In this document: positions 1 to 64,000 of the stretch, piece by piece
Numbering within the stretch: position 1 is the stretch's first letter
How the letters are laid out: the number at the start of each line of letters is the position of its first letter
DNA from: Torpedo marmorata
Lineage: Eukaryota
DNA: 64,000 nucleotides
Assembly (NCBI GenBank): GCA_977017645.1
Contig: OZ360230.1
Span: 74,152,001-74,216,000 of the forward strand
Direction of reading: 5' to 3'
The notes under the pieces: model-generated
Database searches by the model: none
Seen by the model: the letters and a program-made list of their open reading frames with translations, nothing else
What the model was told of the DNA's origin: nothing
Made by a program: the position numbers and the translations under genes

Positions 1-402
1 TTCACATACAATTCAAAGCCATTTTTATGGTACATCTCCAAGTGGAAAATCTGGTGGAATCACACAAAGAAAGGCATTGTAAAATGGCATAAAGTGTGGT
101 GTCAACCTTTGCACAGTGATGACATGCTAAAATGAAAGGAAACAGACTTGGCTTTATATAGCACCATTCACTATCCAACAGCCTAAGTACAATGTTGTGA
201 GTTTGACTCCTTAAAGGACGCACAATTATACTGATCTGTATGATCTGGCAGTGCCTTGCCAGTTCTTAAGTACAACATGCATCAGGAAATAAGATTATCA
301 TTTAAAGTTTGTCTATTTCTGGGATGTTGTGTATAAAATGGCTGCCTTGTTCTCCAACATTACAACAATATCTTTATTTCAAAAGGATATCAATTGCTGT
401 TA

Positions 403-620
403 AATCAGAATCAGAATCAGAATCAGAATTTATTGTCATGAACAAGTCATGAAATTCGGTGTTTTGTGGCAGCATCATAGTGCAATTAACATTCATATTA
501 ACCATCTTACGACATTACTGTAAAAATTATAAATAATAGTGCACGATAAGTAAGGCAGTGTCTTTGGTTCATTAATTATTCAGGAATCTGATGGCAGCGG
601 GGAAGAAGCTGTCCTTGTGC
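403..620 (-). mobile_element. Rex1/Babar-like LINE 3' end with (ATTCTG)n tail
   Basis: (AATCAG)4.5 at 403-429 is the tail on the minus strand; minus translation near 580-620 gives HKDSFFPAAIRFLN, the typical Rex1-type ORF C-terminus. Confidence 0.7.
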
Positions 621-1675
621 CTTTGTGAAGCTCTAAGATTCTAAATGATATAGTTTAAAAGCAAGAACATTCTCAAAATATTCCATATGCTTGGGGAAGA
701 TGATATTAGAGTGAAGGCTGGTGAAAGTTGAAGTGAAATGTATAGAAACATAATTTCACCTCAATAGGACAGGAAAACTCCTGTGATTTTTGTCTGTCTT
801 TTTTCCAAACTTCAATGAGGCTTTGTTTTCTTCGTCAGGTCCCTCCTTGCATGCAAGGACATAAAAGAGTTGAGAGAAAAGAAGTTGATGCTGAGGAGAG
901 GGTGATGTTGAGGAAGAGGAAGTTATTCCAGGTCTTTGCTTATAACAATAAACAGAACGACACTGAGAACAAGGCTCTTCGTGAGTCCTAACCAGGTGTA
1001 AGGTCCGGGCCCAATGTCCCTTTGACCCAGTCTATGCATAAATCATGACGGGTCACATATTTGTGCACCATTTCAGTAACGTTTTGATCATGGCCAGATG
1101 GGGATGGGGAGAAAATTTGATAATGTCTTTAAAGGGCTTAAAACATGCAGGGCAAGGATTGTTGAGGAATAGGTTGACAACGTGCCTGTTTCCAGGCAAG
1201 GGTTGACAAAAACCATCACCATGGGTTTGGAGTTGTGGACTTTGAACTAATTGGGAGATTATGCAGGACAATCCCACCTACAGGAACCATTTTGATCAGT
1301 TTTAAAGAATGTAAACCATTTGACAACTGGAATTCTGTCTCTGTAACAACCAGAACATAGTCAGCTCCCTGGTGGCAGTATAGAATAGACATTAGACACT
1401 AATCTTCTTATTGGCTTTTGGACCCGACAGGTCAGGATGAAGGCTTCTATGTCTCAAAGGTTTCAGGATCATATCTGTGCCATTGGGCCAACCTGTCCGT
1501 TAATCATTGGGGACACAGATCAGTGCCCAGTGAAATGCCAAGCAGCATGCTTCTCTTCTCGGTACTAGCATGCAGGGGTTAACATGTGGTGTCCAGATAT
1601 CAGCTTCAAAGTGCAGACAGTTGTGGTTCTCTGCAGCATAAGTGGAGGGACAACTCAATCTCACAAATCCCACAG

Positions 1676-1965
1676 GTGCCACAGTGTTGTGGGTGTTAGT
1701 GCTTCTGCCTCACAGCCCCATCAATCAGGGTTTAATCCTGATCTTGAGTGTGTAAAGATTGTTCATTCTCTTTGTAACCACATGCCCTTCAGTTTCATTC
1801 CACATCCCAAGGTTTGCTGATGGATTAATTGCTACTTAATGGAGATCATTGGAAAAAACAAAGGGGAATTAATGGGCATGGATGAGAGAGAACATGTTGC
1901 CAAGAAATGAGGAGAGGGTGAATGGAATTAGTGGGATTGCTTGGTTGGGAGTGGGCAAGACCCCA
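1676..1965 (+). mobile_element. Degenerate tRNA-derived SINE (HE1-like)
   Basis: gttagtgcttctgcctcacagc head with degenerate B box gggtttaatcctg; body similar to copies at 26270 and 40495; boundaries approximate. Confidence 0.65.
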
Positions 1966-2689
1966 ATGTTATCTATACAAGATAAATAACAGAGTATCCC
2001 ATCATGTTTTGAAATATTGGACCAGATGAAGCATTAACAGGGCACATGAAGGAAAACACAGTGACAAAGAATTAGTTGGTGTGGTTAATTTAGAGTTGTA
2101 GACATTAACATGCTTTAAATTCTTTTGCATGGATCTCATACACATAGGCCCCAGATCACGTTGAAAACTGAAGTGTCACAGAATACAGCAGTAGACATAC
2201 AAAAATGTTGGTAGGTTTACCAAAGGAAATAAGCCAAAGAAATAAGCCAAAGCTAGTGAGTTAGATGATATTTCCGGCCAAGCTCTTTGAACTGGGAGAT
2301 ATTTGCTACAGAAATGAGGCAGCTTGAAAAGTTTCTTGGTTTTAATTTTGGAGACCTTATGCTGAATTGTCTCCAAAGTCTGTGTGGCTTTCTCCCATAT
2401 AATGTGCAGATTTACAAACATTTATAAATTATGAGTACACTCAGCACAAATGAAATTGAATTTGTGAGATAGATGTATAATCAAAAAACAGCCTTCAGAT
2501 TCATTTAAATTGTGTAATGTTACTTTGGAGCTACAAGTCGATGGTGAATGCCTCTGTTAATCTTCTTCAAAAATCATGTTTCCACTCTTTGGACAGTGGA
2601 AAATGGAAGATAATTCCAAAATGATTCAATATATTTACCTACATTATCTAGAACAATGCATACATAACAGAATAAAATCGCAGATATAA

Positions 2690-3380
2690 TTTTCCTATTG
2701 GTTGTACATGAAACTGAGCTGTGTCCAAAGTCTTTTGGTAGGATCTAAAAGGAAGCAATAAGCTATTAAAAAGTTAATTCCTCGAACTCTGCATCATGAG
2801 GCTAGACAGAAAGAAAAGACTAGTGGTAAAAGATAGGTATTGAGAGTGACAGAAGCTAGAAACTGGTGGTTTGTCAAGGAACCAAACTACTGTCTCACAA
2901 CTTCTGAATCGTTTAGAATTTGTCAGCAAAATAACTTAATTTCTAAATATGCAGATGATAGCAAATAAAAGGGACAAGGTTGTTATTAATGAGAATAACT
3001 CAAGATATTTTGCTAGGACATTAATAAACTAGAGTGGGAAGTGAAATTTTGGTCAGTGAATTTCAGCTGAGAAGTATGACAAATTTCACATGTAAGGTAA
3101 ATAAGAAGATCACCTATTACATGAAAAGTAAAAATTTAAATGGAGTGGAAAAACAGGGAGTATAAATGACTAAAATTAGCATCAAGGTCAATATCAGAAA
3201 GACAGCATACAATGGGGTTAATTTCTGAAGAGAAAGAATTCAAAAATAGATTCCTTGTGGTTAGAACATGATTGGACTATTGTGCATAATTCCAGTTAGC
3301 GTATTATATAGTAGAATATACAGAGGCAGTCTAGAGGGTTGAGAAAAACAAGTACAAGATGATGCCAGAAATGAGAGATC
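2690..3380 (+). mobile_element. Highly decayed CR1-like LINE remnant
   Basis: ttctaaatatgcagatgata (SK(F/Y)ADD-like) and post-RT CR1-like words (ggactattgtgcataattc, acaagatgatgccag); boundaries approximate. Confidence 0.45.
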
Positions 3381-4081
3381 ATGTCAGGAAAAGATTGACA
3401 TAAATTCCGCTACCCTGAAATTGATCTCTTTTGATAAAATTATCTTCATTGCAGGGAATGCTAGAGCTGGAATGCCTAGCTTCTCTACGCACATACAGAA
3501 GATTTTTAAAAACTGTGGCATGGTTTACAGAGAACCAAAGTAATCCAATTTTTTTCTGAAAGTACATTTGCAATTTTTTTGGCATAAAATTTTTATCACT
3601 TCAACCTTTCAATTTTCACATAAAATATGCTTTTTAGTTGATAAGGCAGCAGTCAAGCGTTGAACCAGTATTTTTCTACATTCCTAGAATACAGAACTTT
3701 TAAAATGTTTATTGTCTTTGAATTGGAAAATTATAGAATCTTGTCCCATTACAAATATTTGGTCACATAATTTAGGCTGTGTGTTGTTTGCAACAGTGTG
3801 GAGTGGTTGCAGTGTCAGAGATGTGGTGCTATAGATAGGCATTGACCTAGGCTCTGTCTGCCCCCTCAGGTGAAGGAAATAAAATTCCATGCCACTAATT
3901 TAAGAAAAGTAGGTGAATTTTCCCAAACATGTTTTGATCAATATTTATGCATCTATCAATATTACCAAAGACATCTAACTTCATTATGACTATACTTCTC
4001 CACATGGGATTTTGGGGTGCACCATTTTAACTCCTGGTTTCAAATATTATGACAATGACTACATTTAAAAGATATGTAAAA

Positions 4082-4262
4082 TTTTGCACAGTTCTGTATG
4101 TTTGTATGTGTGTTTTACACTGTTCTGTATGTCTGTACGAATATTTTGCACCATTCTGCATGTCTGTACACGTGTTTTGCAGTGTTCTGCACCATGGACT
4201 GGAGAACGCTCTTTTGTCAGGTTGTACTGGTACAATCAGATGACAACTAAACTTGAACTTGA
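4082..4262 (+). repeat. 31-bp tandem repeat (3.5 copies) within a Rex-type LINE 3'UTR ending in (ACTTGA)n
   Basis: Units ttttgcac..ttctg.atgt.tgta start at 4082, 4113, 4144, 4175; followed by caatcagatgacaactaaacttgaacttga. Confidence 0.65.
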
Positions 4263-4380
4263 TAATAACATGTGTGTCTCACCTTTTAACTGCACTTCAT
4301 ACAAATTCCTTTGTTGAAATATATAAGTAGCCTTCACAAGATTGCTGCTATGGATTAATTGTGAAGATGCAGATCATTAA

Positions 4381-4623
<243 letters not shown>

Positions 4624-4707
4624 TAATGCATTTGTATGTGTCATGTTGTTAATACACTAAACTCTGCAATTACTGGCAACATTTCAAAAATATATATTGT
4701 TCTTAGT

Positions 4708-4931
4708 CAGCCATTGTCAATGGGGGCCGTACGGCCCCACTGGGGGCCACAGCACATTTAAGGGGGGCCATGGGCTGAAATTCTAAAAAAAAATGTTTTT
4801 TTTCACGTAGTCAATTGGAGAGAAATATGGAAGAAACCAACTAAACTTGACTGCTTCACTGGGAAGGGGGCCCATAAACTTTGAGCAGAGTCCTAAGGGG
4901 GCCAGAGCCAAAAAATGGTTGAGAATGGCTG
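4708..4931. mobile_element. hAT (Charlie-like) MITE
   Basis: TIRs cagccattgtcaa / ttgagaatggctg; decayed 8-bp flanks ttcttagt / ttctattt. Confidence 0.75.
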
Positions 4932-5014
4932 TTCTATTTTGGTTGTTAACTAAATCAGTAAGTTGCACTTTGAGTGGTAAATTTAGTTTAGTCAGTTTAG
5001 ATAATTGCACTCAA

Positions 5015-6120
5015 AATAAAAGGAGCCTGTAGATGCTGGATATTGAAAATGCAAAGAGAAAAGCAACACTATTACAGCACCAGCGACCCATGTTCGAATC
5101 TGCTCTGTCTGTAAGGAGTTTATACTTCCTCCCATGTCCATGTGGGTTTCCTCTGTGTGCTCCTGTTTCCTCCCATATTTCAAAGACATATGGGGTTAGA
5201 AGGTTTAATTGGTCATGTGTGTATATTGGGGCTGCGCAGCTCATAGGCTGGAAGGGCCTGTAATAGTGATATATCTCTAAAATAAATTTAAAAATGCTGG
5301 AAATACTCAACAGGTCAAGCAGGATCTATGGAAAGAGAAGGAGAGTTAATGTGTCAGGTTGATAGGCCTTCGACAAAAACAATAACTCATTTTTTCTTTG
5401 CACTGATACTACATGAGTTGCTGAGTGTTTCCAGCATTTTGTTCTCATATTTTGAACTGGAACAACTGTGGAGAAAGAAACAAAATTAATGTTTCGGGAC
5501 AATGATCTTTCATTAGGCTGTTTTTAAGGCACAGTGAAAGAAGTGGGCAGAAAGGGGTTGGAGATTAGAATCAAAGAGAAAGAAAGGGAAGATCTGCAAT
5601 TGGGTTGAATAGTGATGGTGCCAGTTGCAAGATGATGCAGAGGACATATCAGGAGAGTTTGTATGGAGAAGAAGAACATCATCCAAAATATTGGAAGTGG
5701 AGAGAAACACAATACTTGAATAATGGAATGTGATTATTTATTGAATTCAGTGTTGAGTTGTGAAAGTTGTAGTATCAAGTTGGAAGATGAGAGTTAGGAT
5801 GCCAAACGCTGTTGAGAAAGAGGGAGAGAGAGAAACAAAGACAGAGAGAAAAGTCTGGATCACCCTGGGAGACCAAACGAAGGTATCCTGCAGAGCTGTC
5901 ACCCAATCGACTTTTGGCTTCACTAATGTAGAGATAAGCAACAGAAGCAGCAAGCTATATTGGAACAAAAACAGAAAATGCTGGGAAGATCAACCAGTCA
6001 GGCACTATCTGTGGAAATAAAAACTGTCAACATTTCAAGTTGATGACTTGTCAACAGATTTGAGTTTCAGCATTCTCTGTTTTTGTTGCAGAATTCCAGC
6101 ATCTGCAGCTTTTCTGATAT
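5015..6120 (-). mobile_element. Decayed Penelope-like element(s) with inverted terminal segments
   Basis: Minus strand at ~5880-5935 reads LYISEAKSRLGDS (GIY-YIG YIGET..RL.DRF-like); aaaatgctggaaatactcaacagg and ctgagtgtttccagcatttt terminal words occur in both orientations. Confidence 0.65.
5063..5280 (+). mobile_element. tRNA-derived SINE inserted in the PLE terminus
   Basis: B box atgttcgaatc, body ctgtctgtaaggagttt...tcccatatttcaaagac; same family as 12345 and 33464. Confidence 0.75.
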
Positions 6121-7029
6121 TTGCACTAAATTAGAAGTTTTAGAAGTTGCTACTTCAGGAAATAAATCTGCGGATAGAAATTACTTACAATTCCTGCGAT
6201 GCTTTTTCACAAGTGTTATGGTCTCCCAAATCCATCAACACTTGTCAAACTGCATTGTGCATTGGCCAAATTTTAGTCTGCAAATGAGGATGTGTGCGAT
6301 GACAGAACTTTGAATGCCACAATGAAGGTAGAATTTTTGTTTAAAGATTTCTTCTGAACTCTCCACCGTCTGTAGCAGGCTAGGAGCATTTTGAAGAAGA
6401 AAGCAGGCAATTATATTTTTCCGATCTGTTACATGAACTTACCCCTCTGGATGATTTCACTGCAGTTCTTCAGAAGGGAGTGATATGGTCTTTTTACTGC
6501 CCTGCTTCTTGAGACTAAAATCCCAATGTACATTAAAACATTCTGCAATTTTCGAGTCAACTTGTGGGACTTGTACACTACAATTCCTTTTGGTGCAATG
6601 TTAGCTGTACGTGACCAAACTAGTTTCCATAAAAGGATTTTGCTGGTGGTTAGTGAGCAAGTGGCTGGCAAGCTCTTTTGAGAGTATATTTAAGTCCAGT
6701 TCAAGAATAACAATATTTTCCATCCGTGTAAAAACTAATTTTCTCACCTGTTTATTTTCTATTACTGCTTGCATTCTCTTGATCAATTAACACCTCACAC
6801 TTTATGCAATTCTACACCTTGAATGGTTTACCATACTTTTTAACCATGCTTTGTGCCTTCTACCTGATCCTACCCCATGCCCATAATACAGCACTACTCC
6901 GCCTCCACTACTTGGTATCGCTTACCACTGAAAATGCATGGAGAATTTTTCTATCAAATTCAAATGTTGCACCACCATTAAAATATTTAAAACAACTCAA
7001 GGGGTTTATTGAGCTAGTGTCTCCATTTA

Positions 7030-7725
7030 TGGTTAATGGCAAGATTCTTAACAGTGTGGAAGAATAGAGGGATCTTGTGGTTCAGGTTGATAGATCCCTC
7101 AAGGTTGCAGCACATGTTGATAGGTGGTTAAGAAGACACATGGTGTGCTGGCCTTCATTAGTCAGGGGATTGAGGTCAAGAGCTGTGAGATAATGTTGCA
7201 GCTCCATAAAACTCTAGTTAGACCAAACTTAGAGTATTGTGTTCAGTTCTGGTTTATAGGAAGGATGTGGAAGCTTTAGGGAGAACATGTCTTCTGAAGC
7301 AAGGTTGACCAAGCTACGGCCTTTCTCTTTGGAATGACTGAGGATGAGAGGTGACTTAATGGAGATATACAAGATTATAACAGGCCTAGATAGGGTGGAC
7401 AGCCAAGATATTTTCCACAGGGCAACAGTAGCATATACCAGAGGAAATCTGTTTAAGGTGAGTGGAAGAAAGTTTAGGAGAGATGTCATAGGTATTTTTT
7501 TTCACACAGAGTGGTGGGTGCTTGGAATGCACTGCCGGGAGTGATGATGCAGGCTGGTACAATAGGGACATTTAAAAGACTCTTAGTCTGCATGTAAGAA
7601 AAAATATAGAGGGTTATGGGTGTGAGGCTTGGAAGGATTAGATTGTTGTGAAGTAGGTTTACATAGGTCAGCAAAAAATCAAAATCGTGGGCTGAAGGGC
7701 TGTACTGTGCTGTACAGTTCTATGA
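7030..7725 (+). mobile_element. CR1 LINE 3' fragment
   Basis: ORF 7344-7544 MRGDLMEIYKIITGLDRVD...TRG is the CR1 ORF2 C-terminus; 3' end gggctgaagggctgtactgtgctgtacagttctatg. Confidence 0.85.
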
Positions 7726-10649
7726 TCTTAAGTCAAGGCTGCCTGCTGTATACTGAATATCAAAGTAATTCTCACTCTCTCTCACCAATAGCATGGTTGG
7801 GCTCAAGCATAAAATCCATAACGGAGGGCCTTTTTCAGTGCAGCACAACTCTATGACTCTGAATGTGGATAGGTATGATGATTGGCATAGTCACAAGGGG
7901 CGGAGGGCTTGTTTCTATGCTGCACAACTATGAGCTGAGGCAGGTTGGAATTAGATATTGTGAAGGAAAGGGAAATATGCAATCTTAATGATGTATGGTC
8001 AAATATAACTATAATTACAAATGTATGGTCCAGTTATAAATGTGTTGCTATGGAGAGGGATGGAGTTGATATGTAGGGAAGTCTGTGGCAAAGATTGAAT
8101 ACCATGGTACAGTATTACAATTAGTGGGCACGCAATAATGCTTTCTATTGATCCTGAAAGAGTCTCCGTGAAAGAATCTGGTGATCTCTGTGGCAAAAAT
8201 TTGCCCTTTCCTGATATTTGTTTGCATCAGTGATCATTTCACTTGTTTCCCAGTGACGGTGATACTATCATGCTGTTTGCTCAGCCAAATACATGAAAGA
8301 TTTCTTGGTCAGTACTGTGGGAAAGAAAATGCATAAATGTAAACTAAGATTTGAAAAAAATAAGGAGTAAAGGTAGGAAAAAAATATGTGATTAAAAGAG
8401 AAGCAGAAATGTCATAAATATTCCTGTCTATTTTTAAACCATTCATATTCATCACATTACATTGCACACACGTGACATGTGTTTTAGGGTGAGATGATTT
8501 GGAAAGCAATCCTTATGTGCAAGTAAAATAAAATTCATTTAAATTTTATGCATACGTAAATAAGATTTGTTTGTGTTTTTGTGTGGGACTATTCCCTAAC
8601 TCACTAATAATCCTTGCAATGTACTTTTATTCAGTGGAGAAGATTGTAAATAGTGCAGTCTATGGGATAGATCTGAATAACACAGTAACCTTGAGATTTC
8701 CATATAATAATTTTTATGCAGAAAATTCCTGAAGCTGTCTTGTCTAGTAAGTATGGTGATTGCCAGTAATTCTGCTGTCAATATTACTGCAAAATGAAAT
8801 TAAATATGAAATTAGATATTGTTCAAGCAGTCGGTCAATTTAAGGACAACGGAGGAGTTAATAAGGTCAACAGGAATAAGTAGGTTAATATTAATGAGCC
8901 AATATCAATAACTTGCTCTTCCATAGCACAATATCTCATAGTATCAGAAAACTTATATAGTTTTGAAAGGGGAGAAATTTGTGTTTAAATTTTCTAGTCT
9001 TAAGCATCATTCACAAAATCACCTATCAAATGTGTATTAACAAATGTCAGGTAAAAATGAAATCAAGGTAAAAATGCTACAGGACGCAAGTGTGATGGTT
9101 GGTTCCATTCTGACCGGTCTACCAGTCCCAATGTGCTTAGGGACAGGGTGCCCACAAAATAATTACCGGTAGCTACTTTGCTGAGTTATTAGAGGAATGC
9201 AGACTCAGTGCCATCACAACATCATGTTTAAACTTCTTCAAGTAAAAAGGAAGGGGAAAATAAGCCTTGGGAAATAATTTAACAAAAGTAATTTTTTTTA
9301 CAATGCAATTCTACAAATACTGTATTGGTTCACTTATCCAACATCATAGAAAATTGCTGGAAAATAATGTATTTGTCATTTATCTTTAATATCTGTGATT
9401 TCTATGCAGGCATAAAAAGGAATGAACATGAGTGAAGTACAAGAACTAACACTTTCTTAGTACTTGCCCCTCAGTGCACATAGAAGCCACATTAATGCAG
9501 CAGCTGGCACAGTGTAGCTTTAACCCTATGACTTCTCTGCATTCCTCACAGCTTCATCTGGTCTCATGAGGCCCATCATCTCTTATGTGGCTTGCTGTGA
9601 TCTACTTCCCTGCTAAATTCTTCAGAACAACTAACATATGGATCTTTTACTAAACACAGCATGAATGACAGATTTAAGTCAATCATTGACTTCTTCAGGA
9701 CAGTTCAGTGTTGGGAATTTTACATTTCTCAGACAGTAGGAACACGGAATATGCTAACTTTTATTGAGTTATTTCTTGCAATAAATTTTAACATTTTTAA
9801 ATGACAGTTATACTACCATTCTTTACTCCTTTCAAACCCGAACATAACATCTGGACATCAATAAAACACTCATGGCAGTTAACTGCTGAAGAACTTCAAC
9901 ACGTTTAATACTGCACAATTATCCCACATCCAAAAATAAATCAAAACTTTATGTCATTTTAGAAAACACATTGTTCATGAAAAGAGCAGATTTCAACTGA
10001 TTCAGAATGAGTTCAGTGTTTGTATTAACACCAACACATGAACTGGAACTGTTTCAGTGTCTGATTGCTAAATGTTTTCCCTCATCTGATATTGCAGAAT
10101 TCAACAGTTTGGAGTTTTGTCTAGACTTTTTGATTAAAGGGTCATTTAATTTGGTGGCAGCTCAGATTGAGAATTATAAAATTTTGGTGAGGACACCACC
10201 CTTTGCGTAAACTTTTTGATTTATGCTGAAGACATACCTCGGGAAAGTTTGTTTATGTAATTATTTTTAAAAAAAAATTTATTTGAAGAGTCTGATTGTT
10301 GCCAATAGAGAACTAAATTACAGTATCTCACAATTAAATGAATGCATCATTAAAATTGATATATATATTTATATTTAAAGCGTGTTCCTTGATTTGCCAA
10401 TAAAGCATTTGTCAATTTTCAATAGCTTTAGGTAAACACAATTCCAAATGTAATGGGCTTATTGTCATGTTTTGCTTCACAGTGATTGGATCTTTAGATT
10501 ATTATTTTTCGACATGAATTGTGCATTAGGCTATTCATCCTTGTTTATTTTGATTTTATTTTTCATAGTTTAATTATAATAATAATTGTAGCAAAAGCAA
10601 TTCAATTCAATTAAAATTGTCCTGGAAGTAATCCTGTTTAATTTATTAG

Positions 10650-10815
10650 GTTTGGTTCAGCAACCGCCGAGCTCGTTGGAGGAAACAAGCCGGAGCCAAT
10701 CAACTTCTGGCATTTAATCACCTGATTCCAGGAGGATTCCCACCCACAGCAATGCCAGCACTGTCTCCTTACCAGCTTTCTGATACCAGTTATCCACCCA
10801 CATCCATACCACAGG
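10650..10815 (+). CDS. pax3: Pax3 exon 6 (homeodomain helix 3 with Ser50, start of transactivation region)
   Basis: ttattAG|GTT...CAGG|GTaaag; 166 nt; [55 protein letters not shown]. Confidence 0.98.
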
Positions 10816-11669
10816 GTAAAGCAAGTCCTCAAAGCAAATCTTTAGTGCCTGTGTTCTGACAAAGGATATTTTTACAACAGTTGATCTGAGAACTATTAAA
10901 ATATTCTGTGCCCCAGAGTAAACAAAGGAGCTTTCAAACATGAAAAGTTAGGAGGGGCTTAATAATTGCTTAGGACTATTATGCCAAAACACTGCAAATA
11001 AAAGTGAAATTATCAAGAAGTATGTGAAAGATTTGCCATCTTTTGTGATATTTTCTTTAAAGAACAAAGAGATTAGGGTAGAAATTCACCTTCAGCAGTG
11101 ATCTTTTAATCAGGCACCTGTTTTGTTGTCAGATGACCCTGGCCAGAATACACAATCAAATGGCATGTTGCCCAATCACCATTGCTCATTGATAAAAGAA
11201 AGAACTTGTCTTCTCCAGCGGCAATAGGTATTGGCAAGCTCTCTCGATCCCTAGTTGCAAGGAACTGTGCAGCAGTAGGTCCTTTTGTGATGTAATGGTA
11301 GAACAACATTTAAACTGCGGGCTCATTCTGTTGCAGCTGGTGGTCAAACACTATGAATATTTCTTAAAATGTTTCAAAACAATTGATACATCAAGAAATG
11401 ATTAAAACATGTAAATATATTCAAACAACTTAAATAATGAATGAATATTTACCCCGTTCCCCTTCAGCCTTTCTCTTCCATAATTATCAATGGTCCACAG
11501 TGACTTAGGGTGATCATGCACATTCCCCTCCTTGGGAAATGAACACAACTTGACATATACTTTTGCTGTGTCAAAGCCCATTAGTAAGATTAACTATAAG
11601 TCACTGTATGCAACTTTGTGACTCCCGCATTTGTATGAAAATCCCAGATTAGCCACAGTTACAGATAGA

Positions 11670-12710
11670 TGGAGTCATACAGCACAGCAATGGCTCTTTT
11701 GGTCCACAGCACAGACCTTTTTGCATACCTTCACTAATACTATTTGCCTGCATTACCTCTGTAAACATCCATACCTTGCCAATTTAAATGCCTGTCAAAA
11801 TGTCTCTTAAATATAGTGATTGTCTCTAACTCTACCACCTTCTCTGGCAATGACTGTAAAAAACATCCCCAAATTCCCTCTTAAAAGTTCTTCCTCTCAT
11901 CTCCAACCTTGGCAATCTTGTTTTTGATACCCTACCATGGGAAAAAGATTATGACTATGTAACCCATTTATGCATCTTATAAGTTAATATATATGTATCA
12001 ATTAGATCACCCTCAGCCTCCTTCGCTCCAGGGAAAACAAGGCCAGTCTATCTGACCTCTCCCCATAACCAAAGTCCTCCAATCCAGGCAACATCCTGGT
12101 GAATCTCCTGCGCACTCTCTCCATTGCAACCAAATCCTTCTATGGAGTGGTGACCAGAACTGCACACAATTATCCAAGCATAGTTAAACAAGTGTTTTGT
12201 AAAGTTGCAGCACAACATCCCAACTTTTATATTTTATGGACTGATCTATGAAGAAAAGTATGCCAAATGGTTTCTTCATCTTTCTACTTGTGTTCCCACC
12301 TCAGCGAACAATGTCATTCAACATTTCTTAACACTAAACTATTTTTTTTATACATGCAACACGGTAACAGGTCCTTCCGGCCCATGAGCTCATGCCCCCC
12401 AAATACACCAATTAACCGACAATCCCTGTACGTTATTTTGAAGGGTGAGAGAAAACCAGAGCAACCAGAGAAAACCCACGCAGACACGGGAAGAACGTAC
12501 AAACTACTTACAGATAGCACTGGATTCGAACCCCGGTTGCTGGTGCTGAAATAGCGTTGCGCTAACTGCTACACTAAATGTGCTGCCCACTGCGCTAATC
12601 GTACTATTACTAGATTTGTCCTAAATCTATTTGATTTCCCAAAGTGTTTCACCTCATACTTGTCAGGATTAAATTCCACCTATCAATGCTCTTTTCAACT
12701 TTCATCTGAT
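11670..12710 (-). mobile_element. CR1 LINE 3' fragment, interrupted by a SINE
   Basis: agatcaccctcagcctccttcgctccagggaaaac and gtgaccagaactgcacacaa are antisense CR1 words (RRLRGDL, CVQFWSP). Confidence 0.8.
12345..12605 (-). mobile_element. tRNA-derived SINE
   Basis: Minus-strand B box gggttcgaatcc; same body as 33464-33709. Confidence 0.85.
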
Positions 12711-13764
12711 CTTAATGGATAATGCACACTGCAATAACTATGTCAGTCCGTTCCACTGGTTTAAATATCGGATCAGATACTATCTATTGTCATGTAATAA
12801 AACAGAAACGTAATATTACACAAAATTGCCTTTAGTGTGCCATAAGGCAGACAAAGATTTTCTATTAGCATTGTCCAACGCCCCTTACAGTCTGAATATA
12901 GAACTGAATATCAAAAGGGATAGTAAGTGGCTGATACTGTAACTTCTTTTGCCATTACCACACAAATTGAATTTTGCTCTCACCTTATTGCAAAGCTTTA
13001 TACATTGAGTGTCCTCAATTCCTATTGTAAAATTAGTGTAAAAAGAATACCCAATGTTCACTTTAAATTGTGAGCTAACTAAACTGTCCCGAACAATTGT
13101 TATTCATTTGTTTTGATCCACCATAATGCAGTTTTCCTTTTGTCTTGATCTCTGTGCCTACAAGGCTTCTCTGCAGGATTCTTAAAAGCAGTTTGAAGTT
13201 TTACCTGCAATCATTCCTTCCAGATGTTGCATGGCATTGAAGGAACCTTTGGTTATGATAAACAGCTATGAAGCAACTTTAGGGTGTACATGCATTCAAG
13301 CATTCTTCGGTGAATGAGATGGCACTAGAATTTGGAACCCTTACCATTGTGAGACCTGGTGTCACTCTTAATCGCTTTGAGCTTAAATGATGTTAGAGAG
13401 AATAAAATAATATAATTTTCCTTGCTCCAGTGATGGAAAATTTCCTCTGATCTCTGTGCACCAAAATTATAAGCTTGCTTCTTAAAGAGTTTTACCAGTG
13501 TCACTAATCTCACAGATGAAATTATTCCCCATCAATGTGTTTGCTCAATTTTACCTCTCTTCAATACCAGTGTAACATTTGCTTTGTCTTCCCATCTTAA
13601 ATAAGTGGGGTGAAGGGTAGTGGCAGAGGGGAGTGTGACGAATGGTGGTAAATCAGCAAACTTTTTTTCATTGTAGCAATTTTCATTTTGCTGAAGTTGC
13701 TCAATTTGTGCTATCACCAAAGACCTACATGAGACATTCAGTTAAGGTTGGATTTGCATTCTCT

Positions 13765-15131
13765 TTTTTTAAAAAAAATTATTTTATTTAAATTTTTAAA
13801 TCACACAATACATAAATCAAAAAATATATAGTTTCCAAAATACAAGTGATATAAATTTCCTCCCCCCACACCCTCCCACCCCTCCCCAACCCCACTATTC
13901 TAAAAAAAAAAGAATAATAAAAATACATAGTAAAAAAAAGAAAAAGAAAAATAGATTAATAGTGAGGAGAGAACCATCTAAAAACTAATTTTATCCTGGA
14001 GGTTAAACTCGCCAATAGACCTGATTTCTAGAGATTTCAAATCCTTAAACCCATAATTCTCATATATGGGCTCCAAATTTTTAAAAATGAATGATATTTA
14101 TTGCGTAAATTGTAAGTAATCTTTTCCAAAGGAATACATGAACGAAGTTCTGCATGCCACCTATCTAAACTTAAATCTAAATCTGATTTCCAAGTAATAG
14201 CAATACATTTTTTTGAGACAGCTAAAACAATTCGCAGAAATTCTACCTGATACATATTCAATTTATTCCTAATACTAAATTTTCTAATATCTCCAAATAG
14301 AAATAACATAACATTAAAAACTCTAACTAAAAAATTCTTAATTTTCAACCAAAAATCTTGAATTTTTGGACATAACCATGTAGAATGAACAAAAGAATCT
14401 ACTTCATTCTTACATCTAAAACACAAATCCGACAATGTCGGATTAAATTTCTTTAATTTTTTTGGTGTTAAATATAATTGATGAAAAAAATTATATTGTA
14501 CTAATCTATATCTAACATTAATAACTTTAGTCATACTTAATTTACATAAATCTTTCCAATGATTTTCAGCTATATTAACATTTAAATCTAATTCCCATTT
14601 TAATCTTGATTTATGTAATCCTACTTTAGGCATTTTTCTCTGAAATAATTTATACATTTGAGAAGTAAACTTATTAACATTTGCTTTAGTTATTAATAAT
14701 TCTAACTCATTATGTCTTGGAGCAATCAAGTCTTCTCCTAATTTCTCAATCAAAAAAGCTTTAACTTGATAATAAGCTAACCATGTATTATCTAATACAT
14801 TAAATTTTTCCTTCAATCTTTGAAACGTAACAAATCTTCCAGCCTCAAAACAATCTTTAAAATTCTTAATTCCTTTTTGAAACCATGCTTTCAATAACTG
14901 ATTATTCATAGTAAATAATAAAAGTGGATTTTGATATAATGGCATATTTAAAGAAATTAATCCTTTCCCACCTATTTCTTTATCTACCTGTGTCCATATT
15001 TCCAACAAATGTTTAATAATCGGTGAATTTTTCTTCTTTACTAATAATAATTTAGAATTCCACTTATAAATAATATCCTCTTTATAATTTTCTCCTATAT
15101 TATTTAATTCTATATTAACCCAGGCAGAAGT
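13765..15131 (-). mobile_element. 5'-truncated L1-clade LINE with 17-bp TSD (antisense in pax3 intron 6)
   Basis: TSD ttggatttgcattctct at 13748-13764 and 15132-15148; T/A-rich tail, G-rich 3'UTR, open ORF2 C-terminus 14037-15133 with CFRC..H..W.CP knuckle. Confidence 0.95.
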
Positions 15132-15989
15132 TTGGATTTGCATTCTCTAGAACAAAGTTCTCTGCAGCCAGCAGACAAATCGATATTTTTGTCCTACCAT
15201 TTTGGACAAGATTTTAAACCAGTTTCAGTGTTGGATGCAAGGAATACTAATACATTTTGGAACAAGTAATTCTAAAATAGAAAGTAACATTGGCATAATC
15301 ATAGAAAATAATAAAACCAACTTTAAAAATCAGACAAGAATAATTCTATACTTTGTGCTTGATAAAAGTTCAAAATGACTTTGGAGTGAAAAGAAAGTTC
15401 ATACTTTTTTTTGTAAATACAGATCAATATTATTCAGTCATTATATGAAAATTTTGCTCTGTTCTGAGAGATTTAGTAATTATTGTGCTATTACACAAGA
15501 TGCGGGTAGACTTTTTTCCATGACCTATTATAGAAGCAAATATCTTTAATGCTGTGGTTACCTTTCAGAAATGATCATTAATTGTGGTTATCTTTTAGAT
15601 AATATGCACTTGTTGTTTAAATGACATGCATTTGATAAAGCAATATAAGAATATTCCATTAAAAAGGTCAATGTCTTCATGAAAAAAGTATTTTGGAAAA
15701 AAATCTTTTTGTCAAAAAGAATTACCAAAAGACCATAAGATGATTTTTTTTCATGGACCCTCATTGGAGGGAACATAGAAGGAAGATTTGGGCACAAAAA
15801 AGGGTGCCTTCAATTTAGATCATTCCTGGTTTTCTAGTGACTAAATAAATCACAGGAAAAGTAGGGAGAGGGGGAATATTGCAGTTGTTAATCAGGTGTT
15901 TAGATTCCATGAATTCTGGCCCCATTTAAAGAGGCTTTGTGCCAGCACTATTCATTCTCATAATTTGCTCTCTCATTATTTTTATACAA

Positions 15990-17690
15990 CAGAGAACACT
16001 GAACAGTACAGCACAGGAACAGGCCCTTCATCCCACATGCCTGTGCTGGTCCAAATCAAACGGAACCTCTGCTGCTTGCACCTGATAGATATCCCTCCAA
16101 CCCATTCATATCTATGTGCCCATCTGAAAGCCTCTTAAATGCTACTATTATATGTGCTTCCACACTGCTCCTGGCATCCCTTTCCAGGCTCCTAACACTC
16201 TATCTAAAATATTTGCCTCTGATGCTCCAAAGAAAACTCTCCCTCTAACTCATACCCTCTAAATCAGGCAATGTCCTGATAAACCTCTTCTGTGTCCTTT
16301 CCAAAGCCTCCACATCCTTCCTGTAATGGGGCCACCTGAATTGCATACAGTATTACAGGCTTTACCAAAGTTTTATATAGCTGCAACATGACTTCCTTAC
16401 TTTTTACTCAATGGCCTGCCCAATGAAGCCAAGCATACCATATACCTCTTTACCACCTTATCTACATGTGTGGCCATTTTCAATGGGCTATGGACCTGGA
16501 TCCCCAGATCCCTCTACACATCAATACATCATTACACATCAAAGTAGGAAAAGCCTTGGGAATTTTTTAGGCTTGCTGTCCAAGGACATTTCATCACCTC
16601 TTTTGGCCTTCCTAATGCCTTGCTTGAACTCTTCCTCGAATCTTTATATTCCTCCAGGGATCTGTCTGATTGTGGCTTCCTGAACCTTACATATGCCATA
16701 TTTATCTTCTTGACTATGTTCATAACCTCTCCTGTCATCCACAGGTTCCTTACCTGCCATCCATGTCATTCCTTCATACTGGACCATACATGTCCTGGAC
16801 TATAATTAGTTGGACCTTAAACAATTCCCATATTTCCATTGTGGGATTGCCCATGAACAGCTGTTTCTAATTAATCCTTCCTAGCTCTTTTCTAATCTTG
16901 CCATAATTTGCCCTCCCTAAATTTTATACTTTTATGAAGACCCAAGCTTACCCTTGTCCATAACTATCTTGAAAGTTAGTGATCACTATTCCCAGAATGT
17001 TCACCACTGAAAATCTGATCACTTGGCTGGGCAATTTGCCAATACATGGTCTGGTATGGTCTCCCACCTGGTTGGGCTATCTACATGCTGCTTCAAGAAA
17101 CTCTCCTGGAGACACTTAACATATTCTGCCTCATCTAAGCCTCTGGCACAATGAACGTCCCAGTTAATATTGGGCAAATTAAAGTCTCCCACTACGACAA
17201 CCCTGTTGCTTTTTCAATTTTCTATATTCTGTCCACATATCTATTTCTCCACCTCCTGGTGGCCATTGGAAGACTTATAGTATAGCCCTCTCAGAGTGAT
17301 TGCACCTTTCTTATTTCTGATCTCTACCCACACTCCCACCATTATGTCCTCTCTGAGTGCAGCTGTGACACTCTCCCTGATTCAGGCTTGCTTGCCCGAG
17401 CATCTGCCATCCCCTTAACTCCTCCACTTGTTGCCTTGTTGCTCAGGTTCTCATCCCCCCCTGCCACTCTAGTTTAAGCCCTCCCCAGTAGCACTGATGA
17501 ATCTCTCCAAGAGGATATTGGTCCCCCTCCAGTTCAGGTGTAATCTGTCCCTCTTGCACAGGTCCCGCTTTCTCTGGAAGAAAGCCCAATGATCTAATTA
17601 CCTGAATCCCTCACTCTTGCACCAGATCCTTGGCCACACATTAAACGGAACTTTCTTGCTTCACTATCACATAGCATGTGGTTAACCTAC
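15990..17690 (-). mobile_element. Old CR1 LINE with internal deletion (ORF1 esterase end, APE and 3' end present; RT missing)
   Basis: Antisense GDFN (aaagtctccc), LHLNW.GTNIL-like ORF1 end near 17500-17560, 3' end at ~16000; junction with repeated acacatcaa near 16516-16542. Confidence 0.7.
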
Positions 17691-17969
17691 TGAATATCAT
17701 AAGGAGGAAACATGGTGGTACATTTTGTTGGAATTTATATTGTCAAGGCATGTTTATGAACAAATGAAAAACAATACTTGATGCTTTTTTCTTGAAGACA
17801 CTGCATCTTTAAAGCTCTGATATTTTGATTTTTGAAACAAGAAAGCAGTGATGCCAATAAGTGCTTTAAACGTTCCAGACACATGTTTATCACCTTTTAG
17901 ACCTAGAATAGCAATTTTGTAATAAAGTGATGCAGCATTAATATACAATAAATGTTATTGTGCTTTCAG

Positions 17970-18184
17970 CAATCTCAGATCCAAGCAACACAGTTCACAG
18001 GCCACAGCCTCTGCCGCCGACATCAGTTCACCAGAGCAGTCTCCCTTCTACTCCAGACAGCAGTTCAGCTTACTGCTTATCCTCCAGCAGGCATGGATTC
18101 TCAGGGTACACAGACAGCTTTGTGTCTCCAGCAGGGTCTACCAATCCCATGAACCCAACGGTTAGCAACGGCCTCTCACCTCAG
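17970..18184 (+). CDS. pax3: Pax3 exon 7
   Basis: ctttcAG|CA...CCTCAG|GTcagt; 215 nt; (A)[71 protein letters not shown]. Confidence 0.98.
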
Positions 18185-20639
18185 GTCAGTTTTGTGATTC
18201 AGAACAAGCCATCTACTGTATGTGTGAACCAAATAGTTTACTACCCACGGCAAAACTAAAGAAAGATTTCTAAATTTAAATCATTGCCCAAGTCTGTTTG
18301 TGCAACTCATATGACTCTGCAGGTTTATGCCCAGTCATTTTTCAAGTACTTAATTTCTTTGACACTTTTTAAGACTTCACTGTCATTTTTTTTGGAATAA
18401 CCAACTATCAGATAAATGGATAAATATTGAGAACACAGCATCAAGAATGATCGCAAAGAATTAATGGCACAACTAATGAAAACATTTGAAATGCAAGTGA
18501 AACCAAACAGCTTTCCATCATTTCAATCTAGACAGCTGCTAGTACATACACATGACTATGCTTATAAAGTGATTTAACGAGGCTACTTTATGCATTGCAA
18601 TTCCATTAACTTGGTATTCCCTTCTGGAATTCACTGCTAAGTAAACAGTGCTCCAGAAATGGAACTCTTGGTGGGACATTACTTCAAGAACCACTTAATA
18701 GATAAACCAAATAAATCTACATGATAATTATTCAGTAAAACATCACTATTTTGCTGAAATTCTCCCATTTTAGTACATTGTATATATGTACAAATGATAA
18801 TTTCCTATATCAATTCATTTTTATTGATTGATATAATTTGTTTCTGACAAAAATCCATATTTTAATGTTAAATAATTTTATACACATCGTCTAGTGTATA
18901 TATTAGTTATTGCCTATATTGTAATTATAGAAGTATGGTCTTAAAAAATAGCAAAAAAAATTAAAGCTTGCATTTAAACAACTGAATTTCATTTTTGTTT
19001 GCAACTTTAAAGCTCTAACTTCATGATGTAACTACTCCGAAAAACGTCTACTATGTGGTCAGTAGATTATATTCAGAAGATATTAATTGTATATGGTGTT
19101 ACAAGATATTTGGGTTGGTGGGGGCGGGGGGGGGGGGGAGAAACTGGAAAACAAAGTTGATTTGTGCCACAAAATTGGCTCAGATGATCATTGAAACGTG
19201 GAGGCTCAAGGCACATTTAATAGTGAATCTCAAGCTGATAGTAGCACCTTTGGCTAATATTGCTTACACTCAATATTGTTCCTTTAAACTTTTTTAATGT
19301 ATTATTAGCTGGTGGAAAGTGGACGTTATCATTTTATTAAAATATACTGTCTCCATTTATTAGCATAAGTTGGACACAGGTGTCATCTGATATGTACACC
19401 AGTTAATTTTTAATATAGGTCACAAGGGACTGGAACATATAATTAAAAGTGAGTCATTTCAGAATGAGGAGATAGAGTGCTAAAGGTGTGATTTTCTTGA
19501 AAAGCATTCTATAAATTGAAGAACAGAAGGAAGCACGAAATGACATAAATGAAAAGTGAAAAGACAATTATAGTCAATTACACACCAATCATTGGCTACT
19601 GCAACTGCTTGAACAGTAAGGAACATTTTAATAGGCAGAAAATGAGATTCTAATGGCACAAAGGGGGGCCAAAATGACTGCTTGCATCTGTGGCTTTTTA
19701 TTCTTTAATGTGCAGTTGAATTGTGCAATGATTTTTTCTGCTTTCTGCAGTACACTGATAACTTCCAGATCCAACAGATCAGAGTATTGTAGAAATTATA
19801 AAGTGAGAATAAACAAATTTCCCCTTTGGGCAAATAGGGACCCTTCCTGGTTTCTTTCATATAGAGCACACAATTAATTGACAACTTAATCAATTTCTCT
19901 GGAAAGTGAGAGTGTAGCAGCATCAAACACACTGCTGTTGCAGTGGAATTAGAAATTCTAAATGCCTTCTGTTCAAAAACAGTCAAGAGGCTCCTCGTAT
20001 TATCACCTAATTTATTTGTTTTGCTCTCATGAATGCCTAGCCCCTGTGTGATAAATTTGTTATTGCAATGGAAATGCTTTGCTACTGTAATTTGAGTTAT
20101 GAGGTGAAGATCATCTTTCCATTGAATAATGACAGCTGCATTCCGTCTAGTGTTGAGGATACAGTTGAATTAAGTTAGAATGGAATTATTTGTAAAATAT
20201 GTCTGAGCATTAACATTTTGCGATGTGAACTCTTAGCTAATGCAATCATAAAAAGTGTATAAAGCCATGGACTGCTGGAACAGAAAAATCCCATTTGGCC
20301 CCTCATTAATGTTCCATCACAAAATTAGGTCTATATCTCATCCCTTTTTCATGCTATTATATGTACTCATTTAAAAAATTAGATATTAGTGGGCTATGTT
20401 TACAATTGTGCCTTTTATGACTGAATCTGCAAGATAAGTTTTTGCCAACTGTAATCATAACTCTAACACTAAATGTCATGATATGATTCTATAACTCTAC
20501 TTACTGCAAGGAAAATATACCTTTCCCCCAAGGTACAATGGCCAGAAAAGAATATGGTTCTCCAGATGAGGTCTGACCAATTTTGTGTGGAGCTGGAACA
20601 AAACTTGTGATGCTTTGTATAATCCACCAATGAAGAAAA

Positions 20640-20795
20640 AAATATGAAAAGTGCGTCAAATACGCAGCAGGTCACTGACCTGAAACATTAACCCCTTTCC
20701 TCTCTTCAGCTACGCTGCATGACCTGTTGATTTTTTTGGTATAATTTCCTGTTTTATACCAGATTTCCAGCATCTGCAGTACTTTGCTTTTTGAT
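20640..20795 (+). mobile_element. PLE-terminus-derived short repeat
   Basis: gacctgaaacattaac...gctgcatgacctg...agatttccagcatctgcagt, same family words as 32387 and 55850. Confidence 0.6.
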
Positions 20796-23700
20796 TAAAC
20801 AAAAAAAACACATTTTCTTTTGTATTTTCTACCCCAATTACTACATCTGTTTTGATATGGTTCATTTAATTCAAAAATTTCAACTTCTCTAGAGCTTTTA
20901 CACATTCGACCAACTGAGATGCATGAAGCAAACCAATGACCAAAGCCAGGAATTAAAATGTGAATTACAGTTACATGCCAAACTTATGTTTTGCCATTAA
21001 GTCAACAAGCTTGACCATAGTGAGTCATCATATATTAAATTGTTCAAATTATGATGACTTTCCAGGTCATTAGATCTGACCAATGTTTTGAACCCGTCAT
21101 TTTATTTCAAAAGGAACTCCATTGTCATCACAACTATCACTGCAAGCTCGATTGAAAAAAATCTGCAAACTAGCTGCTCTTTCAAGCCTACTAATCTCAA
21201 AATAAATAGGAAAGTATAAATGAAGAAAATCCATTTCCTGCATTACCTTTGCATTCAAAACTCAAACAAACATCTGAAAACACCCCCTTTTTCTTCAAAA
21301 ATTTAGAACCAGCATCTGTAACAAAGCCAATAAATCCCAGTGTGTTTTGAGTTGAAGAATAAATAAAGAAAGAATTAATTTGCAGTTCCACATCTGTGGA
21401 TGTTATCAACCAGTCTGTTCAAAGGTGCCAGGCTGAAAGTCTCTGATCTGTTTTCATCTTACATCTTCTGAGGGAAGACCTTTATTTTTATGACCGTGGG
21501 CTTTAGCAAACAGGAAGGATGAGTTGAACCAAGTTTGTTACTGACTCATGGGACAAATACGATACATAAATTGTGTCATTGTTGCAGGCCTCATTCTTCA
21601 TTTCAATACACAATTTACTTGTGCTGGTTGTTAATTTCTTTTAATGTAGTTTTTTTTATCCCAAAATTTAAAAAAAACACCAGAGACATTGTTGAACAAA
21701 TATATAATTTCTTTAAAAAATAAGTTTGAATTTTTCCTGGTGATTTTTCTTAAATTATTTTTCCATTCTTTAATCACTTGGTATTCCCAAAAAGTCCAAG
21801 GAAGACCTTATAAAAACAATTTACTTAGCCTTTAACCAGATACTTTAGTGTTCCCATGTTTCAAAGTTAGTTTTATTTTTGTGTATCATTCTACAAGAGA
21901 CTTTTCTTCATTGATAGTTATATAAGCAATTGTTAAAGCATATATGTTGCTGTAATATCACATAGCTCTTTGATCGGAGTCCTTTTATGGTATGTAATCC
22001 ATCAAGTTCAGTTTTATTACTGTATGGATTAAATATCTTTTACTGTTTTGAAACCATGAAGGAATCTAAAATTTATGTCTACAATGGTGTGGGAACTAAG
22101 TGCCCTTTAACTTCTAAGCAGTGATATTATAGGTAATAAGATCTAGTTCAACTCCATGTGATACATAGCGAATCATGGGTACACAAGAGTGAGTTACAAA
22201 GCTTGCACAGTATCAAGGCATTCAGATCATGTCATAAACCCCAAGGCTGAAGCTGGAACAATGCATGTGGATCATCTGTAATTCAAAGTTATGCTAATGT
22301 CTATCATTTTTGTTCAAGGCATCTTTCAAATACTTTAAAAGTAGATTTTTTAAACATTCCTTACTTTCAACTTACCATAAACTTTGATGCATTATTATAA
22401 TACACTTTATGATTTTTAATATAAAACATGTAAAATAACTTCTTTGTATTCCATTCCTGACTAACATACTTTTTGTGTAGCTTCCAAAGGCAGCCTTATT
22501 GAGAGTGTCATGTGAATGCAGTTTTTATGTGTGAAAGGTTAAGACTCTCAATGGCTTTCCAGTCTTGAGTCCCTCGAGTTGTTGTTGCTGGTGTATGCCT
22601 TATGATCTGTGAAGTGAATGAAAGCATATTTCAAGCTTTCTGTAGTAAAAATATGATAACATAAGATACCAAATTATAACACTTGGTGAAGGAATTTTAT
22701 AGAATTTTTGCAGTAGCAACCTTCAGTTGTATAATTAATTTTCCAGATTATACAATAAATTTAATGCTTTTGATCAAGATTATAAATCAGAGAAAGAAAG
22801 CCAGACGTTTTCTGCCAGTTCCCTTTGACTTGATAACCTGGTTTCTTTTTAATGTCAGGAGCTGGAAATGTTCTTGCTGCTGATCGTCACCAATCATCCT
22901 TTAATTGAATTGAAGATGTGCTTATTGAGATTACAGTCAGACATTACACAAAATAGGAGCTGGTTACTATAAATGTAACTAAATTTTATCAACTAAGTAT
23001 CAAAGATAGAATCAAAATTATCTAGAATAACATTGAAGGATGTTAGCTGGAACATTAAAATGAATCTGACAACCTTCTTATTGCAATGAAAATGCTCCCT
23101 ATGATTGACAAGTTATTAATCAAACCCTCTGTGGTCATTTTCACAATTTTTTCATCTCCAAGATCTCAACATATTTATTAGTTTCATATAAAACTAACCA
23201 GGTTACATATTGCCTTCCTTTTGCAGCTGCCATTCATTTGCATGCAGGGAACATGTAGTAAATATATAAAAAATCAATGGTAATCACAAAGCATTGCAGT
23301 GGAAGTGCAGAATGTGAAATATTACTGTAAAATGGATTCGGTATCTACAGATTTTCGTGTTTTACTTCTTTATTGTTGCATTTGATTTTAAATAGAGATT
23401 TTGTCCAGTTGGTAGAGAAACGTTCCAGCACTATTGACATTTTCTGTACTTTTGTTCTGTAAACATTCTGTACATTTTAATTGCAGAAAGAAAAATTTCT
23501 GATTTGTTTTGATCAAATTGCTTGTTCGAGATATTGGGGTAAATCAAATGTTTTCTTCTAATTGCGCAATGATATAATTGAGACTCAAACAACTCTTTCA
23601 TGCGATTTAGTTCTAATTTACATCAAATTTAGCCACATTTTTGGGGGTAAGGAAGGAAACCGCAGAGGTCTGAAAATAATTTGTTCACAAAATGCAATGC

Positions 23701-26269
23701 AGACTGAATTTACAACAGTAACTAGCACACTGCAAACATTAGGAAATTGAAATGTTTCATCTACTGATTTCTTTGTAAGTTTCTGAACACTTTTAGATTC
23801 CAGCAGTATTGATGTGATACTATGCTCCAAATGCAGATAATGGTAAGATAATCACCAAAGCAGATAACTTTAAAGGTTGAAATTACCTTTATATTAAAAA
23901 AGGGGGCAGTTGCGCATGATATAAATCAGAATGCTGCTGAAACTTAGTACCAGTCCTGTTAGGTTGATTTCTTTAATTATGTAAGGCATGGCCCAGCAAG
24001 CGGCTATTACCATTTGATGATGGAGATTAATGCAAATCATCAGACAGGATAAAGGAAATAAATTACCTGGTCCTGTGCATTTAATATGGAGTCTAAAGGG
24101 AACTGATTTTATTGAATTAATATCACATGTTGCTGTTCAACAAATTTATCCTGCAAAGTAGATAGGATTAACATATGGGAAAGAATGAGCTGGGTGCTCA
24201 TGGATAGCTTTTTGAAACTATATGCATACTTTGGTGTGTTTTTTGAACTGCATTGCTGGAGGCATGGAGTTAATGTCTCAGCAAGCAACAATGAACTTGT
24301 TCAAACCACAGTCCCTTTTCCTTGAATAGAAAATTGTCTACAATTCTGATCAGTGTTTTAACAACATTTTGAAATTGAAGAGGCTGCAGAAGAATGAAAC
24401 TAAATTGTGATTTTGCATTAGGCTCCACAGTTATATGTAAATGTTTACATCATGGACCTTACAGAGATTTTTAATGTTTGAAATATCATAGAAAAATTGA
24501 GCAAAATATATTTTGATGCAATCACAAAATCCATTAAAGATTGCAAAGAAGAGAATGATAAGTACTGGAGGGGATCCTGAAAACTTCAGAATAGCACTGT
24601 GCTCTAAGAGGAGCCACCTTTATTAGTGGGAAATTATGCCTGACAAACCAAAGATTTTTTTTGAGGAGGAACAGATCTATTGGACAGGGAAACACAATGG
24701 ACATTGTTTAATAATCTGTAGGTGTATGGTCCGAAGGGATTGGCAGAAAGAAAACTCTGAGACTGTACTTTTAGTTTAATGCTTTAGGTAAGAAACTAAT
24801 GGGATTGTATTGGCCATCTGTTTTACACTCATATGATTTTACTTTCTGTTGAGATTTAAAAAAAGCATCGGTGAGATTCATGTTAAAATAGTTGACATGT
24901 CACAGATTCTACAAGAGGGCAAAATCTCAAGCATAAGCAAAATAAACCATGGGTTGTTTTTATTATTTTGACCTGCCAAAGTTTGTCCTGCCATTAACAG
25001 CTTGTAAAACCAAATGAAAAAAAAAACTGTGCAGATTGGTGATTAATCCAGGGGAAGTGTAGAAACTTACTCCTGAATACTCTTGTCAGAAATAGTAAAT
25101 GAAAGGGTTAATTGCTTTTGACCATCAACGATCCAGCAGTAGCTTGACCCTCCTCTTGATGATGAATGGAGGGTTATTGACCCGCATGTGTTTCACATTA
25201 AGACCAAGCTTTGCTGTGACATCTTCAAGTGCATTTATCAGGATTCCACTGACAGCATGTTCTGTAAATGACAGAAAGCAAATGTGTAAGGGTCAGAAAA
25301 GAGAATGTCATCAGCTCCTGTATAATACTTTTCTGAATTGAAAAACTGTCAGTGGAGTTTGAAACAAGAATGTTAATTCACTGCAAGAAAATATTTTATG
25401 TATGAGGAAGACCTTATTTAGGCTAAAATAATGAAATATGATATAGCTTTTCCTAGCAATTTGATTCTCTGGAAGATGCACCACGGAGGCAATGATGGAT
25501 TATTAATCTGTGCATAAAATGTATTTTTTAATGCAATCCAGTTTTCTGGTTCAGAAGAAAAAGAGATGAAATATAATCGACCATTAGAAAATTTGATTCA
25601 CTTAACATGGTCCATGGTTTTCACAGATGGGCTTTGGTATTAAAAGCAGCATTCCTTCACTAACTTGAGCAGATCCATGGTTTTTTTTAACGATATCTAG
25701 CTGTGAAATATTTTACTGTTTATTCACTTCAAATTATACTTAACTGCTGATACTTTAACGATGTCAGGAGCAATTTAATTCAATACTTCCTCACAAAATC
25801 TCTGCGGGCATTGCAATAATGTTTAATTTACTTCAAATTAGAACTTGATTTCACAAATTTAATGCTAAGAGGCTGTTGTTTCTGAGATCAATATTAAAAT
25901 ACTGCTCTGTCTTAACACTTAACATGGTTAAATGTCAATACATTTAATCTAAATATAAAGAATCTCATCTGAATAATTTGCAAAGTATTTTCCTAGAAAT
26001 CACAAACATATGAATTCTGAACAATAAAAAAAGAAGCATTTACTTAGCATTGAATAACATGCAGTTTGGTGAATGTACATTCCCATTTCCACATGATATC
26101 CTCAATTTCCTCTTGCCAGTTGTTTTTAATTTGATTACCTAATGAGAATTATAATTGTTGAAGAATAATTACCAATGTACAAAATAATGAGAGTGAAGTA
26201 GACTTCAGCTGAAAAGAATATCAGGCAGGGTGTAAAATGTATTCCCATTTCTTCTTGATCACCTGGACT

Positions 26270-26620
26270 TCATGCTGGTGCAACAGTTAGTGCTGATGCC
26301 TCACAGCAGTTAGTGCCAATACCGCACAGCTCTGGGAATCTGGTTTCAATCCTGAACTTGGCTGTTGTCTGAAACGAGTTTGCAGCTTCATTTCATGACA
26401 TGTGTAGTTCTCTTGTTTCCTCTCATATCTCAAAGATATTATGTTAATTGATTACTGCAGATCGTCTCTTGGTGTTGATTAATAGCAAAATGTTGATGGA
26501 CATGTGTGAGAGAAAATAAGTTGTAAAGACTACAGGGAAATAAAGTGGAATGTGACTAATGGGATTGCTCTTCTTGAGTTGGCATGGACAATTTGGACTG
26601 AATGGCCTCCCTCTGTGTCA
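26270..26620 (+). mobile_element. tRNA-derived SINE (HE1-like)
   Basis: gttagtgctgatgcctcacagc head (partly duplicated), B box ggtttcaatcc, 3' ggactgaatggcctccctctgtg shared with CR1 3' ends. Confidence 0.7.
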
Positions 26621-27070
26621 AGTTTTCTGCTATGACTACTCTACTAAATATTTTCAAAAATTCCCCTTTGCTTCTGAAGAATCTTATGATTTGCAATATT
26701 TCAGGAATAATATAATTTAAATTCTGAGTGTTTAAACCACCAAATATTATATTTTGGTTTTAAATCATCGGATAGTGACTTTAGGGATAGTACCTCCAGG
26801 GTAAGAATGGAAGATTTCCATTTTCAATCAATTAATCTTGGAAGAGGGTATTTTCCTATGTCAAGCCTGCTTATTCAAATTAATTTCAGATTCTTCAGAG
26901 AAATGAGAATAGAAATGAACATGTAAAGAACAGAAACCTGAGTTAGAGAAAATGGTTTATTCTTCTGGACATTTTTTCATAGTTCCAGAAGTATTCTTAA
27001 TACTTTACCTTCCCATATTTCCGCTACTACTTACATTCATTCAGAGCTTTTTATTTGAAAATAACTCAAG

Positions 27071-27495
27071 CAGGGTCGGCGTCATGGGGGGGAAGGCATT
27101 CGCGGGCCATGTCCCCACCCCCAAATGAGTTATTGCGCCCCCCCCGCCCCCGCCCCCGCCGTCAGGGGTTAGAATAGGTGGGCAGCCAGGGCGTCGGGTG
27201 TGGGTCCGGGGCGAGGATCCGCACCCGGGAGCTCGGGCTGCTGGGAAGACGGCTGGGGTGAGGGTCCTTTGAAGGGGCGCCGGGAGCTCCAGTAGGCAGG
27301 CGGCCGGGGCGTCGGGAGCTACGGTGGGCGGACTGCTGGGGGGAGGGTCCGTTGTCGGGGCATCGGGAGCTCGGATGTTCCCCCCGCCACCCCGGTGCAG
27401 CGCCGCCGTCACCCAAAAACCAGTGCCAGTGCCCACCCCCCCCCCCGCGGTTACCCTAATGCCCCTCGATTAGATTTGTTCTGACGCCGACTCTG
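27071..27495. mobile_element. GC/CpG-rich non-autonomous hAT element, perfect 8-bp TSD
   Basis: TSD aactcaag at 27063-27070 and 27496-27503; TIRs cagggtcggcgtca / tgacgccgactctg (13/14). Confidence 0.92.
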
Positions 27496-28009
27496 AACTC
27501 AAGTAACAAATTAACAATTTAGTTTGCTTTGATATTACACTCTGGGTGAAATATTTATTGACCAGTCAAATTGGATGGTCAAGTGGTCATGCTTTCCAAT
27601 TCAATTCTCGTCCTGGGTAGGTTCAGAAAAAACTAGGTCCTTTTGCATTAATCTGGGCTAATGAAAGTTAATGCAGTTGTTCTCAGTTATATGGTATTGA
27701 AATCACTATTATTCAATGCAGCTGAATGTGCAGAGATGTGTTTAAACAGCAGCTGTTAATCTTTTATATGTTTTGCATTGGTTGTCAAAGTCAGATTTCG
27801 ATCCCTTATGTTATCAGAATATTATTTTTTTCTTTGCGGCCTCAAGACACATCTCAGTTCATTTATTTAAGCTCAGGTAGTGCCTGTACCAATTAAAACA
27901 TCAATATAGAATTTGAAGATCATTGATAGATATGTTGCTATTTATTATCTTTCAAAGTGAAGAAAGAATTCATCTAATGAAAGAAAGTGATGACAAAATA
28001 CGTATCTAT

Positions 28010-28700
28010 ATGCCCACCACTCTCTTTGTGAAAAACTGCCCCTCAGGTCCCCTTTGAATCTTTCTCGTTACCTTATGCTCTCTTGTTATAGACTCCCCTA
28101 CCCTGAGAAAAGAGACTATGACCATCCCCCTGATCTATGCCCCTCATGATTTTGAAGCTCTGGAAAGTCATCTTTCAGCCTCCTTCACACCAGGGAGAAA
28201 AGTTTCAGCCTATCCTATTTCTCCTTACAACTCAAGCCCTCTAGTCCCAGCAACAGCCCTGTGCATCTTTTCTGCAGCTTATTTAGCTAAATCACGTTCA
28301 TCCTATGGTATGGTGACCAGAGCTGCACACAATATTCCAGGTGCAATCTCACTAACATCTTGTAAAATGACATCCCAACTCTTGTACTCAATGCCTTGTC
28401 CAATTAAAGCAAGCATGCTGTAATATCTTCTTCACCAAATTCATTAAAATTAAATAAAAATAAATTCACCACCTTGTCTACCTGTGTCGCCTCTTTCAGG
28501 GAACTCTCTACTTGTACCCCTCAGTCTCTGTTCTACAACACTGTGCAGGGCCATGTCATTCATAGTCCTCACTTAACTTCCTAAAGTGCATCACTTCATG
28601 CTTGTCTGAGTTAGAATCCATCTGTCATTCCTTTGCCTAGTTTACCAGTTGACCAAGATTCTGTTGCAATCTTAGATAACTTTCTTCACTGTCCACCACA
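28010..28700 (-). mobile_element. CR1 LINE 3' fragment
   Basis: Antisense CR1 words ggtgaccagagctgcacacaatattccag and cttcctaaagtgcatcacttc. Confidence 0.75.
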
Positions 28701-29094
28701 CTGCTGAATCATTGAGATTGGCCTGTGAGCCAAAATGGAATCAATGGTATGAATTGGTCTCCATCAATGTTTTAAAGAAATATGACTTAATAGGCAAATA
28801 AATGCTCCACTGATGTATTGATCTTCTGCATCTCTATCACATTTTATAGTCAAATTGATTGTTTTATGCTCTTATGACTGAAATTGTAACTTTGAGAACT
28901 AGAGAACTACAATTGGAATTATAGCCCCATTAATCCTTCTCTGGCATTATAGGAATATGGCAGAATGATAGATGTAAAATATTTCAACAATAAACTTGCA
29001 ATTTTTCTCCACAGTACTCTTAAAATGATAAATAAACTATGTGAAATATTCATTTGGTTGAATTGCCAATATCTTTCTGATTTACATAAATAGT

Positions 29095-29760
29095 GAAACA
29101 GAGGGATCTGAGTGCCCAAGTACATGATTCGCAGAAGGCAAATATGCAGATGCAGCAAGTAAGGAGGAAAATGAATAAAATGTTTTGTTTATTGTTGGGG
29201 GAACTGAATACAAAAGTGGGAAGTTATTTTTCATTTATGTAGGGCATTTATTGAGATTACATCTGGATAACACTATCCAGTATTGGTCTCCTTAGTGTAT
29301 TGAAAAGAGTTCAGAGGAAGTTTACTGGATTAATGCTTGGAATGGACAGGCTCTATTCTAAGAAAAGGTCGGCAGACTAGATGTATCTGCTGCAGTTCAG
29401 AAGAACAAGAAAAGACGACTGAAACATATGAGACCATGAGGGTCCTTGATAGGGTAGATGGCGAAAGGATGTTTCCTCTTGTGGGAGAATCCTGCAGAAG
29501 GGATCACCATTTAAAAGTAAGTGGTCACCCATTTAGGACAGAGATGAGGTGAATTTTATTTTCTCTCAGATGGTCATGTGTATTTGGAACTTTCTTGCTC
29601 AAATGGAGCAGTGTTTCAGTATTTTTTAAGGCACATGTGGGTAAATATCTGATAAGCACAGGGTTTAAAATACTGGGATTAGACACTCAAAACATCTGCG
29701 CTTTAATTGAATGTCAGAACAGACGAGAAGCTGAGCAGCCTACTCCTGCTCCTAATCCAA
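29095..29760 (+). mobile_element. CR1 LINE 3' fragment
   Basis: ETYETMRVLDRVDGERMFPLVGES...HPFRTEMR (ORF 29337-29552); ends cctactcctgctcctaat. Confidence 0.8.
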
Positions 29761-30179
29761 ATATTTCTTGGTTTGTATCTTGCAACAGGCTAGATAGAAT
29801 AGGATCATCCTGACTCAAAGGAATACCCCATATTTGGTCTAACTGAAGCATTATGAAAAATCATTCCTTGGTTTTATTCTCAGTGCCCTGACATGTAAAA
29901 TACAGGTCCATTTGCTTTTTAAACACTTTTAATTGTGACCTTCTCACTGTTAAACACCTATGTAGCAATATTCGTTTTTTTAAAAAAAATTCTCGATCCT
30001 GTTAGGGATTGTACTATCTGGACTGCATTTTCATTCACTAATCTTTCTCCAGACATAAACTATTTCACTTTTCTCTGCATTGAAATGAATCTGTACCTCA
30101 TTATCTACCCTTTGAAGTTATTTAATCTCCTGGTCTTATTTTGAAATCATGAAAAAATATTAATATTATTTTTCTAATA

Positions 30180-30700
30180 TGATGTATAGTGAGCAGTTTT
30201 GGGACCCGTATCTAAGGAAGGAGGTGCTGGCATTGGAGAGGGTCCAGAGGTGGTTCACAAGAATGGTCCCAGGGATGAGAGATTTAACATATGAGGAGCA
30301 TATGATGGCTATGGACCTGTACTCACCAGAGTTTAGAAGGATGAGGATGAATATTGAAAAGGTTGGATACAGTGGACGTAGAGAAGATGTTTCCAGTAGT
30401 GGAAGAGTCGAGGACCAGAGAACAGAGCCTCAGAATAAAAGGATGTCCCTTTAAACCAGAGACAAGGAGAAATTTCTTTAGCCAGAGGGTGGTGAATCTA
30501 TAGAATTGGTTGCCACAGACTGCTATGGATGCCAAGTAAGTGGGTATATTGAAAGCAGAGGTTGATAGTTTCTTGATTAGTAAGGGTGTCAAAGGTTATA
30601 GGGAGAAGGCAGGAGAATGGAGTTGAAAGGAAGAATACCAGCCATGATTCAAATGGCAGAGCAGTTTAGATGGACCAAATGGCTTACTTCTGCTCCTATC
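30180..30700 (+). mobile_element. CR1 LINE 3' fragment
   Basis: QFWDPYLRKEVLALERVQRWFTRMVPGM; 3' end aatggcttacttctgctcctat. Confidence 0.85.
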
Positions 30701-31222
30701 TCTAATCATATTACAATATCTTTGTTCAGATTCTTCATATAAATGGAAAATAAAAGTGATTTTGTTACCCGATCAGTTTAACCAAATATAACTTAGCTCT
30801 ATTTTTTGTTTTCGTGCTATAGCTTTCTTTTCATCCGAGTAGCTTTTCTCTATTACTGTCTTCTTACAACACTTTTTATACTTTAGATAGCTTTTATTAT
30901 CAGGGCATTATGGATGGCAGGGCAGATCTCACAAGCCTCACAAAATCTCATTTTTGTTTGTTCAAACATTTACCACATTACTCAGCACAAAAGAAATATT
31001 AGCATATTTTGAATGAGAGAGTAAAGTAACAGTCCTGGATATATTCTAAAAGTACTTCACAAGTTTGACCACAAAGTTTTGTCTTGTCCCAATTTACCTT
31101 ATCTTAATTATCTAAATTAAAATCTAATTTATCCAAATCCAAATATATGTTTTACTTACTTATCAGCACAACTGACAAAGCAATTGGATAATTTGTGTGC
31201 TCAACTGAAAGACTGTAAAAGG

Positions 31223-31491
31223 CAGGGCCGGCGCTACCATTAGGCCAACTAGGCAGCTGCCTAGGGCGCAGACCTCAGAGGGGCACTGTTGAAGAGAGAT
31301 TCCAACAGCTCCGGCACATCTGCGTCATGAATAACGTGGTTCTGACTAACGCGCTATAAGCACGCGCGTTAGTCTGGTAAGGCGGAGGGAGGAAGTGGTA
31401 CGGCACCCCCTCCCCGCTCAGCCCGGTCAGCACCCCCACCCCCACGCGCTCAGCCCGGCCTAGGGCGCAAAATAGTCTGTCACCGGCCCTG
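31223..31491. mobile_element. hAT MITE, perfect 8-bp TSD
   Basis: TSD gtaaaagg at 31215-31222 and 31492-31499; TIRs cagggccggcg / caccggccctg; subterminal ctagggcgca near both ends. Confidence 0.92.
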
Positions 31492-32386
31492 GTAAAAGGT
31501 GAATATAAATTTAAAGATAGGAAAACTTTAAATTATAACATGCAGAACATGTAAAAAATAAACTAAAAATGGAAATATGCTTTTCATAAAATTATTAATT
31601 AATCATTAAAAAAATATATCCCTGTGACTGTTGTAGTATTTATTTTTATTTATGCAACTCCAACAAATTGTGAAATGGAATAAATGCCAACATTAATGTA
31701 AATTTCATGCGAACAATTCCCCTCTATATTTCTGACACAGGGTTGACATGTATGCTTACTTCTTTACACAGACATATTTTGACTTATTCCAAACAGATAT
31801 GCATTTACGTTATACAACAGCCATAATGGATATATTAAAATGTAAAATGATACAATGGTAGAAAAACCCTTTCCTGCATTGTGCAGGCGTAGTTCATTGT
31901 AATGTTTTTTACATAAGAAAATATTATGAAAGTTAATGATTGAGAACATATGAGCAAAAGAGAAGAAAAAAATTAAATGCCACTGATAAGGAAACTAGAA
32001 AACTTCAGTTTGCCAGTAACTCATTTGGATTCTCTGGAGCACCATCAGATATGTACATTCTAAATTTAAAGTTACAAAAGGTCACCAAACAGATTTTATT
32101 TCGTTTCCCAAATTTACATATAACTCAAGTCCTTAGAAGTTCAGTTACACACTGAAGACAAAATAACATGGTATCAGATACTGAGAAAAAAAATCCAAAT
32201 TAAATTGATAGTTGCCCTCTTTTAATAAATGTATGTCATGCGGTTTTATTGTAAAAGCACCCAAAGTGGTTTAACCTCCAAAGTATTTTACTGTTCCTTC
32301 AGGGTGATCTGAGGAAAATTTGAGATCCAGGTACAGAACATTTGATCCATATTTTTCACTTTAGGATTGTGATTTTTTTTATGGAC

Positions 32387-32780
32387 TCTGATGAAGGATT
32401 TTTGACCTGAAACATTAGCTCTTTATATTTCCACAGATGTTGCATGACCTGCTGAATTTCTCTCGCATTTCTGTATTTATGTAAATGTACAATTTTAATT
32501 AAAGCTATTAACTAGGATAATGAATTTCAAAATTCCTTATTTAAATTATAATAATCATATAATATTCACTGTGATAAACAAATATAAGTTTATCATGGTG
32601 AATATGAATGAGTATTATAATTTAAATAAGAAATGTTTATATTCATTATCCCAGCTAAATAGCTTTAATTAAAGTTGTACATTTACATAAATACAGAAAT
32701 GCTAGAAAAACTCAGCAGGTCATGCTGCATCTGTGGAAATATAAAGAGCTAATGCTTCAGGTCAAAAATCCTTCATCAGA
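32387..32780. repeat. 394-bp near-perfect palindrome (193-nt arms, 8-nt loop) bounded by PLE hammerhead cores
   Basis: Arms 32387-32579 and 32588-32780 are reverse complements at about 90% by hand alignment; both start with tctgatgaaggatttttgacctgaa. Confidence 0.95.
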
Positions 32781-32796
32781 ACTAAGTATAATAGGT

Positions 32797-33460
32797 AAAA
32801 TGCAAGCTGCTGGAGAAACTCAATGGGTCAGCCAGAATCTGTGGAGGCAAAGAGATGGTCCATGTTCAGGTCAAAACCCTGCATCAGGATTGAGAGTGTA
32901 AAGAGCAGATAGCCAGTATAAAGAGGTGAGAGGAGGGATGAGGCAGGAGATGGCAAGTGATGTGGATCCAGGTGAGGAGGGGGTTGATGGTCAGATGGTG
33001 ACAGGTGGGGTAGGGGAGGACGGAGATAGTGACAGGGGCTGGGAGTTCATAAATGGAGTTAAAAAAGGGTGGTATTTTGATAAGATTCTGAGAAGATAGG
33101 AAAGTGAATAGTACAACCAGATGAGGGAGGGCTGGTGAATAGATGGAAACAGTAGGTGCAGGAGATAGGGGACCCAGTGTATTGTGTGCGTGGGGATAGG
33201 CAGATGGAACCAGTGGGGAAGGTGAATGAAACTGAGTAACTGGGGGCTGGGGGTTTTGAAAGAAGATTGTGTCAGTGGATCAGAAGACAAGAGAAAGAAA
33301 CCCAGGATGTGTGGGTTAGCTAACCCACACACCCTGTATTCCTTTCTAACTCTTTCTGATCCCTTTGCCTCCACGGATGCTGCCAGACCCACTGAGTTTT
33401 CAAGAATTAGGGTTTTTTTGCTCCAGATTCCAGCATCTTCAGTCTCTTGTGTCTCTAAAT
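32797..33460 (-). mobile_element. Penelope-like element remnant with inverted terminal copy
   Basis: Left gctggagaaactcaatgggtcagccagaatctgtggaggcaaag is inverted at right (ctttgcctccacggatgctgccagacccactgag); purine-rich interior; minus-strand CTGATGCAggg..cctGAA core. Confidence 0.7.
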
Positions 33461-33463
33461 ATC

Positions 33464-33709
33464 TTTTTTTTATATACAGTACAAACAGAACGGTAACAGG
33501 CCTTTCTGGCCCATGAGCCTGTGCCGCCCAAATACCCCAATTAACCTATGATCCCGGTACGTTCTGAAGGGTGGGAGGAAACCGGAGCATGTGGAGGAAA
33601 CCCACGCAGACATGGGGAGAACGTACAAACTCCATAAACACAGCAGCGGATTCGAACTCGGGTCACTGGCACTGTAATAGCGTTGCGTTAACCGCTACGC
33701 TAACCGTGG
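33464..33709 (-). mobile_element. Relatively young tRNA-derived SINE
   Basis: Minus-strand A-box region cggttagcgtagcggttaacgc, B box gagttcgaatcc (33648-33659), CpGs retained. Confidence 0.9.
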
Positions 33710-34699
33710 GTCTTTGGCATGCAACATTAATTGTTCCTCTTTCTACAGATGCTGCCTGATCTGTGAAGTTTTTTTTTCAGAATTTTCTGTTTTTATTTTA
33801 GATTTTCAGCAACTGCAGTTTTTTTTTATTTTCAAAATTGTAAACATGTTTGACATTACCAGTTGGCATATAGTTTTGGCTCAATTGTAGCATAGAAAAA
33901 CATACATGACTGTCTTTTGAAGATTTCAATTGCTCATGGTTTTTTCTTTTTTGTTATGAAGCTTTGAATAACATTAAGTAAAATGGTTGAATTTAATGCT
34001 CACAATTTTCTTTTAATGCTTCAACTTCCAGAAATCAGTAGTTATAGAATGATGGTTTATTCAGTGGAACTTACTTAAAGTGAACTTGATGTTGCGAATT
34101 TCCATTTATAGTGAAATAATTCCAGTCTCCCCTTCACAATATTTAAATGAATTTGGAAATACAGTAACTCATAATAAAATGGCTCTCTGCTGTAGAAGAG
34201 CTATTCTTCACTTGTTGCCCTTTAAACAGCAGTGGGAAGCATCTCATAGATTGTTGGAAATTGTTGTCTCCAATTTTAAAACATGCAGGGAGAAATTTGT
34301 TTATGGTCAACAGTTGTCAGTTGCATCTACCTCTGCATAATTGGTTCCACTGATGTCAGCAGCAGTCAATGGTGTTCGTGGTGTTGCTATCTGCAATTTT
34401 GTGAAAAAAAATCCCCACAACAATATAGCAAAATTAACTGTGTCAAGAACTTTCCTTTATTCAATGTCTGCTGCTGTCAGATGTTAGCTTGGAGAGAATT
34501 CTGACAGGCAACCAATGTAATGTTATCAAACTGCACGATATGCCAATCACATAAAAAAATTATAAGATTTGACAAATTGGGAAGAAAAAAACACAGGCTT
34601 AAAAATTCATTCAGATTTGTAACACTAAATATGCTGTAAAGAAACGCTTTCTGCCCTGCTTCAGAAGTTCAATTCCATAGATTTTGGAGATTAGAAATC

Positions 34700-36225
34700 G
34701 TGAATCTAGAAATCGTGGACGCATTGATAATCATTTTCCAATGTTCTATGGATTCAGGATCAGTTCCTGCGGATTGGAGGGTAGCTAATGTTATACCACT
34801 TTTTAAGAAAGGAGGGAGAGAGAAAACAGGGAATTATAGACCAGTTAGCCTGACATCAGTGGTGGGGAAGATGCTGGAGTCAATTATAACAGATGAAATA
34901 GCGGCACATTTGGATAGCAGCAACAGGATTGGTCCGAGTCAGCATGGATTTACGAAGGGGAAATCATGCTTGACTAATCTTCTGGAATTTTTTGAGGATG
35001 TAACTATGAAAATGGACAAGGGAGAGCCAGTGGATGTAGTGTACCTGGACTTTCAGAAAGCCTTTGATAAGGTCCCACATAGGAGATTAGTGGGCAAAAT
35101 TAGAGCACATGGTATTGGGGGCAGGGTACTGACATGGATAGAAAATTGGTTGGCAGACAGGAAACAAAGAGTAGGGATTAATGGGTCCCTTTTAGAATGG
35201 CAGGCAGTGACTAGTGGGGTACCGCAAGGCTCGGTGCTGGGACCGCAGCTGTTTACAATATACATTAATGATTTAGATGAAGGGATTAAAAGTAACATTA
35301 GCAAATTTGCAGATGACACGAAGCTGGGTGGCAGTGTGAAATGTGAGGAGGATGTGCTGGGTGACTTGGACAGGTTGGGTGAGTGGGCAGATGCAGGGCA
35401 GATGCAGTTTAATGTGGATAAATGTGAGGTTATCCACTTTGGTGGCAAGAACAGGAAGGCAGATTACTATCTGAATGGTGTCGTTAGGAAAAGGGGAAGT
35501 ACAACGAGATCTAGGTATGCTTGTTCATCAGTCACTGAAAGTAAGCATGCAGGTACAGCAGGCAGTGAAGAAAGCTAATGGCATGTTGGCCTTCATAACA
35601 AGGGGAGTTGAGTATAGGAGCAAAGAGGTCCTTCTGCAGTTGTACAGGGCCCTGGTGAGACCACACCTGGAGTATTGTGTGCAGTTTTGGTCTCCAGGTT
35701 TGAGGAAGGACATTCTTGCTATTGAGGGAGTGCAGCGTAGGTTCACGAGGTTAATTCCCGGGATGGCGGGACTGTCATATGTTGAAAGGTTGGAGCGATT
35801 GGGTTTGTATACACTGGAATTTAGAAGGATGAGAGGGGATCTGATTGAAACATATAAGATTATTAAGGGATTGGACACACTAGAGGCAGGAAACATGTTC
35901 CCGATGTTGGGGGAGTCGAGAACCAGAGGCCACAGTTTAAAAATAAGGGGTAGGCCATTTAGAACGGAGTTGAGGAAAAACTTTTTCACCCAGAGAGTTG
36001 TGGATCTGTGGAATGCTCTGCCTCAGAAGGTAGTGGAGGCCAATTCTCTGGATGCTTTCAAGAAAGAGTTAGATAGAGTTCTTAAAGATAGCGGAGTCAC
36101 GGGATATGGGGAGAAGGCAGGAACGGGGTACTAATAATGGATGATCAGCCATGATCACAGTGAATGGCGGTGCTGACTCGAAGGGCCGAATGGCCTACTC
36201 TCGCACCTATTGTCTATTGTCTATA
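34700..36225 (+). mobile_element. Young 5'-truncated CR1 LINE (RT domain and C-terminus, one frameshift)
   Basis: ORFs 34700-35578 and 35475-36134: NYRPVSLTS, YLDFQKAFDKVPH, SGVPQGSVLGP, KFADDTKL; tail (CTATTGT)n at ~36207-36224. Confidence 0.97.
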
Positions 36226-36469
36226 GATAGGATATAACACTGCTACTTTATATGACATTTAGTGCTATTATCTGGGATGAATGTTTAAGCAACAATTTTA
36301 AACATTCACATGACTAAAAGTCAAATTTTCATAAATAGTTTGAAAATTTCATACTTTAATAACTATCGTGTATTGAAATGTTACATGAGGTAATAACAAC
36401 GTAATTGCAAAGGGAGTTTTATAATGGTCAGAAAGTGTGCTAAGCAGGAATCATATCACTTAATCTCAT

Positions 36470-36900
36470 TTAAATTTATGCTGTCTTGGTACAGCAACAG
36501 GTCTGATTAAAGCCATTAATGACAACTGGTCGCACTATGACAAAGGTAATCCATCCCACTTTGTCTTTCTTGATCTGCCTGAAACCTTTTACAAGATTAA
36601 CTGCATATCCCACCTCCATTGCCCATCTACCATTGTCCAACTAATGGGGGTGCACTCCATTCTTAAAGTCCATTCACAGCCAGAGAATTGTAGCAGTGCC
36701 TCTTCTTCCTACAACTGCTTCATTACCTCTGGTATTCTCAAAGGTCTATCCTTGCTCTCTCCTTGCTTTCTCATTTGCATTTTGCCCATTGGCAACATCA
36801 TCCTAAAAAACAGCATCAGTTTCCATAACCATTCTGATGACACTGATTTAACTAACCACCATGTCTTTTTATTTTCCATTGTCTTTGAATTGTCAAAACA
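36470..36900 (+). mobile_element. Ancient L2 LINE RT remnant (5' part; continues at 40870-41390)
   Basis: Decayed L.K..ND, LDL, SG..KG, LPIGNII..SISFH..SDDT motifs of L2 RT. Confidence 0.6.
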
Positions 36901-36939
36901 CTACCTTGAATTGTATACAGTCCTGCAACTATTGTTGGG

Positions 36940-39900
36940 CAATGCATTGAACAGGACATTCAAGGTGCATTCAATAAGTGTACAACTTAATCATGGGTAA
37001 CTTTAATCTACGCGTAGTTCAGACTAACAAAATTAGTAATGATACAATGGAGGGGGAATTCACAGAGTGTACATGGGATGGTTTTCTGGAGCAGTATTTC
37101 AAGGAACCAAATAGAAGGTAGGTCATCCCAGAGAGGGCTTTGTGTAATGAGAAAGAATTAATGACCAATCTTGTGTAAGGCCCCCATGGGAAGGAATGAT
37201 CATATGATGTTATTCTTTTTTACATTCTGGGACCAGGATCCTGAATGTAAATAAAGGAACATTTGATAGTAAAGGGTGGGATTGGCCAACAGAAATGTTG
37301 GGGAACGTTACTTCTGGGGGAGACAGTGGATCGGCCGTGGCAAACATTTAAGGAGTGCATTGATGAACAACAATAATTGTACATTTCTTTCTGATCCATA
37401 AGTTAAACAGGTAGGATGACTCAACCAGGGCTAATGAGGGAATTTAGGGACAATATTTTAATCCAAAGTGGTACATAATAATTGGCCTAAAACAGCAGTG
37501 AGTTTGAGAACTGGGAACAATTTGGAACTCAGCAAAGGAGGACCAAGGGATTAACTAAGAGGAGGAAGATAGATTTTGAGAGTAAGCATACAGGTAATAA
37601 ATTGGATCATAAAAGCTTCTCCAGATATATGAAGAGAAAAATATTAGTGAAGACTATTATAACCCCCTTAATGTCAGGATCAGATGAATTAATAATGGGG
37701 AACAAAGAAATGGCAAACTAATTGAACAATTACTTTTGTTCTGGCTTCACAAAATAGAATATTTGACTTCCCATGAATAAAAACAGTATTAGCAGGGAAG
37801 CAATGTAAGGAAATTGATGAGAAAAAAGACTAATCACTCCCCAGGGCCTAAAATCAGAGTATTTAAAAAAAATAACATTGGTTGTCATTTTCTCACATTC
37901 TATGGACTCTCGATCAATTCTTTTGGATTAGAGGACATCTGATGTAAACCCAGTTCTTTTTTAAAGGAGCAAAATAGAAACCTTTATAAATTTGTTAGCT
38001 GGCCGTTAATAGTGGGGAAATAGTTGCAGGATCGATCAAGGGCAGCAAGGATTTCCAAAAGAGAAATCATGTTTGATAAACAAACTGATTTTTTTCAGAC
38101 TATAAAAAGCAGGATAAATGGGGGAGAACCAATGGATTTGATGTATTTGGATTTTCATAAGGTCCCACAGAAGAGATTATGATGTAAAATTAAAGCACAT
38201 GGGATTGGAGATGAATTTTAATTTAGAGATACAGCACGGTAACAGGCCCTTCTGGCACATGAGCCCATGCTGCCAAAATACAGCCTGTTCTATGATTTAA
38301 GGTACAAACTATTCTGAAATCCCAAGACAGAGCGCTGTGAGGTTCACAAATAAAGGTTGGGATGTAATGCTGCAACTTCACAAACCATTGGGCACCGTGT
38401 TACAGTTCAGAAGTGAAGGCTTTGGAGGGGGAGCAGAGGAGATTAAACTGGACATTGCCTGGGCTGGAAGGCATCAGCTTTAGCTAGAGTTTAGATAAAC
38501 TAAGATTGTATTCCTTGGCGGGAAGGAGGCTGGGATGTGACATGATAGAGGTATGCAAAATGTTGAGAAGCATAAATACGATAGTCAAAATGTAGTTCCC
38601 ATGATGATTGGAGTGTCAAATACAAGACAAAGTAGGTTTAAGTGAGAGGAAGAAGATTTGACGAAGAGTATGAAGTACTGACATGAATAGAGAACTAAAA
38701 ACACAAAATGCTGGAGAAGCTCAGCAGGTCAAACAGTGTTTCGGGCTTGAGCCCTTCATCAAAGTATGAGAAAATGCCAGCAGGCGTCCAAACAAAAGAG
38801 TGGGGGTGGGGGGGGGGAGGGGTGGCAAAGGCAGGAGTTGATAGGTGGAGAAAGGAGGGAGGGGACAGCAGCAATGAGGGGGAGGAGGGATGGCTGGGTG
38901 GGTGAAATAACTGGAAAGACAGGACAGGGGGGAAGGGAAAGAAAAGGCTAGCAGGTTTAGTGGAAAGCAGTAAAGTCAATGTTCATGCCATCTGGCTGGA
39001 GATTGCCCAGACGGAAAATAAGGTGGTGTTCCTCCAATCTGCGGGTAGTCAGGGTGGGATAGTACACAAGGCCATGGACGGACATGTGAGCGCGGGAGTG
39101 TGACTCGGAATTGAAATGGTTGGCCACTGGGAGGTCGCTGTTGTTGCGAACGGAGCGGAGGTGCTGAGCGAAGCGATCTCCCAATCTGCGACCGGTCTCT
39201 CCGATGTAGAGAAAGCCACAAAGGGAGCACCGGATGCAGTAAATAAGTCCTCTGGAAGTACGTGAAGTGTTGCTTCACTTGAAAGGCCTGTTTGGGGCCC
39301 GGACCGTGGTGAGGGAGGAGGTGTGGGCGCAAGTGTTGCACCTCCTGCCAGGAATAGAGAACTGGTTCATGAAATAAAGATGAGGAATAAACAGGTGGTC
39401 TTTTACCAAGTGGCAGCTGGTGACTAGTGAGGGGTTGCAGGGATCAGTGTTTAAACTCCAGCCATTCATGATACATATTCATGACTTAGATGAGGGAATA
39501 AAATGTGATATTAAGTTTGGAGATGACACATAGATGTGTGGGAGTGTGAGCTGTGGAGAGGATTTGGACAGGTTGAGTGAGTGGCTAAACACATGGCTGT
39601 ACAATGTGAATAAATGTGAGGTTATTAATTTTGATGGTAAAACCAAGAAGGCAGATTATTATTTAAATGGAATTAGATTAGGAAAGGAGGCAGTACAACA
39701 AGGCCTGAGTGACCTTGTAAACCGGTCGATTAAAGTCAGCAATGAAGGTGCAGCAGGAGGTTAGGAGGGCAAGAGGCAGCCACAGCAAGAGGGTTTGAGT
39801 ACAGGCCACGGATTTTTCACTGTAATTGTACAGGGCTGGTAAGGCCACATCTTGAGGGTTGTGGGCAATTTTGATCCCCTTATCTGAGAAATAGAGTAAC

Positions 39901-40290
39901 TGCAACGGATTCCATAGATGGCGGGACTGATGTATGAAGAGTTGATTTAATGGGATCGTCTTTGTTAGAGTTTAAAAGAATGAGAGGGGGCCTCATTGAA
40001 AACTAAAATCCTGATGGGACTGAACATATGAGATGCTGGAAGATGTTTCCAGTAGTGGGGAAATCGTGAACTAGGAGTATGGATGGAGGATTGCCTTGCA
40101 GGATGACATAATTTTCTTCATGCAAAGACTGGTGAACCTGTATAATTCCCTATTACAGAAGACAGCTGAGGCTAAACTATTAAATATATTTTTGAAAGAA
40201 CTAGTGACAGTCCATTCATTAAAGAGATCAGAAAATGCAAGGAAAACTCAGAAACAGGGAACTGAATTCAGCCATCATCATATTGAGAAA
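36940..40290 (+). mobile_element. Old CR1 ORF2 (APE to 3' end) split by nested insertions
   Basis: Decayed MG.FN, DGFLEQY.KEP, YLDF, KIKAHGIG (to ~38210); resumes VLT*IENW at ~38675/39352, GDDT, and 3' region to ~40290. Confidence 0.8.
38697..39351 (-). mobile_element. Penelope-like (Neptune-type) element 3' part: Zn-binding Cys motif, GIY-YIG endonuclease, terminal hammerhead-like core; 12-bp TSD
   Basis: TSD gaatagagaact at 38685-38696 and 39352-39363; minus strand RRCNTCAH..., LIYCIRCSLCGFLYIGETGRRLGDRFAQHLRSVRNNSDLPVANHFNS...EEHHLIFRLGNLQPDGMN. Confidence 0.92.
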
Positions 40291-40494
40291 CCTTAAAGGT
40301 TCACTGGACTATTTCCAGGGATAGCCTGCATCTACTCCCATTTTCTGTTTCCATATATTTCTCAATGTGTATAAACTTGCTCCAACTAAATATAGTGAAG
40401 GCCTTTCTCCTGTCCTGATCCTGTTTCCCTTTCATGGATTCCATCACTCCCCCTGCCAACTCACTGAATGTGAACTAAAGTGCTAGCACATGGG

Positions 40495-40855
40495 AGGCAC
40501 AATGTGCAACTGGTAGAGCTGCTTCCACACAGCTCCAGCCACCTGGATTCTATCTTGACCTCAGGTGTGGTAATGTGTGGAGTTTACAAGTTTTACCTCT
40601 GACAGTGTGTGGGCTTTCTCTGGGTGCTCTGGTTTTCTCCCATATTTCAAAAATATGTGGGTTGATAGCTTAATTAACCCCTGTAAATTGTCCTTAGTGT
40701 GCGGATGACTGGTGGAATTTAGGGTAGGATTGATCGGAATGTAAGGAGAATAAAATAGATTAAGGTAACATTAGTTGTGAGAATGGCTGTCTGAATCTGG
40801 TACAGACTCGATGGTCTGAAGGACCTGTTTCTGTGTTGCATCGCTCTATGACTCC
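40495..40855 (+). mobile_element. tRNA-derived SINE (HE1-like)
   Basis: ggcacaatgtgcaactggtagagctgct head; tgggtgctctggttttctccca body; 3' gatggtctgaaggacctgtttctgtg..ctctatgact. Confidence 0.75.
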
Positions 40856-40869
40856 ATTTCTCAATTTGA

Positions 40870-41390
40870 TTCTGCATTGAGCTTCACACTTCACATCAAT
40901 ATTGTCACTAAAACAGTTTATTTCCACCTCTAGCATTGGCTGAATCATCTGTGCTATAGCTTATCCACTGCTGAAGTCTAAATCCATGCCTTTGTTACCT
41001 CCAATTTTGACCATTCTAATGTACTCTGGCTGATTTCCATCGTATGTAGGTCTTTTAAAATGTATTTCATTGTCTTGGCTCCCTTATTCTTATCTCCACA
41101 CTTCTCTGGTCATTCAAAAACTCCCTTGCTTGTGTCCTAACATGGGAGATGTGCTGTTGGTTCATCAAACCCTGCTTGATGACCCAAACCAGCAGCTTGA
41201 TCTTCAAACGAATAGTCTCATCTTTGTTTTCGAATCCTTACTTGGCCTCCCCTCTCCCTTTCCCTGTAATCTCTTCACGTTTGATATCCTCTACTTCTGA
41301 CCTCTTGATCATCCTTGAATTTAATCATTGGTGGTCATGCCTTCAGTTCCAAGAACCAAAAATCTGGAACTCCATTCCTAAGTCCTTTTG
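40870..41390 (+). mobile_element. Ancient L2 LINE remnant (3' part)
   Basis: gctgaagtctaaatccatgcctttgttacctccaattttgaccattctaat resembles AE.LIHAFVTSRLDYSN; ccaaaaatctggaactccattcct resembles P.LWNSLP. Confidence 0.6.
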
Positions 41391-42629
41391 TCTGAACCAA
41401 GGCTTTCACATTAAGACTCTTGATAAAGGGTCCCAAACACAAATGTTGACTGACTATTTGTACCCATGAATGCTGCCTGACTCATTGAGTTCCTTCAGCT
41501 TTTTATTGTTTGCTTAACTAAGGGTTTGTTCATCGGCAAAATATCTCCATCTACGGCTTGCTGTCAATATTTGTGTTTGATGATGTCCTGGTGAAGTAAC
41601 TTGCATGTTTCTGCCATGTTAAGGTGTACTTTAGTTAAATATAAGTTGTTGATTTTGTTAAATCACATCTAATAAAATTTGAGATTTTGGTTTATTTTAC
41701 AGTGACAGCATTTCACATGCAATTCATATTAATTTAAATCATCCTCTTGGAGAAAGCCATAAGCAGTGGAGGAGCACTAAATCCCTGACAGCAATTTTGA
41801 GATTTCTGCATTAAACAAAGTACAGGTATTTGTGAAATTCCCAAAGCGACTGTTGGTTTCCCAGAACAATTATGGTGAACTCTAATGGGTTTGCTGTCAT
41901 TGCTATGCCAGAATGTCCATCCAATCGAATTGAACATGCAAGGTTGAGCCCATCTGTTGACTGATATGTTTGAAGATCTTTAGCACTGGTGACCAAATAA
42001 AATTCCTCTGGTCCTCATTGTAAAATGATGCACATACATTGTGGTAAATGATTCACAAGCTGCTGTATCTCAAATAGCAATGGGAGTGATCACATGACAG
42101 GATGCGCTATGTGCTGTTGTGTTATCGAATAGCAATAATGCTACAAAATAATAAAATGCAACTTATAAATTAAAATTTATGAAACTCAAAAAGTTATCCA
42201 TTCCATTTAGGGAATAGAATGGGACTGGCTGTGCACATGTTCACTTTTGCTGTGAGTCACCCTGGACATCATATTGATTACGGCATTAGCATTAGCACAG
42301 CAAACATCTGTCAGAAGTCTACAAAGCAAACAGATGATGCTAATCAGCATGCAATGTGATTTGCCATTTTGTGCTCAGTGCTACAGCCAACACTTTTTAT
42401 GAATGTCGCATGGTTGAATATGCCAATATCCTGCTGGATATACTCCTACTCCACCCTCACCTCACCAATCATCAACAGATTAAGAATGCCATTGCTGATT
42501 GGTCTTTTCTGTTGGTTGCTCAAAGTATTTTGGTGCTTGCTACAATTATTCACATTGTATACAAAATCAACATATCATTTTCATATATTCCAATTGTCCT
42601 GTGTGCCTTTGCCTGTCCAGATGCTTCTC

Positions 42630-43335
42630 TGCAGTGCCTCCCAGTGGCCAACTACTTCAATTCCACACCTCATTGTCACACTGACATGTCTGTCTATAGC
42701 AGTGGTTCTCAACCTTTTTTTTCCCACTCACATACCACCTTAAGTAATCCCTTACTAACCACAGAGCACCTATGGCATCCTATGCCATCGGTGCCCTGTG
42801 GTTAGGGATTACTTAAGGTAGTATATGAGTGGAAAAAAAGGTTGAGAACTACTGGTCTATGGCCTTATGTACTGCAAGTTGAGACCAGCTGCAAAACAGA
42901 GGAACAACACCTTATATTCCGTCTCGGCAGTCTCCAAACAGACAGCATTACAGTAATATCGAATTCTCCAATTTCCATTAACCCTCTCTCCTGGCCTCTC
43001 TCTTTCCCTCATCCCTCTGCCTTCCTGCAGTTCAACACCCCCTCTTTTCCTCCTATCAGAGAGCTATCTTTCTTAGCCCTCTGCCCTCTCCCCATCATTT
43101 CACAGCTTCTTTCTCTTCTATCCTTCCACCTGTATCTACCTATTACCTCTTACGTTACCCAGTGTTTCTCCCCCTTCTCCCCATCCCTTTCCCCATCACC
43201 TTTTTATTCCACCATCTGCCATATTTTCAGCACTCCTGACAAAGGGTTCAGGCCCAAAACATCAAAGACCTTTTACTTTCTGTGGATGCTGCGTGATCTT
43301 TCTGAGTTTCTCCTGCACTTTTGTGTACTGCCCAG
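42630..43335 (+). mobile_element. Penelope-like element 3' part (GIY-YIG C-terminus and terminal repeat)
   Basis: LPVANYFNSTPHCHTDMSVY|GL...EEQHLIFRLGSLQ; terminal cCTGACAAagggttcaggcccAAAAcatc is a CpG-decayed CTGACGA..CGAAACGTC. Confidence 0.85.
42700..42854. mobile_element. Fully palindromic hAT-Charlie MITE inserted in the PLE
   Basis: TIRs cagtggttctcaacc / ggttgagaactactg; TSD gtctatag / gtctatgg (7/8); whole element folds back on itself. Confidence 0.92.
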
Positions 43336-46300
43336 GTCTATAGGTTTTTTGGTGCATGGCAGCTGATTTTCAGTGGAGGAGACTGAATAGATTTTGGAGG
43401 GGCTATTGAGATGGCCTCTGGACATAGAAGACTTGGCAGCAGACTGGACTGTGTTGGCTAGCTGACAGGTTACAGCAAGGGCATGAGTAGAATGATTGGG
43501 GGTCAAGTAAATATTGTCATCCTATGATTGGTCAGAAGGTCAATGCTCTATGGACCACTGTCTCTCTAGGAGAGTGCCTGATCAATCCTAATCTGGTGGA
43601 AGTCATGTCACTGGAAGTTTACAAGCCACTTTGTACAGTACAATCCAACATAGGAGCAGTTTGACCTTGCTGGACAGCCATTAAAACTTAGTTCTGATGC
43701 TGGGTTGTTGCTCCATTTCCTGTTCTGGAGGGATAGTTACTCCTTTATTGCTTATGGAATTAAAGTTATTTGGATCAAGGATACAAAGGAATTTGGAGCT
43801 CAGTGGTCCTGACAATTGTTAGTAGATGTGTGATAGAGGTGTAGTAAATTGAGCTGCATTTAAGATAATAGCATACAGTACTCAGAAAATCTGGCATTGA
43901 AGACACATTGATTGATCTTGACCATATGTAGGAAGTTATTGATTGTCTTCTGCCACTGCTTCCAGGGGTTTGACTCCTGGAGCTATCCACTGCCATTTAA
44001 ATGTATTCATGGAAGACCATCGTCCTCAGTAGAAGCACAACAACTTTCCTCCTTTCTACTTTCTTCATCAGGGTCTTTATTTGCAAAACCATGTACCTAC
44101 TTTCCACCTTGTTTTAAATTTCTTACTGTTTCACAGGACAAATTTGCTTCCTGCATGCCTGGTGCTGTCAACTGCAGTCATGGTACACTTCTCCATTAAA
44201 AAGTACAGGCTAGCTTCACATGACACCGGTTAGCTTTACCCAGTGCCAGTAAGTATTGATAGAGGAGTGAAGTTTATGAACAGTTCAGGCAGCAGAGCAG
44301 CATACAACGATCATTAAAAGCACAGGGAACACAAAGGTTAGTGCGCTGTCAGCATTACTGTCAACAGGGATGGTTCTATTGCCCATCCCCATTCCTGCAA
44401 CCATTTTAGAGGATGCGAGCATGTCTACATCAAATTCAGCTCCCAGATGTGAGCCAGAATTATGAATTTTTGTATTTAAATATTTGTCAGGTTCCTATTT
44501 TCTGTGTGAAAGATCTTTGCAATTCATCTCATTTTACAATAAGAATAATTCTCATGGATGTACCTGAATAATATACACAGTGCATTTCTGTGATTTCAAT
44601 CAGCATGTGGCCGAATCACTTCAAAAAATTGTTAGGTTTACAAAAAATCTGTGGTTGAAATGCCATAAAATTGAAAACTAATGCAACCTTTAGACTATTC
44701 ACACTCATTATAAATTTCACTATGAATTTGTGAATTCATTTCAATGCTTAATACCAATATAAATGCATTTTTGTTATTTTAACTTTCTCCCCAGTGAACA
44801 TTAGTCTATGGAATAAAATAGTGCTTTTTTAGTAATCTCATCTGAGGAGGGTCAGAGGTCAAAAATGTTGGTAAGATCCTTTCTTGGAGAGAAACTGTAA
44901 TGACTGCACTTGATTGAATGCTTACTACCTAAACTTGGATCTTTAGAATAATCAAAGCTGAAAATAGTTAATTCTCTACTAAATTCAGTTTTTACACTTG
45001 TGCATTCAGTGAACCATCTTGTTACTGATGGAAACATCCTGGTACCAACAAGCTGGGGGTGGATGCCCTGGACTAGTCCTGCTTTCATTCAGTGCTTGCA
45101 GTATGATTTGGTGCAGACTAGTTCTGCCCTTCCTGTAACTCCATGCTTTAAGTGAGAAGGTCACATTGAAATACCTTAACTGACACTCTTTAGCTCCAGG
45201 CTACTTTCTTTTTCTTGTTCTCAAAGAACCATGCAGAAATTACTAAAATCTAATTATTTTGCTGTTAATCAACTGCAGGTTGATTCCTGGAGCATTCTTA
45301 TCAGCATTAAACCACTTGGGGCAGAAAACATTACTAAATAGACATTTAAGGATTTATCACAAAAAATTTGAAAAAAATTGATTTTCTGAATTTTATGCTA
45401 AAATATTATTGGAAATCAATACAAGCTGTTAGTTAATTCTGTATCAGTGTCCATCTGAAATGGCTAACGTTGGTAGATGGGTAAATTGTGATCTTGGAAA
45501 TAAATGTGTAAATAATCTTTGAGTTCTTTACCTTAAACTAAAATCTTGTGAACAATTGAAAGTGAGATTTTAAAGTTATTTAACAGATTAAACAAGAAAA
45601 TGCTATTCTGTTCAGATATTTTCACTGTATTTTTCCATCAACACTAACTTTTTCTATTCTCTTTCTGAAATCATAGTCCTACTTGTAAAACCTCATTCAA
45701 TGCTCAGTACCTGTGAGCTCAGACTATGAATGTTAATAATGAGTTGACTTTTAGTCAGTTTTTAGTTGTACACTATACATAACTATTCAGTTAAAGGTGT
45801 AACATTTCCATCACTAATCAATGAATATTGGTTAAGATCAATGTACCTAATGCATATTCTGTATTGTTTCCAAATTTCTTAGTTCAGTTCAATGACACAT
45901 AGAACACATATACTGCATAACTCTGCTGCTGGGGTCACACTACAGGACAATCAAGATTAAACATGAGATGTTACTGATCTGCACTTCTGTGTTTGAGAAT
46001 AGCTTTTTGAACGATTGAGCCGGATAGGTCAATAGTACATCAGGAGAATTAGCTGACACTTTGCAATCATAATACTGTTGTTATTCTCTGAAATTGATGC
46101 AAATATCTGCATTAAATTATGGATGCACAGATATCCAAAGGAGATAGTCATTGATCTCCACAGGCTCTACTCAACAGGCTGCGCTGATTCCAGCTTTCAA
46201 CAGAATTAAAGGAAATCAGTTTAATTGATGTAAATTTATGAACAAGCCTTGCTTTATAATACTGTCTATTGAAGCATGAGATTGAATTGACTGGACTAAG

Positions 46301-46429
46301 ACATAATTATTGCTTTGCAAACTTCCTACCTTATAAGTAATTTTTATCAATGTAGATTGTGATACCGTCACATAAATTTCAAAATGTAATTTACCGGTAA
46401 TTTAAAATAATAAGCCAAATAAATACTGT

Positions 46430-47005
46430 TTATTTATAAGAGCATTGAGGTTATAGTTGAAATACATAAAATGCTGGTAAGACTACTGCATATAGTTCTG
46501 GTTTGTACGTGTATATTGCAGGAAAGATGCTATTGCACTGGTAGGGTTTGGAGGAAATACGTATACAAGGATGTTGCTGAGGCTGTAAAAATTTTGCCAT
46601 GTGAAAAGATTGCATAAGGTAAGTTGTTTGGTTTGGGAATGAGCAGGCTGAGAGGAGAACTTAATTAAGATGCATAAAATTACAAAGGGCCCAGGTAGGA
46701 TAAATAAGGAGAATAGGGTTCCCTTAGCTATAGGGTAAGAAATAGTGGGTATAGATTTCATGTAATTGGTAGTAAGGTTAGAGGAGAAATAATTAAGACT
46801 TTTACACCAAGAAAGTTGTGGGGATCTTGAGAGAGTTGCAGAGGCAGAAACACACATCACATTTAAACAGATCTTTGACATATATTTGAGGAGTTCTGAT
46901 AACAAGTGTTGGAAATGAGATGAGGTTGGATAGCTTTTCCAACACATGCGGATATCATGGGCTAGATGTCCTCCATACCTGTTGTATATTTTCTATAATT
47001 CTATG
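46430..47005 (+). mobile_element. Decayed CR1 3' fragment
   Basis: aggctgagaggagaacttaattaagatgcataaaattacaaaggg (RLRG.LI...KI..G); 3' end ttctataattctatg. Confidence 0.7.
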
Positions 47006-47289
47006 GTATCTTATCATACCATAATCGTATGTGCACAGTAAAATATTTGGAAGGTTAATTAAAAACTGTGCCTTTTTTAATAGTTGTAAATTTTTGAGAT
47101 ATGATTTTCAATAACAAAGTTTTGAAATATGATTGTCAATGATATCACATCTGCTGGATGACAGGGATCTGGTGAATTAATACCTGATAGCCACTAACAT
47201 TAGACATGGGGGTAATCCATGACTCTAGGATTGTTAGATCTTTGTGAGGCAGATCATCAGAATTGATACTTTGCTGTTCTGCTGAAGTA

Positions 47290-48120
47290 CCAGGCTGTCT
47301 TGGTGAATGATCCGCAAAAGGCAAATATGTGGGTACAGCAAGTACAGTACACAAACATGCTGGAGAAACTCAGCAGGTCATGCAGCATCCATAGGATCCA
47401 AAGAGTAACCAATGTTTCGGGCATGGGCCCTCATCAGCAATGGCAGACTTTATTATGGTTACACTTTACTTCCTATGGCTGTTGAGTGACCTGCTGAGTT
47501 TCTCCAGCATATTTGTGTAATGCATTCGGCCCCAGCATCTGCAGACTTTCTTTTTTAATGGGTACAACAAGCAATTAGGACAGCTAACAGAATATTATTG
47601 TTTATTTCTAGGGTAATTAAACACAAAAAAAGTACAGAGGTTATACCTGTTATATGGGGCAATGGTAATATTAGATCAGAGTACTGTGTGGTGGATTGGT
47701 CTCCTCGATAAAGGAATGACATTAATGCATTGAAAGCAATTCTAATACTTGGAATGTGCTGCTTGTCTCATGATAAAAGGTTGGACAGGGTAAGCTTGCA
47801 TCTACTGGGGCTTTGAAAGATGAGAGAGGACTTGATTGAAACTTATAAGATCCTGAAGCATTTTGACAGTGTGGATGTGTAGATGATATCCAGATCTGGG
47901 GTCACTATTTAAAAATATGTGTTCACTCATTTAGGGCAGGGATGAAGCAAATTTATTTTTCTCTCAGAGGCTCATGAGTCTTTTAAACTCTCTTCCTTAA
48001 AGGGTGATGGAAGAGGTTTGAGAGGACAGGAATGTAAAATTGAGACTAAAATCAAACCAGTTGTGATGTTAAATGCAGAGAAGGCTTGGGGTGAATGGCC
48101 TCCTGAATCTCATTCATCTG
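47290..48120 (+). mobile_element. Decayed CR1 3' fragment interrupted by a palindromic PLE derivative
   Basis: KANMWVQQ|AIRTAN; gagagaggacttgattgaaacttataagatcctg (R.DLIETYKIL). Confidence 0.75.
47343..47558. mobile_element. 216-bp palindromic non-coding PLE derivative with hammerhead core and 13-bp TSD
   Basis: TSD tgggtacagcaag (47330-47342) / tgggtacaacaag (47559-47571); inverted arms atgctggagaaactcagcaggtca / tgacctgctgagtttctccagcat; minus-strand CTGATGAgggcccatgcccGAAAcatt at 47411-47437. Confidence 0.88.
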
Positions 48121-50822
48121 CTGTAAAATCCCAAATTTATTATCAAGTCTGGACTACGATAATTTAAGGGTGCCAATCAGCTTTAGGAAATTTGATACCT
48201 CTTCAGGAATAAAATCCTAATTCAGGTATGGAATTTCTACATGTAAAATCACCTTTCTTTGACTGATTTTTGGCATCTGAAATTCAAATGTGACATTTAA
48301 AATATACAATACCCTCTGAGCATCAAAGTTTCCAATTTTATCTGTTTAATCCTCAGCAAACTAAATGTGGTTAATCCTGTATCAAAACTGTGCCTGGGGC
48401 GACTGTAAAATGTAGAAGTTCAATCAATGTTGTGTAAATATATCATTTTGTTTGGAATTCCTTTTTGCATTTGGTCAATTGAATGAACCGAGTACAGTAT
48501 GGGATGATGACTGAGCAATATGTTAAGTAACCAAATCTGGAGTTAGTGGAAAGTCAAGTGTATTTTTTTTAACTTTACTTCGAAATAGAAACAAGACAAA
48601 TGATTATAATTAAATATGTTGTTTTAAAATATGTAATTTAAGTGCTCAGGAGACACTGCAGGAATGGAAATAACAGACACACAAATGAAGGTTATGTTGC
48701 AAAATTTCAAGAGAACCTATTTTCCTTACCTATTTTCTTTGCAAGTTTTCCTTTTTCTAAAACTGCTCATGAACATTAGCACTTAATAAATTACATTGAT
48801 AGACATTTAGGGTCATACTCTGGTGTTTTCTGAGAAACAGGAAACTTTAAAATATTTAATCCTTTCTCTGGCATGCCTCCAAACATATTTAAAATGTTGC
48901 CTCTGGGTAGGGTTATACAATTGAAAGAATACCATGACGCCTTAAGTAATAGAAATATTATGTAGAGTGTGTATCAAGTTCCTCTTGAGAAAAAGTAGCA
49001 TTATCCCTTCATAATGAAAAAAATATTGCCAATTAAAATTATTTTTTGAGGATTTCACCTTTTCACTGTTACTTGATCCAAAAATTAGTCCAGAGATGTA
49101 AATTGTCTTTGACAAGAAATTGCTCTTCAGTAGAGTATCCTATACCTGGTTATAAAGTGGGACCAGATTTATTTTCGATTGCTGCTTTTTATACTTGAGG
49201 AAGATGATATTGTACATATGTAAATAAAAAAATTAATTGAGGAATTTTGTAGGAATTGGCAACACTTCTATTTCCTTTGTTTCTCACATATTTGAAAGAA
49301 AAAAATCCCTAAAATATTAACATATTTTAAAATATTTATACTATATATGAACATTCTAAAGTTAGTAAATTAAATGACATTGTTCTTGACGGCAATTCAA
49401 ATATATCATCCAGGATCATCCAGAAAACATTATTAAATGATATTTGCTAAGTATGTAACATTAATCAAGTTGAAGTGGAGATTCTGTCTTGGCACCGGTC
49501 AGATGAAAATGGTGGATGGTCAGGGGCTGAGTTGGGCAGATTAAAGGTTATGCTTTGGAGAAGTCAATGGACAGGACTGGTGAAGCAGTTTGCTTGTTTT
49601 TGTCATTCTCTCGCACTTGTGTCCACTGCTTGCTCCTGCATCATGGAACAATGAATTGGATACCCGTCTCACTCAGTAGTAAGCACTTTCATTTTTCTGC
49701 ATGTTCTACATGAGAATATGAGGATATTTACGTATGAACAAGACTCCTTCTTTTTATATTGATGGGCTGATTTCCCTTAATCTGCCTCTTTGGAACTGAA
49801 TCAAACTTTTACCTGCTGCCTTGAGCCCATATAGTAACAACTCATTTTTATCGTTCAGAGTACCGTAGTTATCTACCAACGATGGCTTCTGATAGCATCT
49901 GTGCCAGGAAAGTGGAGGGGGGTGGGGGGGAACAGTGAGTGACCAAGGAAAATTCCACCATCAAAAAGCCACTTGAAAGGCATTGGAAGCTCTGAAGATA
50001 GGAATAAACCTCTACATTAGCTTCAGCAGATAACGAGGATACTGGGCTGAAATAGCAGAATAGGAAGATTACTGGATCTACTCCTTTTGTCAGGATACAT
50101 TTGATCTCAAAATTGGTAGTAAACATCATAGCTTTTGTTGGTGAGAAGCAGCTAATTAAAGTTGTCAAGTGGTAGAAAATTACATCTGGAATTCGTTGCT
50201 TGCCTTCATTGGTTCTAATATTAAAGGAGCAGGAAATAGCAACCAGCGGTGGACCCGATAATGGTTGGCAGGGAAGGGAATCCCCAGCAGTAAGGAGGCA
50301 GTGTTAAGCTTTACTGGCTGAGAATGAGGTAAATGAGGACAAGAGTGTTGGGTTTACCCTGGTTCAAAATATATTAGTTATTCTTCCTCTTCTTGCTGAA
50401 CTAGGAACTCATTAACTTTAGGTTTTAAATTAACAAAATTTGTTCCACTCCTTAGGGGTTTATTCCAGAGGTCTTCACTCTTAATTGTAAAAAAAATGAT
50501 GCCATGGAGATGCTTACCTCATAGTTTGTTCAATTGATAAATCATCTCTCCTTATACTTGTCTCCTCCTTTAAACTGAAAGTTAAACAAAGGATGGGAAT
50601 CATACCTTTGCATTACTGCAGTTTGCAGTTATTTTTAAGTGTGCTCCTATTGGTTCATTCACAAAGAATGCCCCATTATATTTTACATTTGGGAATACAA
50701 CCCCCCTGCATCATGATCTGTACAGAGCACTGAAAATACCATTCAAACAACAATTTAAAAACACGTAAAAAAAAAAATTGTTTTTGGTATATTAGTAATG
50801 GTATAAATTTGCATCTCTGCAG

Positions 50823-51069
50823 GTAATGGGACTCTTGGCAAATCCTGGTGGTGTTCCACATCAACCACAAACTGACTATGCCCTCTCACCACTAACTGGA
50901 GGCCTGGAACCATCTACTTCTGTTTCTGCAAGTTGTAGTCAGCGGCTAGACCCAATGAAACCTCTCGACAGCTTGCCCACTTCCCAGTCATACTGTCCAT
51001 CAACTTATAGCTCCTCAGGTTACAGTGTGGATCCAGTGACAGGATACCAGTATGGACAATATGGGCAAA
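50823..51069 (+). CDS. pax3: Pax3 exon 8 (transactivation domain)
   Basis: ctctgcAG|GTA...CAAA|GTaagt; 247 nt; [82 protein letters not shown]. Confidence 0.98.
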
Positions 51070-52850
51070 GTAAGTGCCATGTAAATCTAAGCAATACATT
51101 TAGCTATAAAAATGCATACCCACCCCATCCTTCATCGATTTGTATCAAAATGTGTGACTCTGTATACAAACTTTGAATATGAATGTGAAATTCAATATGA
51201 CTTTATTAGTCTTGTGTAAAATAAATAATTACAAAATATATTGCTCCTTTAGTTTGGTTTGGCACTTAGTGCAACATTCCAGCCAAATGCACAAACAGAG
51301 CATACAAAATGTATTAAAAAGAAAAATGTACATTTGGTCAACATTTATTTGATTCAGATGATGATGAGAGGGCCTATTATTAACTTAAAGACTTTAAAGG
51401 CTTAATGTTATATTTCATTTGAGGAACAAAAGAAGGAGTGACATTTTTCTATACTGTACAGTTGTGGTATCTGAAAATGCAACGTCTTTCCGTGCTTGGA
51501 TAGCAGTCTACGTTGGATGTTACCACGGTCTGGCGAGGCTACAATCAGGATTTTTTCCCTTCAAATTCAATTAGACTACCAAAAATCTGTTAACATGAAA
51601 ATATTTAATCTTAAAAGCAAGCAGACAGATGATACTTTACTTTTTTTAAGTTAGCTGGTTGTAGTTTTAATCAATAAATTAAGAACACAAAATGTTTAGG
51701 TACCTTAGGCTGTCATACAAGATTTTTTTAAACAAATGTTTGCGTTGAGCTACACTGACTAAAGCTATGGCAGCATCTCCCTTTTAATCATTTATGTGAC
51801 ATAGTATCTGTTTTTAGTTGGCATGTAATCCAGAAGTTCAATCCATTATTTTTTAAATTTTAATTTTCACTGCATTGGAAGCTTCTTCAATTGCATTGTA
51901 TTTGACTTCAGAACAGCAGTTTTATTCAACATTATTACAGTAATTGTAATCTCTCTGCACTACTTACATTTTTAAACACATTGGTTAAAAGTATCGTCGA
52001 ATACTGTGTATTATATTTGAACAGTTGTTAAATAATTCAAAATAGACAGATCTACAAATCCATTAAAAGAGAATGCATGAAAGATTTGATGTGAACATAT
52101 TATTTTGAGTATGCAGTGGAATGCCAGACTATTTTGTTGCACAGTATTACTTTTGTACTTCTAAAGACTTAAAGTTGCTTCAATTGAAATATTAATGTTA
52201 ATTTGTAAATCTTTCCTCTTAAAGTTACCTTCCTCTACAATATAAAGCTAAACAAATCTGTAGTCACAATTAGTGTTACTGTTCAATATATATATATAGA
52301 GAGAGAGCACAAATGGAAAGAAACTTAATTTTGGCAAGATGAGTTTTTGTCATAAGGGACCACTGGAAAGTCAATAAATTGAGTTAGATCACTCAGATAA
52401 TGGGTACAAAAATCCTGAAAAGACATTGCCATGCACTTGAAAACTTCTGCCTATTTCTAACAAAATTTTGTTGAAGAGCTGAGTTAAAGCACTCTATATA
52501 ATTATCTTCAGTTCTGTCAGCAGCATCTTGATGTGATTAATTGCCAGGACCTAATATATGCTTGCCATTTATGTAGAACCTAAGGCCAAGGTCTGTCAAA
52601 AAATAAAGCAGCCACTGGAATGTCACTATTAAAAACACATGTTCTAAGAAAGGCCAAATCAGGCATCATCTTGGACAATATTGCTGGATCCGTGTGGTAC
52701 TGTCAAACTTGTCCTAATATAAACAAAGTAACCCTCTTAGTTTTGGCAGGCATGATTAGCCCTGACAACATTGTACCTGCATTTGACGTGGCCCCTTGCA
52801 ACGATGTTGTCACAAGAAGCATTCCTAAGTTTCTTTTACTTCCATTACAG

Positions 52851-52885
52851 GTGCCTTTCATTATCTGAAGCCAGATATAGCATGA
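52851..52885 (+). CDS. pax3: Pax3 exon 9 coding part (PAX3d-type C-terminus)
   Basis: Polypyrimidine tract then ttacAG|GTGCCTTTCATTATCTGAAGCCAGATATAGCATGA = (S)AFHYLKPDIA*, diagnostic of Pax3 rather than Pax7. Confidence 0.97.
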
Positions 52886-53119
52886 ATGAAAAAGTCCATA
52901 AAAGTTGAAATGACCCTTGTTCTGGACCCACAAACATAATGGGACCATGGTGCCCACAACGGTTGGATCTGTTCCCCAGAAACAAACCAACTTTTGTCCT
53001 CCTCTGATAATGGTTTTCATTTGTGATCATAGGATGAGCCCCATGTTCTAAGTTTTGGTTTTAATAGTACCTCTGTTACCTTAGATTTGGCTCTTCTGTT
53101 TAGACATGAAGATAGAAAA

Positions 53120-53126
53120 ACATTCC
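53120..53126 (+). promoter_or_regulatory. miR-1/miR-206 7mer-m8 site (ACATTCC)
   Basis: aaaaACATTCCcaat; Pax3 is an established miR-1/206 target. Confidence 0.65.
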
Positions 53127-54062
53127 CAATAGTCACCTGTAATTAAAAATTTGCGGCAAGCATTCAGCAAATATCACAAATTATGGAATTCTTCAGACAT
53201 TCAGCATTAATTACCTTTGTATTACTTGATAAGGAACAGAATTAAAAAATGATTTAGAAACTTTAGTGGTATTGACAGTTTAAGTTAGCCTTCAAATGGA
53301 CTGATCTCACAAAACGAAAACAATTACACTTCAAAATGTCTCATCCATTAAGTTATGACTGACAATGTAGAGTATTTTGCAATGTTTTACTTGGCTTTCA
53401 GATCTTGGCTGATGATATCATAGCTCTGCGTGACATGTATTTGTTGCATTATTTCCCAGTTACAAGTTACCAAAGTATTAAACGATATCCATTTCGTCAT
53501 CAATGACATATTGATTCCCATTCAGTTTTGACACCCTGCATGGCTTGGTCCCAAAATGAACATTCAGGGTAGGCTTCAAAGATCACCGAAGGGTTGTTCC
53601 TTCATGTCACTAGATATAACAATTATTGCTGAGGTATTTGAAGTAGAGGTTGATGATTTAAACTGCATTTTCAGTTTTAAAATGTGAATGTTTATCATAA
53701 GAATCCATGTTTCTGATTCTGCTAAAGAATGCATGAAAATTTCCCACATAAAGGACCAAGTAATAGGATGGAAGGATGTCTTTCAGTCAGAAATAAATGG
53801 AGCTGTTTAAAGTTCTATAATTAGTTACACTATCAATATGCATCAAATGCAAAAAAAAAGCAACAAAATCATTCCAGCTTTAGTGATGAAACTGCAATGT
53901 GCAATATTATGTACTTCTATATCTACCGTGGTATTTCATGAAAGTATTGTATTGTATTCTATATTTTCTTGATATCCTTGTAAATTAATTGGTTGGCTAT
54001 ATAAGATGTTTACTGACAGGTGTTTTGGGCATTGTTAACAATATACAAGATCTAAAAAGTAT

Positions 54063-54070
54063 ACATTCCA
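54063..54070 (+). promoter_or_regulatory. miR-1/miR-206 8mer site (ACATTCCA)
   Basis: atACATTCCAttg in the distal 3'UTR. Confidence 0.7.
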
Positions 54071-54729
54071 TTGATACTGTACATAAAATTCTCCACATAA
54101 AATCTGATAAGTAGAAAAATTGTGTAAGTTTATATCACAGACTGAAAACCATATCTTATTTTAGTAAGACTAGAGGAAAGGTATGTATAGGTGGAAGGAA
54201 TTTCAAAAATTGTTTATTATAGACTGTTGCTGTCTTTCCGCTAAATGCCTGAAGCATGGTGGCAATTTGGAAAGTATGGTTTCAGATTCACACAAGAAGT
54301 TCGATAGGTGGATATTTATACATGTGTAGGAGTTTGTGGAAACAATTCCCATGATGTTGTCCATAAACCTAATTATGATCATGATATCAATCTGATAATT
54401 TGTTGCATTGCAACATAGACTTTCTTAGAGAGGCTATTATTTATTCCTATATATTCAACTATTTTTAGAAATTAGCATGTATCTCATGATATGTACATTT
54501 TTGCTTAGAATGTAGAAACAAATTAGATGAATACTGCCATCAAGTACAATGATTAGACGATGTGATATTTTCTATCACATTCTGGTTTTAAAGAGTGATG
54601 AAACTTAATGGAACTGAATGTTTTGTAGCGTCTGCCGTTCATCCTTCTGTTTGTCATTTGACTGCAAAATACAGCCTTGATGTAAAGATTCTCTTTCCTG
54701 TACAAACACAGTGAATATTTACTATTTAT

Positions 54730-54742
54730 AATAAAAAATAAA
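54730..54742 (+). terminator. Tandem polyadenylation signals (AATAAA x2)
   Basis: AATAAA at 54730-54735 and 54737-54742, preceded by TGTA elements (tgtaaag, tgtacaa). Confidence 0.7.
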
Positions 54743-55599
54743 CAGCTAACAAAATCAATCATCTGAATATGTCCTCTTTATCATATATGGATAATTGCAA
54801 TTTTCCTCCAGAAACAATAATTCATGAAATGTCTGCATTTCCACAACACTGGCTTACTAAAATTTGACTTCAGCTGCAGCTGTAAGTTTGAGCAATGCAA
54901 GAACTGCATTGTTGGTGTCTGAAAAGATAATCATGACTCCAAAAATGTAGAGCTGGGGATATTTGCAATAGTTCAGTGTGTCCCTTCACTATTACTGTCT
55001 CTAGTAATAATTGGTCACTGTCTGTTAGCACAGGTGAATGGGTGGCACTAAGTCTTCTTTTCAATTATACTTAGTAGCAGGCTTCCTTTGGAATGTTACA
55101 CTTTGAATTGCAGTAATTAAGGAACTTAAACTTTATGACTTCCTCTGCTGGGGATTTCAACCTGATGTTGATCAGGTGTCTCCTCAACTAATGAGATTGA
55201 AACACAGAGGGGGTTAAGTTGGCCTTAGCAATACTATCTGTTTTTTGGGCACCACAAGAGATATGATAAGTCCAAAATAATTTTTGTAGCATGCAAACCT
55301 ATATGGTGCAGGCTGCATTAAATGCCATATTTGGAAGGACAATTATGCATGGGCAGCAAATACAAGCTGAAACTATGCAGATAAAACAAATCATAACATT
55401 AAGTAGCATCTGCAATACTGATTTCACACTGGCACAGGTATTCTTGAGTTAAATTCTCCAGCTAACACATCTTTTAAATATGCAGGTGAGCAAGGGCCCT
55501 CAACAATGTCATTTAAATGATTCGTTTGTTCTTTTCATATTAACTCATTGAAGTTGTGACTCTGTGAGTACTTAGTGCTTTCTAGAATTAATCTCCAAG

Positions 55600-56010
55600 G
55601 AGAGTGCCTGTATATATGGGCCATAGTGGAGGAGGGGGATAGGTAAGAGGAGGGGGATGAAGAGAATTAGAAATTTGAAGAAAGAGAGGAGCAGGAGGAG
55701 GAGATAAAGGGGGAGAGAGGGGAATGGGAACAATTCAGAGTATTTGCACCCAGGATATTTTTGAAGGCAAATCTTTACTTCACCGCAGTGTGAGGTAAGT
55801 GTGCGACATCTGCACTTCATAAAACATCCTCATGGAAATCTGAAAATTAAAAAAGAACTGTAGATGCTGTAAATCCTAAAATAAACAGAAAATGTTGGAA
55901 ATATTCAGCAGCATTCATGAGGTCATTGATACTTCATCTGATTTAAGTCTGTCAATTTAACTCTGTTTCTCTCCCTGCGGATGCTGCCTGACCTGATGAG
56001 TATTTCCACT
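55600..56010 (-). mobile_element. Decayed PLE fragment with inverted termini
   Basis: Purine-rich tract; minus-strand GCFMKCRCRT Cys motif; aaatgttggaaatattcagcag and gatgctgcctgacctgatgagtatttcca terminal words. Confidence 0.55.
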
Positions 56011-56452
56011 CCTTAACTTCTCAATTCTTGATAATTATTGCACCATTTCCAGCTTCTATCTCTCCTCTAAGGTTCTGGAATCTTCCACAGCTATTTAACT
56101 TCATGCCATATTTTTCTTCAGCCACTTTTTGAATCTTTTCAATCAAGCTTCCATCCCGGCCACATCAATGAAATGTTGGGGGAAAAAAGGAGCAACATGA
56201 AAGACTGCCTAATGATCAATTATTCACGTACAAAAATGTTAGGCTAGAGATACTGTCACATCTTCAAAAACAGATATGCAGTCAGGTACAATATTGTACA
56301 TTATATATTTGCATGCAAGGAGGAGGAAATGTAACAACTTGTATGATTAACTTGTTATGTACCACAGTTTTGTCCTTCTTCCTAGTGCTTTCTAATATTT
56401 TCCTGTTGAAAAAAAGATTGATTTGTTTCTCCTATAGATTATGATCTAATAA

Positions 56453-57064
56453 CACTGGACAACAAATTTTTTCAAAAGGTTTGCTTCCTGAAAAAAAAAT
56501 ACAATTATGATAGACAACTTCAAGCTAAACTCAATGATAATCTCAGATTTTCTCTATCACGTAGGAAGTTGGAGAAACATTAAATGAACTTTTATTGAAT
56601 TTAGCATGTTTAATCGCATAATGATGCTGACACACTGCGTTAGTTCAACTGACCTAAAAATATTTTGCCGCTGATTTTCGTTTGTACTCAGCATCTGATG
56701 CCTATCGTGCCAATGTCCAAAAATAGTCGGCCAGCATTTATGGATTCCAGTTACCCTGTTACAGCTTTTCCATAGTTCCAATGACCTGGTGAAACCTGTC
56801 ACCATGTTCATCACTGACTGCACCAAGATCAGCCGGGAAGAAGTCCAAGTGTGAATGCAGAAAATGAATTTTCAATGACATGTTGAACTTCATGGTTTTG
56901 TATGCTTGAAGTAGACTTAAAATATGACAGGAAATCACAAAAATAGATGACATCTAAAAAACGGTACGTGATAGGAAAATTTTAAGGTGCTTTTTGTGAA
57001 CAGCAGCCCAAAATCCATTAAAGGCACCCTAGTGTTCAGGAAGCAAAATATTCGTTGTCCAGTG
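56453..57064 (-). mobile_element. Chapaev3-type (CMC) DNA transposon deletion derivative
   Basis: CAC...GTG termini (cactggacaac / gttgtccagtg, subterminal tgcttcctga), 3-bp TSD TAA; minus strand MSLKIHFLHSHLDFFPADLGAVSDEHGDRFHQ..MEK.*QGNWNP*MLADYFW. Confidence 0.85.
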
Positions 57065-57183
57065 TAATTGACTGGTGTATCTAAAGGCACCTCACTCAGG
57101 AAGATCCCACTTCAATTTCGTGATGTATGGCACTGTGACAGATTACTTCTGTTGAGGGTGATCCACGACAATCATGCAATTGT

Positions 57184-57808
57184 CTTTCTTTTAAAAATAT
57201 TTTTATTGATTTTAATAAAGAACTTATAACAATAATAAAATACAATGAGATGATATGAATAGCTACACATAATTAATAAAACAATCAGTATGTCAAAAAC
57301 AAATGTAAATTGTAAAACATATTCATAATTCGTAATCCAGATAATATTTTTATAAAAAAAGGAACTAATAATGAAAAAAAAGAAAAAAACGAGAGAGAAA
57401 GGAAAAAAAGGAAAAGATATAAGAAAAAAAAGTAAAATAAAAAAAGGAAAAACAAAACAAAAAGAGAGAAAACTCAGCACTGAGTACTCCCTAATAACGT
57501 TGGCACCAGAGCCATTCCACCATCTCTCTCAGATCTCTGTAGAAGAACTTTATTAAGGTAAGGGTGCTTTCCCTTCCGTATGTAAGATGATATAGCCGAA
57601 TCAAGTAAGTCAAAAAATGATTTACGAACAAAAATTGGAAAAGATTGAAAAATATATAAAAATTTAGTTAAGATATTCATTTTAATAGAATTTATATGAC
57701 CAACTAAGGTTGTAGACAAAGGTGACCATTGAGTCAGGGAATGCTTCACTTGTTTGAACGTAACAAGATAATTCTCCTGAAAAAGATGTTTATGATTCTT
57801 TGTAATTG
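57184..57808 (-). mobile_element. Older L1-clade fragment (different family): ORF2 post-RT region joined to 3'UTR
   Basis: ITKNHKHLFQENY...GHINSIKMNILTKFLYIFQSFPIF...KGKHPYL..GGMAL; minus-strand 3' end aataaaaatatttttaaaagaaaga. Confidence 0.8.
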
Positions 57809-58320
57809 TGTTATGGACCATGACTGACCATTTGGACTGTGGATGGTCAGCAGGAAGGATGAAGTCTTTTGGAGTACACACTGGGACCAGGTACTGAAAG
57901 AGTTAACTTGCCCTGGACTGGCTGTGCTCAGAGAGAGACACACACATAGAGAGAGAGAGAGACAGGCTGTGGAAAGATACTTTGTTGCACTTTTGCAAAA
58001 GCAGGTGCAAACCTCTGCAAAAAGCATCCAGTTTGGAGTTGCAAGAGGCTGGAGCAACACAGCCAAATCCAGGCTTGTGCATTCCAGCTAGAAAGGCTGG
58101 GAGAATAGCACATGACCTCCTGTATCAGCAAAATCCTGAGAAAAAACAACTTTCGTGGAGAACAGGCATGAGATCAGCAAGACAGGCTGTGAGATCCAAG
58201 TACACGCCTCAATCAGTGGTATACTGATTTGGGAAGAAGAATCCTCATGCACCTACCAAAAGGGAAAGTTATCGGGGAAGAAAAGCAGACCAAGCATTCG
58301 TAAGCTTAGTCATTGTCTCT

Positions 58321-60023
58321 TTAATAAAGAGGAATTAAATCTTCACCTATATATAGTTTTTTATTTTTCTGGAATTATACATGACATTAATAGAGGTGAG
58401 TGATCAGAAATTATTCTTGCTTTGTATTGTGCTTGAGTCACCCTATCTTCTACTTGTGAGGACAATAAAAACATATCTATTCTAGAGTATGAGTCATGCC
58501 TAAAAGAATAGAAAGAATAATCTTTTTCTCTTGGATTCAACTTTCTCCAAATATCTATTAAGTTTAAATCTTTCATCAAAATAAGAATTCTTTTAGCAAT
58601 TTTAGTTCTAATAATTGATTTCGATGTTTTATCCATTATTGGATCTAAATAACAATTAAAATCCCCACCAATTAAAATATTATCATTTGCTTCTGACAAA
58701 TGCATAAAAGAAACTTGAATAAATTGTTCATCTTCCATATTTGGTACATATATATTCATGAGTGTCCACATTAAACATTTGTTAGAAATATGGAATAGAG
58801 TGGATAGGGAGATAGGAGGGAAAGGGTTAATTTCTCAAAAAATGCCTTTATATCAAAATAATCGTATTCCATTTACTGTTGATAATCAATTATTTAAATT
58901 TGGTTCCAAAAGGGAATTAAGAAAATAAATGATTGTTTTGAAGCTAGTAAATTTATTACTTTTCAAAGAATGAAAGAAAAGTTTAATATATTAAATAATA
59001 CACTTTTTGCTTATTATCAAATTAGAGCATTTTTAGTTGAAAGGTTGGGTTATAGCTTGACTTTACCAAGACAAAGTGAACTGGAATTATTAGTTACTAA
59101 TAGAGGTGTAAATAAATTTATTTCTCAAATGTATAGATTGTTACAGAGAAAAATGCCGAAATTAGGGGTTCATAAATCAAGATTAAAATGGGAATCAGAT
59201 CTCAATGTAACAATAGGTGAAGAACATTGGAAAGAACTATGTAAACAAAGTATGATGAAGATTATTAACGTTAGATATAGGTTAGTGCAATATAATTTTT
59301 TTCATCAATTTATCTAACACCTAAAAAATTAAAGAAATTTAATCCGACATTATCAGGTTTATGCTTCAGATGTAATAGAGAGGAAGGTTCTTTTGTACAT
59401 TCTACATGATTCTGTCCAAAGATATATGATTTTTGGTTGAAAGTTAAAAAGTTTTTAGACAAAGTATTAAGTATTACACTTCCACTGGACCCTATGATAT
59501 TTTTGTTTGGAGATATTAAAAGAATTAGTATTAAGATGAAATTAAATATGTATCAAATAGAATTTTTGCGAATTGCTTTAGCTGTTTCAAAGAAATGCAT
59601 TGCTATTACTTGGAAATCTGATGTAGATTTAGGGTTAGAAAGATGGCATGCAGAACTTCGTTCATGTATACCACTTGAAAAAATTACTTATAATTTACGT
59701 AATAAATATCATTTCTTTTTGAAAATATGGAGCCCATATATTAAAACTGTTGGTTTAAGGATTTGAAGAGCTCTGGATATCAGATCTGACTGGCGAACCT
59801 ATCTTCCACAATAAATTCAGCTTATAGTTGTTCTTTTTAGATTGACATTATCCTTACTCTATCTTTTTCTTTCTTTCTTTCTTTTCTATTTTAGCAGATT
59901 AGTAGGGGTAGGAGGGTTAGGGAGGGGAGGGAGGGTGAAAATGTATCACATGTATTTTGATAATTTTGCATTTTATATTATGTATTCTGTGATTTAAAAT
60001 TTTAAAAAATATTTTAAAAAAAC
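58321..60023 (+). mobile_element. L1 with 5' inversion (twin priming) and 13-bp TSD
   Basis: TSD agtcattgtctct at 58308-58320 and 60024-60036; inverted APE segment 58321-58771 (GGDFN, SRID, SDHSP); sense ORF2 C-terminus 58772-59766 with frameshifts; G-rich UTR; A tail. Confidence 0.93.
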
Positions 60024-60068
60024 AGTCATTGTCTCTCTCTCCAACGTTCATTAAGAAGTCCTTCGTGC

Positions 60069-63000
60069 AGGAAGATATGTTTTGATACATTGTCAAATTT
60101 ATTCAGAATCTTGGACACTTATGAATTTATATGTGTCAAATCCAGACGATGAGCAGTTTATCCAAGATGCTTTTTTGCATTTATCAGATGCTAATGAGAA
60201 TATTTTAATTGGGGGAGACTTCAATTGTTGTTTAGATTCAATAATGGATAGAACTTCAAGATCATCTGTTAGACCTAAAATTGTGAAAAAAGTTCTTAGT
60301 TTGATGAAAGATTTAAACTTAATAGATATTTGGAGGAGATTGAATCCTAGGGAAAAAGATTATTCATTTTACTCTTTTAGACATGATTCATATTCTAGAA
60401 TAGATTTATTTTTATTATCATCACAAGTTCAAGATAGAATAACGCAAGTATCTTATAAAGCGAGGGTAATTTCTGACCACTCACCTTTATTGTCCTGTAT
60501 AATCCCGGAAAGAGAAAAAACTATATATAATTGGAGATTTGATTCATCGTTATTAAAAAGGAAAGATTTTTGTGAATATATAAGAAGTGAAATTCAGGAA
60601 TTTTTACGAATAAATGTTAACTCTACTAATGATAAATTTATAGTTTGGGAAGTTTTAAAAGCTTATTTAAGGGGCTTAATAATAAGTTATTCAGTTAAAA
60701 TTAAGAAAGATTATCTTAGGGAATCAGAAAAATTGGAGAAGGAAATTGAACTTATGGAGAAAGATTTACAGAGAAATAGATCAATTCAAAAAAGAAATCG
60801 TTTAATAGGGAAGAAATTACATTATAATTTGTTGCAAACATATAGAATGGAAAAATTAATTGAGAAAACTAAACAAAGATATTATGAATTAGGAGAAAGA
60901 GCACATAAGGTTTTGGCATGGCAATTGAAAAAGGAACAAGTTTCTAAAACTATAAATGCTACAAGGAAGAAAAATACTGGAGAAATAACTTATAAACCTC
61001 AAGAGATAAATGAATCTTTTAAAGACTATTATCAGAATTTATATAGATCGCAGATTGATCAAGATGATTCTAAAATTAATAGATTCTTATCTAAAATCAC
61101 ATTACCTAAATTGAATAACCGGAGTAGAGATTCTTTAGATTTACCTTTTACAATGAGAGAAGTTAGTGAAGTTTTTTCTTCGTTGAAGAGTGGTAAATCT
61201 CCGGGTGATGATGGGTTTTCATCAGAATTTTATAAAGAATTTAAAGATTTATTGATACCTCCATATATGGAAGTACTAGATCAAATTACGGAAACTCATT
61301 TATTACCGAAAACATTTTTAAATGCTATAATTACAGTTATACCAAAGAAAGATAGAGATGTATTAAAAACTGAATCATATAGACCTATTTCATTATTAAA
61401 TGTAGATTATAAAATAATGGCAAAAATTTTAGCAAATAGAATGGCTAAATATTTGCCAGATTTGGTACATCTAGATCAAGCTGGTTTTATTAAAAATAGA
61501 TATTCAAAGGATAATATAGCTAGATTAATTAGTTTAATTGGTTTGCACAAAAAGAAACAAGATTTACCATTAGTTGTAACATTAGATGCTGAAAAGGCTT
61601 TTGATAGATTAGAATGGAATTTTTTATTTAAGGTATTAGAAAAATTTGGTTTTGGAAATACATTTATAAATTGGATTAAAACTATATATAAAGAACCATC
61701 AGCTAAAGTAATTACAAATGGACAAATATCGCCAAAATTTTCTTTGACACGTTCTACGAGACAGGGATGTCCCCTGTCACCAGCTTTATTTGTTTTAGCA
61801 ATAGAACCCTTGGCTGAATTAGTTAGAAAAGATCCTAAAATAGTGGGTATTAAAGTTGGTACGGAAGAACATAAGATTAGTTTGTTTGCAGATGATGTAT
61901 TGATATATATGACAAAATCTATTATATCACTTCAACAATTATCTATTATATTAAGAGAATATGGTGAAATATCTGGATATAAAATTAATTCAGATAAGAG
62001 TGAAATAATGGCTTTATCTCAAGGTGATTATACTAGATGTAAAGAAATTACACAATTTAAATGGGCTAAAGAAGGAATTAAATATTTGGGGGTTAAGGTT
62101 GATACAAAATTGGAAAACTTATATAAATTAAATTATCTACCATTATTTGTGAAAATAAAGAAAGATTTAGAGAATTGGAAAGATTTACCCATAACTTTAA
62201 TGGGAAGGGTAAATTGTATTAAAATGAATATTTTTCCAAGAGTTCAGTATCTTTTTCAATCAATTCCTTTTGGAATTCCTCAAAAATTTTTTAAAGATTT
62301 AAATTTTATTATTAGGAAATTTTTGTGGAAAGGAAAGTTAGCAAGAGTAAGCATGGAAAAGTTAACTTGGAATTATGAGTTGGGTGGATTGCAACTTCCT
62401 AATTTTCAAAATTATTATAAAGCAGCCCAATTAAAATTTGTTATTGAACTTTTTGATTCAAATAAAACTTCTGCTTGGATTAAAATAGAATTAAATAATA
62501 TAGGAGAAAATTTTAAAGAAGATATTATTTATAAATGGGATTCTAAATTAATATCAGTAAAAAAGAAAAATTCACCGATTATTAAACATCTGTTAGAAAT
62601 ATGGGGTAAGTTGGATAAAGAGATACGTGGAAGAGGATTAATTTCTTCAAATATGCCATTATATCAAAATGGACTTATATCATTTACTGTTAATAATCAG
62701 TTATTTAAAATTTGGTTTCAAAAAGGTATTAAGAAGATTAATGATTGTTTTGAAGCTGGAAGATTTATTACGTTTCTAAGAATGAAAGATAAATTTAATA
62801 TATTAGATAATACATTTTTAGCTTATTATCAAGTTAAAGCTTTTTTAACCGAGAAATTAGGTCATGCTTTGATTTTACCAAGACAAAATGAATTAGAATT
62901 ATTAGTTACTAATGGAGAAGTTAATAAATTTATTTCTCAAATGTATAAATTGTTTCAGAGGAAAATGCCTAAAATAGGATTGCATAAATCAGGATTAAAA

Positions 63001-63865
63001 TGGGAAGTAGATTTAAATGTAAATATAGATGAAAATCATTGGAAAGATTTATGTAAGTTAAGTATGACGAAAATTATTAATGTTAGATATAGATTAGTAC
63101 AGTATAATTTCTTTCATCAATTGTATTTAACACCTAAAAAATTAAAGAAATTTAATCCGACATTATCAGGATTATGTTTTAGATGCAATAATGAGGAAGG
63201 CTCTTTTGTTCATTCTACATGGTTTTGTCCAAAGATTCAAGATTTTTGGTTGAAAGTTAAATTTTTTTTAGATAAAATATTTAATATTACATTTCCAATG
63301 GATCCTATGTTATTTTTATTTGGAGATATTAGAAAATTTAGTATTAAAAAGAAATTAAATATGTTTCAAGTAGAATTTTTACGAATTGCTTTAGCGGTTT
63401 CGAAAAAATGCATTGCTATTACTTGGAAATCTGATTTAGATTTAGGATTAGAAAGATGGCATGCAGAGCTTCGTTCGTGTATACCACTGGAAAAAATTAC
63501 TTATAATTTACGTAATAAATATCATTTCTTTTTGAAAATTTGGAGCCCATACATGAGAGCTGTGGGTTTAGGGATTTGAAGATCTCTAGATATCGGATCT
63601 ACTGGCATACTTGACCTCCGTAATAGAATTAGTTTATAGATGATATTCCCCTTATTCTATCTTTTCCTTTCTTTCTTTTTTCTATTTTTATTTTTACTTT
63701 TATTCTATATTACTAGATTAGTGGGGATGGGGGGGGGGTTTAGGGAGTGGAGGGAGGTGGGGGGGTGAAAATGTATCACATGTATTTTGACAATTTTATA
63801 TTTTATTTTATGTATTTTGTGATTTAAAAGTTTAAATAAAATAATTTTTAAAAAAAATAAAAAAA
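60069..63865 (+). mobile_element. Young 5'-truncated L1-clade LINE with 16-bp TSD
   Basis: TSD aagaagtccttcgtgc at 60053-60068 and 63866-63881; TT|AAGAA target; G-rich 3'UTR, AATAAA and A tail. Confidence 0.97.
60082..63579 (+). CDS. L1 ORF2 (N-terminally truncated APE endonuclease, RT, CCHC), uninterrupted
   Basis: GGDFN, SRID, SDHSP; KSPGDDG, YRPISLLNVDYK, LDAEKAFD, RQGCPLSP, FADD; CFRC..HSTWFC; the TTG start is not a real start because the frame begins at the truncation point. Confidence 0.95.
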   Translation: MIHCQIYSESWTLMNLYVSNPDDEQFIQDAFLHLSDANENILIGGDFNCCLDSIMDRTSRSSVRPKIVKKVLSLMKDLNLIDIWRRLNPREKDYSFYSFRHDSYSRIDLFLLSSQVQDRITQVSYKARVISDHSPLLSCIIPEREKTIYNWRFDSSLLKRKDFCEYIRSEIQEFLRINVNSTNDKFIVWEVLKAYLRGLIISYSVKIKKDYLRESEKLEKEIELMEKDLQRNRSIQKRNRLIGKKLHYNLLQTYRMEKLIEKTKQRYYELGERAHKVLAWQLKKEQVSKTINATRKKNTGEITYKPQEINESFKDYYQNLYRSQIDQDDSKINRFLSKITLPKLNNRSRDSLDLPFTMREVSEVFSSLKSGKSPGDDGFSSEFYKEFKDLLIPPYMEVLDQITETHLLPKTFLNAIITVIPKKDRDVLKTESYRPISLLNVDYKIMAKILANRMAKYLPDLVHLDQAGFIKNRYSKDNIARLISLIGLHKKKQDLPLVVTLDAEKAFDRLEWNFLFKVLEKFGFGNTFINWIKTIYKEPSAKVITNGQISPKFSLTRSTRQGCPLSPALFVLAIEPLAELVRKDPKIVGIKVGTEEHKISLFADDVLIYMTKSIISLQQLSIILREYGEISGYKINSDKSEIMALSQGDYTRCKEITQFKWAKEGIKYLGVKVDTKLENLYKLNYLPLFVKIKKDLENWKDLPITLMGRVNCIKMNIFPRVQYLFQSIPFGIPQKFFKDLNFIIRKFLWKGKLARVSMEKLTWNYELGGLQLPNFQNYYKAAQLKFVIELFDSNKTSAWIKIELNNIGENFKEDIIYKWDSKLISVKKKNSPIIKHLLEIWGKLDKEIRGRGLISSNMPLYQNGLISFTVNNQLFKIWFQKGIKKINDCFEAGRFITFLRMKDKFNILDNTFLAYYQVKAFLTEKLGHALILPRQNELELLVTNGEVNKFISQMYKLFQRKMPKIGLHKSGLKWEVDLNVNIDENHWKDLCKLSMTKIINVRYRLVQYNFFHQLYLTPKKLKKFNPTLSGLCFRCNNEEGSFVHSTWFCPKIQDFWLKVKFFLDKIFNITFPMDPMLFLFGDIRKFSIKKKLNMFQVEFLRIALAVSKKCIAITWKSDLDLGLERWHAELRSCIPLEKITYNLRNKYHFFLKIWSPYMRAVGLGI

Positions 63866-64000
63866 AAGAAGTCCTTCGTGCCAGCACACAGAGCTGAATT
63901 TGGACCCTGAACACAGAGTGATTTTTGTGGACTGTATTTTTGGGACTGACTTATTTTTATGACTGACCTGGGGGTTTTGGGGAAGGTTTTCCATTTTTAC

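What the first reader, a model, noticed from the sequence alone, without database searches (positions are those of the whole stretch)
32387..32780. 394-bp hairpin in pax3 intron 7 whose two ends are hammerhead-ribozyme cores and whose inner ~105 bp is duplicated non-repeat DNA
Seen: the 193-nt arms are reverse complements (about 17 substitutions and 2 indels by hand) with an 8-nt loop. Both arms begin at TCTGATGA-aggatttttgacct-GAA(A/G)CATT, the CUGAUGA/stem II/GAAA hammerhead core of the local Penelope terminus. The PLE 3' ends point inward here, unlike the other local PLE palindromes whose 3' ends point outward, and ~105 bp of AT-rich sequence beyond the PLE end is also mirrored. Known: Penelope-like elements carry minimal hammerheads in their terminal repeats and often make inverted ends. 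Inference: either a fold-back copy of a PLE end plus transduced 3' flank, or an undescribed ribozyme-bounded hairpin element. In pax3 pre-mRNA it would form ~190 bp of dsRNA, a possible ADAR or Dicer substrate. Mismatches are a mix of G-U and A-C types, so I see no evidence of selection at the RNA level.
Basis: partly seen in the sequence, partly recalled or inferred. Interest (0 to 1): 0.72.

Follow-up and report, generated by a model that had tools for sequence, protein, structure and literature searches.

The report
Local fold-back duplication in pax3 intron
A 193-base stretch of an intron, made of a decayed jumping-gene stub plus its flank, sits next to its own mirror copy; it is likely an ordinary DNA-repair accident of a kind seen elsewhere in this genome, not a mobile element, and its ribozyme-like ends are predicted to be inactive.

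Summary
The hairpin is real: 193-nt arms, 17 substitutions, 2 gap columns, 8-nt loop. Contigs from two other coded organisms carry it and both junctions, so it is not an assembly artefact. It is not a mobile element: the inner 106 bp hits only its two arms, and there is no duplication around the whole hairpin. The Penelope stub had decayed before it was mirrored: the arms share 18 differences from the family majority against 6 private ones. Both hammerheads fail published features, and only one lies on the sense strand. Stubs of this family usually start at the hammerhead (29 of 40). Similar mirrors exist with no Penelope at all (L134, L135: 155- and 235-bp arms). Best reading: a local snap-back inverted duplication, possibly at a staggered break, given a 12-nt direct repeat between loop and right flank (p about 0.006). 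A side finding, L071, shows a young Penelope insertion carrying an inverted copy of its own target. The scan earlier noted a similar local inversion-duplication in this genome (e1-9908957). Ordinary.

The parts
32387..32579 (+). Left arm, 193 nt; likely the original sequence
   Evidence: direction inferred
32387..32480 (+). Decayed, 5'-truncated Penelope-like terminal stub; best other genomic copies 80-87% identical, right-arm copy 94%
   Evidence: 34-nt 88% tail match to a GIY-YIG-bearing young element
32388..32416 (+). Minimal-hammerhead remnant: core letters present, but 15.2/16.2 = C/A (not palindromic) and G10.1 opposite U; buried in the long duplex in the predicted fold
32481..32579 (+). 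AT-rich (82%) single-copy flank, mirrored in the right arm
32580..32587 (.). 8-nt loop. Organism B has two extra T after 32579, which would give a 2-bp self-priming seed around a 6-nt loop (inferred)
32577..32587 (+). First copy of a TSD-like direct repeat
   Evidence: 10 of 12 columns; 0.6% of 6322 local positions score as well
32588..32780 (-). Right arm, inverted copy; its hammerhead remnant (antisense to the gene) also has A15.1 changed to G at 32755
32780..32791 (+). Second copy of the TSD-like direct repeat; two further differences in organism B
32796..33444 (.). Neighbouring head-to-head Penelope-like insertion of another subfamily; its arms are 77-85% alike, so it is likely older than the hairpin and not its trigger
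17966..18172 (+). Upstream pax3/7-family exon (context)
50829..51083 (+). Downstream pax3/7-family exon (context)
   Evidence: recalled motifs; no Pfam hit

Best explanation
This is a local inverted duplication, found nowhere else in the genome, of an already decayed Penelope-like stub plus about 100 bp of flank, likely made when a DNA 3' end snapped back on a 2-bp seed and copied its own strand. Shown: mirror geometry, no other hit for the inner part, decay of the stub before copying, presence in organisms A and B, independent decay of the arms, and similar mirrors of unique DNA elsewhere. Inferred: the left arm is the original; a staggered break left a 12-14-nt 3' overhang; a polymerase copied 193 nt; the new end was joined to the other side, leaving the short direct repeat. 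The hairpin would form dsRNA in pre-mRNA, but nothing suggests it is selected, and both hammerhead remnants are predicted to be inactive.
For: (1) The inner 106 bp has 2 hits, both arms. The whole-hairpin query matches elsewhere only over the stub. (2) Arm-to-arm identity in the stub is 94%, against at most 87% to the 38 other listed copies. (3) Over 96 columns the arms share 18 differences from the majority of 28 copies (about 6 are a 3'-end alignment shift) against 4 left-only and 2 right-only. (4) Organism A has one contig spanning loop and both arms; organism B (25 differences in 651 flank bases) has contigs over both junctions and the loop. Over 32516-32546, B's right arm equals the window's left arm, while B's left arm has two private changes and the window's right arm has its own cluster, so changes are not mirrored. 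(5) The class recurs without Penelope: L134 (155-bp arms, 82%) and L135 (235-bp arms, 98.7%) have no repeat next to them; L136 and L062 fold on a MITE; L112 abuts a truncated RT element. (6) The direct repeat between loop and right flank is matched by 0.6% of local positions, and the opposite polarity shows nothing. (7) There is precedent for 2-bp self-primed inverted duplications with TSD-like overlap at L1 cuts (bioRxiv 10.1101/2024.12.14.628481, section 9) and for template-switch inverted repeats (PMC5453318, passages).
Against: The copy ends within about 1 nt of the stub's start; I estimate about a 2% coincidence if the end point is random. The TSD-like match is AT-rich, imperfect, and worse in organism B's right copy. 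L134, L135 and L136 show no such loop-to-flank repeat. The right flank weakly resembles the family's upstream sequence (background p 0.047, shuffle p 0.14), which would make the right arm the original. No empty site was found. 0 unique-DNA mirrors were seen in 560 kb of sampled stretches.
Confidence: 0.7

Rival explanations
1. A Penelope enzyme made it. Its endonuclease cut both strands with a stagger of about 14 nt, and its reverse transcriptase copied the local strand or nascent intron RNA, stopping at the hammerhead where the family's own copies often stop.
For: The TSD-like repeat. Family copies start at the hammerhead in 29 of 40 cases, and 10 of 27 lie within 8 nt upstream of it for the young subfamily. 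L071 holds a young Penelope, an inverted copy of its target (mirror arms about 180 nt) and a short element end inside a repeat of about 14 bp; removing the insert restores a continuous older copy. A purified PLE protein cleaves and extends both strands and prefers AT-rich DNA (PMC11167929). Self-priming on a sense template is predicted to give tail-to-tail repeats (PMC3846280, passage).
Against: No new element sequence lies between the repeats here. In L062 and L071 the copy ran through a hammerhead without stopping. 0 of 20 inward-facing pairs that I picked from the 50 listed (535 in all) had a mirrored interior. The neighbouring insertion looks older.
Confidence: 0.15
2. Two independent, inward-facing stubs (about 75% alike) were converted into a perfect mirror by a quasi-palindrome template switch, which ended where their homology ended.
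For: It explains the shared end point. Inward-facing unmirrored pairs are common: 18 of 22 sites were not mirrors, nor were 9 of 10. The right flank weakly resembles family sequence. The mechanism is classical (PMC5453318).
Against: It leaves the TSD-like repeat to chance (p about 0.006-0.012). The flank score of 11.6 is below all 9 clearly extended copies (13.5-21.1).
Confidence: 0.1
3. A mobile, ribozyme-bounded hairpin element, or a 3' transduction inserted from a donor elsewhere.
For: Both ends begin at the hammerhead core.
Against: No donor or second copy. No repeat flanking the whole hairpin. Decayed ribozymes. The ends lie 5' of the core, not at the cleavage site.
Confidence: 0.02
4. 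A selected RNA hairpin that regulates the host gene through ADAR or Dicer.
For: A very stable predicted fold, kept in three coded lineages.
Against: Mismatches are not biased to G-U (4 of 17). Lineage-specific changes are uncompensated. Arm divergence (about 9%) exceeds flank divergence to organism B (about 4%), as expected for neutral decay.
Confidence: 0.03

Closest known systems
Self-primed inverted duplication at a DNA break (L1-induced ends, bioRxiv 10.1101/2024.12.14.628481; section 9 and passages read)
   Same: Short loop, 2-bp priming seed (inferred from organism B's allele), inverted copy of adjacent genomic DNA, TSD-like overlap
   Different: No retroelement insert accompanies this copy; it is germline and old; the cutting enzyme is unknown
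Short-range template switch, four-point type 1-4-3-2 / 3-2-1-4 (PMC5453318; passages read)
   Same: A local reverse-complement copy creates a new hairpin in one step
   Different: The passages I saw discuss clusters of tens of bases and favour inter-strand switches; this copy is 193 nt, and its four switch points cannot be fixed without the empty site
Inverted-pLTR (head-to-head) insertions of EN+ Penelope-like elements (PMC3846280; passages read)
   Same: Inverted terminal stubs carrying a minimal hammerhead
   Different: Tails point inward, host DNA is mirrored, there is no TSD around the whole, and the stub decayed before duplication
Minimal type I hammerheads of metazoan PLEs (PMC4209133; parts 1-2 of 4 read)
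   Same: CUGAUGA / stem II / GAAA / UH remnant
   Different: The palindromic 15.2-16.2 pair and G10.1-C11.1 are lost; one copy per strand, so no dimer partner

Membership tests
Functional minimal hammerhead (PMC4209133) | Core CUGANGA and GAAA with A15.1, and UH | tested here: inconclusive
   Left arm met; right arm has G at 15.1
Functional minimal hammerhead (PMC4209133) | Palindromic positions 15.2-16.2 | tested here: not met
   C/A in both arms; the intact young subfamily has CG (listing)
Functional minimal hammerhead (PMC4209133) | G10.1-C11.1 pair and stable helix II | tested here: not met
   G opposite U by sequence; local fold -5.6 and -5.9 against -12.5 kcal/mol for a young copy
Functional minimal hammerhead (PMC4209133) | Second copy on the same RNA for dimer folding | tested here: not met
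   The two remnants lie on opposite strands; the left one is buried in the duplex
Functional minimal hammerhead (PMC4209133) | Self-cleavage | not testable with these tools
   Needs an in vitro assay
Penelope-like element remnant (outer 94 nt) | Homology to the terminus of a GIY-YIG-encoding element | tested here: met
   88% over 34 nt plus the hammerhead word; GIY-YIG at E 0.0019, below Pfam's cutoff, in L117 of that subfamily. Direct linkage of this stub's own subfamily to an ORF was not shown
Head-to-head PLE insertion | 3' ends outward inside one TSD | tested here: not met
   3' ends inward; flanks differ
Non-autonomous mobile element (MITE, foldback, retrozyme) | Multiple dispersed or tandem copies | tested here: not met
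   caveat: the search skips common words
Non-autonomous mobile element (MITE, foldback, retrozyme) | TSD flanking the whole unit | tested here: not met
Local snap-back or template-switch inverted duplication | Adjacent reverse-complement copy of otherwise single-copy DNA with a short loop | tested here: met
Local snap-back or template-switch inverted duplication | Microhomology seed at the loop | tested here: inconclusive
   2-bp seed only with organism B's allele, from one contig
Local snap-back or template-switch inverted duplication | Pre-event allele with one arm in an outgroup | not testable with these tools
   No relatives are held; the two laid organisms that cover the site have the hairpin; organism C gave no flank cover

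The most novel reading that the evidence does not exclude
Penelope enzymes routinely write inverted copies of host DNA at their cut sites, with or without inserting themselves, so they seed long intronic dsRNA hairpins across this genome. L071 is a full product, and this hairpin is an insert-free one whose copy stopped at the hammerhead.
Probability: 0.15. Interest if true: 0.55.

Novelty: new member of a known kind. Interest (0 to 1): 0.22.

Why it matters
As it stands it matters little: it is one old, likely neutral mirror among a rough order of 10^4 in this genome (estimate). It is a ready example of how long hairpins arise in one step, the raw material proposed for new miRNAs (PMC10710096, search listing only). 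If the novel case held, it would extend to Penelope elements, in the germline, a rearrangement so far read about only for L1, and would give a genomic read-out of two-strand cutting by the Penelope protein.

Tried and rejected
Assembly artefact: rejected. Rfam: 3 weak matches in the window, none here. A strict 16+16-letter inward pattern found 0 sites, and could not have matched this hairpin itself. Gaps above 385 nt were not searched. A control 10-mer found 0 sites with control 0, uninformative; another found only this hairpin, control 3. None of the 28 closest stub copies has a mirrored flank; several are head-to-head. The neighbouring insertion as trigger: disfavoured by its greater arm divergence. 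A short poly(A) retro-insert at the left edge: rejected because organisms A and B both break the T-run at 32376. No RNA holder was listed, so editing and small RNAs were not examined. Runs X3 and X4 added nothing on the arms. Pfam gave no hit for a 79-aa element fragment or the last exon. No supplements were read; those of the L1 preprint are closed and may hold further examples.

Full report
Observation. The hairpin is as described. Arms 32387-32579 and 32588-32780 are 193 nt each, with 17 substitutions, 2 gap columns and an 8-nt loop; the RNA fold has z -30.9. The outer 94 nt or so of each arm belong to a dispersed family: 69 profile hits in 560 kb of sampled stretches. The family shares its tail and hammerhead word with a young element whose ORF has a weak GIY-YIG match. 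The inner 99 nt are 82% A+T and hit only the two arms in the 6.2-Gb genome, with the tool's caveat that common words are skipped. The site lies in a long intron of a Pax3/7-family gene; the name pax3 and the intron number are recalled.

Not an artefact. In run X1 (organism A, 8 differences in about 560 flank bases) one contig spans the loop and both inner arms, and others bridge both junctions. In run X2 (organism B, 25 differences in 651) contigs bridge both junctions and cross the loop into the second arm. The arms differ by about 9% and the flank differs from B by about 4%, so the event predates that split (inference). X1 may be the assembly's own source and is not independent support.

Not a mobile unit. 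The whole-hairpin query matches elsewhere only over the stub. The two stubs are 94% alike, against at most 87% to the 38 other listed copies, so one arm was copied from the other. No repeat flanks the whole, and none of the 28 closest copies has a mirrored flank.

Order of events. Over 96 columns both arms share 18 differences from the majority of 28 copies, about 6 of them a shift at the 3' end. Only 4 are left-specific and 2 right-specific. The stub was therefore already decayed when it was mirrored, unless it came from a divergent source element, and the mirror is not a by-product of that stub's insertion. The neighbouring head-to-head insertion has arms 77-85% alike over short stretches and is likely older than the mirror.

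The ribozymes. By the features in PMC4209133 (parts 1-2 of 4 read), both remnants lack the palindromic 15.2-16.2 pair and the G10.1-C11.1 pair, and the right one also has G at 15.1. They lie on opposite strands, so one transcript carries one copy, and that paper found no cleavage for a single minimal motif. The sense copy is buried in the duplex. The arms begin 5' of the core, not at the cleavage site. Starting there is usual for the family: 29 of 40 hits that include the hammerhead start within about 10 nt of it (other subfamilies may inflate this), as do 10 of 27 within 8 nt upstream for the young subfamily.

No sign of selection. Mismatches are 4 G-U, 6 A-C and 7 other. Over 32516-32546, organism B's right arm equals the window's left arm, while B's left arm has two private changes and the window's right arm carries its own cluster. 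Changes are not mirrored.

The class. With this hammerhead word as bait at gaps 130-385, 22 sites were found and all were fetched; 4 are mirrors, namely this one, L062, L071 and L072. In L062 and L071 the mirror runs 42 and 93 nt beyond the word; L072 ends 7 nt beyond it, but the gap setting forces that. A second stub word gave 10 sites, and only this one is a mirror by the listing. With non-Penelope 9-mers, 3 of 9 other sites (control 4) and 3 of 46 (control 25, judged from the listing, many from one satellite) were mirrors. L134 and L135 have 155- and 235-bp arms of unique DNA with no adjacent repeat, L136 folds on a MITE, L112 abuts a truncated RT element, and L111 and L113 lie inside repeats. 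About 1 mirror per 10^4 bait sites implies a rough order of 10^4 in the genome; this is my estimate from 4 events. I saw 0 in 56 sampled 10-kb stretches, 10 of them next to the window. For the young subfamily, 535 inward-facing pairs exist; of the 50 listed I picked 20, and none has a mirrored interior. Inward stubs with a mirrored flank are thus not a regular Penelope product.

Mechanism. The end of the left arm plus loop (32577-32587) recurs right after the right arm (32780-32791) at 10 of 12 columns; 0.6% of 6322 local positions score as well, and the opposite polarity gives nothing. Organism B's two extra T at the loop supply a 2-bp seed. This fits a staggered break whose 3' overhang snapped back, was extended 193 nt and was rejoined. 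The same geometry is reported at L1 cuts (bioRxiv 10.1101/2024.12.14.628481, section 9 and passages). Against it: B's right copy has two more differences; L134-L136 lack such a repeat; the right flank weakly resembles family sequence (p 0.047 and 0.14); and the copy ends at the stub's start, about a 2% coincidence by my estimate. A replication template switch (PMC5453318, passages) gives the same product, and I count it within the best explanation.

The Penelope-driven rival stays open because of L071. There a young element of about 576 nt, an inverted copy of its target and a short element end lie inside a repeat of about 14 bp, and removing them restores a continuous older copy (124 nt, 1 gap). 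A purified PLE protein cuts and extends both strands (PMC11167929, parts 1-2 of 4), and PMC3846280 (passages) predicts tail-to-tail repeats from sense self-priming. Three searches (listings only) showed no paper on inverted target copies at Penelope insertions; this is not a full literature check.

Verdict. A real feature and a new member of a known kind: a local inverted duplication, likely neutral, with predicted-inactive ribozyme remnants. Interest 0.22.

Noticed in passing
L071:831-1768 (G000:C56:13512438-13515611): A young Penelope-like insertion with an inverted copy of its own target DNA (mirror arms about 180 nt) and a short element end, all inside a repeat of about 14 bp; the clearest case seen of insertion-coupled inverted target duplication.
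   Followed up: partly
L112:941-1253: 156-bp arms of unique DNA abutting the truncated end of an RT-encoding element (410-942); an 8-bp repeat links the element's other end to the right-arm start.
   Followed up: partly
L135:2899-3368: A young 470-bp palindrome of unique DNA (98.7%) with essentially no loop and no adjacent repeat.
   Followed up: partly
L062:1460-1859 and L136:2980-3189: Mirrors centred on the same MITE family of about 150 bp as window 42700-42854, suggesting that MITE hairpins seed fold-back copying of their flanks.
   Followed up: partly
L072:1494-1659: Mirror of about 70 bp abutting what looks like a 5'-truncated LINE/SINE tail (identity recalled, not tested).
   Followed up: no
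L116, L118, L125, L130, L133 near position 1496: Five independent Penelope-like copies are 5'-truncated at the same place, about 5 nt upstream of the hammerhead word.
   Followed up: partly
L113:995-1258: 71-nt inverted arms (94%) with a 122-nt spacer inside what looks like an LTR retrotransposon.
   Followed up: no
window 42638-42955: The MITE at 42700-42854 interrupts a decayed Penelope-like ORF end (tblastn).
   Followed up: no
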